Assembly: GCA_903878265.1 (NCBI GenBank)
Contig: CAIRHD010000223.1
Span: 1 to 60,006 of the forward strand
Length of the DNA stretch: 60,006 nucleotides
DNA from: an uncultured Bacteroidales bacterium
Lineage (GTDB): Bacteria > Bacteroidota > Bacteroidia > Bacteroidales > UBA4417
Direction: 5' to 3'
The position numbers were made by a program, and so were the translations under genes. This document shows, piece after piece, positions 1 through 60,006 of this stretch. The notes under the pieces were generated by a model. That model was given only the letters and a program-made list of their open reading frames with translations. It was not told the DNA's origin and ran no database searches. How positions within the stretch are numbered: the first letter of the stretch is position 1; every line of letters starts with the position of its first letter.

Positions 1-615
1 GAATACCAAGTTGCCATTGCTAACGGCTGTATAATCATCGCCTGCCTTGGCTGTGCCATCAGCTGTTGACCATTTTAAACTCACTTCCTTGTCAGAAATT
101 GCCGATAGTATAACCGTTACTTTTGCATTTAGCTGGGTAGCGTTGCCTTCGGTAACCTTTGTGACTGCAGCAATATTTACCACTGGCATAAATGGATCGT
201 CGTTGGTAATAACTATTTCAGTCCTGTTTTTTAGGATGCCGGCATTGGTTGCATCGCTTGCTGTAACATAAAAATTTTCATCAGGTTCAAATAACTGGTC
301 GTTTACAATTTGAACTTCGATGCTTTTAACTGTTTCGCCAGGTTCAAAAACCAAGATGCTATTAGATACTAGAACGTAATCCGAACCAGCCTTGGCAGTT
401 CCATCGGATGTTGACCATTTCAGGCTGACCTGTTTGTCGGATTTTGCACTTAAGGTAACTTCCAGTATTGCAGTGAGTTGTACAGCTGTTCCTTCATTGG
501 TTGCTATTTTTTGGGGCAAACTGATGTCGGGAGGAGAGGCTACATCTTTTTTGCAGGAACCAATAAAAATTGATTGTGCAAAAACCAGTGACAAGAAAAG
601 ATTTTTTGTGTTCAT
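1..615 (-). CDS. Calx-beta repeat lipoprotein. Only the N-terminal 205 codons are present; the gene runs off the left edge.
   Basis: From my own reverse-complement translation. The ATG is at 615-613 and the product starts MNTKNLFLSLVFAQSIFIGSC (lipobox). Two repeats follow with the Calx-beta signature SLKWST(S/A)DGTAKAG(S/D)DY. The frame stays open to base 1. The ORF track omits it because no stop lies in the window. The + strand ORFs 47..271 and 392..637 are its shadows. Confidence 0.75.
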   Translation of the reverse strand, partial: MNTKNLFLSLVFAQSIFIGSCKKDVASPPDISLPQKIATNEGTAVQLTAILEVTLSAKSDKQVSLKWSTSDGTAKAGSDYVLVSNSILVFEPGETVKSIEVQIVNDQLFEPDENFYVTASDATNAGILKNRTEIVITNDDPFMPVVNIAAVTKVTEGNATQLNAKVTVILSAISDKEVSLKWSTADGTAKAGDDYTAVSNGNLVF

Positions 616-742
616 GGGATTATGTGTTGATTTTTGAAATTATTACTTGTTATCTTTCGTTGATTAATGATAATGTTCGAACTGCTTACATGAGCTGTAT
701 TACTAACGGTTTTGTTTAGTTAAAAGTATGAAAACATACCAA

Positions 743-2203
743 TTACCAAATATATGTAGCCACAGCGCCGTTGCTCAATGAGGTTGTAGCGATGTGTCTA
801 TTGATTTCGATATTAAACGTTTTCGTTTCCGTATCGTTATTTAATACAATCAACACTTTTTTCCCATCAGGCGTTAAAAAAGCAACATTTGGGAGATTTG
901 TGGGCAAATTCGTTTTAACCCGGATTGATCCTGCAGGAACAAATTTTGAAGCATGGGCAATAATATAATACGAAACATTGCGCACAACATACGTTCCTAT
1001 GGTCAACGCACCTTCACATTGGGTGCATCCTCCGCTTGTATGCGGCTTATACGAAGGATCGGAGGCTAAATTCCACTCCAGAACATTTTTGCTCCAGTTA
1101 CGGGTTGCACCAATTATGAGGTTTTGTACATGCCATTGTAACTCGTGGCTAAAATTACCCGGACCACCAACCCATTGTTCGGTAAAATATACATTTTTTT
1201 TCGGATAAGCATCGTGTACTTTCGATAAAGCGGAAATTTCGCCTCCATACAAATGAAAAGCGGAACCATCAATATATTGGCTGGCAGCAGGATCGGCCAA
1301 TATGGTGGTTGCATATTCAGGATGATCGCAGTTATGGTCGTACAAAATAATCTTAGTAGAAAGACCGTCAGCTTTAAAAGCTGGCCCTAAGTGATTTTTG
1401 ATAAAATCCCTTTGCTCTGTGGCAAGCATTTTCATACTTGGATTGTTATCGGGATTTAAAGGTTCATTTTGAATGGTAATTGCATCAATTGGAATGCCTT
1501 CGGTTTTCATTTCAGTTATGTAACGAACCAGGTATTTGGCATAAACCGGATAATAATTTGGCAACAAACTACCGCCAATTGAATTTCCATTCGATTTCAT
1601 CCAAACAGGTGCCGACCAAGGCGAACCAAGGATTTTTATTTTGGGGTTGATGCGTAGGATTGATCTCAAGACCGGTATCAAATCAACTTTGTCGGGAGCG
1701 AGGCTGAAATGCTGCAGGTTTAAATCGGTTTGGCCTTTGGGCAAATCATCGTATGAAAATACAGATGCATTCAAGTCAGAAGCTCCTATACTGATTCGCA
1801 AATAGCTAATGCCAATTGAAGTAGCATCGGATCCAAACAACTCATTTAAAAGTGTTTCGCGGTCAGATTCGGCCAATTTATTTATCAGGAATGCACTACC
1901 ACCGGTCAGGGAAAACCCGAAACCATCCATTTCCTGATAGGTTGTGGATGTATCAATAACAATTGTTGGAAACTGGTTTGAATCGGATTTAAAAATCAAG
2001 TTCCTTTCCTGTTTTTTTAACAACTCCGATTGGTCGGGTGTGGTAATCCAACAGGAAATCTCAGTTGCCCCAGGTACTAAACTGGTATCGGCAGGATTTA
2101 CTGCCAATAAAGGTCTATCCTTACTTTTACAGCCAGTAAAAAATCCTATCCAAATACCGAACAAAAGGAAAAAGAACAATAACTTACTATATCTATTTTG
2201 CAT
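743..2203 (-). CDS. Glycoside hydrolase family 30 lipoprotein (beta-1,6-glucanase / glucosylceramidase-like)
   Basis: 486-aa ORF with the lipobox FFTGC. GH30 hallmarks are GFGFSLTGGSA, the acid/base region AITIQNEP and the nucleophile region NVYFTEQW. It lies in a SusC/SusD locus. Confidence 0.85.
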   Translation of the reverse strand: MQNRYSKLLFFFLLFGIWIGFFTGCKSKDRPLLAVNPADTSLVPGATEISCWITTPDQSELLKKQERNLIFKSDSNQFPTIVIDTSTTYQEMDGFGFSLTGGSAFLINKLAESDRETLLNELFGSDATSIGISYLRISIGASDLNASVFSYDDLPKGQTDLNLQHFSLAPDKVDLIPVLRSILRINPKIKILGSPWSAPVWMKSNGNSIGGSLLPNYYPVYAKYLVRYITEMKTEGIPIDAITIQNEPLNPDNNPSMKMLATEQRDFIKNHLGPAFKADGLSTKIILYDHNCDHPEYATTILADPAASQYIDGSAFHLYGGEISALSKVHDAYPKKNVYFTEQWVGGPGNFSHELQWHVQNLIIGATRNWSKNVLEWNLASDPSYKPHTSGGCTQCEGALTIGTYVVRNVSYYIIAHASKFVPAGSIRVKTNLPTNLPNVAFLTPDGKKVLIVLNNDTETKTFNIEINRHIATTSLSNGAVATYIW

Positions 2204-2263
2204 TTGGATTTGTGGTTAGTTGAGAAATAAAGTTCTTTTTGCAAAGCTAAATAAAACCAGGCC

Positions 2264-5017
2264 TTATTGGATAATTAGTTTCTCACGAAAAATCCTGGAA
2301 TTTGTTTTCAACTCCATGATATAGAATCCTTTTGGAAGATCACCGACGAAAATAGTTTTGGTTGGCTCCGAATCGGATAAAATGAGGTTCTTCACTACAA
2401 TTCCATTAGCTGATTTAAGTGAAATGGTTTTCTTGTCTCCTGCCGTTTCTGGAATTGTTACCGTTACTTCTTGACTAGTGGGATTGGGATACAGCTTAAA
2501 AACGTTTTCCCCGAATTCCTGCCCGCCTAAACTTGTTTCAGAAAACTTGTACCAATTCATGTTAAATTCGGTTTGCAGGATTTTGATGCGCAAAACGCAA
2601 ATCCCCGCATTTAAATCGATTGGAGTGGCAATAGTTTTCCATACTTGCCAGCCTCCGGTAATTGGGATATTGAGTGTGGAGGAATTTACAACAGCCCCAT
2701 AAGAATTAAGTTGCTGAACTTCTATTTTTCCAGCAGTTCCACCCGAGGCAACACGCACTTCCATCCAGTATTTAGCTGATTTTGTTACCCTTACTTTATA
2801 ATCGAGGTAATCGCCGACATTGGTAAACCCAACGTTTTGTCCACCACCAACATCTGTTGTGGTTTCGAGCTGCAATCCTTGGTTAACACTAAAAGCTTCA
2901 GCTTCAATTTTACCAGGAATTTTTGCATAAACAGGCAAATTATTTTTCACTTGCAAGTTGCTGAAATCCTGAAGCAGAGTTCCATCGATAGCCTTCACAT
3001 GTCCGCCCGAATAGCTGAGCTTGATATCATCTATATCAAATAATGGCTGATTTACGCCAAACACAATTTGCATTGGGTTGTCAATATTTGTGGCAATGTA
3101 CGTAACGGCAACAGTAATCCCGTTTACGGTACAAGTAAAATTATCGGATTTAACTGTAGAATCAATAAGCATTTTGTTGCTACTAAGGTAAATAAGTTCA
3201 GTTTGTTGATAAGTTTCGGCAGAAATGGCTTTGGTTACAACATCTTCCGTTTTTTTGCTTAACGCGAAATCCATCAAACTAAAATTAGCCCCTCCTTTTT
3301 CGTAATATACCTTTATTATTTGATTCCCTTTATATAAAACAACATCGTTAATCGGGAGGTTGACCCAGGTTTTAAAACCACCGGTGGTCGGCAAATTCAA
3401 TGAACCTGTTATATCGGCTCCATTTAGTTCTATCCTGATTTTTGAACCAGCTCCTAAAATTGCATACCTGAAATTAATTGAATAGGCAGCATTCGAATCT
3501 ACATTAACTGTATATTGAAGCCATTCTTTATCAGCAGTCCAACCAACGTTGTACCCATTTGTGCCTGCAACGCCATCCGTATTGGATTCAATATCCACAC
3601 CATCGTTACGGTAGCTCCAACCGCTGTTCCAGGCAGTGTATGTCCCGGTAGTTACATTGTAGTTTGCAACGTCGGTGTCAAAATAGGCTTTTCCATTTCG
3701 CCCAAGGTCAAAATCGGTAGCTGGGATAACGCCAGGAATTGAAAGGTTTGCATAAGGTTTTGTGGTGGAATCGCTAATTTGCCTGAACATGGCATCGATT
3801 ACATCCTTACGGAAAATGCAATTTTGTATTTGGGAATTTTGGGCCATCTGGAGCAAGGTATAATAAGCAAAGCCAGCAGCCGGTGCTGTACCACCATTGT
3901 TCCAGTAATCCAATAAAGTCTGGTAATTGTCAGTTTTAACAATAGTCATTGGGTTGACTACCGAACCAATTTTTTTCAAAGGCCACCATGCCCATCCAAT
4001 CCCGTTTTTTTCAACCAATTGGATAGCATCTGTAAACCAAACATTCGAGTTTTCGCCAGATTCCCCAAGCCAGATTGGCACATTGTACTGGTTCCTGATT
4101 CCGATAATGCCTGCGATTGAACCTTGATCGTTGTATGACCAGTATTTATGAAAGCTTACAACTGTATTGTTATCCCATGTTGGGAAAATACCGTTGTAGT
4201 TGTTTCCCCAGCAATTTCCCTCGATAACGATAAGATGTTTGGTATCAACCTCGCGGATGGCATTGGTGATGTTAACATACAATTGCCGCAATGGCGTATT
4301 CGAATTTTCGGAGCATCCATTCTGATTGCCACCGGCAGTAAAGGCCCAGTTAGGTTCGTTAATAAGGTCGTAACCCCCAACCCAGGGTTCGTCGGCATAA
4401 CGCTCAGCAAGTTTGCGCCACAATGCAATGGTTTTCTGTTTGTTTGCTTCACTTTCCCAAAGGGATGGTTTTGCAGGATTATAATCGCTAATGGCTTTAT
4501 CTTTGCCCTGACCGCCAGGCGCGGCATGTAAATCCAAAATTACATAAATATGGTTGGCCTTGCACCAGCTTATGAGGCTATCCGTCATGGCAAAGCCTTT
4601 TTCGAGCCATGTATTTTGACCTGAAACAGGCTCTTGTTCGATAGGTAAAGTGTAAAGGTTGTAATGCATTGGCAGCCTGACGGAATTAAAGCCCCATGCA
4701 GCCAAAGAATCAATATCAGCGCGGGTGCAATGGGAGGCATGCCAGGCATTGTAAAAAGATTCTGTATTAACAGCTCCAATGAGTGCCGATATTTTTTCTT
4801 TTATTTCCCATTGAGCCCCGGCAAAACCGCTCATTTCCATCATGTAAGGTTCTTGTAGCATCCAGCCGCCCAGCCCCATTCCCCTCAGAATTACCTCGTT
4901 GCCATTTTCATCCACAATTTTTTTACCACTCACCTTCAGGCCTTGTGCCGAAATTGAAAAACTCAGCAAGAAGATAAAAACTGAAAGTAAGCAGCTAATT
5001 TTGAGACTTTTAATCAT
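2264..5017 (-). CDS. Secreted GH5 glycoside hydrolase with two CBM6-like modules and a T9SS C-terminal sorting domain
   Basis: 917 aa with a signal peptide. GH5 motifs are ILDLHAAPGGQ, DLINEPN (acid/base) and IWLGESGE (nucleophile). Two CBM6-type blocks are present (...TGGFKTWVNL... and IEAEAF...GGWQVWKT...). The C-terminus FKLYPNPTSQEVTVTI...IMELKT...KLIIQ is a type A T9SS sorting domain. Confidence 0.85.
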   Translation of the reverse strand: MIKSLKISCLLSVFIFLLSFSISAQGLKVSGKKIVDENGNEVILRGMGLGGWMLQEPYMMEMSGFAGAQWEIKEKISALIGAVNTESFYNAWHASHCTRADIDSLAAWGFNSVRLPMHYNLYTLPIEQEPVSGQNTWLEKGFAMTDSLISWCKANHIYVILDLHAAPGGQGKDKAISDYNPAKPSLWESEANKQKTIALWRKLAERYADEPWVGGYDLINEPNWAFTAGGNQNGCSENSNTPLRQLYVNITNAIREVDTKHLIVIEGNCWGNNYNGIFPTWDNNTVVSFHKYWSYNDQGSIAGIIGIRNQYNVPIWLGESGENSNVWFTDAIQLVEKNGIGWAWWPLKKIGSVVNPMTIVKTDNYQTLLDYWNNGGTAPAAGFAYYTLLQMAQNSQIQNCIFRKDVIDAMFRQISDSTTKPYANLSIPGVIPATDFDLGRNGKAYFDTDVANYNVTTGTYTAWNSGWSYRNDGVDIESNTDGVAGTNGYNVGWTADKEWLQYTVNVDSNAAYSINFRYAILGAGSKIRIELNGADITGSLNLPTTGGFKTWVNLPINDVVLYKGNQIIKVYYEKGGANFSLMDFALSKKTEDVVTKAISAETYQQTELIYLSSNKMLIDSTVKSDNFTCTVNGITVAVTYIATNIDNPMQIVFGVNQPLFDIDDIKLSYSGGHVKAIDGTLLQDFSNLQVKNNLPVYAKIPGKIEAEAFSVNQGLQLETTTDVGGGQNVGFTNVGDYLDYKVRVTKSAKYWMEVRVASGGTAGKIEVQQLNSYGAVVNSSTLNIPITGGWQVWKTIATPIDLNAGICVLRIKILQTEFNMNWYKFSETSLGGQEFGENVFKLYPNPTSQEVTVTIPETAGDKKTISLKSANGIVVKNLILSDSEPTKTIFVGDLPKGFYIMELKTNSRIFREKLIIQ

Positions 5018-5395
5018 TGGATTGGTTTTAGTTTTATGGCAAAATTTGATTTGAAATCAACAGGGTAAGACTTAGCGATTTTATCAAAATAATAATCAAC
5101 TTTCAGGCGGCTAGAGTTTTCATCAATTATATAAGGATGTACCTACATTGAATTTTTAGTTTTTGACCTTGTTCTTTATAATGATTTGAAAGGAAGGGAA
5201 CAAACAAGGCATTGAGGCCATAAAGATTCCCAAAGTAAAGCGATTTAAATCTATTAACCTGATGTGAATCAAAAAGTTTAAGCCTCGGGGAAACAGTCTT
5301 TTTTGTGTGGACTCAAACCTCAAAAATTGAAGAAAGCCAGCCGTTAAAAAATAAAACGGCCAGCTTAATCCACCAATCAACATCAACTTTTAAAA

Positions 5396-6892
5396 TCAAT
5401 AATTCGGGTTTTGTACTAATTTGGTATTCGACAACTCTGTGAGAGGTATAGGAAGTATTTCATTTTTTCCAACTTTAAAACCTCTCGAAGCTAGCACTGT
5501 TCCAGCCTGACCAGTTCGAACTAGATCGAACCAACGGTGTCCTTCGGTGGCCAGTTCCAAACGACGTTCCTTATATATATTGTCTAATGTTGCAGGAATA
5601 GACGGGAGGCCTACACGGGCACGAACTCTATCTAGGTAATATTGGGCTTTAGAAGTGTTACCACCGCCACGCACCAATGCTTCTGCTTCCATCAAGTAAG
5701 TGTCGGCCAGCCGGATTTCAAACACATCATTCGGATAGTTCAGATATGGTTCTCCTCCAAGACTAGAGTAGAACTCGATAAGCGGTGCAAATTTCTGAAT
5801 AAAATATCCAGTATTCTGATATCCTTTTACATCATAGTTTGCAATTCCAGCCTTTTTAAGACTATCTATATTTGCAACAGTATAACGATATCTGGGATCG
5901 TTTTTAAGCACATTAACAAGTTCAAGAGTAATTGGGTTGAACCCCCAACCAGCTTTATATGTAGGGCCAACAAATGCACGTGGGCCAATTAACTGGCAAT
6001 ATATGTTGCCTTCACCAGTAGGGCGGCCGTTACCATCCCAATAACCTTTTGCAGCAGAAGTATGAACAATTTCAAAAACCGACTCTTTGTTAAATTTATT
6101 ATCCGGGCGAAAAATATCTCCGAAATTTGCCAACAATTCATAATTGGGCGAAGTATTGACTTGCTCAAAGAGATCGGCTGCTTCTATCATACGGCTATCA
6201 TTATTCTGAAATAGAATAACTTTTCCTAACAATGCAGCACCTGCAAATTTGGTAACCCTACCGTTTTCAGCAGTAGGAACCGACACAGGAAGATCGGGGA
6301 TGGCCTCTTTCAGGTCTTTTTCGATTTGCGCCCAAACATCTTCAGGCTTTGCTTGCGTTACATTGAACATATTATCCGGTGAAACAGGACTTATAAAAAG
6401 GGGTACATTTTTAAATAAACGTACCAGATCGAAATAGAAATATGCACGCAGAAACTTAGATTCGGCAATAAACCTCTTTTTTAAAGTAGCATCCATAGGA
6501 ACTGCATCTAGTTTTGACAAAAGCACATTTGCCCTGTAAACTCCTGTAAAATTTCGGTTCCAAAAATCACCCTGAATACCTACGGAAGCATCAATTGTAT
6601 AATTTCCCCATGCTTGCCATGCAGGGATATCAGATGAACTCGCGCCACCGGTGAAACAATCATCAGAAGCTGAGTTCAATGGGCCTAGTTTACTGCAATA
6701 GGAATTCCCATATTCAGTTCCCAGGGGATCGTAAGCGGAAACCAGACCATTGAATGCTTCCTCGGCATTACGGTAATAATTTGCTTCCAAAGCGGTCCCT
6801 TTTGGTTCAACATTGACAAAATCTTTTGAACAGGAATTCAGGAATATGCCGCCAGCAACAAACACCAACAAGATTATAATATTTGTTTTCAT
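5396..6892 (-). CDS. SusD/RagB family nutrient-binding outer membrane lipoprotein
   Basis: 498 aa with the lipobox LNSC. SusD-type TPR core motifs are present (LRAYFYFDLVRLFKNVPL, ERRLELATEGHRWFDLVR). It lies 22 bp downstream of a SusC gene. Confidence 0.9.
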   Translation of the reverse strand: MKTNIIILLVFVAGGIFLNSCSKDFVNVEPKGTALEANYYRNAEEAFNGLVSAYDPLGTEYGNSYCSKLGPLNSASDDCFTGGASSSDIPAWQAWGNYTIDASVGIQGDFWNRNFTGVYRANVLLSKLDAVPMDATLKKRFIAESKFLRAYFYFDLVRLFKNVPLFISPVSPDNMFNVTQAKPEDVWAQIEKDLKEAIPDLPVSVPTAENGRVTKFAGAALLGKVILFQNNDSRMIEAADLFEQVNTSPNYELLANFGDIFRPDNKFNKESVFEIVHTSAAKGYWDGNGRPTGEGNIYCQLIGPRAFVGPTYKAGWGFNPITLELVNVLKNDPRYRYTVANIDSLKKAGIANYDVKGYQNTGYFIQKFAPLIEFYSSLGGEPYLNYPNDVFEIRLADTYLMEAEALVRGGGNTSKAQYYLDRVRARVGLPSIPATLDNIYKERRLELATEGHRWFDLVRTGQAGTVLASRGFKVGKNEILPIPLTELSNTKLVQNPNY

Positions 6893-6914
6893 GTTTTTTT
6901 GTATTTATGATTAA

Positions 6915-9900
6915 TTAAAATGTTACAGTTAGACCTGCCATAAACGAACGGGCTTGTGGATAAATACCACGATCAATTCCATAGCTATATCCACCAATCT
7001 CAGGATCAAAACCATTATATTTGGTATATGTAGCAAGATTATTAGAACTCACATAAACACGCAATTGCTGTAACCCTATTTTTTCAACAGTAGTTTTAGG
7101 CAGTGTGTATCCAATCTGTAAAGTTTTTATCCTAAAGTAGGCGCCACTGGTCAAGTAAAAATTTGATGGGCTGCTGAAATTTTTATTTACATCATTGGTC
7201 GTCAACCTAGGGAAAGTATTCGATGTTCCTTCACCCGTCCAACGGCCTAATGCCTCAGTTGTCCAGTTGGCATTTGGGATATCCAATCTGCGTAGCCCAT
7301 TATATACATCATTTCCGGCAACACCCTGACCAAAAGCCAAAATATCAAATCCTTTAAAGTTAGCAGATACTGAAGCTCCAAAAGACCATGTTGGAGTAGG
7401 GTCACCAATAAACGTACGGTCATCGGCGGTAATTTTTCCATCTGGAACCCCATCTGGACCGCTGAGGTCAGCATACCGGAAATCTCCTGGTTTAGCATTT
7501 GGCTGGATCAAAGTAACATTGCCATTATCATCGGTAACTTTGTAGTAGTTTATTTCAGCCTGCGACTGGAAAATATCTAAAATCTCAAAACCATAAAAGG
7601 ATCCGATTGGATGACCAACAGCATTCCGTGTTAATTCGTAATCACTTGATTGGAAACCTTGACCGGTTGTAAATTCAACCGAGCCCAGATCAGTAACTTC
7701 GTTTTGTAGGTAGGATGCATTTCCGCTAATCTTGAAATCAACCTCGCCAAGCTGTTTATGGAAACCTAGCTCAAATTCTACACCTTTATTCATCATGGAA
7801 GCCACATTCCCAATTGGATTTCCGGCAGCACCAACATATCCAGGGATATGGAATTCAGCAAGCATACCCGATGTTTTTTTATTATAAACATCAAAAACAA
7901 CTGAAAAATATTTAAGTACCGTAGCCTCGAATCCAAGATTTAACTGGCTGGTTTCTTCCCATTTCAAATCAGGATTCGACGGCCTATTTGGGCTATAACC
8001 AATGGTATATAAATCATTACCAAAAGTATAATCGCGGCCTCCGCCTATTGTTGCCAGATAAAGAAAATTGTCAATTCCATCATTTCCTACAACACCATAG
8101 GATCCCCTCACCTTCAATAAGTTCACAATTTCATTTTTTGGCCAGAAATCTTCACGTGAGACAACCCAGCCTAATGATGCTGATGGGAAGGTACCATATT
8201 TATTGTTGGGGCCAAACTTGGAAGAACCATCACGGCGAATAATACCAGTAAACAAGTATTTTTCACTGTAATTGTATATAACACGTGCAAACAAGGAACT
8301 TAACCTATGGTCGGGAGCTTCCCATCCATAGCCATCTCTTTGGTCAGCTGTTGTTGTAAAATTCATAGAAGCGGCTTCAAAGGTGTTAACAGGCAGATTC
8401 TGATAGTTCATGCCCATACCTTTAGAATTATCAACCATGGCACTTGTACCAACCAAGGCCGTAATATTGCTCGCACCAATTAAAGTAGAATAGGATAGGG
8501 TGTTTTCAAAATTCCAAGTGAAACCAGAATTGTTACTTTTAGAAAATGAGTTTAGAGCAGTTGAAGTAGAAGCATTAAGGTAAAAAACAGGGGTAAAGCT
8601 TTCATCGCCCCAATAGGCTAATTTGGCGCCGAGGTCTGATTTAAACTTTAAGCCTTTTATAGGTTCAACCTCAGCATAAACATCACCTACAAAATTATCG
8701 GACCATCCGAAATTCCCTTGCCGGGTCTGAATATAAGCAAGCGGATTAGTCATTTCCTGTCCTACATATTTCGAAATACCATAAGGATTCCCATTGGCAT
8801 CCCTTATCACCGGATGGTCGGAATAAGGCGAGGAATCTGCAATAGCCGGATCTGTGACAACTATCTGTGTAATTGGATCAAGGTTTACTGCTGATGCCAA
8901 TGGGCCACCATACTCACTGTTTGTATTTAGTGATCCTTGGCTCTTCATGTGTGAATAACCAAAATTATTTCCAAACCTAAGCCATTCCTTAACTTTATGG
9001 TCAGAGTTAAGGCGAATTGTAATCCTTTTATAGTTTGAAATAGAAGAAGCGACAACCCCTTCCTGATCAAAATATCCAAATGATGTATAAAAAGTTGACT
9101 TGTCATTTCCACCACTCACGCTTAGTTCGTGATTTTGGATGCCTGCACTGTTGTTGAAAATAGTGCTCTGCCAGTCAGTTCCTATACCAAAAATAGCAGG
9201 GTCAGGAAAAGGCTTTGTCTGGTTAGCATTCATGGCAGCTTCATTCTGGAGGGTTGCATATTGGGTTGCATTCAGCATTTCCAATTTCTTTGCAGGGGAT
9301 TGGGTGCCTACATAAGTATTATAGTTCACCAGAAGTTTACCTGATTTCCCTTTTTTAGTAGTCACCAGAATTACTCCACTGGCAGCTCTGGTACCATAAA
9401 TGGCAGCCGAGGCAGCATCTTTTAACACATCAATTGATTCAATGTCAGACGAATTCAAATAATCAATACCACCTGAAATAGGCACACCATCAACTACAAA
9501 CAATGGATCGCTATTGCCAGTTGATGTTGCACCACGAATACGTATTGTGGAACCTGCACCTGGCTGTCCTGAACTGGAAGTAATGGTAACACCTGAAGTC
9601 CTTCCCTGCAATGCCTGTTCGATACGGGTAACCTGCACATTTTCCAGGTCTTTTGCCTTAACACTGGAAATAGCGCCAGTAACAACACTTTTTTTCTGTG
9701 AACCGTAGCCGATTACAACGATACCTTCCAAATCCACTTTTTCGTCTTCCATTTTTACCTTTAATGGAACACCTCCTGTAGCCTGTATTTCCATTTTTAT
9801 CTTGCCGATAAACGAAAAAATAAGGGTTTCGGCTGGATTTGAAGTTTTAAGGTAAAATGCACCATTGATATCGGTTGTAGTGCCTTCGGAAGTGCCTTTT

Positions 9901-10079
9901 AAGGCAACACTTACACCGGGAACGGTTTCACCTAAATTATCGGTAACGGTGCCGCTGTAAACATACGTTTTTTGGGCAAACAGCAAGGAAGAAATACCGA
10001 GCCATAGAATCCCTGTTAGCATCAGCACTTTGGTTCGCATGGTGCTGCTTCGTGGAAAATTGTTGAGGTTTGTTTTCAT
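6915..10079 (-). CDS. SusC/RagA family TonB-dependent outer membrane transporter
   Basis: 1054 aa. It has a carboxypeptidase-regulatory-like N-domain (GTVTDNLGETVPGVSVALKGT), a plug (IVVIGYGSQKK, GRTSGV) and a beta-barrel ending AGLTVTF. The true start may be Met14 at 10040. Confidence 0.9.
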   Translation of the reverse strand: MKTNLNNFPRSSTMRTKVLMLTGILWLGISSLLFAQKTYVYSGTVTDNLGETVPGVSVALKGTSEGTTTDINGAFYLKTSNPAETLIFSFIGKIKMEIQATGGVPLKVKMEDEKVDLEGIVVIGYGSQKKSVVTGAISSVKAKDLENVQVTRIEQALQGRTSGVTITSSSGQPGAGSTIRIRGATSTGNSDPLFVVDGVPISGGIDYLNSSDIESIDVLKDAASAAIYGTRAASGVILVTTKKGKSGKLLVNYNTYVGTQSPAKKLEMLNATQYATLQNEAAMNANQTKPFPDPAIFGIGTDWQSTIFNNSAGIQNHELSVSGGNDKSTFYTSFGYFDQEGVVASSISNYKRITIRLNSDHKVKEWLRFGNNFGYSHMKSQGSLNTNSEYGGPLASAVNLDPITQIVVTDPAIADSSPYSDHPVIRDANGNPYGISKYVGQEMTNPLAYIQTRQGNFGWSDNFVGDVYAEVEPIKGLKFKSDLGAKLAYWGDESFTPVFYLNASTSTALNSFSKSNNSGFTWNFENTLSYSTLIGASNITALVGTSAMVDNSKGMGMNYQNLPVNTFEAASMNFTTTADQRDGYGWEAPDHRLSSLFARVIYNYSEKYLFTGIIRRDGSSKFGPNNKYGTFPSASLGWVVSREDFWPKNEIVNLLKVRGSYGVVGNDGIDNFLYLATIGGGRDYTFGNDLYTIGYSPNRPSNPDLKWEETSQLNLGFEATVLKYFSVVFDVYNKKTSGMLAEFHIPGYVGAAGNPIGNVASMMNKGVEFELGFHKQLGEVDFKISGNASYLQNEVTDLGSVEFTTGQGFQSSDYELTRNAVGHPIGSFYGFEILDIFQSQAEINYYKVTDDNGNVTLIQPNAKPGDFRYADLSGPDGVPDGKITADDRTFIGDPTPTWSFGASVSANFKGFDILAFGQGVAGNDVYNGLRRLDIPNANWTTEALGRWTGEGTSNTFPRLTTNDVNKNFSSPSNFYLTSGAYFRIKTLQIGYTLPKTTVEKIGLQQLRVYVSSNNLATYTKYNGFDPEIGGYSYGIDRGIYPQARSFMAGLTVTF

Positions 10080-10433
10080 AATGGTTAATTTGGGTTGGTT
10101 GAGGTGTTAAAGTTTCACAATTAATTGAAATACAGATTGGTTGGCGTATTATTTCAATCCATTTTTTGTTGGTGTAATTTTGACACGAAGATAGGTATAT
10201 TATTTATACAATTACAAATTCAGGAAAGTTTATTTTGAAATTAATTATTCTGTCGAATCTGTATGGTTGACTGTACATTGTTCAAATATGGCAAACAAAT
10301 ATTGATACAGATAAAAAATATAAAACGCACCAAATAATAAAACACATAACTACTTGGTGCATATATGTACTTACTCTCAAGGTGTTATTTATAAATTCAA
10401 AAAACTGGTCATATTTTTGATCAATCTAACCGA

Positions 10434-10491
10434 GGAGAAAAAGACACATAAAACACGGCACTGGAGAGCAATGCGAAGTGTTTTATATGTC
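10434..10491 (-). terminator. Rho-independent terminator downstream of the second SusD gene
   Basis: A 14-bp stem pairs gacacataaaacac (10443-10456) with gtgttttatatgtc (10478-10491), with one mismatch. On the minus strand it is followed by TTTTTCTC. It lies about 90 nt after the SusD stop at 10578. Confidence 0.6.
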
Positions 10492-10577
10492 TTTTATCAA
10501 TTATTTTTCAAAATCAGGCAAATTAGTTCAGATTTCCATAGAAATGACACCTGAATACCTCTTGGCCTTATGGGGAT

Positions 10578-12059
10578 TTAGTATCCAGGATTTTGAACGA
10601 GATAAGCGTTTTTATCCATTTCCGCCTGAGGGATTGGCCACAACAACCTGTTTTGGGTCAACTGGTAACCGAGGTTCTGCCCGCTTTGGTCTTTCGCGTT
10701 GTTTATCACTTCTATAACCCTTCCAGTCCGTTTCAGATCGTACCAGCGATGGCCTTCAAAAGCCAACTCCAGCCTGCGCTCTTTTTCAATAGCAAGTCGC
10801 ATGGCAGCCTGGTTGGATGCTGTGGTATTTGGTAGGTTAACACGCGTACGGATCTGGTTAACAAGGGCTGCAGCACCAGACACATCCCCGGTTTCGTTCA
10901 ATGCTTCGGCCTTTAAGAGCAAAATATCGGCCAACCTCATGAAAATATAATTCTGCGGGCTGGGCGATGTGATATTGCGCCATTTGTTGCCAAACGGATA
11001 GCTGGTTTGCGGCCAGTGTGCATCGTTCCATTTGCCGGTAACATCCAGAAAAACGACAGATGAATTCTTGCGGATTATATCTCCTTCGTCAGTAAATGCT
11101 TTCAAAAGGTCATTGGATGGAATATTGAATTTTTTCCAATCCATACCCATAAACATGGAGGTGCCCCAGTTTCCACTTGAGCTGGTACCGGCATAATTGA
11201 CTTCAAATATTGATTCGGAAGAATTCTCTGAACTTCCATCCCAAAGTTTGTCGTAGGTTGGCAGAAGGCTGTAAGGACCGGCGACAACATCGTTACAATA
11301 TTTCAGTACTTTATCCCACTGATGGGGTTCCTGTGTGGCATACACATAAGCTAAAAGACTGTTAACAGCACCGGTGGTTGCATACCCTTTGTCTATGGCA
11401 GAAACTTTTACCCCGCCCAAAGCAGTTTCAAGGTCAAGGATAATCTGTTTGTAAACTTCGGCCATTGGCACTCTTGGAGGAAAAAGGATTGGGTAAACCT
11501 CTTCGAAATTGGCCGCACTAATCGTCTTTACCTCAGTAAGCTGGAGTGGGACATCCCCCCAAAGTTGCACCAACTGGAAGTACATATAGGCCCTGATGAA
11601 GGATGCTTCCGCTATCATTTCTTTCTTCCGCTGGGCTGAAAGGTTTGGGTCTGTAACAGCATTTACATTGTTGATCAATGTGTTAGCTTTTCCAATGGTC
11701 GAGTAAAGGTAACCCCAATCGCGGCTAACATTGGAGTTGGTGGCATCAATATTATAGCCGTCAATCTGGAAATTGGCTGGGTTATCGGCTCCTGCATAAG
11801 CATCGTCCGACTGTGCATCGCCATTCACAAAATAGTCGAGTTCGAAATACTCATTTTTAAAATCAGAATACGCACCCGACAGTGCAGCTTCAGCATCCCC
11901 TGCTGATTTGTAAAGGATAGAGTCAGAACTCTGGTTTATAATGGCGATACCTTGTGATACAGGTTTCAGGTCGAGGAATTTCGAGCAGGAAGCCAAAAGC
12001 AGCAAAAAGGAGGCCGATAAGAAAAGTATGGTTATCTTTTTCATGGTTATCTTTTTCAT
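10578..12059 (-). CDS. SusD/RagB family nutrient-binding outer membrane lipoprotein
   Basis: 493 aa with the lipobox LLASC. SusD motifs are present (IRAYMYFQLVQLWGDVPL, ERRLELAFEGHRWYDLKR). It lies 14 bp downstream of a SusC gene. The N-terminus reads MKKIT-MKKIT because of a 15-bp tandem duplication, so the start could be 12059 or 12044. Confidence 0.9.
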   Translation of the reverse strand: MKKITMKKITILFLSASFLLLLASCSKFLDLKPVSQGIAIINQSSDSILYKSAGDAEAALSGAYSDFKNEYFELDYFVNGDAQSDDAYAGADNPANFQIDGYNIDATNSNVSRDWGYLYSTIGKANTLINNVNAVTDPNLSAQRKKEMIAEASFIRAYMYFQLVQLWGDVPLQLTEVKTISAANFEEVYPILFPPRVPMAEVYKQIILDLETALGGVKVSAIDKGYATTGAVNSLLAYVYATQEPHQWDKVLKYCNDVVAGPYSLLPTYDKLWDGSSENSSESIFEVNYAGTSSSGNWGTSMFMGMDWKKFNIPSNDLLKAFTDEGDIIRKNSSVVFLDVTGKWNDAHWPQTSYPFGNKWRNITSPSPQNYIFMRLADILLLKAEALNETGDVSGAAALVNQIRTRVNLPNTTASNQAAMRLAIEKERRLELAFEGHRWYDLKRTGRVIEVINNAKDQSGQNLGYQLTQNRLLWPIPQAEMDKNAYLVQNPGY

Positions 12060-12073
12060 GGTTCGCGATTTTT

Positions 12074-15034
12074 TTAGAATTCAACATTTAGCCCAACAAT
12101 CATGGTTTGAGCCTGCGGATAAGTGCCATAATCAATGCCTAAAACCACGCCGCTGATTCCCCCATTGGTTCCGTAAGAATTCACCTCCGGATCAAAGCCT
12201 GTGTATTTGGTAAAAGTAAGCAGGTTCTGACCTGTAATATAAACAGATAGTTTACGAATAGCTTTCACCTTTGCATTGTTATCTAAAACCTTATATGACA
12301 AGGTAACAGATTTTAACCTGAGATAGGAACCGTCCTCGACAAAGCGGGTTGAATTGCTCACGTTTTCAGTATTTCCGGTTACTTTCGGGATATCGGTTAT
12401 CGTATTTTCGGGTGTCCATCTCCTGAGAACTGCTGTGGATTGGTTCTTACTGTCGAACATGCCTTCGAGGTCAATGCGGGTAGAATTATAAATGTCGTTG
12501 CCCTGGCTGCCCTGGAAGAAGAAATTCAAATTGAAATCGCCATAGCTCAGGTCGTTGGTAAACCCATACACAAATTTAGGCTGGGCACAACCAATAATGG
12601 TACGGTCGCCCGGGCCAACATCGCCGCTATTATTAACATCCTTATACTTTAACATACCCGTTGTAGGATCAACCCCGTCAACAATATACCCAAAGAAGGT
12701 ACCAAGCGGTTCGCCTTCCCTGAAAAGGATGACATCCTGGTTGTTGCTGTAAATTCTGCCGTAATAATCATCTCCCGGGAATTTCAGCCAACTGACCTTA
12801 TTCTTGTTGAACGACATGTTAAAGTCAGAGGTCCAGCGGAGTTTGCTGTCGATGTTTACTGTACTGATGTTGAATTCAATCCCCTTATTCTCTATTTCCC
12901 CAGCATTTGTAATTAACGAAGCTATATTGGTGGTTGCCGGCCATCTAACAGGAAGTATCAGGTCGGTTGTCTTTTTATAGTAGGCATCTACAGTTAGGGT
13001 AATCTTCGAATTCAAGACAGTTAAATCGAATCCAAGATTGGTTTGGGTGGTGGTTTCCCACTTTAGGTCAGGGTTTCCCATTGTATTCAGACTGGAACCA
13101 GGACCGGAAAGCGGTGAGGTCGGAGTAACACGGTAATAATCATTCAATCCCCACTGGCTATAAGGAGGGATACCTTCCTGATTCCCATTTTTCCCCCATC
13201 CACCTCTGATTTTCAGGTCATTGATAAATGTAATATCTTTCATGAATTCTTCGGATGAAATGCGCCAAGCTGCTGAAAACGAAGGAAAAGTCCCCCAGTG
13301 CTGCGCCAGTTTTGATGATCCGTCGCGCCGGATACTTGCAGTGAGGTAGTATTTGCTGTTGTAATCCCACGAAGCCCTGCCGAAAAATGATGCAATTGCC
13401 CAGTCGCTGTAACTGGTACTTGCCCAAATGGTATTTGCAGCAATTAGGCTCTGCACATTTGCATCGGCCGGAAAATCATTTCCGGTAATATAGGAATCGT
13501 ACCATCTGTTTTTCTGGGCACTGCTCCCAATTAATGCCGTAATTTTATGTTTTCCGATAGCGTATGAATAATCCAAAGTGTTCTCCCAAAGCCAGGTACT
13601 GGAATTCGATTTGTCGGAAGCTCCCTGTCCATTTGCTTTTCTTCCTGCAACAGTTTGATACGGGTTCAGGTAAAAATCCCATTGGTGATTGCTCATTTCA
13701 ATCCCACCTGTTGATTTCAGATAAAGGCCATCGAATAATTTGGCTTGGGCATACAGGTTGCCAAACAACTGCCGGTCAACCGATAACTGTAGAGGGCCAT
13801 TCATATAAGCAATTGGGTTTTCCCATGAAGGCTGGAAAGGGTTGGGATCGTACGATGTTTTGTCGGTAAGCACGAATGTTGGTGAGGTCTCATCCTTCCA
13901 GGTATTCAGGAACGGAGGTGTATTCAAGGTGCTCATAATCACGCCACCCCTGCCAGAACTTGCATTGTCAGGTGTGTCCTTTGTATTTACATTCATCACG
14001 TTGATGCTGGTACCGATTTTAAACCAGGACCTGACTTCATTGTCGATGTTTACCCTTACGTTATAACGATCGAAACGTGCTGGTTTAACCATACCGGCTT
14101 CACTGAGATAAGCCCCGGAAATAAAATATTTCGTTTTGCTGTCACCGCCTGTTACCGAGAATTGGTAGGATTGGTTATTCCCTGTTCCGAAAACCTTGTC
14201 ACTCCAGTTAGTATAATCTGTCCTGCTCGGGTCAATACCTCCTGACATCATTTCATTCATGAGCTTACGATATTCTTTGGTATCAAGTACATCAATCGGC
14301 TTACGAAGCTTAGAGAAGCCGAAATACGTATTAAAACTTATAATCGGATCCTTTTCGCTGCCCCGTTTTGTAGTAATAAGTACAACACCATTGGCAGCAC
14401 GTGCCCCATAAATAGCGGATGATGACGCATCTTTAAGCACGCTCATCGAAGATATGTCGTTAGGATTAATTCCCGAAATATCCTTGGTAGGAACACCATC
14501 AACCACATAAAGCGGTTCGTTGCTAAGCGTAACCGAAGTTGCACCGCGTACGCGCACCGAAAGTGCCGAACCGGGTTTTCCCGATGTTTGAACAACCTGA
14601 ACACCGGCAGCTTTTCCCTGTATGGCTTGAGCGGCCGAAACAAGTGGCCTGTCTTTCAGTTCTTTTTCGCCAACCACCGAAACGGCTGTGGTCAAATCCT
14701 TCTTTTTTTGAGTGCCGTAGCCAATAACCACAACCTGATCAAGGGTTTGAGCCTGCTCTTCGAGGACAACATTGATAATGGACTGGTTGCCAACAACAAT
14801 ATCCTGCGCAAGGAAGCCAATAAAACTAAACCGCAGCGAACCTGATGTAAAATCGAGACGGTATTTTCCATCAATATCGGTAAGTGTACCGGTTTGTGTA
14901 CCAACAATTTGAACTGTTACGCCTGGCATACCAATACCTTTGGCATCGGTAACCTTTCCAGTAATTGCCTTGTTTTGGGCAAAAACGGAAAAGTTAAACA
15001 TAAGTAAAATAAGTAGAGTATATGTTTTTTTCAT
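12074..15034 (-). CDS. SusC/RagA family TonB-dependent outer membrane transporter
   Basis: 986 aa with a signal peptide. It has a CarboxypepD_reg-like domain (GKVTDAKGIGMPGVTVQIVGT), a plug (VVVIGYGTQKKKD) and a barrel ending VGLNVEF. Confidence 0.9.
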   Translation of the reverse strand: MKKTYTLLILLMFNFSVFAQNKAITGKVTDAKGIGMPGVTVQIVGTQTGTLTDIDGKYRLDFTSGSLRFSFIGFLAQDIVVGNQSIINVVLEEQAQTLDQVVVIGYGTQKKKDLTTAVSVVGEKELKDRPLVSAAQAIQGKAAGVQVVQTSGKPGSALSVRVRGATSVTLSNEPLYVVDGVPTKDISGINPNDISSMSVLKDASSSAIYGARAANGVVLITTKRGSEKDPIISFNTYFGFSKLRKPIDVLDTKEYRKLMNEMMSGGIDPSRTDYTNWSDKVFGTGNNQSYQFSVTGGDSKTKYFISGAYLSEAGMVKPARFDRYNVRVNIDNEVRSWFKIGTSINVMNVNTKDTPDNASSGRGGVIMSTLNTPPFLNTWKDETSPTFVLTDKTSYDPNPFQPSWENPIAYMNGPLQLSVDRQLFGNLYAQAKLFDGLYLKSTGGIEMSNHQWDFYLNPYQTVAGRKANGQGASDKSNSSTWLWENTLDYSYAIGKHKITALIGSSAQKNRWYDSYITGNDFPADANVQSLIAANTIWASTSYSDWAIASFFGRASWDYNSKYYLTASIRRDGSSKLAQHWGTFPSFSAAWRISSEEFMKDITFINDLKIRGGWGKNGNQEGIPPYSQWGLNDYYRVTPTSPLSGPGSSLNTMGNPDLKWETTTQTNLGFDLTVLNSKITLTVDAYYKKTTDLILPVRWPATTNIASLITNAGEIENKGIEFNISTVNIDSKLRWTSDFNMSFNKNKVSWLKFPGDDYYGRIYSNNQDVILFREGEPLGTFFGYIVDGVDPTTGMLKYKDVNNSGDVGPGDRTIIGCAQPKFVYGFTNDLSYGDFNLNFFFQGSQGNDIYNSTRIDLEGMFDSKNQSTAVLRRWTPENTITDIPKVTGNTENVSNSTRFVEDGSYLRLKSVTLSYKVLDNNAKVKAIRKLSVYITGQNLLTFTKYTGFDPEVNSYGTNGGISGVVLGIDYGTYPQAQTMIVGLNVEF

Positions 15035-15152
15035 CTTCTAAAGTTTTTTGTTTTTGTGGTAAAAAATATTTTTAAATCAGAAACAAAGTATAATGTATTA
15101 AATGAATCATATCTATAAATCGTATCTTCTCAATCCCTAAAAAACGGAATTT

Positions 15153-15194
15153 AAAAAAAAAGCAAGAGCGAGCCGAAAACCCGCCCACTCTTGA
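15153..15194 (-). terminator. Possible terminator after the PKD-domain gene
   Basis: On the minus strand a 6-bp stem (caagag / ctcttg) encloses a 20-nt loop and is followed by a T9 run (A-run 15153-15161 on the plus strand). The stem is weak and the U-tract is strong. Confidence 0.35.
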
Positions 15195-15227
15195 TTTTAA
15201 ATACATTGAAAATTAATTTATTCCGTT

Positions 15228-17015
15228 CTACCTTTCAAGGATTGCCGACCAAGCCGAAGCACCATTATGAGTTGCAGATAAGTCAACCGTAACAAATAAA
15301 TATTCCTTTGTTGCAGTTTTGGCATAACCCATAACTTCGTAAACATTGGTTGAAAAACCACCGTTTGGAGCTTTTGTTTTATCCGTGTTTTCGCCGCCAT
15401 AATACCCTTTATAGAAACCTAAGAAAGCTGCAAAACCAGCACCATTGGTCAGGGTAATTATCGGACGGGAATTTACGCCTTTACTTGCTGGAGTAAATGT
15501 ATAGGAGTGGGTTGCACTACCGAAAGCAGCACCATTACCACTGGCAGCAATGCCTGCATCATCTATACATCCATTTGTTCCGCCAAAATAGCCATCGTTA
15601 CGAGCCGATCCTTTTGTTGCGTATTTGAATACACCACCAGTGCTAAACGTGAATTCGTCATTAACCAGGCAAGTCCAATCGTTTTCACCAGTTCCTGATA
15701 CCATATTGGCTTTTGGCAATGCCCACCAAGCGCCGCTACCAAGTGCTGGACCAACAAATATTGACATTTCTTCAGCACGAACTTTCCAAGCAGCACCTTG
15801 CAATTTAGCATCAGTAAGCACATCGGAAGTAACAAATACAGTTTGTGAAGCTGTACTTTCGCCATTCGAATTGGTTGCAGTAAGTTTAAGAAGGTAAGGG
15901 CCGCCGCTTGCATAAGTATGTACAGGGCTCATTTCGGTGGAAGTGGTTCCATCACCAAAATCCCACAAATAGGAAGTTGCCTCTGTTGTTGTATTGGTAC
16001 AAGTTACTGCAAGTCCGTTTATAACTAACGAAAAACCAGCAGTAGGTTTGTTGCCAGGAAGAGCAGGCTCGTCAGCAGGATTGTCGTAGTGAACAAGTAC
16101 AAACCTCCAATATCCGCCAGCAGCGGCATCAGTTGGGTTGAATTTGTAGTTTACCTGTACAATAAGGGTATCAGTTGTTCCATCGGTTAGACTTATAACA
16201 TCATAAGTGACAGAATCCTGAACCATTGGGGTAAGTTTCATTACTTCACAATCGGTTGAAGCTTTTAGGAAACCGATGAAAGCACCTTTTCCAATTGCAG
16301 TAACCTTTTTTGAAGCTACATCCAAACGGAATTTATGCGTTCCATTGCCCCATGCTGAAAGGTTTTCATTATTTGGAGCAATTCCTACCATAGGATCTGC
16401 AGTCAAAGCGCATTTGTTATCAGGAGTAAAAACTCCACCTTCAGCCCAATAATCGCCTTTAGCATCAAAAGCCATTGAACCATCGCGTTTAAATGTCCAT
16501 TCATCGTTGAACAAACATGGTCGTTTAGCCAGTTCGTCATTGCCATTACCAACAGCCCACCAGATTGTAGAATGATCAATAGGGCCAACTTCAAGAGGGA
16601 AAACGCCAGTTGTAACATCACGCAGAAGTTTCCAGGTTTTGCCGGTTGCACCTTCACCAACAAGCATTGTTAAGGCAGCATTAGGATCAGCGAGAGTAAC
16701 TTTGGCCGAAAATACATCGGTAACCCCACCTGGAGATGTAGCGGTGAGTTTTACCGTAAATTCGCCAACAGCAGCATAAGTGTGGGTTGGGTTCTCTTCA
16801 GCAGAAACTGCAGAAGCATCGCCAAAATCCCAAGATACGGATTTAAAGTTCTTTGACTCATTAACAAATACAACTTTCATAAAATCGGTTGGATCGGTCG
16901 AAGAAGAAAAACTTGCAATAACAGCAGGTTCCGGATCATCCTTTTTACAGGAACTTACAAGGGTAACTGCTAAAAGCAATAGCAGTGCCCAGTTTAATTT
17001 CATTGTTTTTTTCAT
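15228..17015 (-). CDS. PKD-domain surface lipoprotein with two [PKD + ~200-aa] modules (putative surface glycan-binding protein)
   Basis: 595 aa with the lipobox LVSSC. Two PKD signatures are present (SWDFGDASAVSAEENPTHTYAAVGEFTVKLTATS and LWDFGDGTTSTEMSPVHTYASGGPYLLKLTATN). Each is followed by a related W-rich domain (...NDEWTFKRDGSM... / ...NDEFTFSTGGVF...). Confidence 0.8.
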   Translation of the reverse strand: MKKTMKLNWALLLLLAVTLVSSCKKDDPEPAVIASFSSSTDPTDFMKVVFVNESKNFKSVSWDFGDASAVSAEENPTHTYAAVGEFTVKLTATSPGGVTDVFSAKVTLADPNAALTMLVGEGATGKTWKLLRDVTTGVFPLEVGPIDHSTIWWAVGNGNDELAKRPCLFNDEWTFKRDGSMAFDAKGDYWAEGGVFTPDNKCALTADPMVGIAPNNENLSAWGNGTHKFRLDVASKKVTAIGKGAFIGFLKASTDCEVMKLTPMVQDSVTYDVISLTDGTTDTLIVQVNYKFNPTDAAAGGYWRFVLVHYDNPADEPALPGNKPTAGFSLVINGLAVTCTNTTTEATSYLWDFGDGTTSTEMSPVHTYASGGPYLLKLTATNSNGESTASQTVFVTSDVLTDAKLQGAAWKVRAEEMSIFVGPALGSGAWWALPKANMVSGTGENDWTCLVNDEFTFSTGGVFKYATKGSARNDGYFGGTNGCIDDAGIAASGNGAAFGSATHSYTFTPASKGVNSRPIITLTNGAGFAAFLGFYKGYYGGENTDKTKAPNGGFSTNVYEVMGYAKTATKEYLFVTVDLSATHNGASAWSAILER

Positions 17016-17249
17016 GATTTTGGTTGAGGTTTAAGTGTAATTATAACACGAAGATACTATTTCTTTTAATAAAAAAGATAAATGCAAAACCTATTTTAAT
17101 TAATTTTTTATTTAGGATATAGATATATAAAATACATATACCTGTTTTTCATTTATTTGCATCGTTATTTAGAATGATTCTAAATTACAAATTTTCAAGT
17201 TTGTTGATTTTTTTTCTAAGTGGTTTAACACCGTTTTAATAGCAAAAAC

Positions 17250-18551
17250 TTATCTAACCATCTTAGTTAGCTGCTCTGATAATTCTTGGTAATTGGTGGA
17301 TATTGTAACCGATTTCGTAGTCAAATTTACCAATTCGCTCAAAGTTTCGGGAATGGACACAGGATTATTGGTCGCTTTTTCAACTTCATCGGGGAACTTT
17401 GCTGGATGCGCCGTTTCGAGAAAAATGCTATAATAATCATCCGACAAACCATATTCTTTCAAACCCAAATAGGCAATAGCCCCATGTGGATCAGCTTGGT
17501 ACGAATAAAGATTCTGTAATTCTGTCATCGCTGATCTGTTTTGTCCATCATCGAAAGAGTAAGACTTTATTTGCGAAACAATAACATCATGCCGTTTTTG
17601 ACAGATTTCCAACAAACGTGGAAAATTACTTGGGTTTCCAACATCCATTGCGTTGGAAATGGTATGGACGGTTTGCTGCGGTTTATATTCACCGCTTTTT
17701 AAATAATCGGGCACTATGCGGTTGCGGTTGGTGGCAGCAATAAACTGATGAACTGGAAGCCCCATTTTTTTTGCCATCAATCCGGCTGTTAAATTGCCAA
17801 GGTTGCCACTTGGCACACTCATTACAACAGGTTTATTAACTTTGCCTAATTGCGCCAGAGCGTGGAAATAAAAAAAGGACTGCGGAAATAAACGTGCAAA
17901 ATTTATTGAATTGGCTGAAGTCAGATTCAATTGGCTGTTCAGTTTTTTATCGGCAAAAGCCAGTTTCACCAAACGCTGGCAATCATCAAAATCGCCGTTT
18001 ACTTCAAGGGCGGTAATGTTGCCGCCCATGGTAGTTAGCTGTTTTTCCTGCAATTCGCTAACTTTACCCGATGGATAAAGAATCACCACTTTGATGCCTT
18101 TCTTATTGTAAAAAGCATTTGCAACCGCACTTCCGGTATCTCCTGAAGTAGCGACCATGATCACAACTTCTTTATTTTCATTTTTTAATAAATGTTGGAA
18201 AAGTCCTGCCATAAAACGTGCCCCTACATCTTTAAAAGCAAGGGTTGGGCCATGAAATAGTTCTAACACAAAAAGGTTTTCGCCCAATTGTTTTAAAGGA
18301 ATTGGGAAATTTAAGGCATCATCAACAATTTGCTGCAATTCGTTGTACGGAACATCGTCTCCTAACATTGCCTTCGAAACTTCCAGGGCAATTTCCTGAA
18401 GGCTCAAATCGGGAAGTGTTGTATAAAACGAATCTGGCAAAACAGGAATAAACTCAGGCATATATAAACCAGATGTACCTGAAATACTTTTAATTACAGC
18501 TTCATGTGACGAAACTTTATGGCTTGGGTTGTTGATGTCGTAGAATTTCAT
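17250..18551 (-). CDS. thrC: Threonine synthase
   Basis: The PLP-lysine motif FHGPTLAFKD and the block ATSGDTGSA are present. I placed the start at the internal ATG (MKFYDINNP, 18551) rather than the longest-ORF start at 18608. Confidence 0.9.
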   Translation of the reverse strand: MKFYDINNPSHKVSSHEAVIKSISGTSGLYMPEFIPVLPDSFYTTLPDLSLQEIALEVSKAMLGDDVPYNELQQIVDDALNFPIPLKQLGENLFVLELFHGPTLAFKDVGARFMAGLFQHLLKNENKEVVIMVATSGDTGSAVANAFYNKKGIKVVILYPSGKVSELQEKQLTTMGGNITALEVNGDFDDCQRLVKLAFADKKLNSQLNLTSANSINFARLFPQSFFYFHALAQLGKVNKPVVMSVPSGNLGNLTAGLMAKKMGLPVHQFIAATNRNRIVPDYLKSGEYKPQQTVHTISNAMDVGNPSNFPRLLEICQKRHDVIVSQIKSYSFDDGQNRSAMTELQNLYSYQADPHGAIAYLGLKEYGLSDDYYSIFLETAHPAKFPDEVEKATNNPVSIPETLSELVNLTTKSVTISTNYQELSEQLTKMVR

Positions 18552-18629
18552 TTTATTTTTTAACTTTATAGGTTTTATCCAATTCAGAATATTTTTACTC
18601 AATGGCATTATAAAATACCACTGATGCTC

Positions 18630-19586
18630 TTAAAACTCAACTAAATCAACAATACTTGTTCCTTTTGAATTTAATTGCGAAACGTAAGCCTCATTAAAAA
18701 GCCCAATTTTAGTAAAACCAGCTTGTATGACAGCGGCAACGGTAGATGCGTTTTCTTGGCCTTGGCACAGTGCAAAAACCGAAGGACCGGATCCCGAAAT
18801 CCCGCAACCAATTGCCCCTGAACGCATTGCCGAATTTTTAATTTCTTCAAAACCGGGGATAAGCTGGATTCGTTTTGGTTCGGCCAATAAGTCCGACATC
18901 GAACGTTTCATCAGATCGTAATCACTTTTAATCAAAGCAACCATAAACCCAGCGGTGTTTGCACTCTGAATAATTGCATTTTCGACCGAGACCTCATTTT
19001 TCAATACCCGTCTGGCATCGGAAGTATTAATCTCGATGTGTGGATGCACAACAGCAGAATACAAATCACCCGGCGATTCAACCTGGATAATATCCAAAGG
19101 ACTATAACTCCGTATAAGCACAAATCCGCCAAGCAAGGCTGGAGCTACATTATCTGCGTGGGCCGTGCCACAAGCAATTCTTTCACCTTCCATAGCAAAA
19201 GGAATCAACTCACTGGTAGTCAAAGGATTTCCCAAAAGATGGTTTGCCGCAAAAACAGCCGCTGCCGAGCTTGATGCGCTGCTGCCCATTCCGCTTCCCA
19301 AGGGCATATTTTTTTCAAGGATTATTTCCAGCTTGATATGGCTGTTTCCAGTTGCTTGCAAAAAGGCATCCACGGCAACACCGGCAGTATTTTTATGCCT
19401 TTCGGCGGGTACGAGATGCCCATATTTTCCTTTCAGGATAACTGTAGAGTTGTTGCTTTCGTTTATTAAATTAACGGTTACTTTATCGCCAATACCTTGG
19501 ATTGCGAAACCCATGATATCGAAACCGCAACCCACATTGGCAACGCTTGCCGGGGCAAAAGCTGTAACTGATTTGTATTTGATCAT
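18630..19586 (-). CDS. thrB: Homoserine kinase
   Basis: The GHMP kinase motif PLGSGMGSSASS is present, and the N-terminus VANVGCGFD is typical of ThrB. I chose the start at ATG 19586 (MIKYKSV). The longest ORF reaches 19628. Confidence 0.9.
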   Translation of the reverse strand: MIKYKSVTAFAPASVANVGCGFDIMGFAIQGIGDKVTVNLINESNNSTVILKGKYGHLVPAERHKNTAGVAVDAFLQATGNSHIKLEIILEKNMPLGSGMGSSASSSAAAVFAANHLLGNPLTTSELIPFAMEGERIACGTAHADNVAPALLGGFVLIRSYSPLDIIQVESPGDLYSAVVHPHIEINTSDARRVLKNEVSVENAIIQSANTAGFMVALIKSDYDLMKRSMSDLLAEPKRIQLIPGFEEIKNSAMRSGAIGCGISGSGPSVFALCQGQENASTVAAVIQAGFTKIGLFNEAYVSQLNSKGTSIVDLVEF

Positions 19587-19630
19587 AGAATTATTTTTAA
19601 AATGTGGTTTAAATAACCGTTTCATCAATC

Positions 19631-19945
19631 AAACGCTTCGAGGGTTGAAAAAACCACTCGAAGGGTTGATTTTCCATTAACTATTTTCCATTAACACTTC
19701 GACTTCGCTCAGTGTCCGCCATCAACTATTCTCCCACCAAGTAACCGCTTCGAGGGTTGAAAATACCACTCGAAGGGTTGATTTTCTATTTTCCATCAAC
19801 AATTTTCCATTAACACTTCGACATGTTTCGGCGATGGTTCGACCAAAACTCACCAACCAAAGCTCAACAACCATCGCTCAGTGTCCGCCATTAAACCATT
19901 AACCATTAACTATTATCTATTAACCATTAACTATTCTCCATTTCC
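19631..19945 (+). repeat. Dispersed repeat family A: two tandem copies, one with an internal deletion, plus a ccattaa/ctatt microsatellite tail
   Basis: Copy 1 is about 19631-19733 and copy 2 about 19742-19910. They share cgcttcgagggttgaaaa(a/t)accactcgaagggttgatttt...ccattaacacttcgac...cgctcagtgtccgcc. The core 19807-19889 is about 85 percent identical, in reverse complement, to 58169-58252. Confidence 0.8.
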
Positions 19946-19951
19946 TACTCC

Positions 19952-22408
19952 CTAATGCCTCAATCCCTCAGCAATGCGAACAATATCGGCCAGCACACCA
20001 GCAGAAGTTACATTTACTCCAGCCCCAGGGCCTTTTATCACCATTGGATATTGTTGGTAGTATTTGGTTGTGAGGCTTATACAGTTTTCGGTCCCACGCA
20101 AACTATAAAAAGCGTGGGTTTCATCCACTTCAAGAACTGAAACTTTTGCCTTGCCATTTTCAATTTCGGCAACATAGCGTAATCTTTTGCCATTGGCTTT
20201 AGCTTCTTCAAATCGTTTTTGGAATGGATTATTGTAATTTTCCAATTCCTCGAAAAATGCTGGGACATCTTTCGCATTTGCACATTCAACCGACATAAGA
20301 GGCTCTACCTCAATATCTGATTCTTCGATTGCCCAGCCACATTCCCTAGCGAGGATTAGGCATTTCCTTGCCACGTCCATACCACTCAGGTCGTCGCGTG
20401 GGTCGGGTTCGGTGTAATTGTTTTCCTTGGCATATTTTACCAGTTCGCTAAAAGATGTATTTCCGTCATATTCGGATAAAAGATAATTCATAGTGCCTGA
20501 TAAAACGGCTTCAATTTTGTTTACATGATCGCCACTGCTGATAAGGCTTTGCAATACATTTATAACCGGCAAGCCTGCACCAACATTTGTTTCGTAATGA
20601 AACGGCGTATTCCTCTTTTTGGCAGATTGGTGCAATAGGTTATACTCGTACATATTCTGTGTGTTCGCCCGTTTGTTGGCAGTAACAACAGCTATATTAT
20701 TAGATAACAATGCGTTATAAAATATTACCGGATCATTGGATGCAGTTACATCTATAAATACACTGTTTTCGAGGTTTTGGGTTATAATATTTTCGGTTAA
20801 TTGTTGAAGGTCAGAGTTTACGGAACTCGCGTGAAGCAAATCCTGGTAACTTTCAATTTCAATATCTTCGTCGCTGACTATCATTTTTCGGCTGTTGCAC
20901 AAGCCACAAACTTTCAGCATTATTTTTTGCTCAATCAGGTTTTGCTTTTGTGCCGAAATCATTTCGAGCAATTTGCTCCCGATTGCGCCAGTACCTATTA
21001 TATATAAGTGTAGTTGCAACAACTCGTAATTGAACAAGGATTGATGAAGTACCCGAAGCGCTTTTTGAAGGTGCAGTTGCTCGATAACGATAGAAATATT
21101 TAATTCGGAACTGCCTTGGCAAATGGCTTTGACATTGATCCCGTTGCGGCCAAGCGGGCCAAAAACGCGGGCCGAAACGCCTGGCATTTTACGCATGTTT
21201 TCACCAACAACTGCTACTACAGCCAACCCATCTTCATAATTAATGTCGGATATTAAACCGGAATTTAGTTCCTCGGCAAAAGCTTTACGCAGCAGATTAC
21301 AAGCTTGCTCAGCTTCCTTGCGCAAAATACCAATACAAATAGAATGTTCGGACGAAGCCTGGCTGATAAGTATGACACTTATGGAATGTTGCGCCAAAAC
21401 CCGGAACATCCGTGCTGAAACCCCAGCTACCCCAACCATGCCGCTGCCTTCGAGATTGATAAGGCAAATGTTTTTTAAGGACGAAATCCCTTTAATAAAT
21501 CCACTGTCTTTGACCGACTCCTTACAAATTAAAGTTCCCTGATGCGATGGGTTAAACGTGTTTTTGACAAGAATAGGTATTTCTTTTGCCATGGCGGGCT
21601 GCATGGTAGCAGGAAAAATTACTTTTGCCCCGAAATGCGTCAATTCCATGGCTTCGTTGTACGAAAGCTGTGAAATACTTTGCGCTTCTTTGACAAAACG
21701 TGGATCGGCTGTCATAACACCATCTACATCTGTCCATATTTCTATTGCATCGGCATTTAATGCTGCCCCTAAAATTGAAGCGGTATAATCGGAACCACTA
21801 CGGCCAAGGGTTGTGGTTTGTCCATGCAAAGTACTGGCAATAAAGCCGGTAACAACATTTATACCTGCATTTTCGGCAAAGTAATTTTGAATCAAACGAT
21901 TGCTAATTTCAAAATCGACTTTGGCATATCCAAAATTTGCATCTGTCTTTATTAGATTGCGAGCATCAGTATAGTTGACAACTGGTAAAACAGCCTTCAA
22001 AGCACATGCGATAACAAAAGCCGACAATCGTTCGCCAAAACTCAAAATCAAATCGTGGGTACGCAGGGTCAATTCGCCTACAAGAGATGCCCCTTTTGCT
22101 ATCCCCGAAAGTTCGTTGCAAATAGCCATTACCTCGGCCATTACGCTAGGCTGCAAGGATAAGGGCAGCAGGGTTTTGATAGTTTTTAAGTGGCGCTGTT
22201 CTATTTCGGTAATTATTGTTTCGTAGCCCGATTTTTCTATCGGGATCATTTCGCATAGTTTTACCAATTGGTCTGTGATTCCACCTTGAGCCGAAACGAC
22301 CAAAGTGATTTTATCATATCGCAAACAGTAATCAGCAACGATACCGATTACGTTTTTTATCCTTACGGGATCGGCGATGGATGAACCCCCAAATTTCAAT
22401 ATCCTCAT
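19952..22408 (-). CDS. thrA: Bifunctional aspartokinase / homoserine dehydrogenase
   Basis: 818 aa. The N-terminal amino-acid kinase domain starts MRILKFGGSS, followed by ACT repeats. The C-terminal homoserine dehydrogenase has the NAD-binding loop IIGTGAIGS. Confidence 0.92.
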   Translation of the reverse strand: MRILKFGGSSIADPVRIKNVIGIVADYCLRYDKITLVVSAQGGITDQLVKLCEMIPIEKSGYETIITEIEQRHLKTIKTLLPLSLQPSVMAEVMAICNELSGIAKGASLVGELTLRTHDLILSFGERLSAFVIACALKAVLPVVNYTDARNLIKTDANFGYAKVDFEISNRLIQNYFAENAGINVVTGFIASTLHGQTTTLGRSGSDYTASILGAALNADAIEIWTDVDGVMTADPRFVKEAQSISQLSYNEAMELTHFGAKVIFPATMQPAMAKEIPILVKNTFNPSHQGTLICKESVKDSGFIKGISSLKNICLINLEGSGMVGVAGVSARMFRVLAQHSISVILISQASSEHSICIGILRKEAEQACNLLRKAFAEELNSGLISDINYEDGLAVVAVVGENMRKMPGVSARVFGPLGRNGINVKAICQGSSELNISIVIEQLHLQKALRVLHQSLFNYELLQLHLYIIGTGAIGSKLLEMISAQKQNLIEQKIMLKVCGLCNSRKMIVSDEDIEIESYQDLLHASSVNSDLQQLTENIITQNLENSVFIDVTASNDPVIFYNALLSNNIAVVTANKRANTQNMYEYNLLHQSAKKRNTPFHYETNVGAGLPVINVLQSLISSGDHVNKIEAVLSGTMNYLLSEYDGNTSFSELVKYAKENNYTEPDPRDDLSGMDVARKCLILARECGWAIEESDIEVEPLMSVECANAKDVPAFFEELENYNNPFQKRFEEAKANGKRLRYVAEIENGKAKVSVLEVDETHAFYSLRGTENCISLTTKYYQQYPMVIKGPGAGVNVTSAGVLADIVRIAEGLRH

Positions 22409-22543
22409 AACATAGTTTTTTATTGTTTTGAATCCATTTAATTTCCATTTAACATCTCAATTTCTCTCATTGTATTATACGCAATTTCTTTTTTTCTCAA
22501 TTTCCAGCTTTCCTTTTCTAACCCGTAATACAATTTCCTTTTC

Positions 22544-22579
22544 AAAAAAAAACGCCTCTCGTTGGAATCGAGAAGGCGC
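22544..22579 (-). terminator. Attenuator terminator 2 (proximal to thrA)
   Basis: On the minus strand the sequence is GCGCCUUCUCG-AUUCCAA-CGAGAGGCG followed by U9. This gives a 9-bp GC-rich stem with one bulge. It lies 21 nt after the leader-2 stop. Confidence 0.75.
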
Positions 22580-22600
22580 TTGAATAAAAAGCAATCATTC

Positions 22601-22645
22601 TCAACCCTGTGGAGGTTGGGTGGTAGTTGTAGAAGTGGTTTTCAT
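22601..22645 (-). CDS. Candidate thr leader peptide 2, MKTTSTTTTQPPQG (6 Thr in 14 codons)
   Basis: My own translation gives atg aaa acc act tct aca act acc acc caa cct cca cag ggt tga. A terminator follows directly. It lies upstream of thrA on the same strand. Confidence 0.6.
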   Translation of the reverse strand: MKTTSTTTTQPPQG

Positions 22646-22664
22646 GTCGGCCCTATGCATCCTG

Positions 22665-22703
22665 CCTAAAATTAGAAAGCCATCCGTTTATTGGGATGGC
22701 TTT
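22665..22703 (-). terminator. Attenuator terminator 1 (distal)
   Basis: On the minus strand the sequence is AAAGCCAUCC-CAAUAAAC-GGAUGGCUUU followed by CUAAUUUUA. This is a perfect 10-bp stem at 22676-22685 / 22694-22703. Confidence 0.6.
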
Positions 22704-22731
22704 AATGTTTTATTAACAAAGCAACCCCGTA

Positions 22732-22788
22732 CTACCCCAATGTGGTAGTGGTAACGGTTGTTGACGTTATTTTGTTGGTTTCTTTCAT
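22732..22788 (-). CDS. Candidate thr leader peptide 1, MKETNKITSTTVTTTTLG (8 Thr in 18 codons)
   Basis: My own translation gives atg aaa gaa acc aac aaa ata acg tca aca acc gtt acc act acc aca ttg ggg tag. Terminator 1 follows 28 nt downstream. Confidence 0.55.
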   Translation of the reverse strand: MKETNKITSTTVTTTTLG

Positions 22789-23568
22789 GGTTTATGTTTG
22801 CAAATGTAGGAATAAACTTTTAAATGGAAAAATTTATTTTTTCTGGAATCACAAAATGAGATTCAGTCCTATTAAAATCTGCAAGAAATAGATGAGCGGC
22901 CGGGTTTGACCATTTATGAAAACGTTTTGACTTTTCCGTTGCAGATTCAGCAGAAATAATACAAAATACAAGCGTGTTTCGAGTGAAAAAGTAGCGCAAA
23001 CTGATTTTGCAAAAAGGCACATTAGAAATTTTTCCTTAACACACTTTTATTTCTATTAGTCTGAGAATATTTAGCATATATAGTTGATATACAATAGTAT
23101 GAAAATAATCAATTTTCTAGACATAAATTTCCAAGCTGACATTCAAATGGATGCAAAATTGGTTGTATTGACATTGTGAGTTTTTCGTAAAGCTTGTTGG
23201 TATGAAATTTCAGTTTCTTTTGCCTTCCTGAAATTACCCTTTCACTTGATCCTGATATAAACCTGAATATGAAGCATTTAATCCTGTTAGCAAGCAATCC
23301 CTTGTATTGGTATTTTGGCCATAGCTCTATAGAGAAAAAAGTATTGTTTGGATACCAATCAATAAGGCACTCATTTACCTGCATTTCTTGCGGGAATATA
23401 AGTGCCACTTAAAACTTTTCTGTGAGCGAAGAATATGTAGCCACCACCATTTCCGAAAGTTGTCTACTTGAGGCTGAAGTGACTGACTTCTTTGAAGAAT
23501 AGAAGCTTTCCGAAGTGTTTTGGGTATCTAAAAATGGAAACCTAACATTTAGATTCCAACTACTAACC

Positions 23569-23590
23569 AAAAACTGTAAACCTTTACAGG
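23569..23590 (-). terminator. Terminator at the end of the cytochrome/NrfCD operon
   Basis: On the minus strand the hairpin is CUGUAAA-GGU-UUACAG followed by UUUUU. It lies about 50 nt after the stop at 23638. Confidence 0.55.
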
Positions 23591-23637
23591 TGATAGGCTG
23601 TTTTTTTGATGTTTCTGTTACCGATATTTGAGACCTT

Positions 23638-24528
23638 TTATTCCCTTTTAGGTGATTTAGCCGATTTATTAATCATAACAAGTTGAACGACAGCATATAC
23701 ATAGTGCCCCCATACACCCAGCAGCATAATTATAAGTGTAACCACCATCCAAAGCGGTGCAATAGGAGTCCACAACTCACGCGTAGGACGATCGGGGCTG
23801 ATAAGGTATTTGTGCAGTCCCCAGTTGTTGGCTGCCGATCCTTGTACGGTGCCAAAAATATCATTTTCCTCTATCGAAGCTACAACGGTCAGGTTTCCCA
23901 ATGAATCGCCAATGATGGTATTAGGGAATTCGGCAGTTCCTGTACCTGTTGAATCTAGGGTGATTTCAGCGATTTTCAGCATACTGAACATTTTTGGGAC
24001 TGATACAAACACCGTCCCTTCGGTTATCGGGCTATCCTTCCCATCTCCGCTTAACTGTGTGGCTTCCACTTTTACATAGCGGATTGAATCCTCCTCGTAA
24101 AATGAAACTACCAGTTTTGCCGGTTTCAGGCTGAACTCGCCTTCCGATGCTTCGAATTTGCTGTTTCCTTCGTACACGGCTTTCAGCGAAAGCATCTGCT
24201 GTTCGTTGCGCAGGTATGAGTTGCTTGCAGGAATTTTCAGAACGGCAGTTCCGTGAAAATCGGTCTTGGCCGTGCCTATCTTTAAATCGCCGTCTTTTTC
24301 GACTGAGTAAAACGTTACGGGTGCATTTGCCAGGTTTGTACTTCCACTTTCGTGTTTCACGCTGACGATGCATTTTAGCTGAATGCTATCATCCGATGTG
24401 CTTATACAGGCAAACCGGATAACGGTGCTTGCCGGTGCGGTAGTGTCGGCACCAGCCTGGGCAGATGCCTGCATCCATCCCGTTACCAATATGACAACAA
24501 CTAAAATTCCTGATTTTATCCTTTTCAT
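23638..24528 (-). CDS. Signal-peptide beta-sandwich protein with a C-terminal transmembrane anchor, function unknown (last gene of the redox operon)
   Basis: 296 aa with the signal peptide MKRIKSGILVVVILVTGWMQASAQA. Strand-like segments alternate (DFHGTAVLKIP, TGTAEFPN), resembling Ig or carboxypeptidase-regulatory folds. The hydrophobic helix PLWMVVTLIIMLLGVWGHYVYAVV lies near the C-terminus. It lies 46 bp after the NrfD-like gene. Confidence 0.6.
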   Translation of the reverse strand: MKRIKSGILVVVILVTGWMQASAQAGADTTAPASTVIRFACISTSDDSIQLKCIVSVKHESGSTNLANAPVTFYSVEKDGDLKIGTAKTDFHGTAVLKIPASNSYLRNEQQMLSLKAVYEGNSKFEASEGEFSLKPAKLVVSFYEEDSIRYVKVEATQLSGDGKDSPITEGTVFVSVPKMFSMLKIAEITLDSTGTGTAEFPNTIIGDSLGNLTVVASIEENDIFGTVQGSAANNWGLHKYLISPDRPTRELWTPIAPLWMVVTLIIMLLGVWGHYVYAVVQLVMINKSAKSPKRE

Positions 24529-24574
24529 AATAAATTCTTTAAGACTGATTATTAATGAGCTTTTTACAATACCC

Positions 24575-25900
24575 TTACATCAAATGAAGATCGCCGGGTT
24601 GTTCTGGTTCTTCTTTCAGATCGGAAACTTGAACAATGGGTATAAGTTTTGACCCAATGGTAAAAAGCAGACAAAACATGGCAACACCGGCAGCTGTCAG
24701 GGCCCATTCAACCCAGGTGGCAGAGTATAGTTGCCAGGCAAGCCTTTCATCCTGTATTGGGAGATAAGGTGTTTCGAGTGTAGGAACTACAATCAGGTAG
24801 CGGTTGATCCACAAGGCAATAACCACGACAACTGCGGCTATGGTTATATTGTTGATGGTGCGGAGTTTCCTGAAACCAACCACAATCAGGGGAACAAGCA
24901 CGCCCACATAGTTGGATAAGATAAACAGGTTAAAGTAGTTTTTCAGCAATACCTGTATGAGTTGTTCGTCATTTTTTTCCGATCCATACCATTTTGTCAG
25001 GTATTCGCTGAAAGTAAAGTACCCGAAAAAGGCTCCCAGAACCAGCATGATAACTCCTACGTTTACAAAGTGTTTGAGTGTGATGTGCTCCTCAAGGTGG
25101 TATACCTTTCTGAAAACGAACATCGATACTATAAGTACCCCGGTTCCTGAATAAACGGCAGCGATTACAAAGTAAGGACCAAAAATTGTACTATGCCAGC
25201 CTGGCTGAAGTGTAACACTGAAAATCCATGCCAGTACAGAGTAAACTATAATGGCTATTGCAATTACCATTCCTGCCATAACATCAGTAGCTCTTTTAAG
25301 CCTAAGTTGTTGCTCTGGAGTACCGGTATAACCAAGTGCCAGGATTTTGTACATTTTTTTCTGCCATTGTGGAACTTTTAGTTCGGTAAAATCGCGCATT
25401 TTACCTAAATCGCGCAACAATGCCAGATAAAGGAATAGAATACATCCAATGATATCGGTTGAGATTGCAATTACGTCCCATGTAATTGGTGACTGAATTC
25501 TGCCAAAGAGAATCAGGTTCGGCAATCGGTCGAGCCGGCCAACACACAGCATGATAAAGCAAGGACCAATTAAAAGTGAGATAATGGTAATGAACTCTGC
25601 CATCCGGATGATAGGTTTGCGCCATTCGGAATGAAAAAGGTGCAATGTACCCGAAATAAGAGCTCCCGCATAACTGATACCCATGAAGAAAATGAAATTC
25701 ACGATATATACACCCCAAACAACGTTATCTCGCATACCAGTAACTATGTGTCCGCGCGATACTTGCCAATATAGTGCAAACCATCCATAACATATTACTA
25801 AGCATAGAAAAGCAATCCAAAGTTTGCCAAAATTGCCTGTGCGCTCAATCTGAGGAGCGAATTCTTTTAATAATTTGTCTGAATTTACTGTATCGCTCAT
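24575..25900 (-). CDS. NrfD/PsrC-family integral membrane (quinone-interacting) subunit
   Basis: 441 aa that are almost entirely hydrophobic, with about 10 predicted helices. The pattern resembles NrfD/PsrC/DsrP/HmcC. Its ATG overlaps the FeS gene stop (TAATG, sharing base 25900). Confidence 0.8.
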   Translation of the reverse strand: MSDTVNSDKLLKEFAPQIERTGNFGKLWIAFLCLVICYGWFALYWQVSRGHIVTGMRDNVVWGVYIVNFIFFMGISYAGALISGTLHLFHSEWRKPIIRMAEFITIISLLIGPCFIMLCVGRLDRLPNLILFGRIQSPITWDVIAISTDIIGCILFLYLALLRDLGKMRDFTELKVPQWQKKMYKILALGYTGTPEQQLRLKRATDVMAGMVIAIAIIVYSVLAWIFSVTLQPGWHSTIFGPYFVIAAVYSGTGVLIVSMFVFRKVYHLEEHITLKHFVNVGVIMLVLGAFFGYFTFSEYLTKWYGSEKNDEQLIQVLLKNYFNLFILSNYVGVLVPLIVVGFRKLRTINNITIAAVVVVIALWINRYLIVVPTLETPYLPIQDERLAWQLYSATWVEWALTAAGVAMFCLLFTIGSKLIPIVQVSDLKEEPEQPGDLHLM

Positions 25901-26868
25901 TATTTGGCCTCCTTACTAATTTTAGCATTTTTCACATAAGGCGTATTTTCAAACCTTTTCAGGGTTTCCTCATCGAGTCCGTCCAAACCACGTTCAACAG
26001 GGAATTGCCTGTCGACCGGTGGCAGGTAATACACATTCGGTCGGGTTCCAAGGTTATCGAGGTACCTGTATCCCGAGCGATCGCGTATCAGCTCGCTGAA
26101 CTTAAAGGTTTCGGTGCCATTGGTAACAACATCTTCGTCGATATCACCAAAATAGATTACTCCCATTGGACACGCTTGTGCGCAATAAGGTAATTTCCCT
26201 TCCCGTGCCAGATCAGGGCAGAAATCGCATTTGGAAACGGTTCCTTCAACACCGGGAACACTTTTTTCGGGTGAATAGGGTTGGTCAATATCAAATGCCT
26301 CATCGGGTTTCCAAGCAAACACGCGGGTTGAGTAGGGGCAGCCTGTCATACAGAATTTACATCCTATGCAACGTTCGTTATCAATAAGTACAATTCCGTC
26401 GCTTCGCTTATAAGTTGCACCTACAGGACAAACACTCACACACTGTGGATTGTCGCAATGGTAGCAAGGTTTAGGGAACCAGTAAGGTGCAGTTTTTTCG
26501 GAGTCCTGCATCAGGTATACCTTCATAAATTCCGTTTCTTTGGGCAGGTTATGTCCTTTCTGGCATTCTGTTACACATTTACGGGCATTTTTACACCTGG
26601 CAAGGTCGATAACCATCACAAACTTACGCCCGGGAATGCCCAGGTGTGATTCTTTACGGCCAACAGGGGCCTGGGTAAGGAAGTTTTTATCCACTTCCAT
26701 AACTTCTCCTGTGGTAGTAAGTACCTTTATTTTTTCTCCGGATTCACCCGACGCACTTTTGCCCGTTACTATTAAAGCACCGGTGGCAACTGTGCCTGCA
26801 CCCGCCAGTAATCCCAATTTGAGAAAATTCCGCCGGGAATTGTTGTCGTCCTTTTTATTGTTTTCCAT
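25900..26868 (-). CDS. Tat-exported 4x[4Fe-4S] ferredoxin-type subunit (NrfC/PsrB/DsrO/HmcB-like)
   Basis: 322 aa with the twin-arginine signal SRRNFLKLGLLAGAG. Four Cys clusters are present (CKNARKCVTEC, CYHCDNPQCVSVCP, CIGCKFCMTGCP, CDFCPD...CAQACP). Confidence 0.85.
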   Translation of the reverse strand: MENNKKDDNNSRRNFLKLGLLAGAGTVATGALIVTGKSASGESGEKIKVLTTTGEVMEVDKNFLTQAPVGRKESHLGIPGRKFVMVIDLARCKNARKCVTECQKGHNLPKETEFMKVYLMQDSEKTAPYWFPKPCYHCDNPQCVSVCPVGATYKRSDGIVLIDNERCIGCKFCMTGCPYSTRVFAWKPDEAFDIDQPYSPEKSVPGVEGTVSKCDFCPDLAREGKLPYCAQACPMGVIYFGDIDEDVVTNGTETFKFSELIRDRSGYRYLDNLGTRPNVYYLPPVDRQFPVERGLDGLDEETLKRFENTPYVKNAKISKEAK

Positions 26869-26936
26869 AGTAATTCATTTTAAGTTCTGTAACGAGATGC
26901 TTTTTTTCGATTCCTTTTTTATCCGGATGTCGTACT

Positions 26937-27554
26937 TTAGTGTGATTCGTGAAAACCGTTTATCATGCTTTTAAAATTACTGACAAAAGTGGCTCCAATA
27001 GTGCAGAAATAAATGTGAATAAGCATAAAAAAGGATACGAAGAAACCAAGAATTACATGGAAGAAGTCATTGATTTTCAGTCCACTGCCTCCCATTATTT
27101 TGGTTAAAACAAATTCAGGATACAATAAAGCCCAGCCTGTAATTATTACAATAGGAACAAGTACAAACATTGCTGCAACATAAGTAAACTGTTGCAACGG
27201 ATTGAACTTGCTTTCCTTAGTTACAGGAAACGGCGGTTTTTCATGTTTAAAGATCCCAAAAGTATAATAAGTGAATTGTTTTATCAGCCTTCCCAAGAGT
27301 CCTTTGAATGTAAGCTTGTAATACTTTCCATTAGGCGTTGTGATAGTACCAAACAGAAACCAGCAATAATTAATTGTGAGTATTACCCCGCTTAAGTTAT
27401 GCATAGAAACGGCAATATCGAAGCGGATAAATGGATTTGCCGGATTGGTGTACTGCATGCTTACTCCACTTATTATGAGCAGAATGATTAAAATAGCATT
27501 TAGGCCATGCCACAACCTTAGCCATACGGGATAAAGATATATTTTTCCTGACAT
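26937..27554 (-). CDS. Dihaem b-type cytochrome membrane subunit (PhsC / HydC / FdnI-like)
   Basis: 205 aa with four or five TM helices. Conserved His lie in the helices (RLWHGLNA, SMHNLSG, FFHVILG, MLIHIY). Its ATG overlaps the heptahaem gene stop (TAATG, sharing base 27554). Confidence 0.75.
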   Translation of the reverse strand: MSGKIYLYPVWLRLWHGLNAILIILLIISGVSMQYTNPANPFIRFDIAVSMHNLSGVILTINYCWFLFGTITTPNGKYYKLTFKGLLGRLIKQFTYYTFGIFKHEKPPFPVTKESKFNPLQQFTYVAAMFVLVPIVIITGWALLYPEFVLTKIMGGSGLKINDFFHVILGFFVSFFMLIHIYFCTIGATFVSNFKSMINGFHESH

Positions 27555-28537
27555 TATTTTTTGCGTTTTAGTATTCTGAGTGAAGCATGAATTAGGATGC
27601 CGGCGGCTACACAGCCAAACATGATTAGGCTTAGTATGCCAAGATAGTAATTCCGGTTAGCACCGATTACATAACCTTCGTTCATAATAACCCCATTATA
27701 AAAACCAGCTTTGCTGCGGCCTTCCTGCACTTTATATTTATACAAGGAAGCCATAAGAATCGAATTGGTCGAATGACATTCAACACATCGCCTAACTGCT
27801 TTTGCTTTTGGCTGAATGTTGTGGGCAACCAGAATGGAGTCGTTGGTACGGGCGTGGCACTCGATGCAACGCACATTTTTGAAATGCAAGGCCTGATTAG
27901 GCAACCATTCGTGTTTTTTTACAATATTTGGATTTACTTTGTCCGTAAGCATCTGGTAATTTGTAATATCGGCATGACAATTCAAACAGATTGCATTGTC
28001 GTAAGCAACAATATCTTTGATCTTGTCTTCGGAACGGACACTTATTTTGTATGAGTGTGGATTATGGCACATCCAGCAGTTAAAATCCTCGCTGTGCTTG
28101 GTCGAATGCACACTTTCGTGAAATTCTGATTCTATTTTTTCGAATTGAAATTTGGCGTAGGTTTCGTCTCCGCCATGGCAATCAATACACGCATATTTTG
28201 ATTCCATCCGTAAGTTACCGGCGTGAGGGAAAGTGCCGTATTCTTCTGAATGGCAATCGGTGCATTTAAATGTCTTATGGTTTGAATCATAAAATTCAGT
28301 ACGATTAATAATCGTTTCGGCGTACATCCTTTTAGTGACTTCAGAACCTGATTCAGGGTTGAGGTACTTATATTTAGATTGCCCGTGGCATTTCAGACAA
28401 TTCTCGTTGAAGTCTATCGTTTCTTTTTTGGGCTTGTTTTGGGCATCTATCGCACCAGACAGCATTACAGCCATGAATAATGCCAATGGAACAGATACAG
28501 GGACTTTTATGGAAATACGAGGAAAAAAGGACATCAT
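27554..28537 (-). CDS. Heptahaem c-type cytochrome with a C-terminal membrane anchor
   Basis: It has seven CXXCH motifs (CLKCH, CTDCH, CIDCH, CWMCH, CLNCH, CIECH, CVECH) and an N-terminal signal MMSFFPRISIKVPVSVPLALFMAVMLSGAIDA. The C-terminal helix is YYLGILSLIMFGCVAAGILIHA followed by RILKRKK. I placed the start at Met46 (28537), because the longest ORF (28672) overlaps the upstream gene. Confidence 0.85.
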   Translation of the reverse strand: MMSFFPRISIKVPVSVPLALFMAVMLSGAIDAQNKPKKETIDFNENCLKCHGQSKYKYLNPESGSEVTKRMYAETIINRTEFYDSNHKTFKCTDCHSEEYGTFPHAGNLRMESKYACIDCHGGDETYAKFQFEKIESEFHESVHSTKHSEDFNCWMCHNPHSYKISVRSEDKIKDIVAYDNAICLNCHADITNYQMLTDKVNPNIVKKHEWLPNQALHFKNVRCIECHARTNDSILVAHNIQPKAKAVRRCVECHSTNSILMASLYKYKVQEGRSKAGFYNGVIMNEGYVIGANRNYYLGILSLIMFGCVAAGILIHASLRILKRKK

Positions 28538-28632
28538 CTTTTTAAAATTAGTAGAACAGCTTACCTTTTGTGCAAAAAAAAAGAAAAGAGTGTTCTGAAA
28601 TCTGTCAGAAACACCCTTTTCTATGCTTGAAA

Positions 28633-29049
28633 TTATTTTTTCAAGGTACGGATGTAGCCTATTACAGCCCACCTGTCGGATTCATTCAGGATTTTCTTCT
28701 CAAAATTGGGCATTTCATCGCGTCCAATATACGACATGTAATAAAGTTCGCCATCGGAATAAGCCTGGAATTTTGCATCTGAAAAATTTCCGGTACTGGT
28801 TTTCAGGTTGGCAGCTTTTGGGCCATCGCCTAAACCTTTGGCACCATGACACGATTTGCAATGTTTGTTGAAAGTTTCCTTGCCAACACCGGCAATTGAA
28901 GGGTCACCTGCTTTTACAGTGCTTTTCATTGCTTTGTACTTAGCTGGGATTGTCCATGGTCCACCAGCTTTTTGAGCCATTGCCATGTTTGCAGTTAAAA
29001 AAATCACTGCTGTGCAAATAATTGCGAGAAGTTTGATTGAATTTTTCAT
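28633..29049 (-). CDS. Periplasmic class I monohaem cytochrome c
   Basis: 138 aa with a signal peptide. There is a single CKSCHG motif followed by GLGDGPKA, and a distal Met region GRDEMPNF. Confidence 0.8.
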   Translation of the reverse strand: MKNSIKLLAIICTAVIFLTANMAMAQKAGGPWTIPAKYKAMKSTVKAGDPSIAGVGKETFNKHCKSCHGAKGLGDGPKAANLKTSTGNFSDAKFQAYSDGELYYMSYIGRDEMPNFEKKILNESDRWAVIGYIRTLKK

Positions 29050-29113
29050 TTTTTTTGTTTTAATTGGTTATTATTAGTTTAAGCAAAAAATATTCCAAAC
29101 TTAGGTTTACGTT

Positions 29114-30064
29114 TTAAAAATTCCAGAGCCGTGTAAGGTTGAAACCTATCAGGATTCCACCATTGAAAAAGTCATTCTTGTTCCACATTATATCTTCCTG
29201 TGGCAAAATCCCTTTTGCTGATGCAATGTAAATCTGGAATGCATGGGTGCTGGTAGATATTTCAACGCCAACTGTAAGATTAGGTTTGTCGTAAACAACG
29301 GCGGCATCAGATACTCTTTTAGCATCCTTTATTTTCTTTAAATCTAAAGGGAAATCACCGGCTACAATAAATGAACCTTGTGGCGAGAATTTGTATCTGC
29401 CGGCGAAAGACAAAGAAATCCTGTCGTGGTCGTATATGGAATCAACACAATTATAATGTGTAAACGCACCGCCAACTTGTAATGAAAGGTGATCGTTAAA
29501 CCTACGCGAAACTACCAATTGTGTGAAATACGACATCCTGTTACTGAACTTGTAGCTTTTAGTACTTACAGTATCAGGGGTTAGATCCCATTTGGTGTCC
29601 GCATTTCCATCAATTCCAATAACTTCGTACAACATAACAGTTACAGGAATACTATTGGAACGGGTTTGCTCAATAATTCTGTATTTCAGTTGCAAATCCT
29701 GGAACTTATTGGTTTTAGTAGTTCCCAAGCCAACGGTAAAGTTATCCAATATGCTGTAATTAAGCCCAAACCGGATATTTGCCGCACCATAAATGCCATA
29801 AAGATCGTGTACGCCATTTTCAATAATTCCAAAACGATGCTGTAGAACGAATTCCAGTGTTTTCGATGGTTGAAGTGTGGTGGTAGCATTATCGAAAAGC
29901 AAACCGCTTTCGAATGCAGCCCTTACCGGTTGTTCAGTTTCAACTGGTGTTTCCTGAACTGTGGTATCCTGTGTAGCTTCCTGCGCAACAATCCTGGTTT
30001 GGGTTGCTAAAATAGTTAAGAGCGTGAAAGCGCCAAATCTAAGTGTCTTATATATCTGTTTCAT
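29114..30064 (-). CDS. Putative outer-membrane beta-barrel protein, function unknown
   Basis: 316 aa with a signal peptide ending VAQE. Amphipathic strands alternate throughout. The C-terminus LIGFNLTRLWNF ends in an aromatic residue, as in OMP barrels. I assigned no family beyond this. Confidence 0.6.
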   Translation of the reverse strand: MKQIYKTLRFGAFTLLTILATQTRIVAQEATQDTTVQETPVETEQPVRAAFESGLLFDNATTTLQPSKTLEFVLQHRFGIIENGVHDLYGIYGAANIRFGLNYSILDNFTVGLGTTKTNKFQDLQLKYRIIEQTRSNSIPVTVMLYEVIGIDGNADTKWDLTPDTVSTKSYKFSNRMSYFTQLVVSRRFNDHLSLQVGGAFTHYNCVDSIYDHDRISLSFAGRYKFSPQGSFIVAGDFPLDLKKIKDAKRVSDAAVVYDKPNLTVGVEISTSTHAFQIYIASAKGILPQEDIMWNKNDFFNGGILIGFNLTRLWNF

Positions 30065-30094
30065 GTTTGTTTTTTTTAATGATTAGTGTTCAGC

Positions 30095-30478
30095 TTAATC
30101 GTTTTTTGCACCAGCATAAATCCAACGGTACAACAAATCGACCTCGGCATTTGTAACATTGCCGTAAGAAACCATGCTTCCGCCAGGAGCACAAACGGTA
30201 TAGAGTTGGCTGGTTTCAGGGCTATTGGCAACTACATAAGCTGGAACTACGTCAGAATATGCTAACCCAGCTGAAAGGTTCGGTGCAATGCTTCCTGCAT
30301 GACAGGAAACACATTTAGCATTAAAAAATGGCTGAATATCCTGCGAAAAACTGATTGTATCGTTTGCAGGTGGTGCTGGTTTGGGTGGTGCAGGTACAAT
30401 ATAATCATATTCACAGGCTGTTAGCAATGTAAGCACTGTGCCCGACAGGAATAATAATCGTAGAAATCTCTTTTTCAT
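30095..30478 (-). CDS. Small lipoprotein with a single c-type haem motif (planctomycete-type cytochrome c-like domain)
   Basis: 127 aa with the lipobox LLTAC and a Pro-rich linker PAPPKPAPPAND. The motif IQPFFNAKCVSCHAG follows. It is the first gene of the operon. Confidence 0.7.
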   Translation of the reverse strand: MKKRFLRLLFLSGTVLTLLTACEYDYIVPAPPKPAPPANDTISFSQDIQPFFNAKCVSCHAGSIAPNLSAGLAYSDVVPAYVVANSPETSQLYTVCAPGGSMVSYGNVTNAEVDLLYRWIYAGAKND

Positions 30479-30616
30479 CTGTGTTTTTTTTAGGTTTTAT
30501 TAGGGGTTCATGGATTGGGTTTTAACTCAATTACTGTTTTTAAAATAACAATACAAAGGAATACTTTTTGAATGAAATAGTTATTATATAAAATATGATT
30601 ATTTGACAATATTATT

Positions 30617-30630
30617 TTGATACTTATCAG
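30617..30630. promoter_or_regulatory. Candidate FNR/CRP-family box TTGATacttATCAg
   Basis: It matches the palindrome TTGAT-N4-ATCAA at 9 of 10 positions. It lies in the divergent spacer, 139 bp from the operon ATG (30478) and 103 bp from the regulator ATG (30733). A weaker second site, TTGATatatGTCAt, is at 30639-30652. Confidence 0.45.
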
Positions 30631-30732
30631 TAGATGTATTGATATATGTCATTATCTTTGCAGGCTTTTTAAAATGGTTTGATAAAAATTTCGTTCAACC
30701 TTTTTTACGAATGCTAAAACACTGATAAAAAA

Positions 30733-31437
30733 ATGCCTAAGTACCAATATACCCAATACAGCAAAGGATGTGCAACTTGCCAAGATAAGGCCGATATTTT
30801 TGCTTGCCTTTGTCAGGCTGAACTCGATCAGATTGATGATACACGAGTAGAAGTCCATTTTAAAACTGGTGAACTAATTTTTAAACAAGGCACCCCAAAT
30901 ATGCATTTCCTTTGTTTGACCCAAGGCAAAGTGAAAACGTACATCGAGGGATACAATAATAAAAACCTGATCCTCAATATTGTAAAGCCAATTGAATATA
31001 TACTTGGCCCTGGTATTTATGCCGATCAGATGCACCATTTTTCAGCTATGGCAATAGAGGATTCGGTTGCCTGTTTGGTTGACCTGGTTACGTTTAAAAA
31101 ATTGATCCGTACAAATCCTGATTTTGCCGAAGATTTTCTGCGAAAAGTCAGTCTGCAATCCATTTATAATTACGAACTTTTTATAAGTCTTACCCAGAAG
31201 CAAATGCCTGGCCGTATTGCTGATGTACTGTTGTATTTGAAAGATAAAGTGTACTGCACTAACCCTTTCCATTCAACCCTTTCACGACAGGATTTGGCTG
31301 ATATGTCGGGGATGTCGAAAGAAAGTGTCATACGGATTCTCAGGGAATTTAAGGATGAAAACATAATCAGGGCAAATGGCAACGATTTTGAAATCTTAAA
31401 TATCGATCATCTGAACAAAATTAGCCAAACTGGGTAG
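30733..31437 (+). CDS. Crp/Fnr family transcriptional regulator with an N-terminal Cys cluster
   Basis: 234 aa. The N-terminus carries C13-x2-C16-x8-C25-x-C27 (GCATCQDKADIFACLC). A cNMP-binding-like beta-roll follows, then the C-terminal HTH SRQDLADMSGMSKESVIRILREF. Confidence 0.85.
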   Translation: MPKYQYTQYSKGCATCQDKADIFACLCQAELDQIDDTRVEVHFKTGELIFKQGTPNMHFLCLTQGKVKTYIEGYNNKNLILNIVKPIEYILGPGIYADQMHHFSAMAIEDSVACLVDLVTFKKLIRTNPDFAEDFLRKVSLQSIYNYELFISLTQKQMPGRIADVLLYLKDKVYCTNPFHSTLSRQDLADMSGMSKESVIRILREFKDENIIRANGNDFEILNIDHLNKISQTG

Positions 31438-31500
31438 GGGAATGGTTATTAGTTATTTGTTATTGGTAAACATTGAAATGGAGTCGCTTTATAGTTTGCT

Positions 31501-32679
31501 ATGAGAAAAATCCTGACCAGAACAATTTTGCTCGTTTCGTTTGTAAGTTTTTTTACTGATATCGCTAGCGAAATGCTTTATCCGGTAATGCCGGTTTATC
31601 TTCAATCTATTGGGTTTTCAGTTATATTAATCGGTATTTTGGAGGGTTTGGCCGAAGCTACTGCTGGTTTAAGTAAAGGTTATTTTGGGAAATATTCGGA
31701 TAAAATCGGCAGCCGAGTGCCTTTTGTTCGGTGGGGATACATTTTAAGTGCTGTTTCAAAACCTTTGATGGCAGCTTTTGCAGTGCCAATTTGGGTGTTT
31801 TTGGTCCGAACCCTCGACAGGCTTGGTAAAGGTATCCGGACTGGCGCGCGCGATGCAATGCTCAGCGATGAGGCAACCAAGGAAAATAAAGGAAAAGTTT
31901 TTGGTTTTCACAGGGCATTGGACACTGCCGGTGCTGCTTTGGGTCCATTTGCAGCTTTAGTATTCCTACACTTTTATCCGGCACAATATAAATGGCTTTT
32001 TGTTATCGCTGTAATTCCTGGGCTTATTGCAATTTCGCTTACTTTTTTACTGAAAGACAAACAAAAAACAATTTCCTCAAAGAAGTCTCCCGGTTTTTTT
32101 TCATTCCTTAAATATTGGGGCGAATCGTCAAAGCAATTTAAACTGCTGGTTATCGGCCTTTTAACATTTACACTCTTCAATAGTTCGGATGCATTTTTGC
32201 TGCTTTCAATCAAACACAATGGTTTTTCTGACTCCTATATGATTGGTGTCTATATTTTTTACAACCTTGTTTATGCGCTGCTTTCATTTCCAATTGGGAT
32301 ACTTGCCGATAAGATCGGGCTTGGCCGAACACTCATTATTGGATTTTCAACATTTGCAATCGTTTACCTATTATTAGGTTTTGCGGCAGTTTCCTGGCAT
32401 TTCATTTTCCTTTTTGGTTTGTATGCAGTTTATGCAGCTTCCACCGAAGGGATTTCGAAAGCACTTATCAGCAATATGGCCGAAAAAGGTAAAACCGCCA
32501 CTGCTATAGGTTTTTACACCAGTTTTGCGAGTATTTGCGCCTTGTTGGCAAGCAGCCTTGCAGGATTTATTTGGTTTACATTTGGCATGAAAGCTATGTT
32601 CCTGATTTCGGGTGTTGGTGTATTGCTTGTTGTTGTTTTTCTGATTTTTGTTGCCAAGGTTGCAGCTTTTCACAAATAA
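31501..32679 (+). CDS. MFS transporter
   Basis: 392 aa with about 12 hydrophobic helices. The MFS loop motif LDRLGKGIRTGARDA lies between TM2 and TM3. Confidence 0.8.
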   Translation: MRKILTRTILLVSFVSFFTDIASEMLYPVMPVYLQSIGFSVILIGILEGLAEATAGLSKGYFGKYSDKIGSRVPFVRWGYILSAVSKPLMAAFAVPIWVFLVRTLDRLGKGIRTGARDAMLSDEATKENKGKVFGFHRALDTAGAALGPFAALVFLHFYPAQYKWLFVIAVIPGLIAISLTFLLKDKQKTISSKKSPGFFSFLKYWGESSKQFKLLVIGLLTFTLFNSSDAFLLLSIKHNGFSDSYMIGVYIFYNLVYALLSFPIGILADKIGLGRTLIIGFSTFAIVYLLLGFAAVSWHFIFLFGLYAVYAASTEGISKALISNMAEKGKTATAIGFYTSFASICALLASSLAGFIWFTFGMKAMFLISGVGVLLVVVFLIFVAKVAAFHK

Positions 32680-32894
32680 AAGTTTGTTTAGCCAAAACGA
32701 AATTTTTTGTTCCTTCAAAACACAACAATATAAATAACTCTACGTGTATAATTTTGACAAACAAGGCTTTGTGGGTCTTATTGTCAGATTAGCTTTGTGC
32801 TGCTGATTCAATAAAAACGAATGGAATTCTTCCTGATGCCAAAATTTGTTCTTTCTCTGTACTTTTGTAAATCTCTCAACCGAATTAAATTATT

Positions 32895-34148
32895 TTGAAA
32901 ACTGCTGACATTATAATAGTAGGTGCTGGTCCTGCCGGTTTGTTTACTGCTATTCAGTGTATAGACAAGAGTGTTTTGGTGCTTGAAAAAAACGAATCTC
33001 CCGGCAAGAAGCTTTTGATTTCCGGAACCGGCAGATGCAATATTACCAACGATTGTAAACTCAGCGATTTTTACGAACATTATGGGGCAAATTATCGATT
33101 TCTAAAAACTGCTTTAAATTGCTTTACGAACTACGATCTTATTGCTTTTTTTGAACAAAATGGGCTGGAAACAAATGTTGATAAAAACGGCAAGGTTTTT
33201 CCAGCAACTCAAAAATCAAGGGATGTTTTGCAGGTGCTGGTCGATAAGTGCAAACAGAATAAAGTTGAAATTTCTTATAATCAAAATGTTATGAGTATCG
33301 AGAAGGCTGCCGGTCGTTTTATCTTAAAAACCGATCTTGCAGCTTTTTCAAGCAGATTCCTTGTAATTGCCACCGGAGGAATGTCCTATCCTTTAACTGG
33401 TTCTACTGGTGATGGATACCATTTTGCCAAACAACTCGGTCATTCCATTCATCCGCCGAAGCCTTCGCTCAGTCCGGTTTTTGTGAAAGATTATTTGATG
33501 GCATCTATTTCAGGGGTTTCGGTCCAGGACAAAATGATTTATTTATACCGTGATGAAAAGAAAATAAGTGAGCATCGGGGGGATATTGGATTTACGCATA
33601 AAGGACTAAGCGGTCCTGGAATTCTTGATTTTTCGCGGCAAATATTGAGCGGCGATGTATTGAAAATGAATTTGATCGATATAAAACCTGACAATTTCAG
33701 GAATGAAATACTATTATCTTCAACAAAGGAAGGCAAAACCACACTGCAAACATACCTTAAAAAATACGAATTGCCACGTAGCTTGCTGCTGCTTGTGCTT
33801 CAAGCCATAGCTGTTGAACCAGAAATCAGGATGGCCGAAATTACGAAGATAGAAAGAAACAAGTTGGTTGCCGCTTTGTGCGAATTTCCATTCATCATCG
33901 AAAAAGTTGGAGGTTTCAATATGGCAATGGTAACGGCAGGTGGAGTAAAGTTGAATGAGGTTAACCCCAAAACCATGGAATCGCGATTGGTTACTGGATT
34001 GTATTTTGCCGGCGAAGTACTTGATATTGATGGGGATACTGGCGGATATAATTTGCAGGCAGCTTTTTCGATGGGTTTTTTGGCAGGAAAAGTGATAAGT
34101 GGAACCGAGGATGGACAACAAATGTATCCGAATAGCAATACTGTTTAG
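32895..34148 (+). CDS. HI0933/BaiN-type FAD-dependent oxidoreductase (aminoacetone oxidase family)
   Basis: 417 aa with a TTG start. It has the Rossmann motif IIIVGAGPAGL, the family signature SGTGRCNITN and the C-terminal block AGEVLDIDGDTGGYNLQ. Confidence 0.85.
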   Translation: MKTADIIIVGAGPAGLFTAIQCIDKSVLVLEKNESPGKKLLISGTGRCNITNDCKLSDFYEHYGANYRFLKTALNCFTNYDLIAFFEQNGLETNVDKNGKVFPATQKSRDVLQVLVDKCKQNKVEISYNQNVMSIEKAAGRFILKTDLAAFSSRFLVIATGGMSYPLTGSTGDGYHFAKQLGHSIHPPKPSLSPVFVKDYLMASISGVSVQDKMIYLYRDEKKISEHRGDIGFTHKGLSGPGILDFSRQILSGDVLKMNLIDIKPDNFRNEILLSSTKEGKTTLQTYLKKYELPRSLLLLVLQAIAVEPEIRMAEITKIERNKLVAALCEFPFIIEKVGGFNMAMVTAGGVKLNEVNPKTMESRLVTGLYFAGEVLDIDGDTGGYNLQAAFSMGFLAGKVISGTEDGQQMYPNSNTV

Positions 34149-34873
34149 TCCAATTTTCTAAGTTTTATATTCCTGAATTTAACCCCGCTTCCATGGTTTT
34201 GTAACCCAATATGGCCTTTATTCGAAACCGCATATCCAGGATAATCTTTCCACTTCCCTTCATCCTTCTTTTTTCTCCAGTCTGGTGAATATGCCTCAAA
34301 TTCAACAACTTTCATTCCATTGAGCCAATATTCTACATGTTTATTTGAGTAAACAATCCTCGTTTGGTTCCATTCCCCAACAGGTAAAAGTTTCTTATTC
34401 TTAATTGTCTGATACATTGCATAATCGGCTGCGGTTTTTTGCCAATCTTCCAAACCTCCTGGCCAACCAATGTCGTCAATTAATTGGTATTCTGGGCCTG
34501 TTTCATAAGCGGCATGATATTGCTCACCTTCAACAACATGGTAAAAGATGCCACTGTTGCCCGAATTGCTGATGCACCATTCAATGCTCAACTCAAAATC
34601 GCCAAATTCGAAAACGGTAATAATGTCGCCTGCCGTTTCGCTGCCCCCTTCCCCTTTGCAAACAAGTTCAGCATTCGCCACACTCCAACAATTAAAAACT
34701 TTATCACTATTAAATCCTTTCCATCCTTCTAATGTCTTGCCATCAAAAAGCAATTGCCACCCTTGTTTTTTCTCTTTTTTAGTAAGGATATTGTTTGATG
34801 TCTCTTCTGAAGTTTGCCCAAAAATAACAATTGAAATTATCAGAATGGCAAAGATGATTTCTATCCGTTTCAT
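34145..34873 (-). CDS. DUF1080 (3-keto-disaccharide hydrolase-like) secreted protein
   Basis: 242 aa with a signal peptide. Motifs WQLLFDGKTLEGWKG and HIGLQNHGSGVKFRNIKLRKL are typical of DUF1080. It overlaps the convergent upstream gene by 4 nt. Confidence 0.75.
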   Translation of the reverse strand: MKRIEIIFAILIISIVIFGQTSEETSNNILTKKEKKQGWQLLFDGKTLEGWKGFNSDKVFNCWSVANAELVCKGEGGSETAGDIITVFEFGDFELSIEWCISNSGNSGIFYHVVEGEQYHAAYETGPEYQLIDDIGWPGGLEDWQKTAADYAMYQTIKNKKLLPVGEWNQTRIVYSNKHVEYWLNGMKVVEFEAYSPDWRKKKDEGKWKDYPGYAVSNKGHIGLQNHGSGVKFRNIKLRKLD

Positions 34874-35011
34874 GGTTGTGAGTTTTAATCTATTTCTTTA
34901 AAAAAGTTTGAATTAAGCTTTAGTTTAGCCGTTTCAAAAATACAAAAATCACAATTTGTTATCTTATAAAATGAGAGCAAAGTAAAGCGAAATATAATAT
35001 CTTCAAAGGTT

Positions 35012-35162
35012 GAGTCTGTTCCGATAAATTTTTTATTGCCACAAAGACGCAAAGCCTCTAAATTGTACTAAGTTTATTATGTTGATTAACAATGCTTTGT
35101 TAACCTTTGTGTCATGGTGACTAAGTGGCGTTTCTTCATTTTGGGGTTCTTGGAGTGGACTC
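35012..35162 (+). repeat. Dispersed repeat family B: 151-bp MITE-like element with ~16-bp terminal inverted repeats
   Basis: The left end is gagtctgttccgataa (35012-35027) and the right end is ttcttggagtggactc (35147-35162). Internal arms are imperfectly palindromic (ccacaaagacgcaaag ... ctttgtgtcatggtgac). A second 151-bp copy lies at 58329-58479. Confidence 0.65.
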
Positions 35163-35491
35163 AAGGTTAGAAGAATTGTCAACGATTTATTATTAAAATC
35201 TGACAACTGTATTTTCAAATAACTTCAAGTTAATTATACCAATTGATACTCTTGCAATCGTTTGCGAAAACGATTTCCGAAAAAAACTATATGAATTCAA
35301 CGATAATTCTACAAAACAGTTTTGATAATATGTTGAAAACATGTAGTTTTGTGATGTTTATCAAAATGCAACTTTGTAAAATTCAATTTATTGGAGATTT
35401 TACCATGTTGGTAGTTAAATTGATATTACGGATCTAAAACTTATCAGCAAAACCTCAAATGTTAATCATCTTATAATTAAAAATCAGAACC

Positions 35492-37663
35492 ATGAAAAAA
35501 AATCTACCATCTTTATCAGGAAACACAATCCGGATTTTTCTGTTTCTTTGTGTTTCGGCATTGTTTCAATCCTTTTCCGGGAATTCTGTTCACGCACAAA
35601 TTTGGAGGCCGGAAGGGCTAAATATGCCCGGCGCATGGAACGGCTGGACAAATCCACCAACAAATAATCTTGCTTTAGCCAGTAGCACACAGGTTGCCGG
35701 TGGCAGGATTGCAATTGATACGGTTGGAACAACCCGCTGGAAAACAATATTCAGCGTTGCTGCCACTGGCGGCGATGTTGTTGGCGGAACATACCCTTGG
35801 TTGTTTACAAGCGGACCATCAACTGCTGCTTTTAACAATAAGTGGGCAAGTGTAACTGTGGTTTTTAATACACTTCAAACATACACTTACCAAGGAGCAA
35901 CCGACAACAATATTACAATTGCCAATGGGAAATGGTACTCCATGAACTGGGAAGATAAAGGCTACATGGGCAGCAGAGCAATCTTTATGGAAACAAGTGC
36001 ATTGCCGGTAAATATACTTTCGGTTTCAGTCCCCGTTTCTGTTAGTCCGAACACCGCAACTCCTATTACAGTTACAACTTCGGCAGCGAAAAGTGCAGAA
36101 GAAATAATATATTTACGTTACACCGCCGATGCTTGGGCTACGTCCACTGCTTTACCTGTAACAATGAGTGGTACAAGTGGTTCAGTTGATTTGCCCGGGC
36201 AAGCAAGTGGGACAACAGTCTCGTATTACGCTCTTTCTTCGACAGTTGCAAATTTGAGTGCAAATTTTGATTTGTGTTCCATTCATATAAATAGTAATGC
36301 TGGAGCAAATTACTCCTATTCTATTGCAGCACCAGTGCCAACAATTACATGGGCAAATTTGCAATATCCCGGAAGTGGCGCTATTGATACGGGGGAAACA
36401 TTTGAAGTTTTCGGACAGGCACTTATTCCTGGGGTAACAGGCCAAGATACATCTGCTCCAGGATTGCTGGCCTGGGTTGGATACAGCACTTCAAACACCA
36501 ATCCCAACACATGGACAAACTGGATTTTAGCTACCTACAATAGCGATGATGGAAATAATGATGAATTTTTTGCCGATTTGGGTGCAGTAATTCCCACAGC
36601 TGGAACGTATTACTACGCCACACGTTTCCAATTGAATGTTGACCCATTTGTTTACGGCGGTTACAACGGCGGCTTTTGGGATGGAACAACCAATATAAGT
36701 GGTATCCTTACTATTACCGACCCAATACCTAATCCTGATTTTGATTGGGTTAACCTGCAATATCCTGATACCGGAAATATTGTTGTGCAACAAGACTATC
36801 TTGTTTTTGCTCAAGCATATATAGCAGGAGTTACAGGACAAGCCACGCCGGCGGCCGGTGTTCAGTCGTGGATTGGCTATAGCACAACAAATTCAAATCC
36901 TAATACATGGAATAACTGGATACCTGCACCATACAATGCCGCTTCTGGAAATAACGATGAATTCAGCGCAAACTTAGGGGCACAACTTCTTTTATCAGGA
37001 ACCTATTACTATGCTAGCCGGTTCCAACTAAATACTGGCAGCTATTATTATGGTGGCTATTCGCAAAGTGGCGGCGGTATTTGGGATGGAAACGACAATA
37101 TTTCTGGCGTTGTTACCGTAAATGCTCAGGTGGTAAAATTTCCGGTTCTTTTTACCATTATTGATGGAACCCTTTTAAATACAAATATCAAATTCAAAGG
37201 GTCGATGACTGCCTGGGATACAGTGAGTATGATACCTAATAACCATACATGGACTCACTCAATGGATCTTTTACCAGGAACTTATGAATGGGGCGCAATC
37301 GAAGATGATGGAACAGCAAATGGTTTGTGGTTGATTGCCGGTACAAATAACCTTAGTGTTACAGTTGATAATTCGGGAAACATCACGGGTACAATTACAT
37401 ATACCACATCAATAACAACTGGAATTAAAGAACCTGAATCTATTTTTAATGTTTATCCAAATCCCACCAATGGGAATTTGAATGTTCAACTTCACGAGAA
37501 AGCCAGTTTGACAATCTTTGATTTGGGTGGCAGGAAGCTTATTGATATTCAAAATGGTGTAGGTAATCAACAAATCGATTTGACTGCGTATAAATCAGGG
37601 TCTTACATTCTTGAAATCCGTTCTGGGAATTCTGTTCACCATCAGGTGATTGTTAAGAAGTAG
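35492..37663 (+). CDS. T9SS-secreted protein with two tandem ~145-aa repeats and a CBM-like beta-sandwich
   Basis: 723 aa with a signal peptide. The repeats begin WANLQYPGSGAID... and WVNLQYPDTGNIV..., and both contain W(V/I)GYST(S/T)N(T/S)NPNTW(T/N)NW and GNNDEF. The C-terminus FNVYPNPTNGNLNVQL...ILEIRSG...VIVKK is a T9SS type A sorting domain. Confidence 0.8.
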   Translation: MKKNLPSLSGNTIRIFLFLCVSALFQSFSGNSVHAQIWRPEGLNMPGAWNGWTNPPTNNLALASSTQVAGGRIAIDTVGTTRWKTIFSVAATGGDVVGGTYPWLFTSGPSTAAFNNKWASVTVVFNTLQTYTYQGATDNNITIANGKWYSMNWEDKGYMGSRAIFMETSALPVNILSVSVPVSVSPNTATPITVTTSAAKSAEEIIYLRYTADAWATSTALPVTMSGTSGSVDLPGQASGTTVSYYALSSTVANLSANFDLCSIHINSNAGANYSYSIAAPVPTITWANLQYPGSGAIDTGETFEVFGQALIPGVTGQDTSAPGLLAWVGYSTSNTNPNTWTNWILATYNSDDGNNDEFFADLGAVIPTAGTYYYATRFQLNVDPFVYGGYNGGFWDGTTNISGILTITDPIPNPDFDWVNLQYPDTGNIVVQQDYLVFAQAYIAGVTGQATPAAGVQSWIGYSTTNSNPNTWNNWIPAPYNAASGNNDEFSANLGAQLLLSGTYYYASRFQLNTGSYYYGGYSQSGGGIWDGNDNISGVVTVNAQVVKFPVLFTIIDGTLLNTNIKFKGSMTAWDTVSMIPNNHTWTHSMDLLPGTYEWGAIEDDGTANGLWLIAGTNNLSVTVDNSGNITGTITYTTSITTGIKEPESIFNVYPNPTNGNLNVQLHEKASLTIFDLGGRKLIDIQNGVGNQQIDLTAYKSGSYILEIRSGNSVHHQVIVKK

Positions 37664-37831
37664 AGCTTTGAAAGAAGTAGTGGAAAGTATATAAAGGCTT
37701 TGGGTAAATCTGATTTTTTAGCATTTAAGAATACAAGTCTGATTTATGAATTGTCTGCCTGGTGTGAAAAAGATGCTTCCAAAATATTGCTTTCCAATAT
37801 GTTGTTGTTAGATTAACTAAATAGGATTAAT

Positions 37832-37868
37832 AAGGATGATGCAGGTTAGCCACGCATCATCCTTTTCT
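37832..37868 (+). terminator. Possible terminator-like hairpin
   Basis: A perfect 11-bp stem pairs aaggatgatgc with gcatcatcctt around an 11-nt loop. It is followed by ttct, a weak U-tract. It lies about 170 nt after the stop at 37663. Confidence 0.3.
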
Positions 37869-37907
37869 AATGAAATCATTAATTCACCACCAACAAACTA
37901 AAACAGT

Positions 37908-38117
37908 ATGGAAACCTTACGTTTTAAAACAAACCTGAAATGCAGTGGATGCGTGAGTAATATCACTGCCGGACTTGAAAGCTTTGACGCCATCGAGAAA
38001 TGGACAGTCGATCTTGAAAGCCCGGATAAGGTTTTGGAACTTGAAGCGGCAGAAGATATTTCGGATGATGTGATAGAAAGCGTAAAAAAAGCCGGCTATC
38101 AAATTAGCCAGCTTTAA
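37908..38117 (+). CDS. Heavy-metal-associated (HMA) domain protein, CopZ-like
   Basis: 69 aa with the metal-binding loop KCSGC near the N-terminus. The length fits a beta-alpha-beta-beta-alpha-beta fold. Confidence 0.75.
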   Translation: METLRFKTNLKCSGCVSNITAGLESFDAIEKWTVDLESPDKVLELEAAEDISDDVIESVKKAGYQISQL

Positions 38118-38135
38118 TAAAAGGTATTTAAATGT

Positions 38136-38714
38136 TTAACCTAAGCGGCTAGCAATAATATCCCAATCAACCAATTGCCAGAAAGCATTTACATAATCTG
38201 GTCTGCGGTTTTGGAAATCAAGATAATAAGCATGTTCCCAAACATCGCAAGTCAGGATTGGTTTTAGTCCGTCGCGCATAGGGTTAGCTGCATTTACGGT
38301 TGTAACTATTGCAAGGTTTCCGGTAGCATTTACCACTAGCCAAGCCCAACCTGAACCAAATTGGTTAACGGCTGCTTCGTTGAATTTAGTTTTAAAAGCA
38401 TCGAAAGAGCCAAACTCTTTGTTTATCATTTCGAGCAATTCTCCTGATGGAGCCGTTCCACGTTGTGCCGAAAAACCTTCCCAATAAAAGGTGTGGTTCC
38501 AAACTTGGGCTGCATTGTTAAAAATTCCGCCTTCGGCTTTCATGACAATTTCTTCGAGGCTGGCATTTTCAAATGCTGTCCCAGGAACAAGCGCGTTTAG
38601 TTTAGTGGCATACGCCTGATGGTGCTTGCCATAATGGAATTCGATGGTCCGGGCGCTGATTACAGGTTCCAATGCCTCTGGCGCATAAGGCAAAGCTGGA
38701 AGTTGAAATGTCAT
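38136..38714 (-). CDS. sodB: Superoxide dismutase (Fe-type)
   Basis: 192 aa. Motifs are LPALPYAPEALEP, FHYGKHHQAY, AQVWNHTFYW (an Fe-type signature) and DVWEHAYYLDFQNRRPDY. Confidence 0.92.
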   Translation of the reverse strand: MTFQLPALPYAPEALEPVISARTIEFHYGKHHQAYATKLNALVPGTAFENASLEEIVMKAEGGIFNNAAQVWNHTFYWEGFSAQRGTAPSGELLEMINKEFGSFDAFKTKFNEAAVNQFGSGWAWLVVNATGNLAIVTTVNAANPMRDGLKPILTCDVWEHAYYLDFQNRRPDYVNAFWQLVDWDIIASRLG

Positions 38715-38756
38715 AAGTTTCTGTTTTTAATTGTTTTACGTTTTATTTAGTGATAT

Positions 38757-40487
38757 TTATTTTAAAATGGTAGTCGTATATGTTGAACTATTTCCTTTTT
38801 CATCTTCAAGATAAAGGACAAACGTGTTTTTGCCTGTTTCTATCATCATGTCAAATTTATAGGTCATAAGTTTGTTTTTTGGATCCCATTCAACCAAAAC
38901 CCATTTGCCATTTATTGTTCCTTTATACGTTTTAATTCCTGAAAAATTATCGGAAACAGTAAATTTAATAGAAGTTTTGCTTTTGTTGTTTTCGCCCCAT
39001 GGTTTGATTATAGGAGGAACGGTGTCAACCACTATGGCATAACCGTCAAAAATGTTAGTGGTTGCTGAAACATACCCATTATCGTAACTGCCTCCAGCCG
39101 GGCTTCGCTTCCCATTTTTATCTATTCGAACGAGCAGAACTTTTGATTGGAGTTTTGGCGGCAGTTTTGTTAGTTTTATCGATACCTTAATTCTGCTATG
39201 TATTGGCGTTTCGGCACTATGCAAATAATGTACATCTGAAAAATAACCATTTCCACCAGGTGATTTTCTGTACCTGAAAACCATGTCTTCGTAAAGGCTT
39301 CCAATCGGGAATTCAACTTTCAAATCTTTGGTTTCAAATTTATTGATTTTATTATATCTGAAAGAAATGTTTGAATCCGAATCGGCGATAACAGGAACCT
39401 GCACAAACCCAGCAGGTTTTTGTGGTTTTACCCAAAATCTGAGGTTAACTGCATTTCCTGTTACATCGTCAACCTGAACTGTAACTTCGTGTGGTTTATT
39501 ATCGCAAAAAGTAAGCACGCTATTTGAAGATTCAGTTTTAAAGAAACTCAACTGGTTACCTTCCAGTTTCTTGGATTTAATAATCCGGTTGCCCGAAATG
39601 TAATTGCTGGCATAATCAATGGATGCGTTTACATAACGGCTTTCGGAAAAAGCAAAGCTGTCGCAAACCATCGAAAAAAACTCAATTTTGTCAACAAACA
39701 TTTTTAGACTGTAAAATCCATTCCTGTCGCTTTGGTTTTGGTTAAAATCGAACGCCTGAACCCCCAAACTAAAATTCCCCCACAGTGAAAGTGTATCTTT
39801 TGTTGCGAGGCGGTATTCGCGGTTACCTGATTTTTTAAGGTTAAACCTAATGTCATCATTTGCATTTCCTATAAAACTATTGTCGTCTTCGGGATAAAGT
39901 TTGATAAAATCAATGAAAGGTGGATAGTTGTCGGGAATGGCAAAATCAAAAAGTAATGGGTTGATAATATTTTCGGTGGCCGTGTTCCGGAGTTCAAAAT
40001 GAAGGTGCGCTCCTCCCGAAGACCCTGAATTTCCGGCATAACCAATAATCTGTCCTTTCTTTACATAAATATACTCCTTTTTGTTTTTGGGGAATAAATC
40101 TACTTCAAAACTTTTTACCATGTATTGGTTTGTCCTCAAATAGGAAGTTATGGTATCGTTATATCCGTTCAAATGTGCATAAACTGAAGTAAACCCATTC
40201 GGGTGGTCGATGTACAAAGCATTGCCAAACCCAACAGGCGAAACCTTTATCCGCGAAACAATCCCATCGGCCACTGCAAAAACGGGCAAGCCAACTTTTT
40301 GCTGTATCGAGAAATCAATCCCCGAATGAAAATGGTTGGCACGCACCTCCGAAAATGATCCTGTTAAGGTAAGATCAATATTCAGTGGCGATGAAAAGTA
40401 ACCTTTAGGAATGGCAACCTGCCCGCACAGTTTGGCTAAAGGCATTATTAACAGTATAAAAAACAGAATCAGCGAGTGAAATTTCAT
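38757..40487 (-). CDS. M23 family metallopeptidase
   Basis: 576 aa with a signal peptide. LytM-type motifs are HFHSGIDF, YAHL and GGAHLHFEL. A long C-terminal beta-rich extension follows. Confidence 0.85.
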   Translation of the reverse strand: MKFHSLILFFILLIMPLAKLCGQVAIPKGYFSSPLNIDLTLTGSFSEVRANHFHSGIDFSIQQKVGLPVFAVADGIVSRIKVSPVGFGNALYIDHPNGFTSVYAHLNGYNDTITSYLRTNQYMVKSFEVDLFPKNKKEYIYVKKGQIIGYAGNSGSSGGAHLHFELRNTATENIINPLLFDFAIPDNYPPFIDFIKLYPEDDNSFIGNANDDIRFNLKKSGNREYRLATKDTLSLWGNFSLGVQAFDFNQNQSDRNGFYSLKMFVDKIEFFSMVCDSFAFSESRYVNASIDYASNYISGNRIIKSKKLEGNQLSFFKTESSNSVLTFCDNKPHEVTVQVDDVTGNAVNLRFWVKPQKPAGFVQVPVIADSDSNISFRYNKINKFETKDLKVEFPIGSLYEDMVFRYRKSPGGNGYFSDVHYLHSAETPIHSRIKVSIKLTKLPPKLQSKVLLVRIDKNGKRSPAGGSYDNGYVSATTNIFDGYAIVVDTVPPIIKPWGENNKSKTSIKFTVSDNFSGIKTYKGTINGKWVLVEWDPKNKLMTYKFDMMIETGKNTFVLYLEDEKGNSSTYTTTILK

Positions 40488-40817
40488 TTTACAAACATAC
40501 TATTTACACCGATGAAAAACAATTTGATAAATATAATTGTGTATTAAAATTCATCCGATTGGTTCTATTTCAAATAAGTCAATATATTTATATTGCTAAA
40601 AATCAAACAATTATCAGTAATGCGAGCCGATTCCTAATATTGATAAAATCGGTTTTCGAAAAAGGATTGAAATCTGAATTTGCCAATCACATTACCTAAA
40701 CTCAATATTTGATTATCGGTGGATAATTACTCATAAATAACTTGGTACGGTTATTGATATTGCAAATGAAAACGGACTAAAAGCCTTATCAGAACATTAA
40801 TCTAAAAACCTACTGCC

Positions 40818-42308
40818 ATGAAAAGTATTAAATTCTTATTTGCAGCAACCGCACTATTTTTTTTAGGATTCGCTGTTTCTGCTCAAGACAATTCAAATGA
40901 GAAGCTCAACCTCCCAGGTGATAACCTCAACCTGTATGCGGTAATGAACCTTTTTAAGGAATCGGAAACTCTCGAAGGTTTTGAAAAAAAACTGAATGCT
41001 GAAGACTCGAAAATCAACAACCTCGATTTAAACGGTGATGAAAAAATCGATTATATCAAAGTTGTAGATAATGTGGATGGCGACGTGCATACGATTGTAT
41101 TACAAGTTGCAATCAGCAAGATGGAAAATCAGGATGTGGCTGTGTTTACGGTGCAAAGAGATTCAAAAAATCAGGTTCAGATTCAGCTTGTTGGTGATGA
41201 AGAATTGTATGGAAAGGATTACATCATTGAGCCTATTTATGGCGAAGGGGCTACAAGTGAAACTCCTAATCCAGGATATACTGGCAATACAACAGTTCAA
41301 AAGCAAACAGTTGTGGTTACTAAAACAACCTATGTAGAAGTAGCAAGTTGGCCTGTGGTAACTTATATTTATGTGCCAACTTATACCGTTTACCGTTCGC
41401 CTTGGTATTGGGGTTATTATCCAACATACTGGAAACCATGGAGTCCGTACTATTACGATTATTATTACGGTTACCATTACAACTATCATAGCCACTATTA
41501 TGGGCATTACCACCACAGCCATTACAACAGGTATCCACATTATAACGATCATTACTACAACGGTCACCGTTCGCATTCCAATACAGTATATCAAAGACGT
41601 GAAAGCGGAATGTACAAAAATACATATTCGCGCCCCGATACGCGGCAGCAGGGTTCTGCCGATTTCAACAAAAAGTATCCTAATGGTTATCGCCCTACCG
41701 AAAGACCTGGAAATATAAACAATGTAACTCGTCCTACATCAAAACCAAACACAACTACTAATGGTACCCGCCCTACAACAAAACCTGGCACATCCACTAT
41801 TGGCAGTCGTCCTGCAGCAAAACCTGGCACAACTACTAATGGTACCCGCCCTACAACAAAACCTGGCACAATCACTAATGGCAGTCGTCCAGCAGCAAAA
41901 CCTGGCACAATCAATAATGGGACGCGCCCAACCACGAAACCAGGCACAAACAACCCTGAAACCCGGCCGACCACAAAACCGGGAAACAATACCAACTCAA
42001 CGCGCCCTTCAACCAACCAGCCAACAACCCGCCCGGCAGTTGTGCCAACTACTCCAAAAAATGAGAATAACAAAATGAGTCCACGGCTCGAAAGCAGACC
42101 TAATACCCAACCCAGCCAACGGCCAACAAACACCCCAACAACACGTCCATCAACTACTCCAACTTCAAGACCATCAGCATCTCCAACGGCAAGGCCATCA
42201 AATACTCAGGCACGACCAACAACAACTCCAAAATCTAGACCAGCCACTTCTCCATCTTCAATGCCTGCGGGACGTGCTGCATCAAACGAAACCCCAAACA
42301 GGCGTTAA
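40818..42308 (+). CDS. Secreted low-complexity protein: folded N-domain, Tyr/His-rich block, Pro/Thr/Lys-rich repeats
   Basis: 496 aa with the signal peptide ...GFAVSAQ. A Tyr/His block follows (YYYDYYYGYHYNYHSHYYGHYHHSHYNRYPHYNDHYYNGHRSH), then repeats of (N/G)(G/S)(T/S)RP(T/A)(T/A)KPGT. At the DNA level a 78-bp unit starting at 41753 repeats at 41831. Confidence 0.7.
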   Translation: MKSIKFLFAATALFFLGFAVSAQDNSNEKLNLPGDNLNLYAVMNLFKESETLEGFEKKLNAEDSKINNLDLNGDEKIDYIKVVDNVDGDVHTIVLQVAISKMENQDVAVFTVQRDSKNQVQIQLVGDEELYGKDYIIEPIYGEGATSETPNPGYTGNTTVQKQTVVVTKTTYVEVASWPVVTYIYVPTYTVYRSPWYWGYYPTYWKPWSPYYYDYYYGYHYNYHSHYYGHYHHSHYNRYPHYNDHYYNGHRSHSNTVYQRRESGMYKNTYSRPDTRQQGSADFNKKYPNGYRPTERPGNINNVTRPTSKPNTTTNGTRPTTKPGTSTIGSRPAAKPGTTTNGTRPTTKPGTITNGSRPAAKPGTINNGTRPTTKPGTNNPETRPTTKPGNNTNSTRPSTNQPTTRPAVVPTTPKNENNKMSPRLESRPNTQPSQRPTNTPTTRPSTTPTSRPSASPTARPSNTQARPTTTPKSRPATSPSSMPAGRAASNETPNRR

Positions 42309-42384
42309 ATGAAGCGGTTATTAAATCAACAAATCCTTGTTGATAGAAAATTCGCATAAATTGCTTACAATAATCCTAAAAAAG

Positions 42385-42418
42385 GAACTTTGAGGTAACT
42401 CAGGGTTTCTTTTTTTTT
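42385..42418 (+). terminator. Rho-independent terminator of the low-complexity protein gene
   Basis: The hairpin is GAACUUUGAG-GUAA-CUCAGGGUUUC, with G-U pairs and one bulge. It is followed by U9 (42410-42418). Confidence 0.6.
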
Positions 42419-42438
42419 GATAAAATGAACATCATCAA

Positions 42439-42766
42439 CTTAGACCCAGTGTAGCGATTACTTAGACCCAGTACCGCTTACTTAGGCACAGTGAACCGAT
42501 TACTTAGGCACAGCGTACCGCTTACTTAGATCCAGTGTTCCGTTTACTTAGACCCAGTGTACCGTTTACTTAGACCCAGTATACCATTTACTTAGACCCA
42601 GTGTACAGCTTACTTAGATAGAGCGTACCGTTTACTTAGACCCAGTGTACCGCTTACTTAGACCCAGTGTACCGCTTACTTAGATACAGTGTACCGCTTA
42701 CTTAGACCCAGTGTACCGCTTACTTAGATACAGTGTACCGTTTACTTAGATACAGTGTACCGCTTA
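42439..42766. repeat. Tandem array of 15 copies of a 22-bp unit (consensus cttagacccagtgtaccgctta)
   Basis: I counted the units directly. They start at 42439, 42461 (a 20-bp unit), 42481, 42503 and then every 22 bp to 42745. There are no intervening spacers. TAG/TAA in the unit closes every frame on both strands. Confidence 0.9.
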
Positions 42767-42891
42767 CTGATTGCAGGGCTTTTTCTTATTATGGTATTCA
42801 GGATGTAAAACTTAAAGTATGAACAATATGGCAATCGTTTGACAGCCCAGTAGGAGGGCTTTCGGAAAGAGGATATTGGGAGAGAATAAAA

Positions 42892-42933
42892 CAAAAAAAT
42901 AACGGTCTGCTACTTTGGTTAGCAAACCGTTAT
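42892..42933 (-). terminator. Rho-independent terminator of the 612-aa T9SS protein gene
   Basis: A 14-bp stem pairs ataacggtctgcta (42899-42912) with tagcaaaccgttat (42920-42933), with one mismatch. On the minus strand it is followed by U7. Confidence 0.7.
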
Positions 42934-42973
42934 GACTGCAATAAACTTATCGGATTATTATTCGCCAGATGTA

Positions 42974-44812
42974 TTATCGGCTGGCAACAGTAATTTTTCT
43001 CGAAAAACCATCGTTTGTTTTTACAATATAAATTCCTGGAATCCAGTTTGAAACATCAATTTTAGTCAATTCGGTAGTGACCGGAGTCATCGAAACAATT
43101 GGTTTGCCCAAAATATTGGTAATCATGTATGAAATTGGTTTCTGGCTATTGGCTTGAAGCGTGATGAAATTGGTTGCAGGGTTAGGATAAACCGTGAGTG
43201 CAAGTTTTTGGTCTTCCTTCAATCCTGTAAAAAGCATTTGATGCGAAACAGACTGCACAACTTCTTTTGTTGGATTATGTTGAACGAAAGCAATGAACTC
43301 CAGGTTTTCGAATACATATCCTGTTACTGGGAAATCAAAAGTGTAAGTCAAAGTGTTTGAAGCTGAGAAGTCAAGTGCTGTACCCTGTGCATTGGGGAAC
43401 ATATCGCGGCAAACGAAATTTACTTCCTTCAGGCCACCCAGCCAGTTTTCGGGTATATGCGACTCGGTTAATGCCGTATGCAAAATAAGATCGGATGTAA
43501 AATAAGGGCTGGCCTGCTCAATTGTTACAGTTGCGCGGTACAAATCTCCTGATAAATGTTCAACTTTTTTGTCCATAATTTGTACCGAAGGCACTGGTTT
43601 ACGCTGGTTATACATATTCAAGAATGCTGGATAAAGCGAGGTTGTGGCATTGCCCCCGACCATTTCGAGCACTCCGTCAACCTCAGTTGTTGGAAAACCA
43701 GTAACATTGTAATAGCTTATCCTGTCGGTAGCGGCCTGATTTACATAGCTATCGCCATTATGATATTCGATTATAGCAACATCGTGTCCATTGTTAACCA
43801 TATCGTCAGCTCCTTTTGCTGCCCCTGGGCAATATTGGCACCAGGTTCCGGTCGCAATTTCGTAAAGTACTTTTGTTCGGTCAACACCACCGGCAATCGT
43901 TACTGTTGCGGTATTGGATGAAGGTGAATACCCAAGTCCTGCATAGTGGGCTTTTACTTCATAAATATATGTATTCGGATAAAGGTTCAGATCGTTGTAC
44001 GAAGTGGTCGTGGTTGTTGAATTTACCACTAAACTGTTTCTTACTATCGAATAATTTGAAGGTGTGCCCGATGAAGGAGCATTCCATGTTAAAGCAACAT
44101 CAGCTCCTGTGGCATTGGCTACAAGGTTTCCCGGCCCTAAAAGTGGAAGCTGTTCTATAAATTCAATATCATCGTAATAACATTCTGCTGTGCCTCCGGT
44201 TGTTGGACCATAAAAATCAATAGCATCCAATTTTTGTAACGAATTTGCCCCTGCCGATCCTGAACTCCATTTCCAACTAACAACCTCATTATTATCAACA
44301 TATAGGGTTGCGAAATCATCATCGACATCAACAATAATGCTGATTCCGATCCATGAACCTTGTACATAAGTAAAATTTCCGGTATTCGCGCCTCCGGCAT
44401 TAACTGAACCTGTACCGTTTACATTAAAATATACTTCCAAACCGTACAAACTATTACCGGCTGCAAAATCCTGTAAAACATTAAAATACCCGATTTTACC
44501 ACTTGGAACCTTAGCAAACATTTTTATCTGATACCTGCCTGTGGTTTTATCGTTCAATTTTAATACCAAATCGTTGTTTGGGGCAATCTTAACCGATTTG
44601 GTTCCGGCATGTGCCTGAACATTCGAAATAATTGGATCTTCAGAACCACCAGGGGCATTGCTCCAGGTTGTCCAATCGGTTCCGGGAGCTTGCTGCACAA
44701 GCTTGGAACCTGCGGTATAGGATTCAAATGTGTCGGAAAATAAAGTTGTTTGAGCATAACCGACTGACATGCAAAACAATAGTGCAATTGTAAAAGTGTA
44801 GCGATGTTTCAT
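42974..44812 (-). CDS. T9SS-secreted protein with an Fn3-like region and a thioredoxin-fold-like WCxxCP domain (Omp28-related type)
   Basis: 612 aa with a signal peptide. The central motif is GTWCQYCPGAAKGADDM. The C-terminus LTVYPNPATNFITLQA...IYIVKTNDGFSRKITV is a T9SS type A sorting domain. Confidence 0.75.
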   Translation of the reverse strand: MKHRYTFTIALLFCMSVGYAQTTLFSDTFESYTAGSKLVQQAPGTDWTTWSNAPGGSEDPIISNVQAHAGTKSVKIAPNNDLVLKLNDKTTGRYQIKMFAKVPSGKIGYFNVLQDFAAGNSLYGLEVYFNVNGTGSVNAGGANTGNFTYVQGSWIGISIIVDVDDDFATLYVDNNEVVSWKWSSGSAGANSLQKLDAIDFYGPTTGGTAECYYDDIEFIEQLPLLGPGNLVANATGADVALTWNAPSSGTPSNYSIVRNSLVVNSTTTTTSYNDLNLYPNTYIYEVKAHYAGLGYSPSSNTATVTIAGGVDRTKVLYEIATGTWCQYCPGAAKGADDMVNNGHDVAIIEYHNGDSYVNQAATDRISYYNVTGFPTTEVDGVLEMVGGNATTSLYPAFLNMYNQRKPVPSVQIMDKKVEHLSGDLYRATVTIEQASPYFTSDLILHTALTESHIPENWLGGLKEVNFVCRDMFPNAQGTALDFSASNTLTYTFDFPVTGYVFENLEFIAFVQHNPTKEVVQSVSHQMLFTGLKEDQKLALTVYPNPATNFITLQANSQKPISYMITNILGKPIVSMTPVTTELTKIDVSNWIPGIYIVKTNDGFSRKITVASR

Positions 44813-44891
44813 GATAAAGTTTTAGGGTTAGTTGCCCACAAAACTATAAATAAAAAGTTGCTAAAGAAGCAAAAAGAAAAATAAAATTGTT

Positions 44892-47714
44892 TTAAAGTTT
44901 AGTCTTCAAGTAATGTGCGGTGTGGGATGATTTTGTTTTGGCCAATTTTTCTGGCACGCCTTCGAACAAAACATAACCTCCTTGTTCGCCACCTTCGGGG
45001 CCAAGGTCAATTATCCAGTCCGCTGTTTTAATTACATCGAGGTTATGCTCAATTACTATGAGCGAATGTCCTTTATCCAACAAAGCGTTAAATGCCGATA
45101 AAAGCCTGTTGATGTCGTGGATATGGAGGCCGGTAGTTGGTTCGTCGAAGATAAATAGAGTAGGGGAGTCGTTGCTGCCTTTGGTTAAAAACGAAGCAAG
45201 TTTTATGCGCTGTGCTTCGCCTCCCGAAAATGTGTCCGATGACTGCCCAAGTTTTAAATATCCTAATCCCACATCGGCCAAAGGTTTGAGCTTGGCAGCA
45301 ATCCTTGCAGCATTGGCATTCTTTTCAGTTGTATTGTTGAAAAAATCAATGGCTTGTTCAATGGTAATATCTAAAATATTGGAAATGTTCTTTTCATTGA
45401 ATTTTACTTCTAACACCTCTTCTTTATAACGCTTGCCTTTACAACTGTCGCAGGTTAGATGCAAGTCGGCCATAAACTGCATTTCAACGGTTACGATTCC
45501 TTCGCCTTCGCATTCTTCACATCTTCCACCTTCAACGTTAAAAGAGAAAAAACCTGGTTTGTAACCACGTAGTTTAGCAAGCTGTTGTTCGGCAAACAAA
45601 CTGCGGATGTCATCAAAAGCTTTCACATAAGTTGCTGGGTTGGAGCGTGAAGATCGACCGATTGGATTTTGGTCGATAAGCTCAACGGCTGTAATTAGGT
45701 TGTAATCGCCTTCAAGTCGGTCGAAACGGCCAGATCTTTCACCAAATCCACCGAAAAGTTTTTTCAGGGCAGGATAAAGGATGCGTTTTACCAAAGTTGT
45801 TTTGCCCGATCCACTCACACCTGTAACAACAGTCATCACTTTTAGTGGGAACTTTACATCAATGCCTTTCAGGTTATGTTCCCTTGCGCCCTTGATTTCT
45901 ATAAAATCGTTCCAAGGCCGTCTGCTTCCTGGTATGGAAATCGTTTTTTTACCCGATAAATATAAACCGGTCAAACTTTTATCGTCTTCTAAAATCTCAT
46001 CGTAAGTGCCTTGAAATATCAATTCCCCGCCATGGCTTCCTGCTAAAGGCCCAATGTCTATAACTTGATTGGCTGCTTTTATAATCTCTTCATCGTGCTC
46101 CACAACAATTACTGTATTGCCAATGTCGCGAAGCCCTTTTAGTACTTTTATCAACAAATGTGTGTCGCGGGGATGTAAGCCAATACTCGGTTCGTCAAGA
46201 ATATATAAGGAACCTACCAGACTGCTACCCAACGAAGTAGCAATGTTAATCCTCTGGGATTCACCTCCTGATAGCGAATTGGAAAGCCGATTTAATGTTA
46301 GGTATGGCAAGCCGACATTACATAAATAGCCCAATCTGTTTTTTATTTCAACCAGCAGCCTGTCGGCAACTTTGTGCTCATATCCAGTAAGCTCAATGTT
46401 GGTGAAAAAATTATGGGCGTGTTCGATTGGCATCAAAACCAGGTCGGTAATTGATTTTTCGTTGATTTTTACATAATTGGCATCCTTGCGCAAGCGTGTT
46501 CCGAGGCAATCCGGACAAACAGTTTTTCCACGATATCTGGAAAGCATCACCCTGTATTGAATTTTATAGGTCTGGCTTTCAACCATTTGAAAGAAGGCAT
46601 CAATTCCATCGAAGTATTTGTTGCCTTTCCATAATAATTTTCGTTGTTCCTGGGTCAATTGGTAATAAGGGCTATGGACAGGAAAATTGAATTTGTGGGC
46701 ATGAGTCAATAACGTATGTTTGTATTCACTCATTTTTTCGCCTTTCCAACAAGCGACAGCATCTTCGTAAACGGAAAGGCTTTTATCGGGTACGACCAAA
46801 TCCTCGTCAATACCAATAACGCTGCCAAAACCCTCGCAGGTTTTACATGCTCCGAACGGATTGTTGAAACTAAACAGATGTATGGAAGGCTCTTCAAAAG
46901 TTATTCCGTCTAACTCAAACCTATTTGAAAACTCCTGATGGATAATTTTCCCATCAAGTTCAGAACTCAATATACAGGTGCCGTTGCCCTCGAAAAAAGC
47001 TGTTTGAGCTGAATCTGCTGCCCTGGAAGGTAAGTCGTCATCCTTTTGGTCAACTGTAAAGCGATCGACAAGAATTGACATTTCTTCATAACCAAAATCA
47101 TCAATTTCATGAAGCACTTCCTCAATTTTCAAAATGGCGTTTTTGTAAAGCACCCGGCTGAAACCTTGTTGAAGTACCACCGTGAGGTCATCTTTGAGGC
47201 TGCGATCCGATTTTTTGTTCAACGGGCTATACAGCATGATCAATGTTCCGTCACGCAATTCCATAATCGAATTTACAACGTCGGTAACCGTATGCCTTGT
47301 TACCAGCTCGCCCGAAGAAGGAGAAAATGTTTTACCAATTCGGGCAAAAAGCAATTTTATGTACTCGTAAATTTCGGTCGATGTGCCAACAGTCGAGCGC
47401 GGATTGCGGGTATTTACCTTCTGTTCTATTGCAATGGCGGGAGCAATGCCTTTGATATAATCAACTTCGGGTTTGCTCATACGCCCAAGGAACTGCCTTG
47501 CATACGAACTGAGGCTTTCAACATACCTGCGTTGGCCATCGGCATACAATGTGTCGAAAGCAAGCGACGACTTGCCCGAACCCGATAATCCGGTTATTAC
47601 AACGAATTGGTTGCGGGTAAATGCCACTGAAATATTTTTCAGGTTATTCACCTTGGCTCCTTTAACAAGGATATATTTTTTAGGGTCTAAATTGTCGATG
47701 TTGTATTTTACCAT
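44892..47714 (-). CDS. uvrA: Excinuclease ABC subunit A
   Basis: Two ABC ATPase modules are present ([14 protein letters not shown] and [11 protein letters not shown]), with signature motifs LSGGESQR and FSGGEAQR and zinc-finger Cys pairs. I placed the start at ATG 47714 (MVKYNIDNL). The longest ORF reaches 47774. Confidence 0.93.
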
Positions 47715-48129
47715 GATATTTTTGTCGAAAGAAGCATGCTTGAGCATCACTTTTAAAACACAAAAGTTGCACAAGCGGCTGCAAAGCTACTTACATTTAG
47801 GACATTTAGCATCGAAACTGGACTTGGTATCATATTTTTGTTCATCTTCATTAATTTTTTTATTGGTGTGTTGTTTGAGTATATATACCACATTATCAAA
47901 TGTATATACATAAAAATGCTTCAGGAGATAAATTATTTGTGAAAATAAATTAACATAAATTCACATCAAACAAACTTTGTTGTATATTTGCATTTCGCAA
48001 GTGTAAAGTGGTTGAATTCCACAATACCCAAAAAGACCTGTTTCCACGGATTATTAACCTAAAAAGACATTATCGACAGATTTCTACGCTCTTAAACTCA
48101 AATAGTTACTAACCAAAAAGGAGGTAAAT

Positions 48130-48717
48130 ATGGCAACCCCCATTGTTAGCGATCAGGAGCTTATAAGCAACTATCTCGCCGGTAATGAAAATAGTCTTGA
48201 GGTTCTTATAAACAGGCACAAGCAAAAAGTTTATTCGTATATCCTGCTCGTTGTCAGAGACAAACATCTGGCCGATGATATATTTCAGGATGCTTTCATC
48301 AAAGTTATAAATACACTCAAATCGGGTATTTATAAGGAAGAAGGAAAGTTTATCCAATGGGTAATGCGGATTTCCCACAACCTGATTATTGATCATTTCC
48401 GGAAGTCGAAACGACTCCCGATTGTGGACAATTGTAATGAAGATGGCGATATTTTCGATAATATGAGGATTACCGATGATTCTATCGAAGATAGGATGAT
48501 TGTAGATCAGATTTATGAAGATGTGCGCAAGTTGATTGACTATTTGCCGGATGAGCAGCGGGAAGTGCTTATGCTAAGGCACTACAGCGATATGAGTTTC
48601 AAAGATATTGCCGAGCAGACAGATGTGAGCATAAATACCGCTTTAGGCCGTATGCGTTATGCTTTGATAAACCTCCGTAAATTAATCGACAGCAAGGAAA
48701 TTATTTTGAGTGTTTAG
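48130..48717 (+). CDS. RNA polymerase sigma-70 family (ECF-type) sigma factor
   Basis: 195 aa. Region 2 reads DIFQDAFIKV...FIQWVMRISHNLIIDHFRK. Region 4 has the HTH SFKDIAEQTDVSINTALGRMRYALINLRK. Confidence 0.85.
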   Translation: MATPIVSDQELISNYLAGNENSLEVLINRHKQKVYSYILLVVRDKHLADDIFQDAFIKVINTLKSGIYKEEGKFIQWVMRISHNLIIDHFRKSKRLPIVDNCNEDGDIFDNMRITDDSIEDRMIVDQIYEDVRKLIDYLPDEQREVLMLRHYSDMSFKDIAEQTDVSINTALGRMRYALINLRKLIDSKEIILSV

Positions 48718-48994
48718 CGGAAAATATTTCTTTTTCCAGTACAATAAGGCGTAGGTTTTTGCGTTTTTTGGGTATTAGTTAACAAAACCCAAATTGATGA
48801 TAAAAAGCTATACCCTCTCAAATGATTCATTGCAAGCTACAGATAAAATAGAACTCAAGGATTTTTCTCATAGTTTGCCTGCAGTGAAAATGTTGGTTAG
48901 TTATTCGAAGGCTTTACAGGTGGTGCATTGCATTGATTTTGAAACCTGTTACATCGTTCTCAACTAATCAATTAACAAGGTGTTAAACAAATTA

Positions 48995-49019
48995 GTCCCG
49001 CTTATGCGGGATTTTTTTT
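48995..49019 (+). terminator. Rho-independent terminator
   Basis: The hairpin is tcccgc-ttat-gcggga followed by T8 (49012-49019). Confidence 0.7.
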
Positions 49020-49136
49020 GCCGCAGATACAAAGTTTTTGTAATTTTACAGTGAGCATTTTATAAAGGAATATCTGGTTTTCGATGATTTGGATTTTCCG
49101 AAAAAACGTATAAAGCTGTTTAATTTCTACAAATCA

Positions 49137-49790
49137 ATGAATAAAAAAGAAAGGGTAAGCGAAGTAATCAGATATTTTGAAACTGTGGTTCCAATAGCAG
49201 AAACGGAATTGGTTTATAAGTCGCCATACCAATTGCTCGTAGCGGTAATTCTATCAGCCCAATGCACCGATAAACGTGTAAATATTATTACACCACCCTT
49301 TTTTGATTTTTTTCCAGATGCGGATTCGCTTTCAAAAGCTACTGAGGAACAAGTATTTGGTTTGATAAAAAGTTGTTCGTATCCTAACAACAAAGCTAAA
49401 AATCTCGTTGGAATGGCTCGTGTGCTCATTTCCGAATTTAATGGAATTGTTCCATCCGATATAGACGAACTACAAAAAATGCCAGGTGTTGGCCGTAAGA
49501 CAGCTAATGTAATTGCTTCTGTAGTTTTTAATCTTCCAGCAATGGCTGTAGATACTCATGTATTCAGGGTATCGAACCGCATTGGCCTGACCACAAATTC
49601 CCGTACTCCGCTTGAGTCGGAAAAACAGCTTGTAAAATGCATTCCGGCAGACAAAATTTCAATAGCGCACCATTGGTTGATCCTTCATGGAAGGTATGTG
49701 TGCATGGCTCGGAAGCCAAAATGTGCCGAATGTGGTTTGACTGAATTATGCAAGTATTTTCAGAAACAGGCTGAGGTAAATCCAATTTAA
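49137..49790 (+). CDS. nth: Endonuclease III
   Basis: It has the HhH-GPD motif LQKMPGVGRKTANVI and the C-terminal FeS ligands C-x6-C-x2-C-x5-C (CMARKPKCAECGLTELC). I placed the start at ATG 49137. The longest ORF starts with TTG at 49089. Confidence 0.9.
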   Translation: MNKKERVSEVIRYFETVVPIAETELVYKSPYQLLVAVILSAQCTDKRVNIITPPFFDFFPDADSLSKATEEQVFGLIKSCSYPNNKAKNLVGMARVLISEFNGIVPSDIDELQKMPGVGRKTANVIASVVFNLPAMAVDTHVFRVSNRIGLTTNSRTPLESEKQLVKCIPADKISIAHHWLILHGRYVCMARKPKCAECGLTELCKYFQKQAEVNPI

Positions 49791-49879
49791 TTGCTTAATA
49801 AATAGAACCATTTGAACCAATTTTCGGGCTTCTTGTTTAAATAATATTTGCTAATGTTAAACAGGTAAAATATGCAGTA

Positions 49880-50335
49880 ATGACAACACTCAAATCAGGT
49901 GATAATGCACCTAAATTTTCAGCAACCGATCAGCACGGAAAACAAATTTCGCTCGAATCCCTTAAAGGCAAAAAAGTAGTGCTTTATTTTTATCCTAAAG
50001 ATGATACACCCGGTTGTACCGTTGAGGCGTGCAATTTACGTGATAACCATAATCATTTGATTAACAATGGTTATGTGGTATTGGGTGTTAGCCCTGATCC
50101 AATTAAAGCCCATCTAAAATTTACCGAAAAATACGAGCTTCCTTTTTCCTTGTTTCCTGATGTGGAAAAAAAAATCATACAGGATTATGGCGTATGGGGT
50201 ACAAAGAAATTTATGGGAAAAAATTATGACGGAGTGTTCCGTACTACTTTTGTTATTGATGAAAATGGGGTTATTGATAAGGTGTTTACAAAAGTCGATA
50301 CAAAAAACCATACAAATCAAATACTGGAACCTTAA
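49880..50335 (+). CDS. bcp: Thioredoxin-dependent thiol peroxidase (peroxiredoxin Bcp)
   Basis: 151 aa with the Prx active site YFYPKDDTPGCTVEAC. Confidence 0.9.
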   Translation: MTTLKSGDNAPKFSATDQHGKQISLESLKGKKVVLYFYPKDDTPGCTVEACNLRDNHNHLINNGYVVLGVSPDPIKAHLKFTEKYELPFSLFPDVEKKIIQDYGVWGTKKFMGKNYDGVFRTTFVIDENGVIDKVFTKVDTKNHTNQILEP

Positions 50336-50504
50336 TTGTTGTTGACAAGGTTTGTTTTTATAACAATTTGAATCACAGAAAAATACAGTTAATTTGATGT
50401 AAGTATTTCGTATTGTTGATAAATAAATATTGCAAACAAGCAACAATTTTTTTGATTCGACAACAAACAGAGTAAATTTGCTCATTAAAGCAAAACAAAA
50501 GACC

Positions 50505-51506
50505 ATGGCAAAGGAAGATAACAATCAGGAAAAATTGAATGTGCTGAAGCTTACAATGGAAAAGCTTGAGAAAACCTACGGAAAAGGAACAATAATGAAA
50601 CTTGGCGATCAGGCTGTGGAGGAAATGCCTACCATTTCTTCTGGATCATTAGGTTTGGATATTGCGTTGGGAGTTGGCGGTTTCCCCAAAGGCCGAGTGA
50701 TTGAAATTTATGGACCTGAATCTTCAGGTAAAACTACATTGGCGCTACATGTTATTGCCCAATCGCAGAAGAAAGGCGGGATAGCTGCTTTTATTGATGC
50801 AGAACACGCTTTTGATCGGTATTATGCTCAAAAACTTGGAGTTGATATAGAAAATTTACTGATTTCGCAACCAGATAATGGCGAACAAGCACTCGAAATT
50901 ACCGAAAACCTTATCCGTTCTGGTGCAATTGACGTAATAGTAATCGACTCGGTTGCCGCACTTACGCCTCGGAGTGAAATAGAGGGTGAAATGGGCGACT
51001 CAAAGATGGGTTTACAGGCAAGATTAATGTCGCAAGCTTTGCGTAAACTTACTTCAACTATCAGTAAAACTGGTTGTTGTTGTATTTTTATTAACCAATT
51101 GCGCGAAAAAATTGGTGTAATGTTCGGTAACCCCGAAACCACAACCGGTGGAAATGCTTTGAAATTCTATGCTTCAGTTCGGATTGATATACGCCGCCAG
51201 ACTCAAATCAAAGATGGAGATGTAGCAATTGGAAACCGGGTGAAAGTAAAAGTGGTGAAAAATAAAGTTGCGCCTCCATTCCGTCAGGCTGAATTCGATA
51301 TTATCTATGGTGAAGGTATTTCGAAGTTTGGTGAAATAATTGACTTGGGTGTTGAAAAGAATATCATCAAAAAAAGTGGTTCCTGGTTCAGTTATGGCGA
51401 AACCAAATTAGGCCAAGGCCGTGATGCATTGAAAAAATTGCTGGCCGATAATCCCGAATTATGTGAAGAAATCGAAGCCAAATTGATACTGGCACTTAAA
51501 GCATAA
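50505..51506 (+). CDS. recA: Recombinase A
   Basis: It has the Walker A motif GPESSGKTT, the block IDAEHAFD and L2-region motifs. I placed the start at ATG 50505 ([10 protein letters not shown]). The longest ORF starts at 50430. Confidence 0.95.
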
Positions 51507-51570
51507 TAAGCAAAATACAGTACAATCAAGAATAGAAAGTGTGCTGGCACCATAATCTAATAATTACACA

Positions 51571-51607
51571 AACTCCGGAAGATTATTCAACCGGAGTTTT
51601 TATTTTT
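51571..51607 (+). terminator. Rho-independent terminator after recA
   Basis: A perfect 9-bp stem pairs aaactccgg with ccggagttt around a 12-nt loop. It is followed by ttatttttg. Confidence 0.65.
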
Positions 51608-51625
51608 GCAAACAAATTCAAGCAA

Positions 51626-52648
51626 ATGCGCAATATATTTTTTCTTTTTAGTGCCTTACTAGTGATTCTACCCGCTTTTTTCTCATGCAATTCATCCGAT
51701 TCTAGAAAAAGTGGGGATAGAAGTGATTCGATTTCTCAGCAACTCTCTGAATTGAATGCTGCTATAGAAAAAGATCCTAAAAATTCAGATTTATTAACCC
51801 AGAGATCAGAATACTATGTGCGGAAGGAATTGTTCAACAACGCCCTTTCGGACATTAACAAAGCTATTGAGTTGGATCCCAAAAATGTAAAGGCTTACAC
51901 TGGTCTCTCGAGCATTTATTTGCTTTTGGGCAAACCACAGGAATCATTGGATGCGCTGAACCAAGTTTTGAAATTCGATGATAGAAATGCTGATATTTAT
52001 TTGAAGAAGGCAAAGCTATACCTGATAATGAAAGATTATGAAAACTGCGCCACTTCGGTTCAGAGAACCATCGAGATTAACCCCAACCTTGCCGATGCCT
52101 ACTATTTGAAAGGCATGGCTTTGATGGAAAACGATAAAATGGATTTGGCAATCGAGAGTTTTCAGCGATCGGTTACCATCAATCAATCTCATTTCGATGC
52201 ACTTATGCAGTTGGGATATATTTGGGAAAAGAAGGATGTCAAAATTTCAATTGATTATTTCAAAAGTGCAACAAAAGCAAATTCCAAAAGTACCGAAGCA
52301 TTGTATAACCTTGGCTTGATTTATCAGGATAATCAGCAACCAGAAAAGGCAATTTTATGCTATGAAACCATCAATAAACTCGATCCCAACAACAAACTTG
52401 CTTTTTATAATATTGGTTATGTGAACCTTGTGTATTTGAACAAATATGCTAAAGGAGTAGAATATTTCACCAAAGCAATTGGATTGGATCCAAATTATAT
52501 TGATGCATGGTATAATAGGGCTTATTGTTACGAACTTTTAAGAGACAAAGAAAAAGCTACAAGCGACTATCAACAAGTATTAAAGCTCAAAGTGAACGAC
52601 CCAAAGGCCATCGAAGGAATGAATAGGCTGGATAAGTTAATGCGATAA
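51626..52648 (+). CDS. TPR-repeat lipoprotein
   Basis: The start is at ATG 51626 (MRNIFFLFSALLVILPAFFSC, lipobox). About eight 34-aa TPR units follow (A..Y...G......A...F..A....P pattern). Confidence 0.8.
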   Translation: MRNIFFLFSALLVILPAFFSCNSSDSRKSGDRSDSISQQLSELNAAIEKDPKNSDLLTQRSEYYVRKELFNNALSDINKAIELDPKNVKAYTGLSSIYLLLGKPQESLDALNQVLKFDDRNADIYLKKAKLYLIMKDYENCATSVQRTIEINPNLADAYYLKGMALMENDKMDLAIESFQRSVTINQSHFDALMQLGYIWEKKDVKISIDYFKSATKANSKSTEALYNLGLIYQDNQQPEKAILCYETINKLDPNNKLAFYNIGYVNLVYLNKYAKGVEYFTKAIGLDPNYIDAWYNRAYCYELLRDKEKATSDYQQVLKLKVNDPKAIEGMNRLDKLMR

Positions 52649-52772
52649 TGGGTTAATGCGATAATTGGTTAATGTGATAATTTGCTAATGCGATAATTTG
52701 TTGATGTGATAATTTGTTGATGTGATATTTTACTAATGTGATAATTTGTTGATGCGATAATTTGTTTATATG
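52631..52772. repeat. Tandem array of about 9 copies of a 16-bp unit (consensus gataatttgttgatgt)
   Basis: Full 16-bp units start at 52644, 52660, 52676, 52692, 52708, 52724, 52740 and 52756, preceded by a partial unit at 52631. The array begins inside the last codons of the TPR gene. Confidence 0.85.
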
Positions 52773-52941
52773 GTAACTTGCTGTATTGCTGAATGATAGC
52801 AGAATAGAAAACAGGCTTGTATTTATCGGTCAAATTATTGTTATCAGTTTTATAGATTGATTTACAGCTATTTACTTGCAAAGATGATCGTATAAAGATC
52901 AATTATTTTCGTTCAAAACGCAAGTTTTATTTTGGTAATTG

Positions 52942-53121
52942 CTATATTTTTTTACTCAACAATTCTTTTCGCATCACTTTTGCATCGCAGTTGCACCCTG
53001 AAGAGCAACCATGCTGATTGCCAGATATTTTAGCGGGGAATAATGTTCGGAAAGCACCTACCAACACAAACCCACTCGCTATGGCTATTGCCAAATAAGT
53101 CAATATTTCCTGAATATCCAT
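52942..53121 (-). CDS. FeoB-associated Cys-rich small membrane protein (59 aa, below the ORF-track cutoff)
   Basis: My own translation gives MDIQEILTYLAIAIASGFVLVGAFRTLFPAKISGNQHGCSSGCNCDAKVMRKELLSKKI. It has one N-terminal TM helix and a C-terminal GC-x2-GC-x-C cluster. It lies 8 nt after the preceding gene in the feo operon. Confidence 0.6.
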   Translation of the reverse strand: MDIQEILTYLAIAIASGFVLVGAFRTLFPAKISGNQHGCSSGCNCDAKVMRKELLSKKI

Positions 53122-53129
53122 AATTCTTT

Positions 53130-53819
53130 TTAAATCAATGTTTTAATTGAAGGAAAGTAGTTTATTACCGAAAGCCAAGAGATAAATAACGTGAAACCGA
53201 GTAGCAATATGGCCCAAATAAAGGCAGGTATTTTTGTGAATTTTTGAAGGTTTGTGGCATCACCGGCTTTTTTGGGTTGCTTAAATGACAATACCAACAA
53301 CACAACAGAGGAAACAATTGCATCAGTGAAAATTATCACTGAATAAAAGGCTGAAAACGAATATATTGCACTTTTGTTGTTGAAATATATAATCAACAAA
53401 TTAAGTACCATAAATGTTCCGGCCCAAAATAACCCATACATGTTTCGTAATGATAATATGGTGATTATTAGGGCAATACTCGTTAAAATAAAGAGTATGT
53501 ACAAGTAATGGCCGTTATGCAGCAAAAATAGACAAAGCCATGCCGTAAGTGCCGAAACAGGATATCCGGCCAACGCAATTACTATTTGCGAGAATTTTCC
53601 TTTGGCTTTAGTAACCGTGGTGCCCGAAGTATCCGCAAATAAATTTACAGCAATTACTTCTCCACTTAATGCAAGGGTTGTAAACGCATGTCCTGCTTCG
53701 TGTACCAACGTATTTACGCTCCTGAAGTATTTGCCTAACATTGGGATTCTGGTAAGCAAAAGTGCAGTAATCAGCAAAATGTAAAATACAATGTTTGGGT
53801 TTGTGGTGATCCAGTTCAT
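53130..53819 (-). CDS. M50B-like integral membrane metallopeptidase-family protein
   Basis: 229 aa with six or seven TM helices. The HExxH motif sits in the helix VHEAGHAF. It lies 6 nt after the feoB stop. Confidence 0.65.
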   Translation of the reverse strand: MNWITTNPNIVFYILLITALLLTRIPMLGKYFRSVNTLVHEAGHAFTTLALSGEVIAVNLFADTSGTTVTKAKGKFSQIVIALAGYPVSALTAWLCLFLLHNGHYLYILFILTSIALIITILSLRNMYGLFWAGTFMVLNLLIIYFNNKSAIYSFSAFYSVIIFTDAIVSSVVLLVLSFKQPKKAGDATNLQKFTKIPAFIWAILLLGFTLFISWLSVINYFPSIKTLI

Positions 53820-53825
53820 TTCGGG

Positions 53826-56336
53826 TTAATTTATAAAAAGTGAACCTACTTGAAATAATATCAGTGAGGCAAGATATGCCAATACCGAAGTGTAAACCAC
53901 AACAAAAGCCGCCCACTTCCAATGCCCAGATTCACGGCTAATGGCAGAAATAACGCCGATGCAAGGGAAATAAATCAGTATAAAAAGCATAAAACTCAAA
54001 GCTACCAAAGGTGTAAAATTTGGTTTTCCTTTGTTAATACCAGCTGCATAAACTTGGTTTTGAAGCTTTTGAACTAGAGATTGAGTCTTATTTCCTGAAT
54101 CGTTCGCATGGTATAAAACACCAATTGTGCCAACAACAACTTCTTTTGCCGAAACCCCGGTCAGAAGTGCAACACTCATTTTCCAGTCGAAGCCTAATGG
54201 CCGCATCACAGGTTCAATAAAATGGCCGATTCTGCCAATATAGGAATTTTCCTGTTGCGCTACGTTTATTGCGAAATTTAATTCGTCAAATTCTGATAGA
54301 TACATGGTTTTTAACGAATCTATTACTTTTGAAGGTTTTTTCAATTGATCTAAGGCAGAAAAACTTTCCTTCAACTTTTCTATTTTAGCCGTGATATGCT
54401 TCTTTTCGTTAAAATTAACCGGGAAATAGCCCAAAGCCCAGATAATTATTGATGATATTAGTATAATTCCACCAATTTTTTGAAGGTATTGTCCTGTTCT
54501 ATGCCATACATGCCTGAAAATACTTTTTAATGTCGGCACGCGATAGGGAGGCAATTCCATGACGAAAGGAACATCTTTTTTGCGGAACAGTGTTTTTCGG
54601 AATATCAATGCTGAGCCAATTGCAAGAAGCACGCCGGTAAAATAGATCCCAAATAAAATGCTACCCTGGTAGGATTGAAAAAATGCGGTGATAAAAAGAA
54701 TATAAACCGGTAAACGGGCACTGCACGACATGAAAGGGTTTATAAGCATTGTAATTAGCCTGTCACGGCGGCTTTCAATGATTCGGGTGGAAAGTATTGC
54801 CGGCACATTGCAGCCAAATCCCATCAATAATGGAATAAACGACTTGCCATGTAGGCCAATTTTATGCATGAGCTTATCCATAATAAACACAGCACGAGCC
54901 ATATACCCTGTATCTTCCATGAGTGAAATGAACAGATAAAGTAACAGAATATTGGGCAGGAAAGTAATTACACCACCAACGCCACCAATAACGCCCTGAA
55001 TAAGAAGGTCTTTGAACATTCCATCAGCCATGTTTGAACTGATAAGCGATGAGATTTTCTGAACCATCCATTGAATCCATTCCATTGGGTAGTTGCCAAT
55101 TTTGAAAGTGCCATAAAAAGTGGCCCACATCAATCCGATGAAAATTGGTATGCCCCAAATTTTATGGGTAATAAAAGTGTCAATTATTTCGCTGTTCCGG
55201 CGGCGTGTCTGAGGGTTTGCTTTCAGTGTTTCGGCAAGTGCTCCGGCTATAAAACCGTATTTGGCATCTGTTATAAGTGTTTCTGTATCTTCGCGTTGAT
55301 CGTGCTCAATCCGATTTTGTTCCCGGATTACAGTCTCTTTAATTTCGGAAGCATTTTTAAGTTTTTCAACTTTACCAATCGCGTCCGGATCCTTTTCGAG
55401 TAATTTTATCGATAGGAAACGGGATGATATTTTATTAAGGAAATCAAAGTTCTGCTTTACGCGGATTTTTTTCTGAACTGATTTTATCCCTTCCTCCAAT
55501 GCCCTGCCATAATTAATATGGATATGCCTCGAAACATGATCGCTGCCTTCGCAAACTTCAATGATTTTTGAAAAAAGCTCATGGATTCCTTTTCCCCGCG
55601 AAGCAACAGTAGGAATAAAGGGGACTCCCAGCATTTGCCCTAAATGCTTGTAATCTAAAATATCGCCTTTTTGCTGCAATTCATCGAACATGTTTAGCGC
55701 AACTATTACCCTGATATCCATATCAATAAGCTGAGTTGTAAGGTAAAGGTTGCGTTCCAGATTGGAAGCATCCACTACGTTAACAACCACATCGGGCATG
55801 TTTTCGTTTATAAAATCCCGAACGTAAAGTTCTTCGGGAGAATAAGCTGTTATTGAATAGGTTCCAGGTAAATCAGTGATGAAAAACTCATATCCTCCTT
55901 GCTCAAATTTTGCTTCTTTTGCATCAACAGTTACACCGCTGTAATTGCCTACACGTTCGCGGGAGTTGGAAGCGTAATTAAAAAGAGTTGTTTTGCCTGA
56001 ATTTGGATTGCCTACAAAAGCTACATGTATGGTTTTATTTTTTTTTGAGAAACTTGCATTCTCCGAATCTTCCAATAATGTACCTGAATATGAAATTTCT
56101 TGTTCTTTCTTATTAAGTGTGTCAATTTCAATAAGTTGTGCTTCGCTCATGCGAAGTGTAACATTATATCCTAATATGCTATATTCAACAGGATCCTGTA
56201 AAGGTGCTTTTTTTACAACAGTTACTTCTTTCCCGACAACAAACCCCATTTCGGTTATTCTCTTACGAAAAGCACCACGCCCCTTAACCCTCTGTATTAC
56301 AGCCTTGTTTCCAGGTTCAAGTTCACTAAGATTCAC
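53826..56336 (-). CDS. feoB: Ferrous iron transporter, FeoA-FeoB fusion
   Basis: 836 aa with a GTG start. The N-terminal FeoA SH3-like domain reads LSELEPGNKAVIQRVKG...GFVVGKEVTVV. The G-domain has VGNPNSGKTTLFN and DLPGTYS. A polytopic C-terminal permease follows. Confidence 0.92.
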   Translation of the reverse strand: MNLSELEPGNKAVIQRVKGRGAFRKRITEMGFVVGKEVTVVKKAPLQDPVEYSILGYNVTLRMSEAQLIEIDTLNKKEQEISYSGTLLEDSENASFSKKNKTIHVAFVGNPNSGKTTLFNYASNSRERVGNYSGVTVDAKEAKFEQGGYEFFITDLPGTYSITAYSPEELYVRDFINENMPDVVVNVVDASNLERNLYLTTQLIDMDIRVIVALNMFDELQQKGDILDYKHLGQMLGVPFIPTVASRGKGIHELFSKIIEVCEGSDHVSRHIHINYGRALEEGIKSVQKKIRVKQNFDFLNKISSRFLSIKLLEKDPDAIGKVEKLKNASEIKETVIREQNRIEHDQREDTETLITDAKYGFIAGALAETLKANPQTRRRNSEIIDTFITHKIWGIPIFIGLMWATFYGTFKIGNYPMEWIQWMVQKISSLISSNMADGMFKDLLIQGVIGGVGGVITFLPNILLLYLFISLMEDTGYMARAVFIMDKLMHKIGLHGKSFIPLLMGFGCNVPAILSTRIIESRRDRLITMLINPFMSCSARLPVYILFITAFFQSYQGSILFGIYFTGVLLAIGSALIFRKTLFRKKDVPFVMELPPYRVPTLKSIFRHVWHRTGQYLQKIGGIILISSIIIWALGYFPVNFNEKKHITAKIEKLKESFSALDQLKKPSKVIDSLKTMYLSEFDELNFAINVAQQENSYIGRIGHFIEPVMRPLGFDWKMSVALLTGVSAKEVVVGTIGVLYHANDSGNKTQSLVQKLQNQVYAAGINKGKPNFTPLVALSFMLFILIYFPCIGVISAISRESGHWKWAAFVVVYTSVLAYLASLILFQVGSLFIN

Positions 56337-56469
56337 AGGTTATTGTTATTTAGATTAAATAAAAATTAGTGCAAAGATACTTAGTTTAAATGAGTTAAAG
56401 CGAAGAAAAGATGAAATTTAATTGGTTTAGAATAAAATTATATCTGCATGATAAACAACATGTTACTTA

Positions 56470-57003
56470 TTAATAAAGCAATTCATCATCCTGATCAATT
56501 GGAAAAGCGATGGCATGTAATGCGGGTAGGAGGGAAGCTATCCGCTGTCCCCAATGGGCGACAAATAACTTCCTGCATTCATAAACGGCATTTTGTTTTG
56601 CGTAAGCCAGGTTTTTCTGATATAGAAGTACGAAATCTTTAAGATCCTGGTAAATATCGGCCAGATGTTCGGAAATGCCAGCTTTAAGAGGGATATTATC
56701 TGCATTTTCGTAAGAAAGGGTATAAAAAGCATCCCTGTCTGAAAAAACATTCAAAAGCGAATTGTAGATATTTTCCCACTGATCTTCATTTACAAACCGT
56801 TCACCAAAATAATCTTCATCGGGTTCGATTATGGGTAAAATTGCCCCTTTCAGATAAAGCAAGGGACAGATTTTGGCATAATACAGAAGAACTTCATCCT
56901 GTTGGTATTGTTCGGCTTTTTCGGTAAAAATGCAGAACTCGTTAGCAACGGTGTACATATCTAGTACATTGGCAGAAGTTGCGGCATCAGATGTGATTGT
57001 CAT
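56470..57003 (-). CDS. Hypothetical cytoplasmic protein, family not recognised with confidence
   Basis: 177-aa ORF with no signal peptide and no TM helix. The composition is acidic and helical. Its codon usage resembles that of its neighbours. Confidence 0.5.
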   Translation of the reverse strand: MTITSDAATSANVLDMYTVANEFCIFTEKAEQYQQDEVLLYYAKICPLLYLKGAILPIIEPDEDYFGERFVNEDQWENIYNSLLNVFSDRDAFYTLSYENADNIPLKAGISEHLADIYQDLKDFVLLYQKNLAYAKQNAVYECRKLFVAHWGQRIASLLPALHAIAFPIDQDDELLY

Positions 57004-57070
57004 AAAGTTAGGTTAAGGTTGGTTTTCGATCCAAAGGTATTAATTTGATTAGTCGTAGCTGGGCTTTATA

Positions 57071-57098
57071 AATAAAAAAAGTGCTTTCAGAGCACTTT
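57071..57098 (-). terminator. Terminator (bidirectional-looking hairpin)
   Basis: The hairpin is aaagtgct-ttcag-agcacttt. On the plus strand it is flanked by A7 and T-rich sequence. On the minus strand it is followed by UUUUAUUUAU. Confidence 0.6.
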
Positions 57099-57430
57099 GA
57101 TTTTTCGAATATCATGCATTGCTACTTCTAACTTTTTCATTATCAATAACCTTGCAACAGAAGTTCCATAATTGGTAAAACCTTGGAACAATTCTTTTTC
57201 TATTTCGACCACATCCCATAAAAGTAGGTTACTTTGAACTTCTCCAACTTGCACAGTAACTTCCCCTCAATAAGACAGGAAACAACATCAAAAGGGTTGG
57301 TGTGCGGTGGTATAATTTGCTCTGGTTGCAGGCATAAATGTATAACCTTCAGTGAACTTGATAAATGCATGAAAAATCCCTCTATGTCGAAAGGCACTTT
57401 GGGAGCGTTGGATAATGAGATTATTTTCAT
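57087..57430 (-). pseudogene. Cupin-domain gene interrupted by a 1-nt frameshift in a G4/C4 run
   Basis: Frame 1 reads MKIISLSNAPKVPFDIEGFFMHLSSSLKVIHLCLQPEQIIPPHTNPFDVVSCLIEG and stops at 57200. Shifting one base at cccc 57263-57266 continues as EVTVQVGEVQSNLLLWDVVEIEKELFQGFTNYGTSVARLLIMKK..., ending at 57087. Joined, this gives a roughly 114-aa cupin. Its ATG overlaps the upstream stop (ATGA). Confidence 0.6.
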
Positions 57431-57789
57431 TTTGGTGATGTAGCTCTTTGAGAAAGTACCGACTTGGGTTTGAAAATACTCCATTTATCCAGAAAATGCA
57501 TAATCGAAAATAAGGGTCGCCTGAAAATCATTCTTGGGCCAGACCAACACATCACTAAACGCATCTGTTCCCTCATTTTGGGCGAATAGCAATGAACGGG
57601 GCATTGTTTGCAAACCGGTTTTGTTTCGCCATACATGCACGAAAGCAGGCGTTTTTCAGAGTAAGCAGAAAGTTGTAGACAATCTGCGCAAAGTATGCCA
57701 ACACTATTATGGTTAGCATGGCAATACATGCGTATCATGTTTTGCACGATAATGGATTCTCTTTTGAGACGTGATTTTAAAAAAAACAT
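57427..57789 (-). CDS. Nitrous-oxide-stimulated promoter (YgbA-like) family Cys-rich protein
   Basis: 120 aa. The Cys pattern is MIRMYCHANH...LCADCLQLSAYSEKRLLSCMYGETKPVCKQCPVHCYSPKMREQMRLVM, as I recall for the YgbA_NO family. Confidence 0.7.
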   Translation of the reverse strand: MFFLKSRLKRESIIVQNMIRMYCHANHNSVGILCADCLQLSAYSEKRLLSCMYGETKPVCKQCPVHCYSPKMREQMRLVMCWSGPRMIFRRPLFSIMHFLDKWSIFKPKSVLSQRATSPK

Positions 57790-57798
57790 TTTAGCTTT

Positions 57799-58128
57799 TT
57801 ATTCCCTTATCATAGTGAGCAGCATAATAAACTTCTCGTTGGCGTTAACTGCATGTGGAATGTTTGCCGGCATGATAATGCTTTGTCCAGCAATTAGTTG
57901 GTTGGAATTTCCTCCAATTACAATTTCGGCACTACCCTGCATCACCTGAACCATAGCATCGAATGGAGCAGTATGCTCGCTAAGTTTTTGTCCGGCATCA
58001 AATGCAAATAATGTGATATTTCCTTTTTCTTTTTGGATTATCCTTTTGCTTACTATTCCATCCGTTTGATAACTGATAGAATCAGCAAATATAAACGGAG
58101 TTCCTGGTTCAATTTTTTCGTTTTCCAC
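57799..58128 (-). CDS. Cupin domain protein
   Basis: 109 aa with two cupin motifs (G..L.EHTAPFDAMVQVMQGSAEIVIGG and AGQSIIMPANIPHAV). Confidence 0.75.
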   Translation of the reverse strand: MENEKIEPGTPFIFADSISYQTDGIVSKRIIQKEKGNITLFAFDAGQKLSEHTAPFDAMVQVMQGSAEIVIGGNSNQLIAGQSIIMPANIPHAVNANEKFIMLLTMIRE

Positions 58129-58134
58129 TTTTTC

Positions 58135-58280
58135 GTTATTGGTGATTGGTTATTGGTTATTGGTTATTGGCGGATATTGAGCGATGGTTGTTAAGCTTTG
58201 GTTGGTGAGTTTTTATCGACCTATTCGCCGAAACAAGTCGGAGTGTTATTGGTGAATGGTTATTGGAGAATGGAATTATT
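58135..58280 (-). repeat. Dispersed repeat family A, third copy (inverted relative to 19.6-19.9 kb)
   Basis: A gttattgg microsatellite head is followed by ggcggatattgagcgatggttgttaagctttggttggtgag...cgccgaaacaagtcggagtgttattgg. The core 58169-58252 is about 85 percent identical to the reverse complement of 19807-19889, by hand alignment. Confidence 0.75.
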
Positions 58281-58328
58281 ACAATGAGTTTATTTGTAAT
58301 AGGTTACTGAATTCAAAACTATAACTTT

Positions 58329-58479
58329 GAGTCCGCTCCGATAACCCTAAAAAAAAAGAATACCACGGAGGAACAGAGAACACAGAGGTACACAGAGTAT
58401 TGTTAATCAATACTATAGACTTTGTGAAACTTAGAGATTTTGTGTCTTAATGGCGAAAAAGACTTTTCGGAGTGGACTC
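58329..58479 (+). repeat. Dispersed repeat family B, second 151-bp MITE-like copy
   Basis: The left end is gagtccgctccgataa (58329-58344) and the right end is ttttcggagtggactc (58464-58479), complementary at 14 of 16 positions. Internal arms are ccacggaggaacagagaacacagag ... ctttgtgaaacttagagattttgtgtc. Length and orientation match the copy at 35012-35162. Confidence 0.65.
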
Positions 58480-58558
58480 AACTTTTTTCCTATTTTCTAT
58501 TTTTTTATTCCATTCTCCTATTTTTCATTCTCTATTTTCTGATTTTCGCCTTTCAAAC

Positions 58559-59491
58559 TCACACCCATTCTTCATTCAAGATGTCTCCTTTTATTCCAAC
58601 AACTATTTTCTTGATTGGGATATTCCGTCCTGATTGTTGAACGGCCATTTTCGCCATTTGAATTAAACCGCCACAACAGGGCACTTCCATGATTGGAACA
58701 GTTAAAGTGTTTATTTTGGCTTCCGAAATCATGGTCGAAAGTTTATCAAGGTACACGTCCTTATTGCTATCGAGTTTTGGGCAGGCAATTGCAATTGATT
58801 TGTTTTTCAATAGCTTATTATGGAAATCACCCATGGCAAACGCCACACAATCAGCAGCTAACACAACATCGGCTCCTTGAAAATAGGAAGCCATAGGGTT
58901 GACAAGATGAAGTTGTACCGGCCATTGCCGCAATTCAGATGGTGCTGGAGAAGCTGGATTGCTGGAAGTTGTAGCAAAGGCAGAGGCTGGATTAATTTTG
59001 TCCATATCAATCCTGAAGTCAATGGTTTTTGAGCTTCCACAGCCACATGCACTTTCGTGTTCGGGTTTAACGTGATTTAAGGCGTCTTTCATTGTTGGGA
59101 AAATTATTGTTGAGTCTTTTATTGGTTTAAGATCGGCTTCGGGACTGAGATCGATATTATGTTTTTTAATGTATGCCACAGCTTCTTTGAGAAATTCATG
59201 CTCATTATGGTCGCGAAGGTGTTCGAGGTGCGCCAATATAGTATTGCGGCCCTGCTTAACAATTGTTTCCATAACAACAGTTTCGTTGTAGGCCTCGGCT
59301 TCGCGTTCAATAATTTCGATGGCGCCTTCGGGACAGTAGCCTAGGCAGGCACCCAAGCCATCACAAAACAAATCGCTGATCAGCCTTGCTTTGTTATCAA
59401 TAATCTGTAATGCACCTTCGTGGCAATTGGGGATGCATAAGCCACATCCATTGCATTTGTCCTCGTCAATCTGAATGATTTTTCTAAGCAT
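58559..59491 (-). CDS. 4Fe-4S dicluster ferredoxin-domain protein with a Cys-rich C-terminal domain (FrdX-like, tentative)
   Basis: 310 aa. The N-terminus reads CNGCGLCIPNC...CDGLGACLGYCP (2x[4Fe-4S]). Further Cys motifs are ACGCGSS, ADCVAF, ACPKLD and VPCCGG. Confidence 0.75.
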   Translation of the reverse strand: MLRKIIQIDEDKCNGCGLCIPNCHEGALQIIDNKARLISDLFCDGLGACLGYCPEGAIEIIEREAEAYNETVVMETIVKQGRNTILAHLEHLRDHNEHEFLKEAVAYIKKHNIDLSPEADLKPIKDSTIIFPTMKDALNHVKPEHESACGCGSSKTIDFRIDMDKINPASAFATTSSNPASPAPSELRQWPVQLHLVNPMASYFQGADVVLAADCVAFAMGDFHNKLLKNKSIAIACPKLDSNKDVYLDKLSTMISEAKINTLTVPIMEVPCCGGLIQMAKMAVQQSGRNIPIKKIVVGIKGDILNEEWV

Positions 59492-60006
59492 AAATAGTGA
59501 ATTTGTTCTTAAGTCTTATATTGTTTTGTTTTTCATGTGTTTAACAAAAATGGCTGGGCAACTTAATTACTCTTCTAAATGCATTTCAATCATTGCAATT
59601 TTACTGAAAATATGGCAGAAATATACTTTGCTATACTACTTTCATTTAGTTGGTAATGTCGATTAATTTGATTGAAAGCTTTTTTTCGTTAACAGTTGTC
59701 CTATTTATCCTGTTTAAAGTTATCAGTAATCAATCATAAGCATGCATTGTCGTTCTAAATAAGAATTGAAGTATTTGAATGCGCAAATATACATAATAAC
59801 TGATTGCAACCTCAAAATTTTGAAAAATATTAGGATCCCATTTCCAGGAATTGATTCCTCTTTTAAACCTAAATTGGAATTAATAGTTAATAACCATGTT
59901 GATAAATAATGGCAATAATATTTGTATTTATTAGGTTTTGAATTACTTTTGCATGGTATTAACATAATAACCATGTCGTTCATAGTCAGGCAAAACATCA
60001 AGGGGA

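Follow-up and report, generated by a model that had tools for sequence, protein, structure and literature searches.

Here, we describe an operon of eight minus-strand genes that, on balance, probably encodes an anaerobically induced, FNR-controlled chain running from the menaquinone pool to the outer membrane without an enzyme active site of its own. The operon lies in a 60,006-nucleotide stretch of Bacteroidales DNA, all of which was analysed and is referred to below as the window (Table 1; G1 to G8 in order of transcription). In the path that we propose, two modules would interact with quinol at the inner membrane: a CbcBA-type pair, consisting of a PhsC-like dihaem cytochrome b (G5) and an anchored heptahaem cytochrome c (G4), and an optional module composed of an ActC-type NrfD subunit (G7), an NrfC-type FeS protein (G6), and an Ig-domain anchor (G8). 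Each module would reduce the soluble His/Met monohaem cytochrome G3, which may bind G2, a 12-strand DUF5777 barrel, from the periplasmic side. G2 is the putative partner of G1, a lipoprotein cytochrome with a single haem, and the three together (the G3-G2-G1 triad) would then exchange electrons with a partner located at the outer membrane or outside it. That partner could be a metal, dissolved or chelated, or a shuttle that enters the barrel, as has been suggested for Cyc2; it could also be a surface or T9SS-secreted redox protein or, in most relatives, a pentahaem lipoprotein. The direction of flow is most likely outward, from quinol to an external acceptor, with the chain serving as an anaerobic electron sink.

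Table 1. Features of the operon and its upstream region (positions in the window)
Feature	Position	Strand	Basis
FNR/CRP-family regulator, divergent from operon	30733..31437	+	cNMP_binding + HTH_Crp_2
FNR-box-like palindrome CTGATAAGTATCAA (operon strand), near-consensus	30617..30630	.	~138 nt upstream of G1 start codon
G1, small lipoprotein monohaem cytochrome	30095..30478	-	lipobox LLTAC; CVSCH; conserved GSM Met
G2, DUF5777 outer-membrane beta-barrel, conserved N-terminal segment	29114..30064	-	PF19089, 1e-69
G3, periplasmic class I monohaem cytochrome c (CKSCH; conserved MPN Met)	28633..29049	-	Cytochrom_C PF00034, 3e-12
G4, CbcA-like heptahaem cytochrome c, signal peptide and C-terminal TM anchor	27554..28537	-	7 CXXCH; c3/c7 family matches
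G5, CbcB-like/PhsC-like dihaem b-type cytochrome, four invariant TM His	26937..27554	-	Ni_hydr_CYTB, 1e-22
G6, Tat-exported NrfC/PsrB-type FeS protein	25900..26868	-	Fer4_11 + TAT signal
G7, NrfD-family membrane subunit, ActC type, ~10 TM segments	24575..25900	-	NrfD PF03916, 3e-31; TM scan
G8, signal peptide, two Ig-like beta-sandwich domains, C-terminal TM helix (GVWGHY)	23638..24528	-	alignment, AlphaFold2
Weak AT-rich hairpin with T-run, possible terminator	23569..23590	-	CTGTAAAGGTTTACAG then T5, 3′ of G8

Operon content, conservation and regulation

An ORF check of the window recovered all eight genes where the original prediction had placed them. The G4 reading frame extends upstream to a GTG at 28672, but the ATG at 28537 (MMSFF...) fits the 327-aa homologues and is the likely start; with it, the intergenic gaps are 30, 64, 95, -1, 68, -1, and 46 bp, matching the tight same-strand packing described earlier. 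The terminator fared less well, as the hairpin and T5 are present but weak and AT-rich and were not picked up by the terminator scan. The nine c-haem sites originally counted were all recovered in a six-frame scan, which found one CXXCH motif in G1, one in G3, and seven in G4, and no others in the 60 kb. Likewise, the operon was said to have no catalytic subunit, and Pfam scans of all other large ORFs in the window found no molybdopterin, NrfA, NosZ, or ActB-sized protein, nor does a catalytic subunit adjoin the homologous operon in any of 57 related Bacteroidales, Lentimicrobiaceae, and Marinilabiliaceae loci whose flanks were long enough to judge.

Comparison of these 57 loci separates a conserved core from optional parts. 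G1 to G4 are present in every locus and G5 in 56. Alongside the regulator and a conserved FNR box, the lipoprotein cytochrome, the DUF5777 barrel, the class I cytochrome c, the seven-haem cytochrome, and the b-cytochrome make up the core. The NrfC/NrfD/Ig-anchor trio (G6-G7-G8) occurs in 20 of the 57, its members always jointly present or jointly absent; a pentahaem lipoprotein is encoded in the operon at 39 of the 57 core loci, and a NapC/NirT-type hexahaem cytochrome in 25. All three are optional parts of the operon family, and the predicted eight-gene block is thus co-conserved as a five-gene core but not in its NrfC-NrfD-G8 portion. The window itself has neither the pentahaem lipoprotein nor the NapC/NirT hexahaem nor a nearby secreted redox protein, and the chain here would therefore end at the two monohaem proteins, a point against the proposed path.

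The regulatory connection is firmer than first suggested. The divergent regulator, found in 55 of the 57 loci, has Fnr as its best NCBIfam match (PRK11161, 7e-15) and carries four N-terminal cysteines (C13, C16, C25, and C27). The window has a near-consensus box, and of 74 homologous intergenic regions between regulator and operon, 58 contain TTGAT-N4-ATCAA with no more than one mismatch, in most cases ~100-160 nt away from the first gene. From these motifs, the operon appears to be FNR-controlled and oxygen-regulated.

Two candidate quinol modules at the inner membrane

The G4/G5 pair overlaps by 1 nt and is best understood by reference to CbcBA of Geobacter sulfurreducens. An alignment of 75 G4 sequences retains the seven CXXCH motifs, seven further invariant His, and, at 99%, His362 within the C-terminal TM segment found by a TM scan, suggesting that the seven haems are all bis-His. 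Because the invariant His of G4 outside its CXXCH motifs number exactly seven, one per haem, and both G3 and G1 have a conserved Met, no open coordination site is evident; the nine c-haems appear to be six-coordinate, which fits pure electron transfer. G5 matches the PhsC-type model PRK15006 at 5e-52, with 177 bits against a cut-off of 204, and its H16, H52, H166, and H180 are invariant. CbcBA shares the heptahaem c with a His-bearing C-terminal TM helix, the adjoining four-TM, thiosulfate-reductase-like dihaem b, and the order of c gene before b gene. Likened to the GSU0593/GSU0594 products by architecture and published description, G4/G5 has the defining CbcBA arrangement, making CbcBA, rather than the CbcL named originally, the closest Geobacter analogue. 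CbcBA is an inner-membrane bc-type menaquinol oxidase for extracellular acceptors, operating near the low-potential limit of extracellular respiration (Joshi et al. 2021). Its homologues in Bacteroidetes (Prolixibacter, Marinilabiliales, and Labilibaculum) have already been reported, with the suggestion that they might mark extracellular electron transfer (Joshi et al. 2021), so that the novelty claimed for the operon's composition does not extend to this pair. The present pair differs in that an FNR-type regulator and FNR box replace sigma-54/BccR, in that G5 itself supplies all four TM His, and in that the genes sit in one operon with outer-membrane components.

The optional cassette resembles parts of several known complexes. 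G6, whose best match is DsrO/TtrB/QrcC/NrfC, has 15 invariant Cys arranged 3+4+4+4, fitting three [4Fe-4S] clusters and one three-Cys site, as in ActB-B2 of Alternative Complex III (ACIII; ActABCDEF) and QrcC of Qrc, rather than the four [4Fe-4S] clusters predicted. G7 is closest to ActC (1e-53 to 6f0k_C and 2e-52 to 6btm_C), with a similar ~10 TM segments, but keeps only one of the three ActC quinol-site residues, which counts against a quinol-linked chain. G8, with a highly conserved C-terminal helix, belongs to the NrfCD cassette as an accessory subunit. Its profile search returned a weak Ig-like match only, whereas G2 to G7 all matched family profiles; its 384 homologues belong to no Pfam family, no PDB sequence matched, and its AlphaFold2 model (pLDDT 72.6) gave generic Ig-fold hits alone. 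This single-TM Ig-domain subunit has no counterpart in the solved complexes. A cytochrome, an FeS protein, and an NrfD-type subunit without a catalytic subunit also make up Geobacter Cbc4 (CbcSTU), although in contrast to ACIII, Qrc, and CbcSTU the cassette is optional within its operon family. We considered and rejected ACIII itself as the identity of the operon, which has an ActC-like NrfD but lacks the ActB molybdopterin-like domain, ActF, ActA, ActD, and ActE; nor does it correspond to the Nos accessory set. Given this, the absence of an adjacent catalytic subunit, and the co-conservation of the core, the originally proposed conduit toward the outer membrane survives for the core, but not as a single eight-gene unit.

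The likeness of G7 to ActC raises the alternative, also named in the original prediction as a quinol oxidase feeding an unlinked periplasmic reductase, that the operon encodes a periplasmic quinol:cytochrome c oxidoreductase substituting for bc1 or ACIII. Reduced G3 would then pass electrons to an unlinked cbb3 oxidase, NosZ, cytochrome c peroxidase, or nitrite reductase, and the barrel and lipoprotein would have no role beyond assembly or letting substrate in. The resemblance of G6 to the ActB, Qrc, and PsrB FeS proteins, including the three-Cys first site, the CcoP and PedF matches that liken G3 to oxidase-donating class I cytochromes, and the fit of microoxic or anaerobic respiration with FNR control all accord with this reading. 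We nevertheless consider it unlikely. No such terminal enzyme is present in the window or the flanks of related loci, and the two small cytochromes and the barrel track the c7+b pair, with the barrel and G1 conserved as strictly as the pair itself (57/57). Moreover, at loci that lack any quinol module, G3 homologues still adjoin DUF5777 barrels or are joined to them in one protein, which argues that G3 belongs to an outer-membrane triad and is not a free carrier.

A cytochrome-barrel-lipoprotein triad

In the G1 family, whose profile gives a weak LIC11213_lipo match (3e-10), alignment shows CX2CH or CX4CH and a conserved Met, and homologous lipoproteins adjoin distant DUF5777 barrels; G1 would reside at the outer membrane beside G2. 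The AlphaFold2 model of G2 (pLDDT 69.5) has 12 strands and Foldseek matches to FapF, Tsx, OmpG, and NanC (E 1e-7 to 1e-6); H76 and H274 are invariant across 239 family members, and none of the papers searched mentions DUF5777. G3 homologues are also encoded upstream of distant DUF5777 barrels or form part of the same protein, and such N-terminal fusions make up ~65 clusters at 90% identity. In six of seven distant loci without inner-membrane modules, G3, G2, and G1 homologues are adjacent. As a set, the cytochrome c, the DUF5777 barrel, and the lipoprotein cytochrome appear to be previously undescribed and are widespread in Bacteroidota; they are the new element of the operon. The triad often adjoins T9SS-secreted haem or copper-type proteins, with haem-Reeler ("choice-of-anchor V") or lysyl-oxidase-like proteins flanking triads at other loci, and these neighbours point to an extracellular partner.

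The triad shares with MtrCAB and the Geobacter Pcc/Ext conduits a co-encoded periplasmic cytochrome, barrel, and lipoprotein cytochrome tied to inner-membrane quinol oxidases, and the pentahaem lipoprotein added by relatives has weak MtrC/MtrF-domain similarity. We detected no homology to these porin-cytochrome conduits, whose porins have 20-26 strands and whose wires are deca- or octahaem bis-His proteins rather than monohaem His/Met partners. As modelled, the G2 barrel would be too small to sheath a cytochrome as MtrB does, and the distance between haems on its two sides would preclude direct transfer unless a cofactor or passing substrate intervened, a point against the chain. His/Met monohaem cytochromes are typical of oxidase routes or Fe(II)-oxidation chains and not of Fe(III) reducers; together with cytochrome 579 as the best, albeit weak, named match of G3, the monohaem nature of G1 and G3 counts against an outward conduit.

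These same features would fit inward flow, in which dissolved Fe(II), or some other external reductant, would be oxidised at the triad, as in the transfer from Cyc2 or Cyt572 to Cyc1 or Cyt579. From G3, electrons would either reach a terminal reductase or oxidase encoded elsewhere or, driven by proton-motive force, run uphill to quinone through the ActC-type and CbcBA-like modules; the proton pathways of ActC-type NrfD subunits could permit such reversal. Like those systems, the triad pairs a small outer-membrane barrel with a class I-type cytochrome that has one haem, the natural DUF5777 fusions mirror the Cyc2 layout, and the two invariant barrel His could hold a metal ion. Cytochrome 579 is the top score both for G3 (34 bits) and for the fused domain (65 bits), but these values fall far under the cut-off of 280. 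G2, a member of the separate family PF19089, has 12 strands against 16 and no demonstrated relationship to Cyc2 in sequence; cytochrome and barrel are separate genes in the window, an extra lipoprotein cytochrome is present, and the triad is tied to quinol oxidases in anaerobic heterotrophs. The carriers are saccharolytic, with polysaccharide-utilisation loci, and would gain little from uphill flow. With CbcBA characterised as a quinol oxidase and no linked oxidase or nitrate reductase in the window or related-locus flanks, we find electron uptake improbable.

A non-respiratory role is also conceivable: as an envelope reductase, the system could act at the outer membrane on Fe(III) or a different metal so that it is taken up or detoxified, or it could supply electrons to secreted copper or haem enzymes. 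A TonB-dependent receptor lies beside one fusion-type triad, a paralogous barrel and lipoprotein set adjoins a P-type ATPase and a cation-efflux gene, the Reeler-domain and lysyl-oxidase-like T9SS cargo flanks other triads, and the window encodes an FeoAB fusion, 23 kb away. This assimilatory or homeostatic function seems very unlikely, as the two or three quinol modules, nine haems, and FNR box look like high-flux respiration, all of the other neighbours are missing from this window, and the metal-transport genes may reflect mere synteny among close relatives. The outward, FNR-controlled chain thus remains our preferred reading, and the operon is a good candidate for electron movement across the outer membrane.

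A five-gene core with optional cassettes

The original prediction described an eight-gene electron-transfer operon, and ORF calling recovered all eight minus-strand ORFs, with intergenic distances of 30, 64, 95, −1, 68, −1 and 46 bp when the gene for the heptahaem cytochrome G4 begins at an ATG chosen because it agrees with 327-aa homologues. Each earlier gene assignment was borne out by profile searches (see the table). The terminator proposed after the last gene, G8, is present as a hairpin but is weak and AT-rich, and an Rfam search of the window returned zero matches. In a six-frame scan of the 60 kb, CXXCH motifs were confined to three ORFs, with 1, 1 and 7 motifs. The claim that no catalytic subunit lies near the operon also held, as neither a molybdopterin protein nor NrfA, MccA or NosZ was found in the window or at 57 related loci, and Pfam scans of the other large ORFs gave no ActB-sized protein in the window. 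The Nos accessory set, Nrf, Psr and Phs are ruled out by this absence of a catalytic subunit from the window and its relatives. A scan of all remaining large ORFs showed no respiratory link; the window also encodes two SusC/SusD pairs with glycoside hydrolases, thrA/B/C, an MFS transporter, SOD, an M23 peptidase, UvrA, RecA and FeoAB.

A one-genome-per-species scan with the barrel as query gave relatives in 404 genomes, the best 80 of which belong to Bacteroidales, Lentimicrobiaceae, Carboxylicivirga and Saccharicrinis; Carboxylicivirga species are cultured carriers. ORFs were called at all loci and labelled by phmmer with the window proteins, and co-occurrence was counted over the 57 loci with enough flank. 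The barrel and small cytochromes are co-conserved with the pair formed by G4 and the b-type cytochrome G5, as predicted. The eight genes do not, however, form one co-conserved block; at these loci there is instead a five-gene core (G1 to G5) with optional cassettes, of which G6, G7 and G8 invariably occur jointly. The optional pentahaem lipoprotein carries a collagen-like linker and a weak match to an MtrC/MtrF domain, and the window is among the minority of loci that have neither it nor the NapC/NirT-type hexahaem protein. A stretch of 1.2 kb from thrA to the last operon gene contains no ORF above 100 aa and no decayed copy of either gene, which occupy that position in relatives. The Lentimicrobium "giant PCC cluster" (PMC13013709), with its 61- and 20-haem proteins, is a different locus.

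Transcription of the operon diverges from that of a regulator gene, and a near-consensus FNR box, CTGATAAGTATCAA, lies upstream. The regulator has four N-terminal Cys, which are putative O2-sensing residues. In 58 of 74 loci a TTGAT-N4-ATCAA box with at most one mismatch precedes the first operon gene, and its distance from that gene varies little. An FNR-family regulator accompanied by an upstream box would place the operon in an FNR-type regulon.

Features of the operon, the window and related loci (occurrence is among the 57 loci with enough flank; positions marked L refer to the locus named)
Feature	Position	Profile-search result or description	Occurrence
Operon	23638-30478 (−)	eight ORFs	
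G1, lipoprotein monohaem cytochrome		weak likeness to LIC11213 lipoprotein family	57/57
G2, barrel		DUF5777, PF19089, 1e-69	57/57
G3, monohaem cytochrome		class I cytochrome c	57/57
G4, heptahaem cytochrome	ATG at 28537 (−)	c3/c7 family matches	57/57
G5, dihaem b cytochrome		Ni_hydr_CYTB 1e-22; PhsC-like, PRK15006 5e-52	56/57
G6, FeS protein		Tat-signal FeS protein, NrfC/DsrO/TtrB/QrcC type	20/57
G7, polytopic subunit		NrfD	20/57
G8, Ig-domain TM anchor		weak Ig-like match, nothing else	20/57
FNR box	30617-30630		
Divergent regulator	30733-31437 (+)	FNR/CRP family	55/57
Pentahaem lipoprotein		about 440 aa	39/57
NapC/NirT-type hexahaem protein		membrane-anchored; usually with a second G3-like gene	25/57
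thrA to last operon gene	22409-23637		
T9SS cargo	35492-37663 (+)		
Secreted protein	40818-42308 (+)		
Paralogous set (example)	L011 4338-6633		
Reeler T9SS protein	L086 7206-7994; L065 8686-9480		
Triad with lysyl-oxidase/Ig_7 and NapH-like neighbours (example)	L090 4883-10347		

Two inner-membrane modules

The inner-membrane parts belong to known kinds or are variants of them, one CbcBA-type and the other ActC/NrfCD-type with a new Ig subunit. All seven CXXCH motifs of G4 are invariant among 75 sequences, as are exactly seven further His residues, suggesting that the seven haems are probably all bis-His and that an open catalytic site is absent. A TM scan predicts its C-terminal hydrophobic segment to be a membrane anchor, and the His within it (His362 in the 372-aa frame, His317 in the 327-aa protein) is kept in 99% of the 75 sequences. 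The G4 gene overlaps by 1 nt that of G5, whose four TM His residues are invariant; G5 has no solved relative by sequence and G4 one marginal match only. Geobacter CbcBA has been described with this architecture, in which a seven-haem c-type cytochrome with a conserved His in its C-terminal anchor adjoins a thiosulfate-reductase-type (PhsC-type) b cytochrome with four TM segments and two haems, and the likeness is drawn from that architecture and the published description; the regulator differs, being here of the FNR/CRP type with an FNR box. CbcBA is a menaquinol oxidase required for extracellular respiration near −0.2 V, homologous cbcBA clusters occur in Prolixibacter, Marinilabiliales and Labilibaculum, and cbcBA has been proposed as a marker of extracellular electron transfer (Joshi et al.). 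Literature searches on Bacteroidota outer-membrane cytochrome conduits and on Labilibaculum and Prolixibacter cytochromes found the operon undescribed beyond this cbcBA remark, and no mention of DUF5777 was found.

The second module consists of G6, G7 and G8. G7 is nearest to ActC (6f0k_C, 1e-53; 6btm_C, 2e-52) and has about 10 TM segments in a hydrophobicity scan, in line with the ActC type. G6 has 322 aa and 15 invariant Cys in the order 3+4+4+4, and its ActB match is confined to the C-terminal FeS portion. Of the ActC quinol-site residues His139, Asp169 and Asp253 (R. marinus numbering), G7 keeps only Asp169, as D142; Cys119, invariant in 25 G7 sequences, takes the place of His139, and Ile226 that of Asp253. 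The exchange of His for Cys may reflect a different quinone-site chemistry in this NrfD subgroup. Membership of Alternative Complex III is ruled out: an ActB of about 950–1040 aa with its molybdopterin-like B1 domain is absent, no ActF, ActA, ActD or ActE was found (there is a single NrfD gene, G4 has no ActA match and the window holds no other cytochromes), and the quinol-site residues are not kept. By alignment and AlphaFold2, G8 comprises two Ig-like sandwiches followed by a highly conserved TM helix; it has no Pfam family, no PDB relative and only generic Ig-fold structural matches, and it has the look of a third subunit dedicated to this cassette. The cassette is similar in composition to Geobacter Cbc4 (CbcSTU) and to Qrc.

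A portable candidate outer-membrane triad

G2 matches PF19089 over its full length (234.9 bits against a cut-off of 23.1, model positions 1-247 of 247), a family with 1,482 clusters at 50% identity in a profile search of 1.84 billion representatives. Its AlphaFold2 model (pLDDT 69.5) is a 12-strand barrel, with FapF, Tsx, OmpG and NanC as best structural matches. Across 239 diverse DUF5777 members, conservation reaches 98-99% at His76 and His274 and is shared by about 15 other positions, which is unusual in barrel families. The cytochromes on either side are simple: the G1 family has a CX2CH or CX4CH motif and a conserved Met, and G3 has a conserved Met in an MPN motif. G1 carries a lipobox, and its surface location is putative; distant G1 homologues and the pentahaem lipoprotein start with C-T-K-D/E-x-G-P, which we take to resemble the Bacteroidetes surface-export signal. 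Fusions of an N-terminal class I cytochrome c to the barrel occur in P0378 and in a DUF5777 subfamily that numbers about 65 clusters, a Lutibacter MAG among them; the fused domain and G3 are homologues (E about 1e-12 to 1e-14 at Z = 1e6). A protein of the representative library, P0277 (615 aa), has two tandem DUF5777 barrels.

At all of seven distant loci, a lipoprotein cytochrome of the G1 family, whose motif is CXXCH or a variant of it, follows the barrel, and in six of them a G3-like cytochrome precedes the barrel or is fused to it. At none of the seven does the CbcBA-like pair or the NrfCD cassette adjoin the barrel. This pattern and the fusions suggest that G3, G2 and G1 constitute a conserved, portable outer-membrane triad with varied inner-membrane and extracellular partners. 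Among its neighbours is a haem protein that is secreted by the T9SS, bears a Reeler ("choice-of-anchor V") domain and also sits immediately 5′ of G1 in the core-type loci L065 and L066; another is a lysyl-oxidase-like T9SS cargo accompanied by a NapH-like Fer4_5/TPR membrane protein, and a CRP/FNR regulator is often nearby. The Reeler protein directly 5′ of the triad in L086 and L065 has one CXXCH; it may be an extracellular c-type haem protein that leaves the cell through the type IX system. The distant triads of L087, L088 and L090 adjoin a T9SS lysyl-oxidase/Ig_7 protein and a NapH-like Fer4_5+TPR protein, an arrangement suggestive of another electron-transfer system that uses this outer-membrane module.

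Other loci and window genes showed further features. A second, paralogous set lies just 5′ of the main cluster in L010-L013, L016, L020 and L024; its genes encode a DUF5777 barrel, an OB-fold protein of the tRNA_anti-like type and a pair of G1-like lipoproteins, of which one has no CXXCH, and an S41 peptidase, a rhomboid protein and a P-type ATPase are encoded next to it. Two barrel loci, L056 and P0464, are labelled as MAGs of Omnitrophica and Gammaproteobacteria but probably come from Bacteroidota contigs that were binned wrongly, since L090 (P0464) has T9SS-tail genes and L056 the Bacteroidales core order. In the window, a secreted 496-aa protein without Pfam match has a Tyr/His-rich segment (YYYDYYYGYHYNYHSHYYGHYHH...) followed by long Pro/Thr-rich repeats, and a 723-aa T9SS cargo has a duplicated internal domain of about 130 aa and otherwise no recognisable family. 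The latter was rejected as a Reeler or lysyl-oxidase partner, being unrelated to those near other DUF5777 loci.

A proposed chain and its meaning

The analysis shows gene content, cofactor motifs and how well their ligands are conserved, folds, co-conservation, an FNR box kept across loci, natural cytochrome-barrel fusions and the lack of any catalytic subunit. From the sequences we infer a chain that runs from the quinone pool to the outer membrane with outward flow, a reading we hold to be slightly more probable than not. Anoxia would induce the chain through the FNR-type regulator; menaquinol would be oxidised by the CbcBA-like pair and, in the window operon, also by the NrfCD-Ig cassette, with electrons passing to G3. 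G3 may dock on the periplasmic side of the barrel, as the fusions put the G3 domain at the barrel N-terminus, and barrels of this kind have their N-terminus in the periplasm. Electrons would then be delivered by the G2-G1 pair to an acceptor that lies at the outer membrane or past it. A rival reading has electrons flowing inward, as they do in Fe(II) oxidation, and the His/Met monohaem cytochromes and weak cytochrome 579 matches lend it support. The operon might alternatively be a bc1-like supply to unlinked periplasmic enzymes, or the system might serve assimilatory metal reduction or support secreted redox enzymes.

In the proposed chain, the outer membrane presents a span of about 3 nm to be bridged. 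With MtrCAB and Cyc2 the triad shares a logic but not the structures that define those systems. Unlike MtrCAB and other porin-cytochrome complexes, it has no barrel of at least 20 strands enclosing a multihaem cytochrome, its barrel having 12 strands and G3 being monohaem; unlike Cyc2, in which an N-terminal cytochrome is fused to a 16-strand porin, its genes are split in the window and the barrel again has 12 strands. A barrel of 12 strands cannot hold a cytochrome. The gap could be bridged by a dissolved species entering the pore, as proposed for Cyc2, by a cofactor held by the invariant His pair, or by a G1 linker threading the pore. More speculatively, and in our estimate rather improbably, the triad may be a new Bacteroidota-wide minimal trans-outer-membrane conduit. 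The barrel would itself be redox-relevant, with its two invariant His residues binding a haem or metal that bridges the two monohaem proteins, and the triad would plug into different inner-membrane quinol oxidoreductases of the CbcBA, ActC-type NrfCD-Ig, NapC/NirT and NapH types, powering or draining extracellular partners that include T9SS-secreted haem or copper proteins and mineral acceptors.

Bacteroidota play a major part in anaerobic polymer degradation in sediments, digesters and bioelectrochemical reactors, and we know of no outer-membrane electron conduit defined in them so far. The five-gene core is a compact candidate, its barrel marker occurring in at least 404 species-level genomes, and it offers an FNR regulatory handle and modular quinol-oxidising partners; its real interest is that it is widespread and compact, occurs in cultured strains and can be tested directly. 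DUF5777 proteins are also given a functional context for the first time. If the triad does carry electrons over the outer membrane by means of no more than two monohaem proteins and a 12-strand barrel, the known design space of conduits would widen, and the triad would provide a genomic marker for trans-outer-membrane electron transfer in Bacteroidota.
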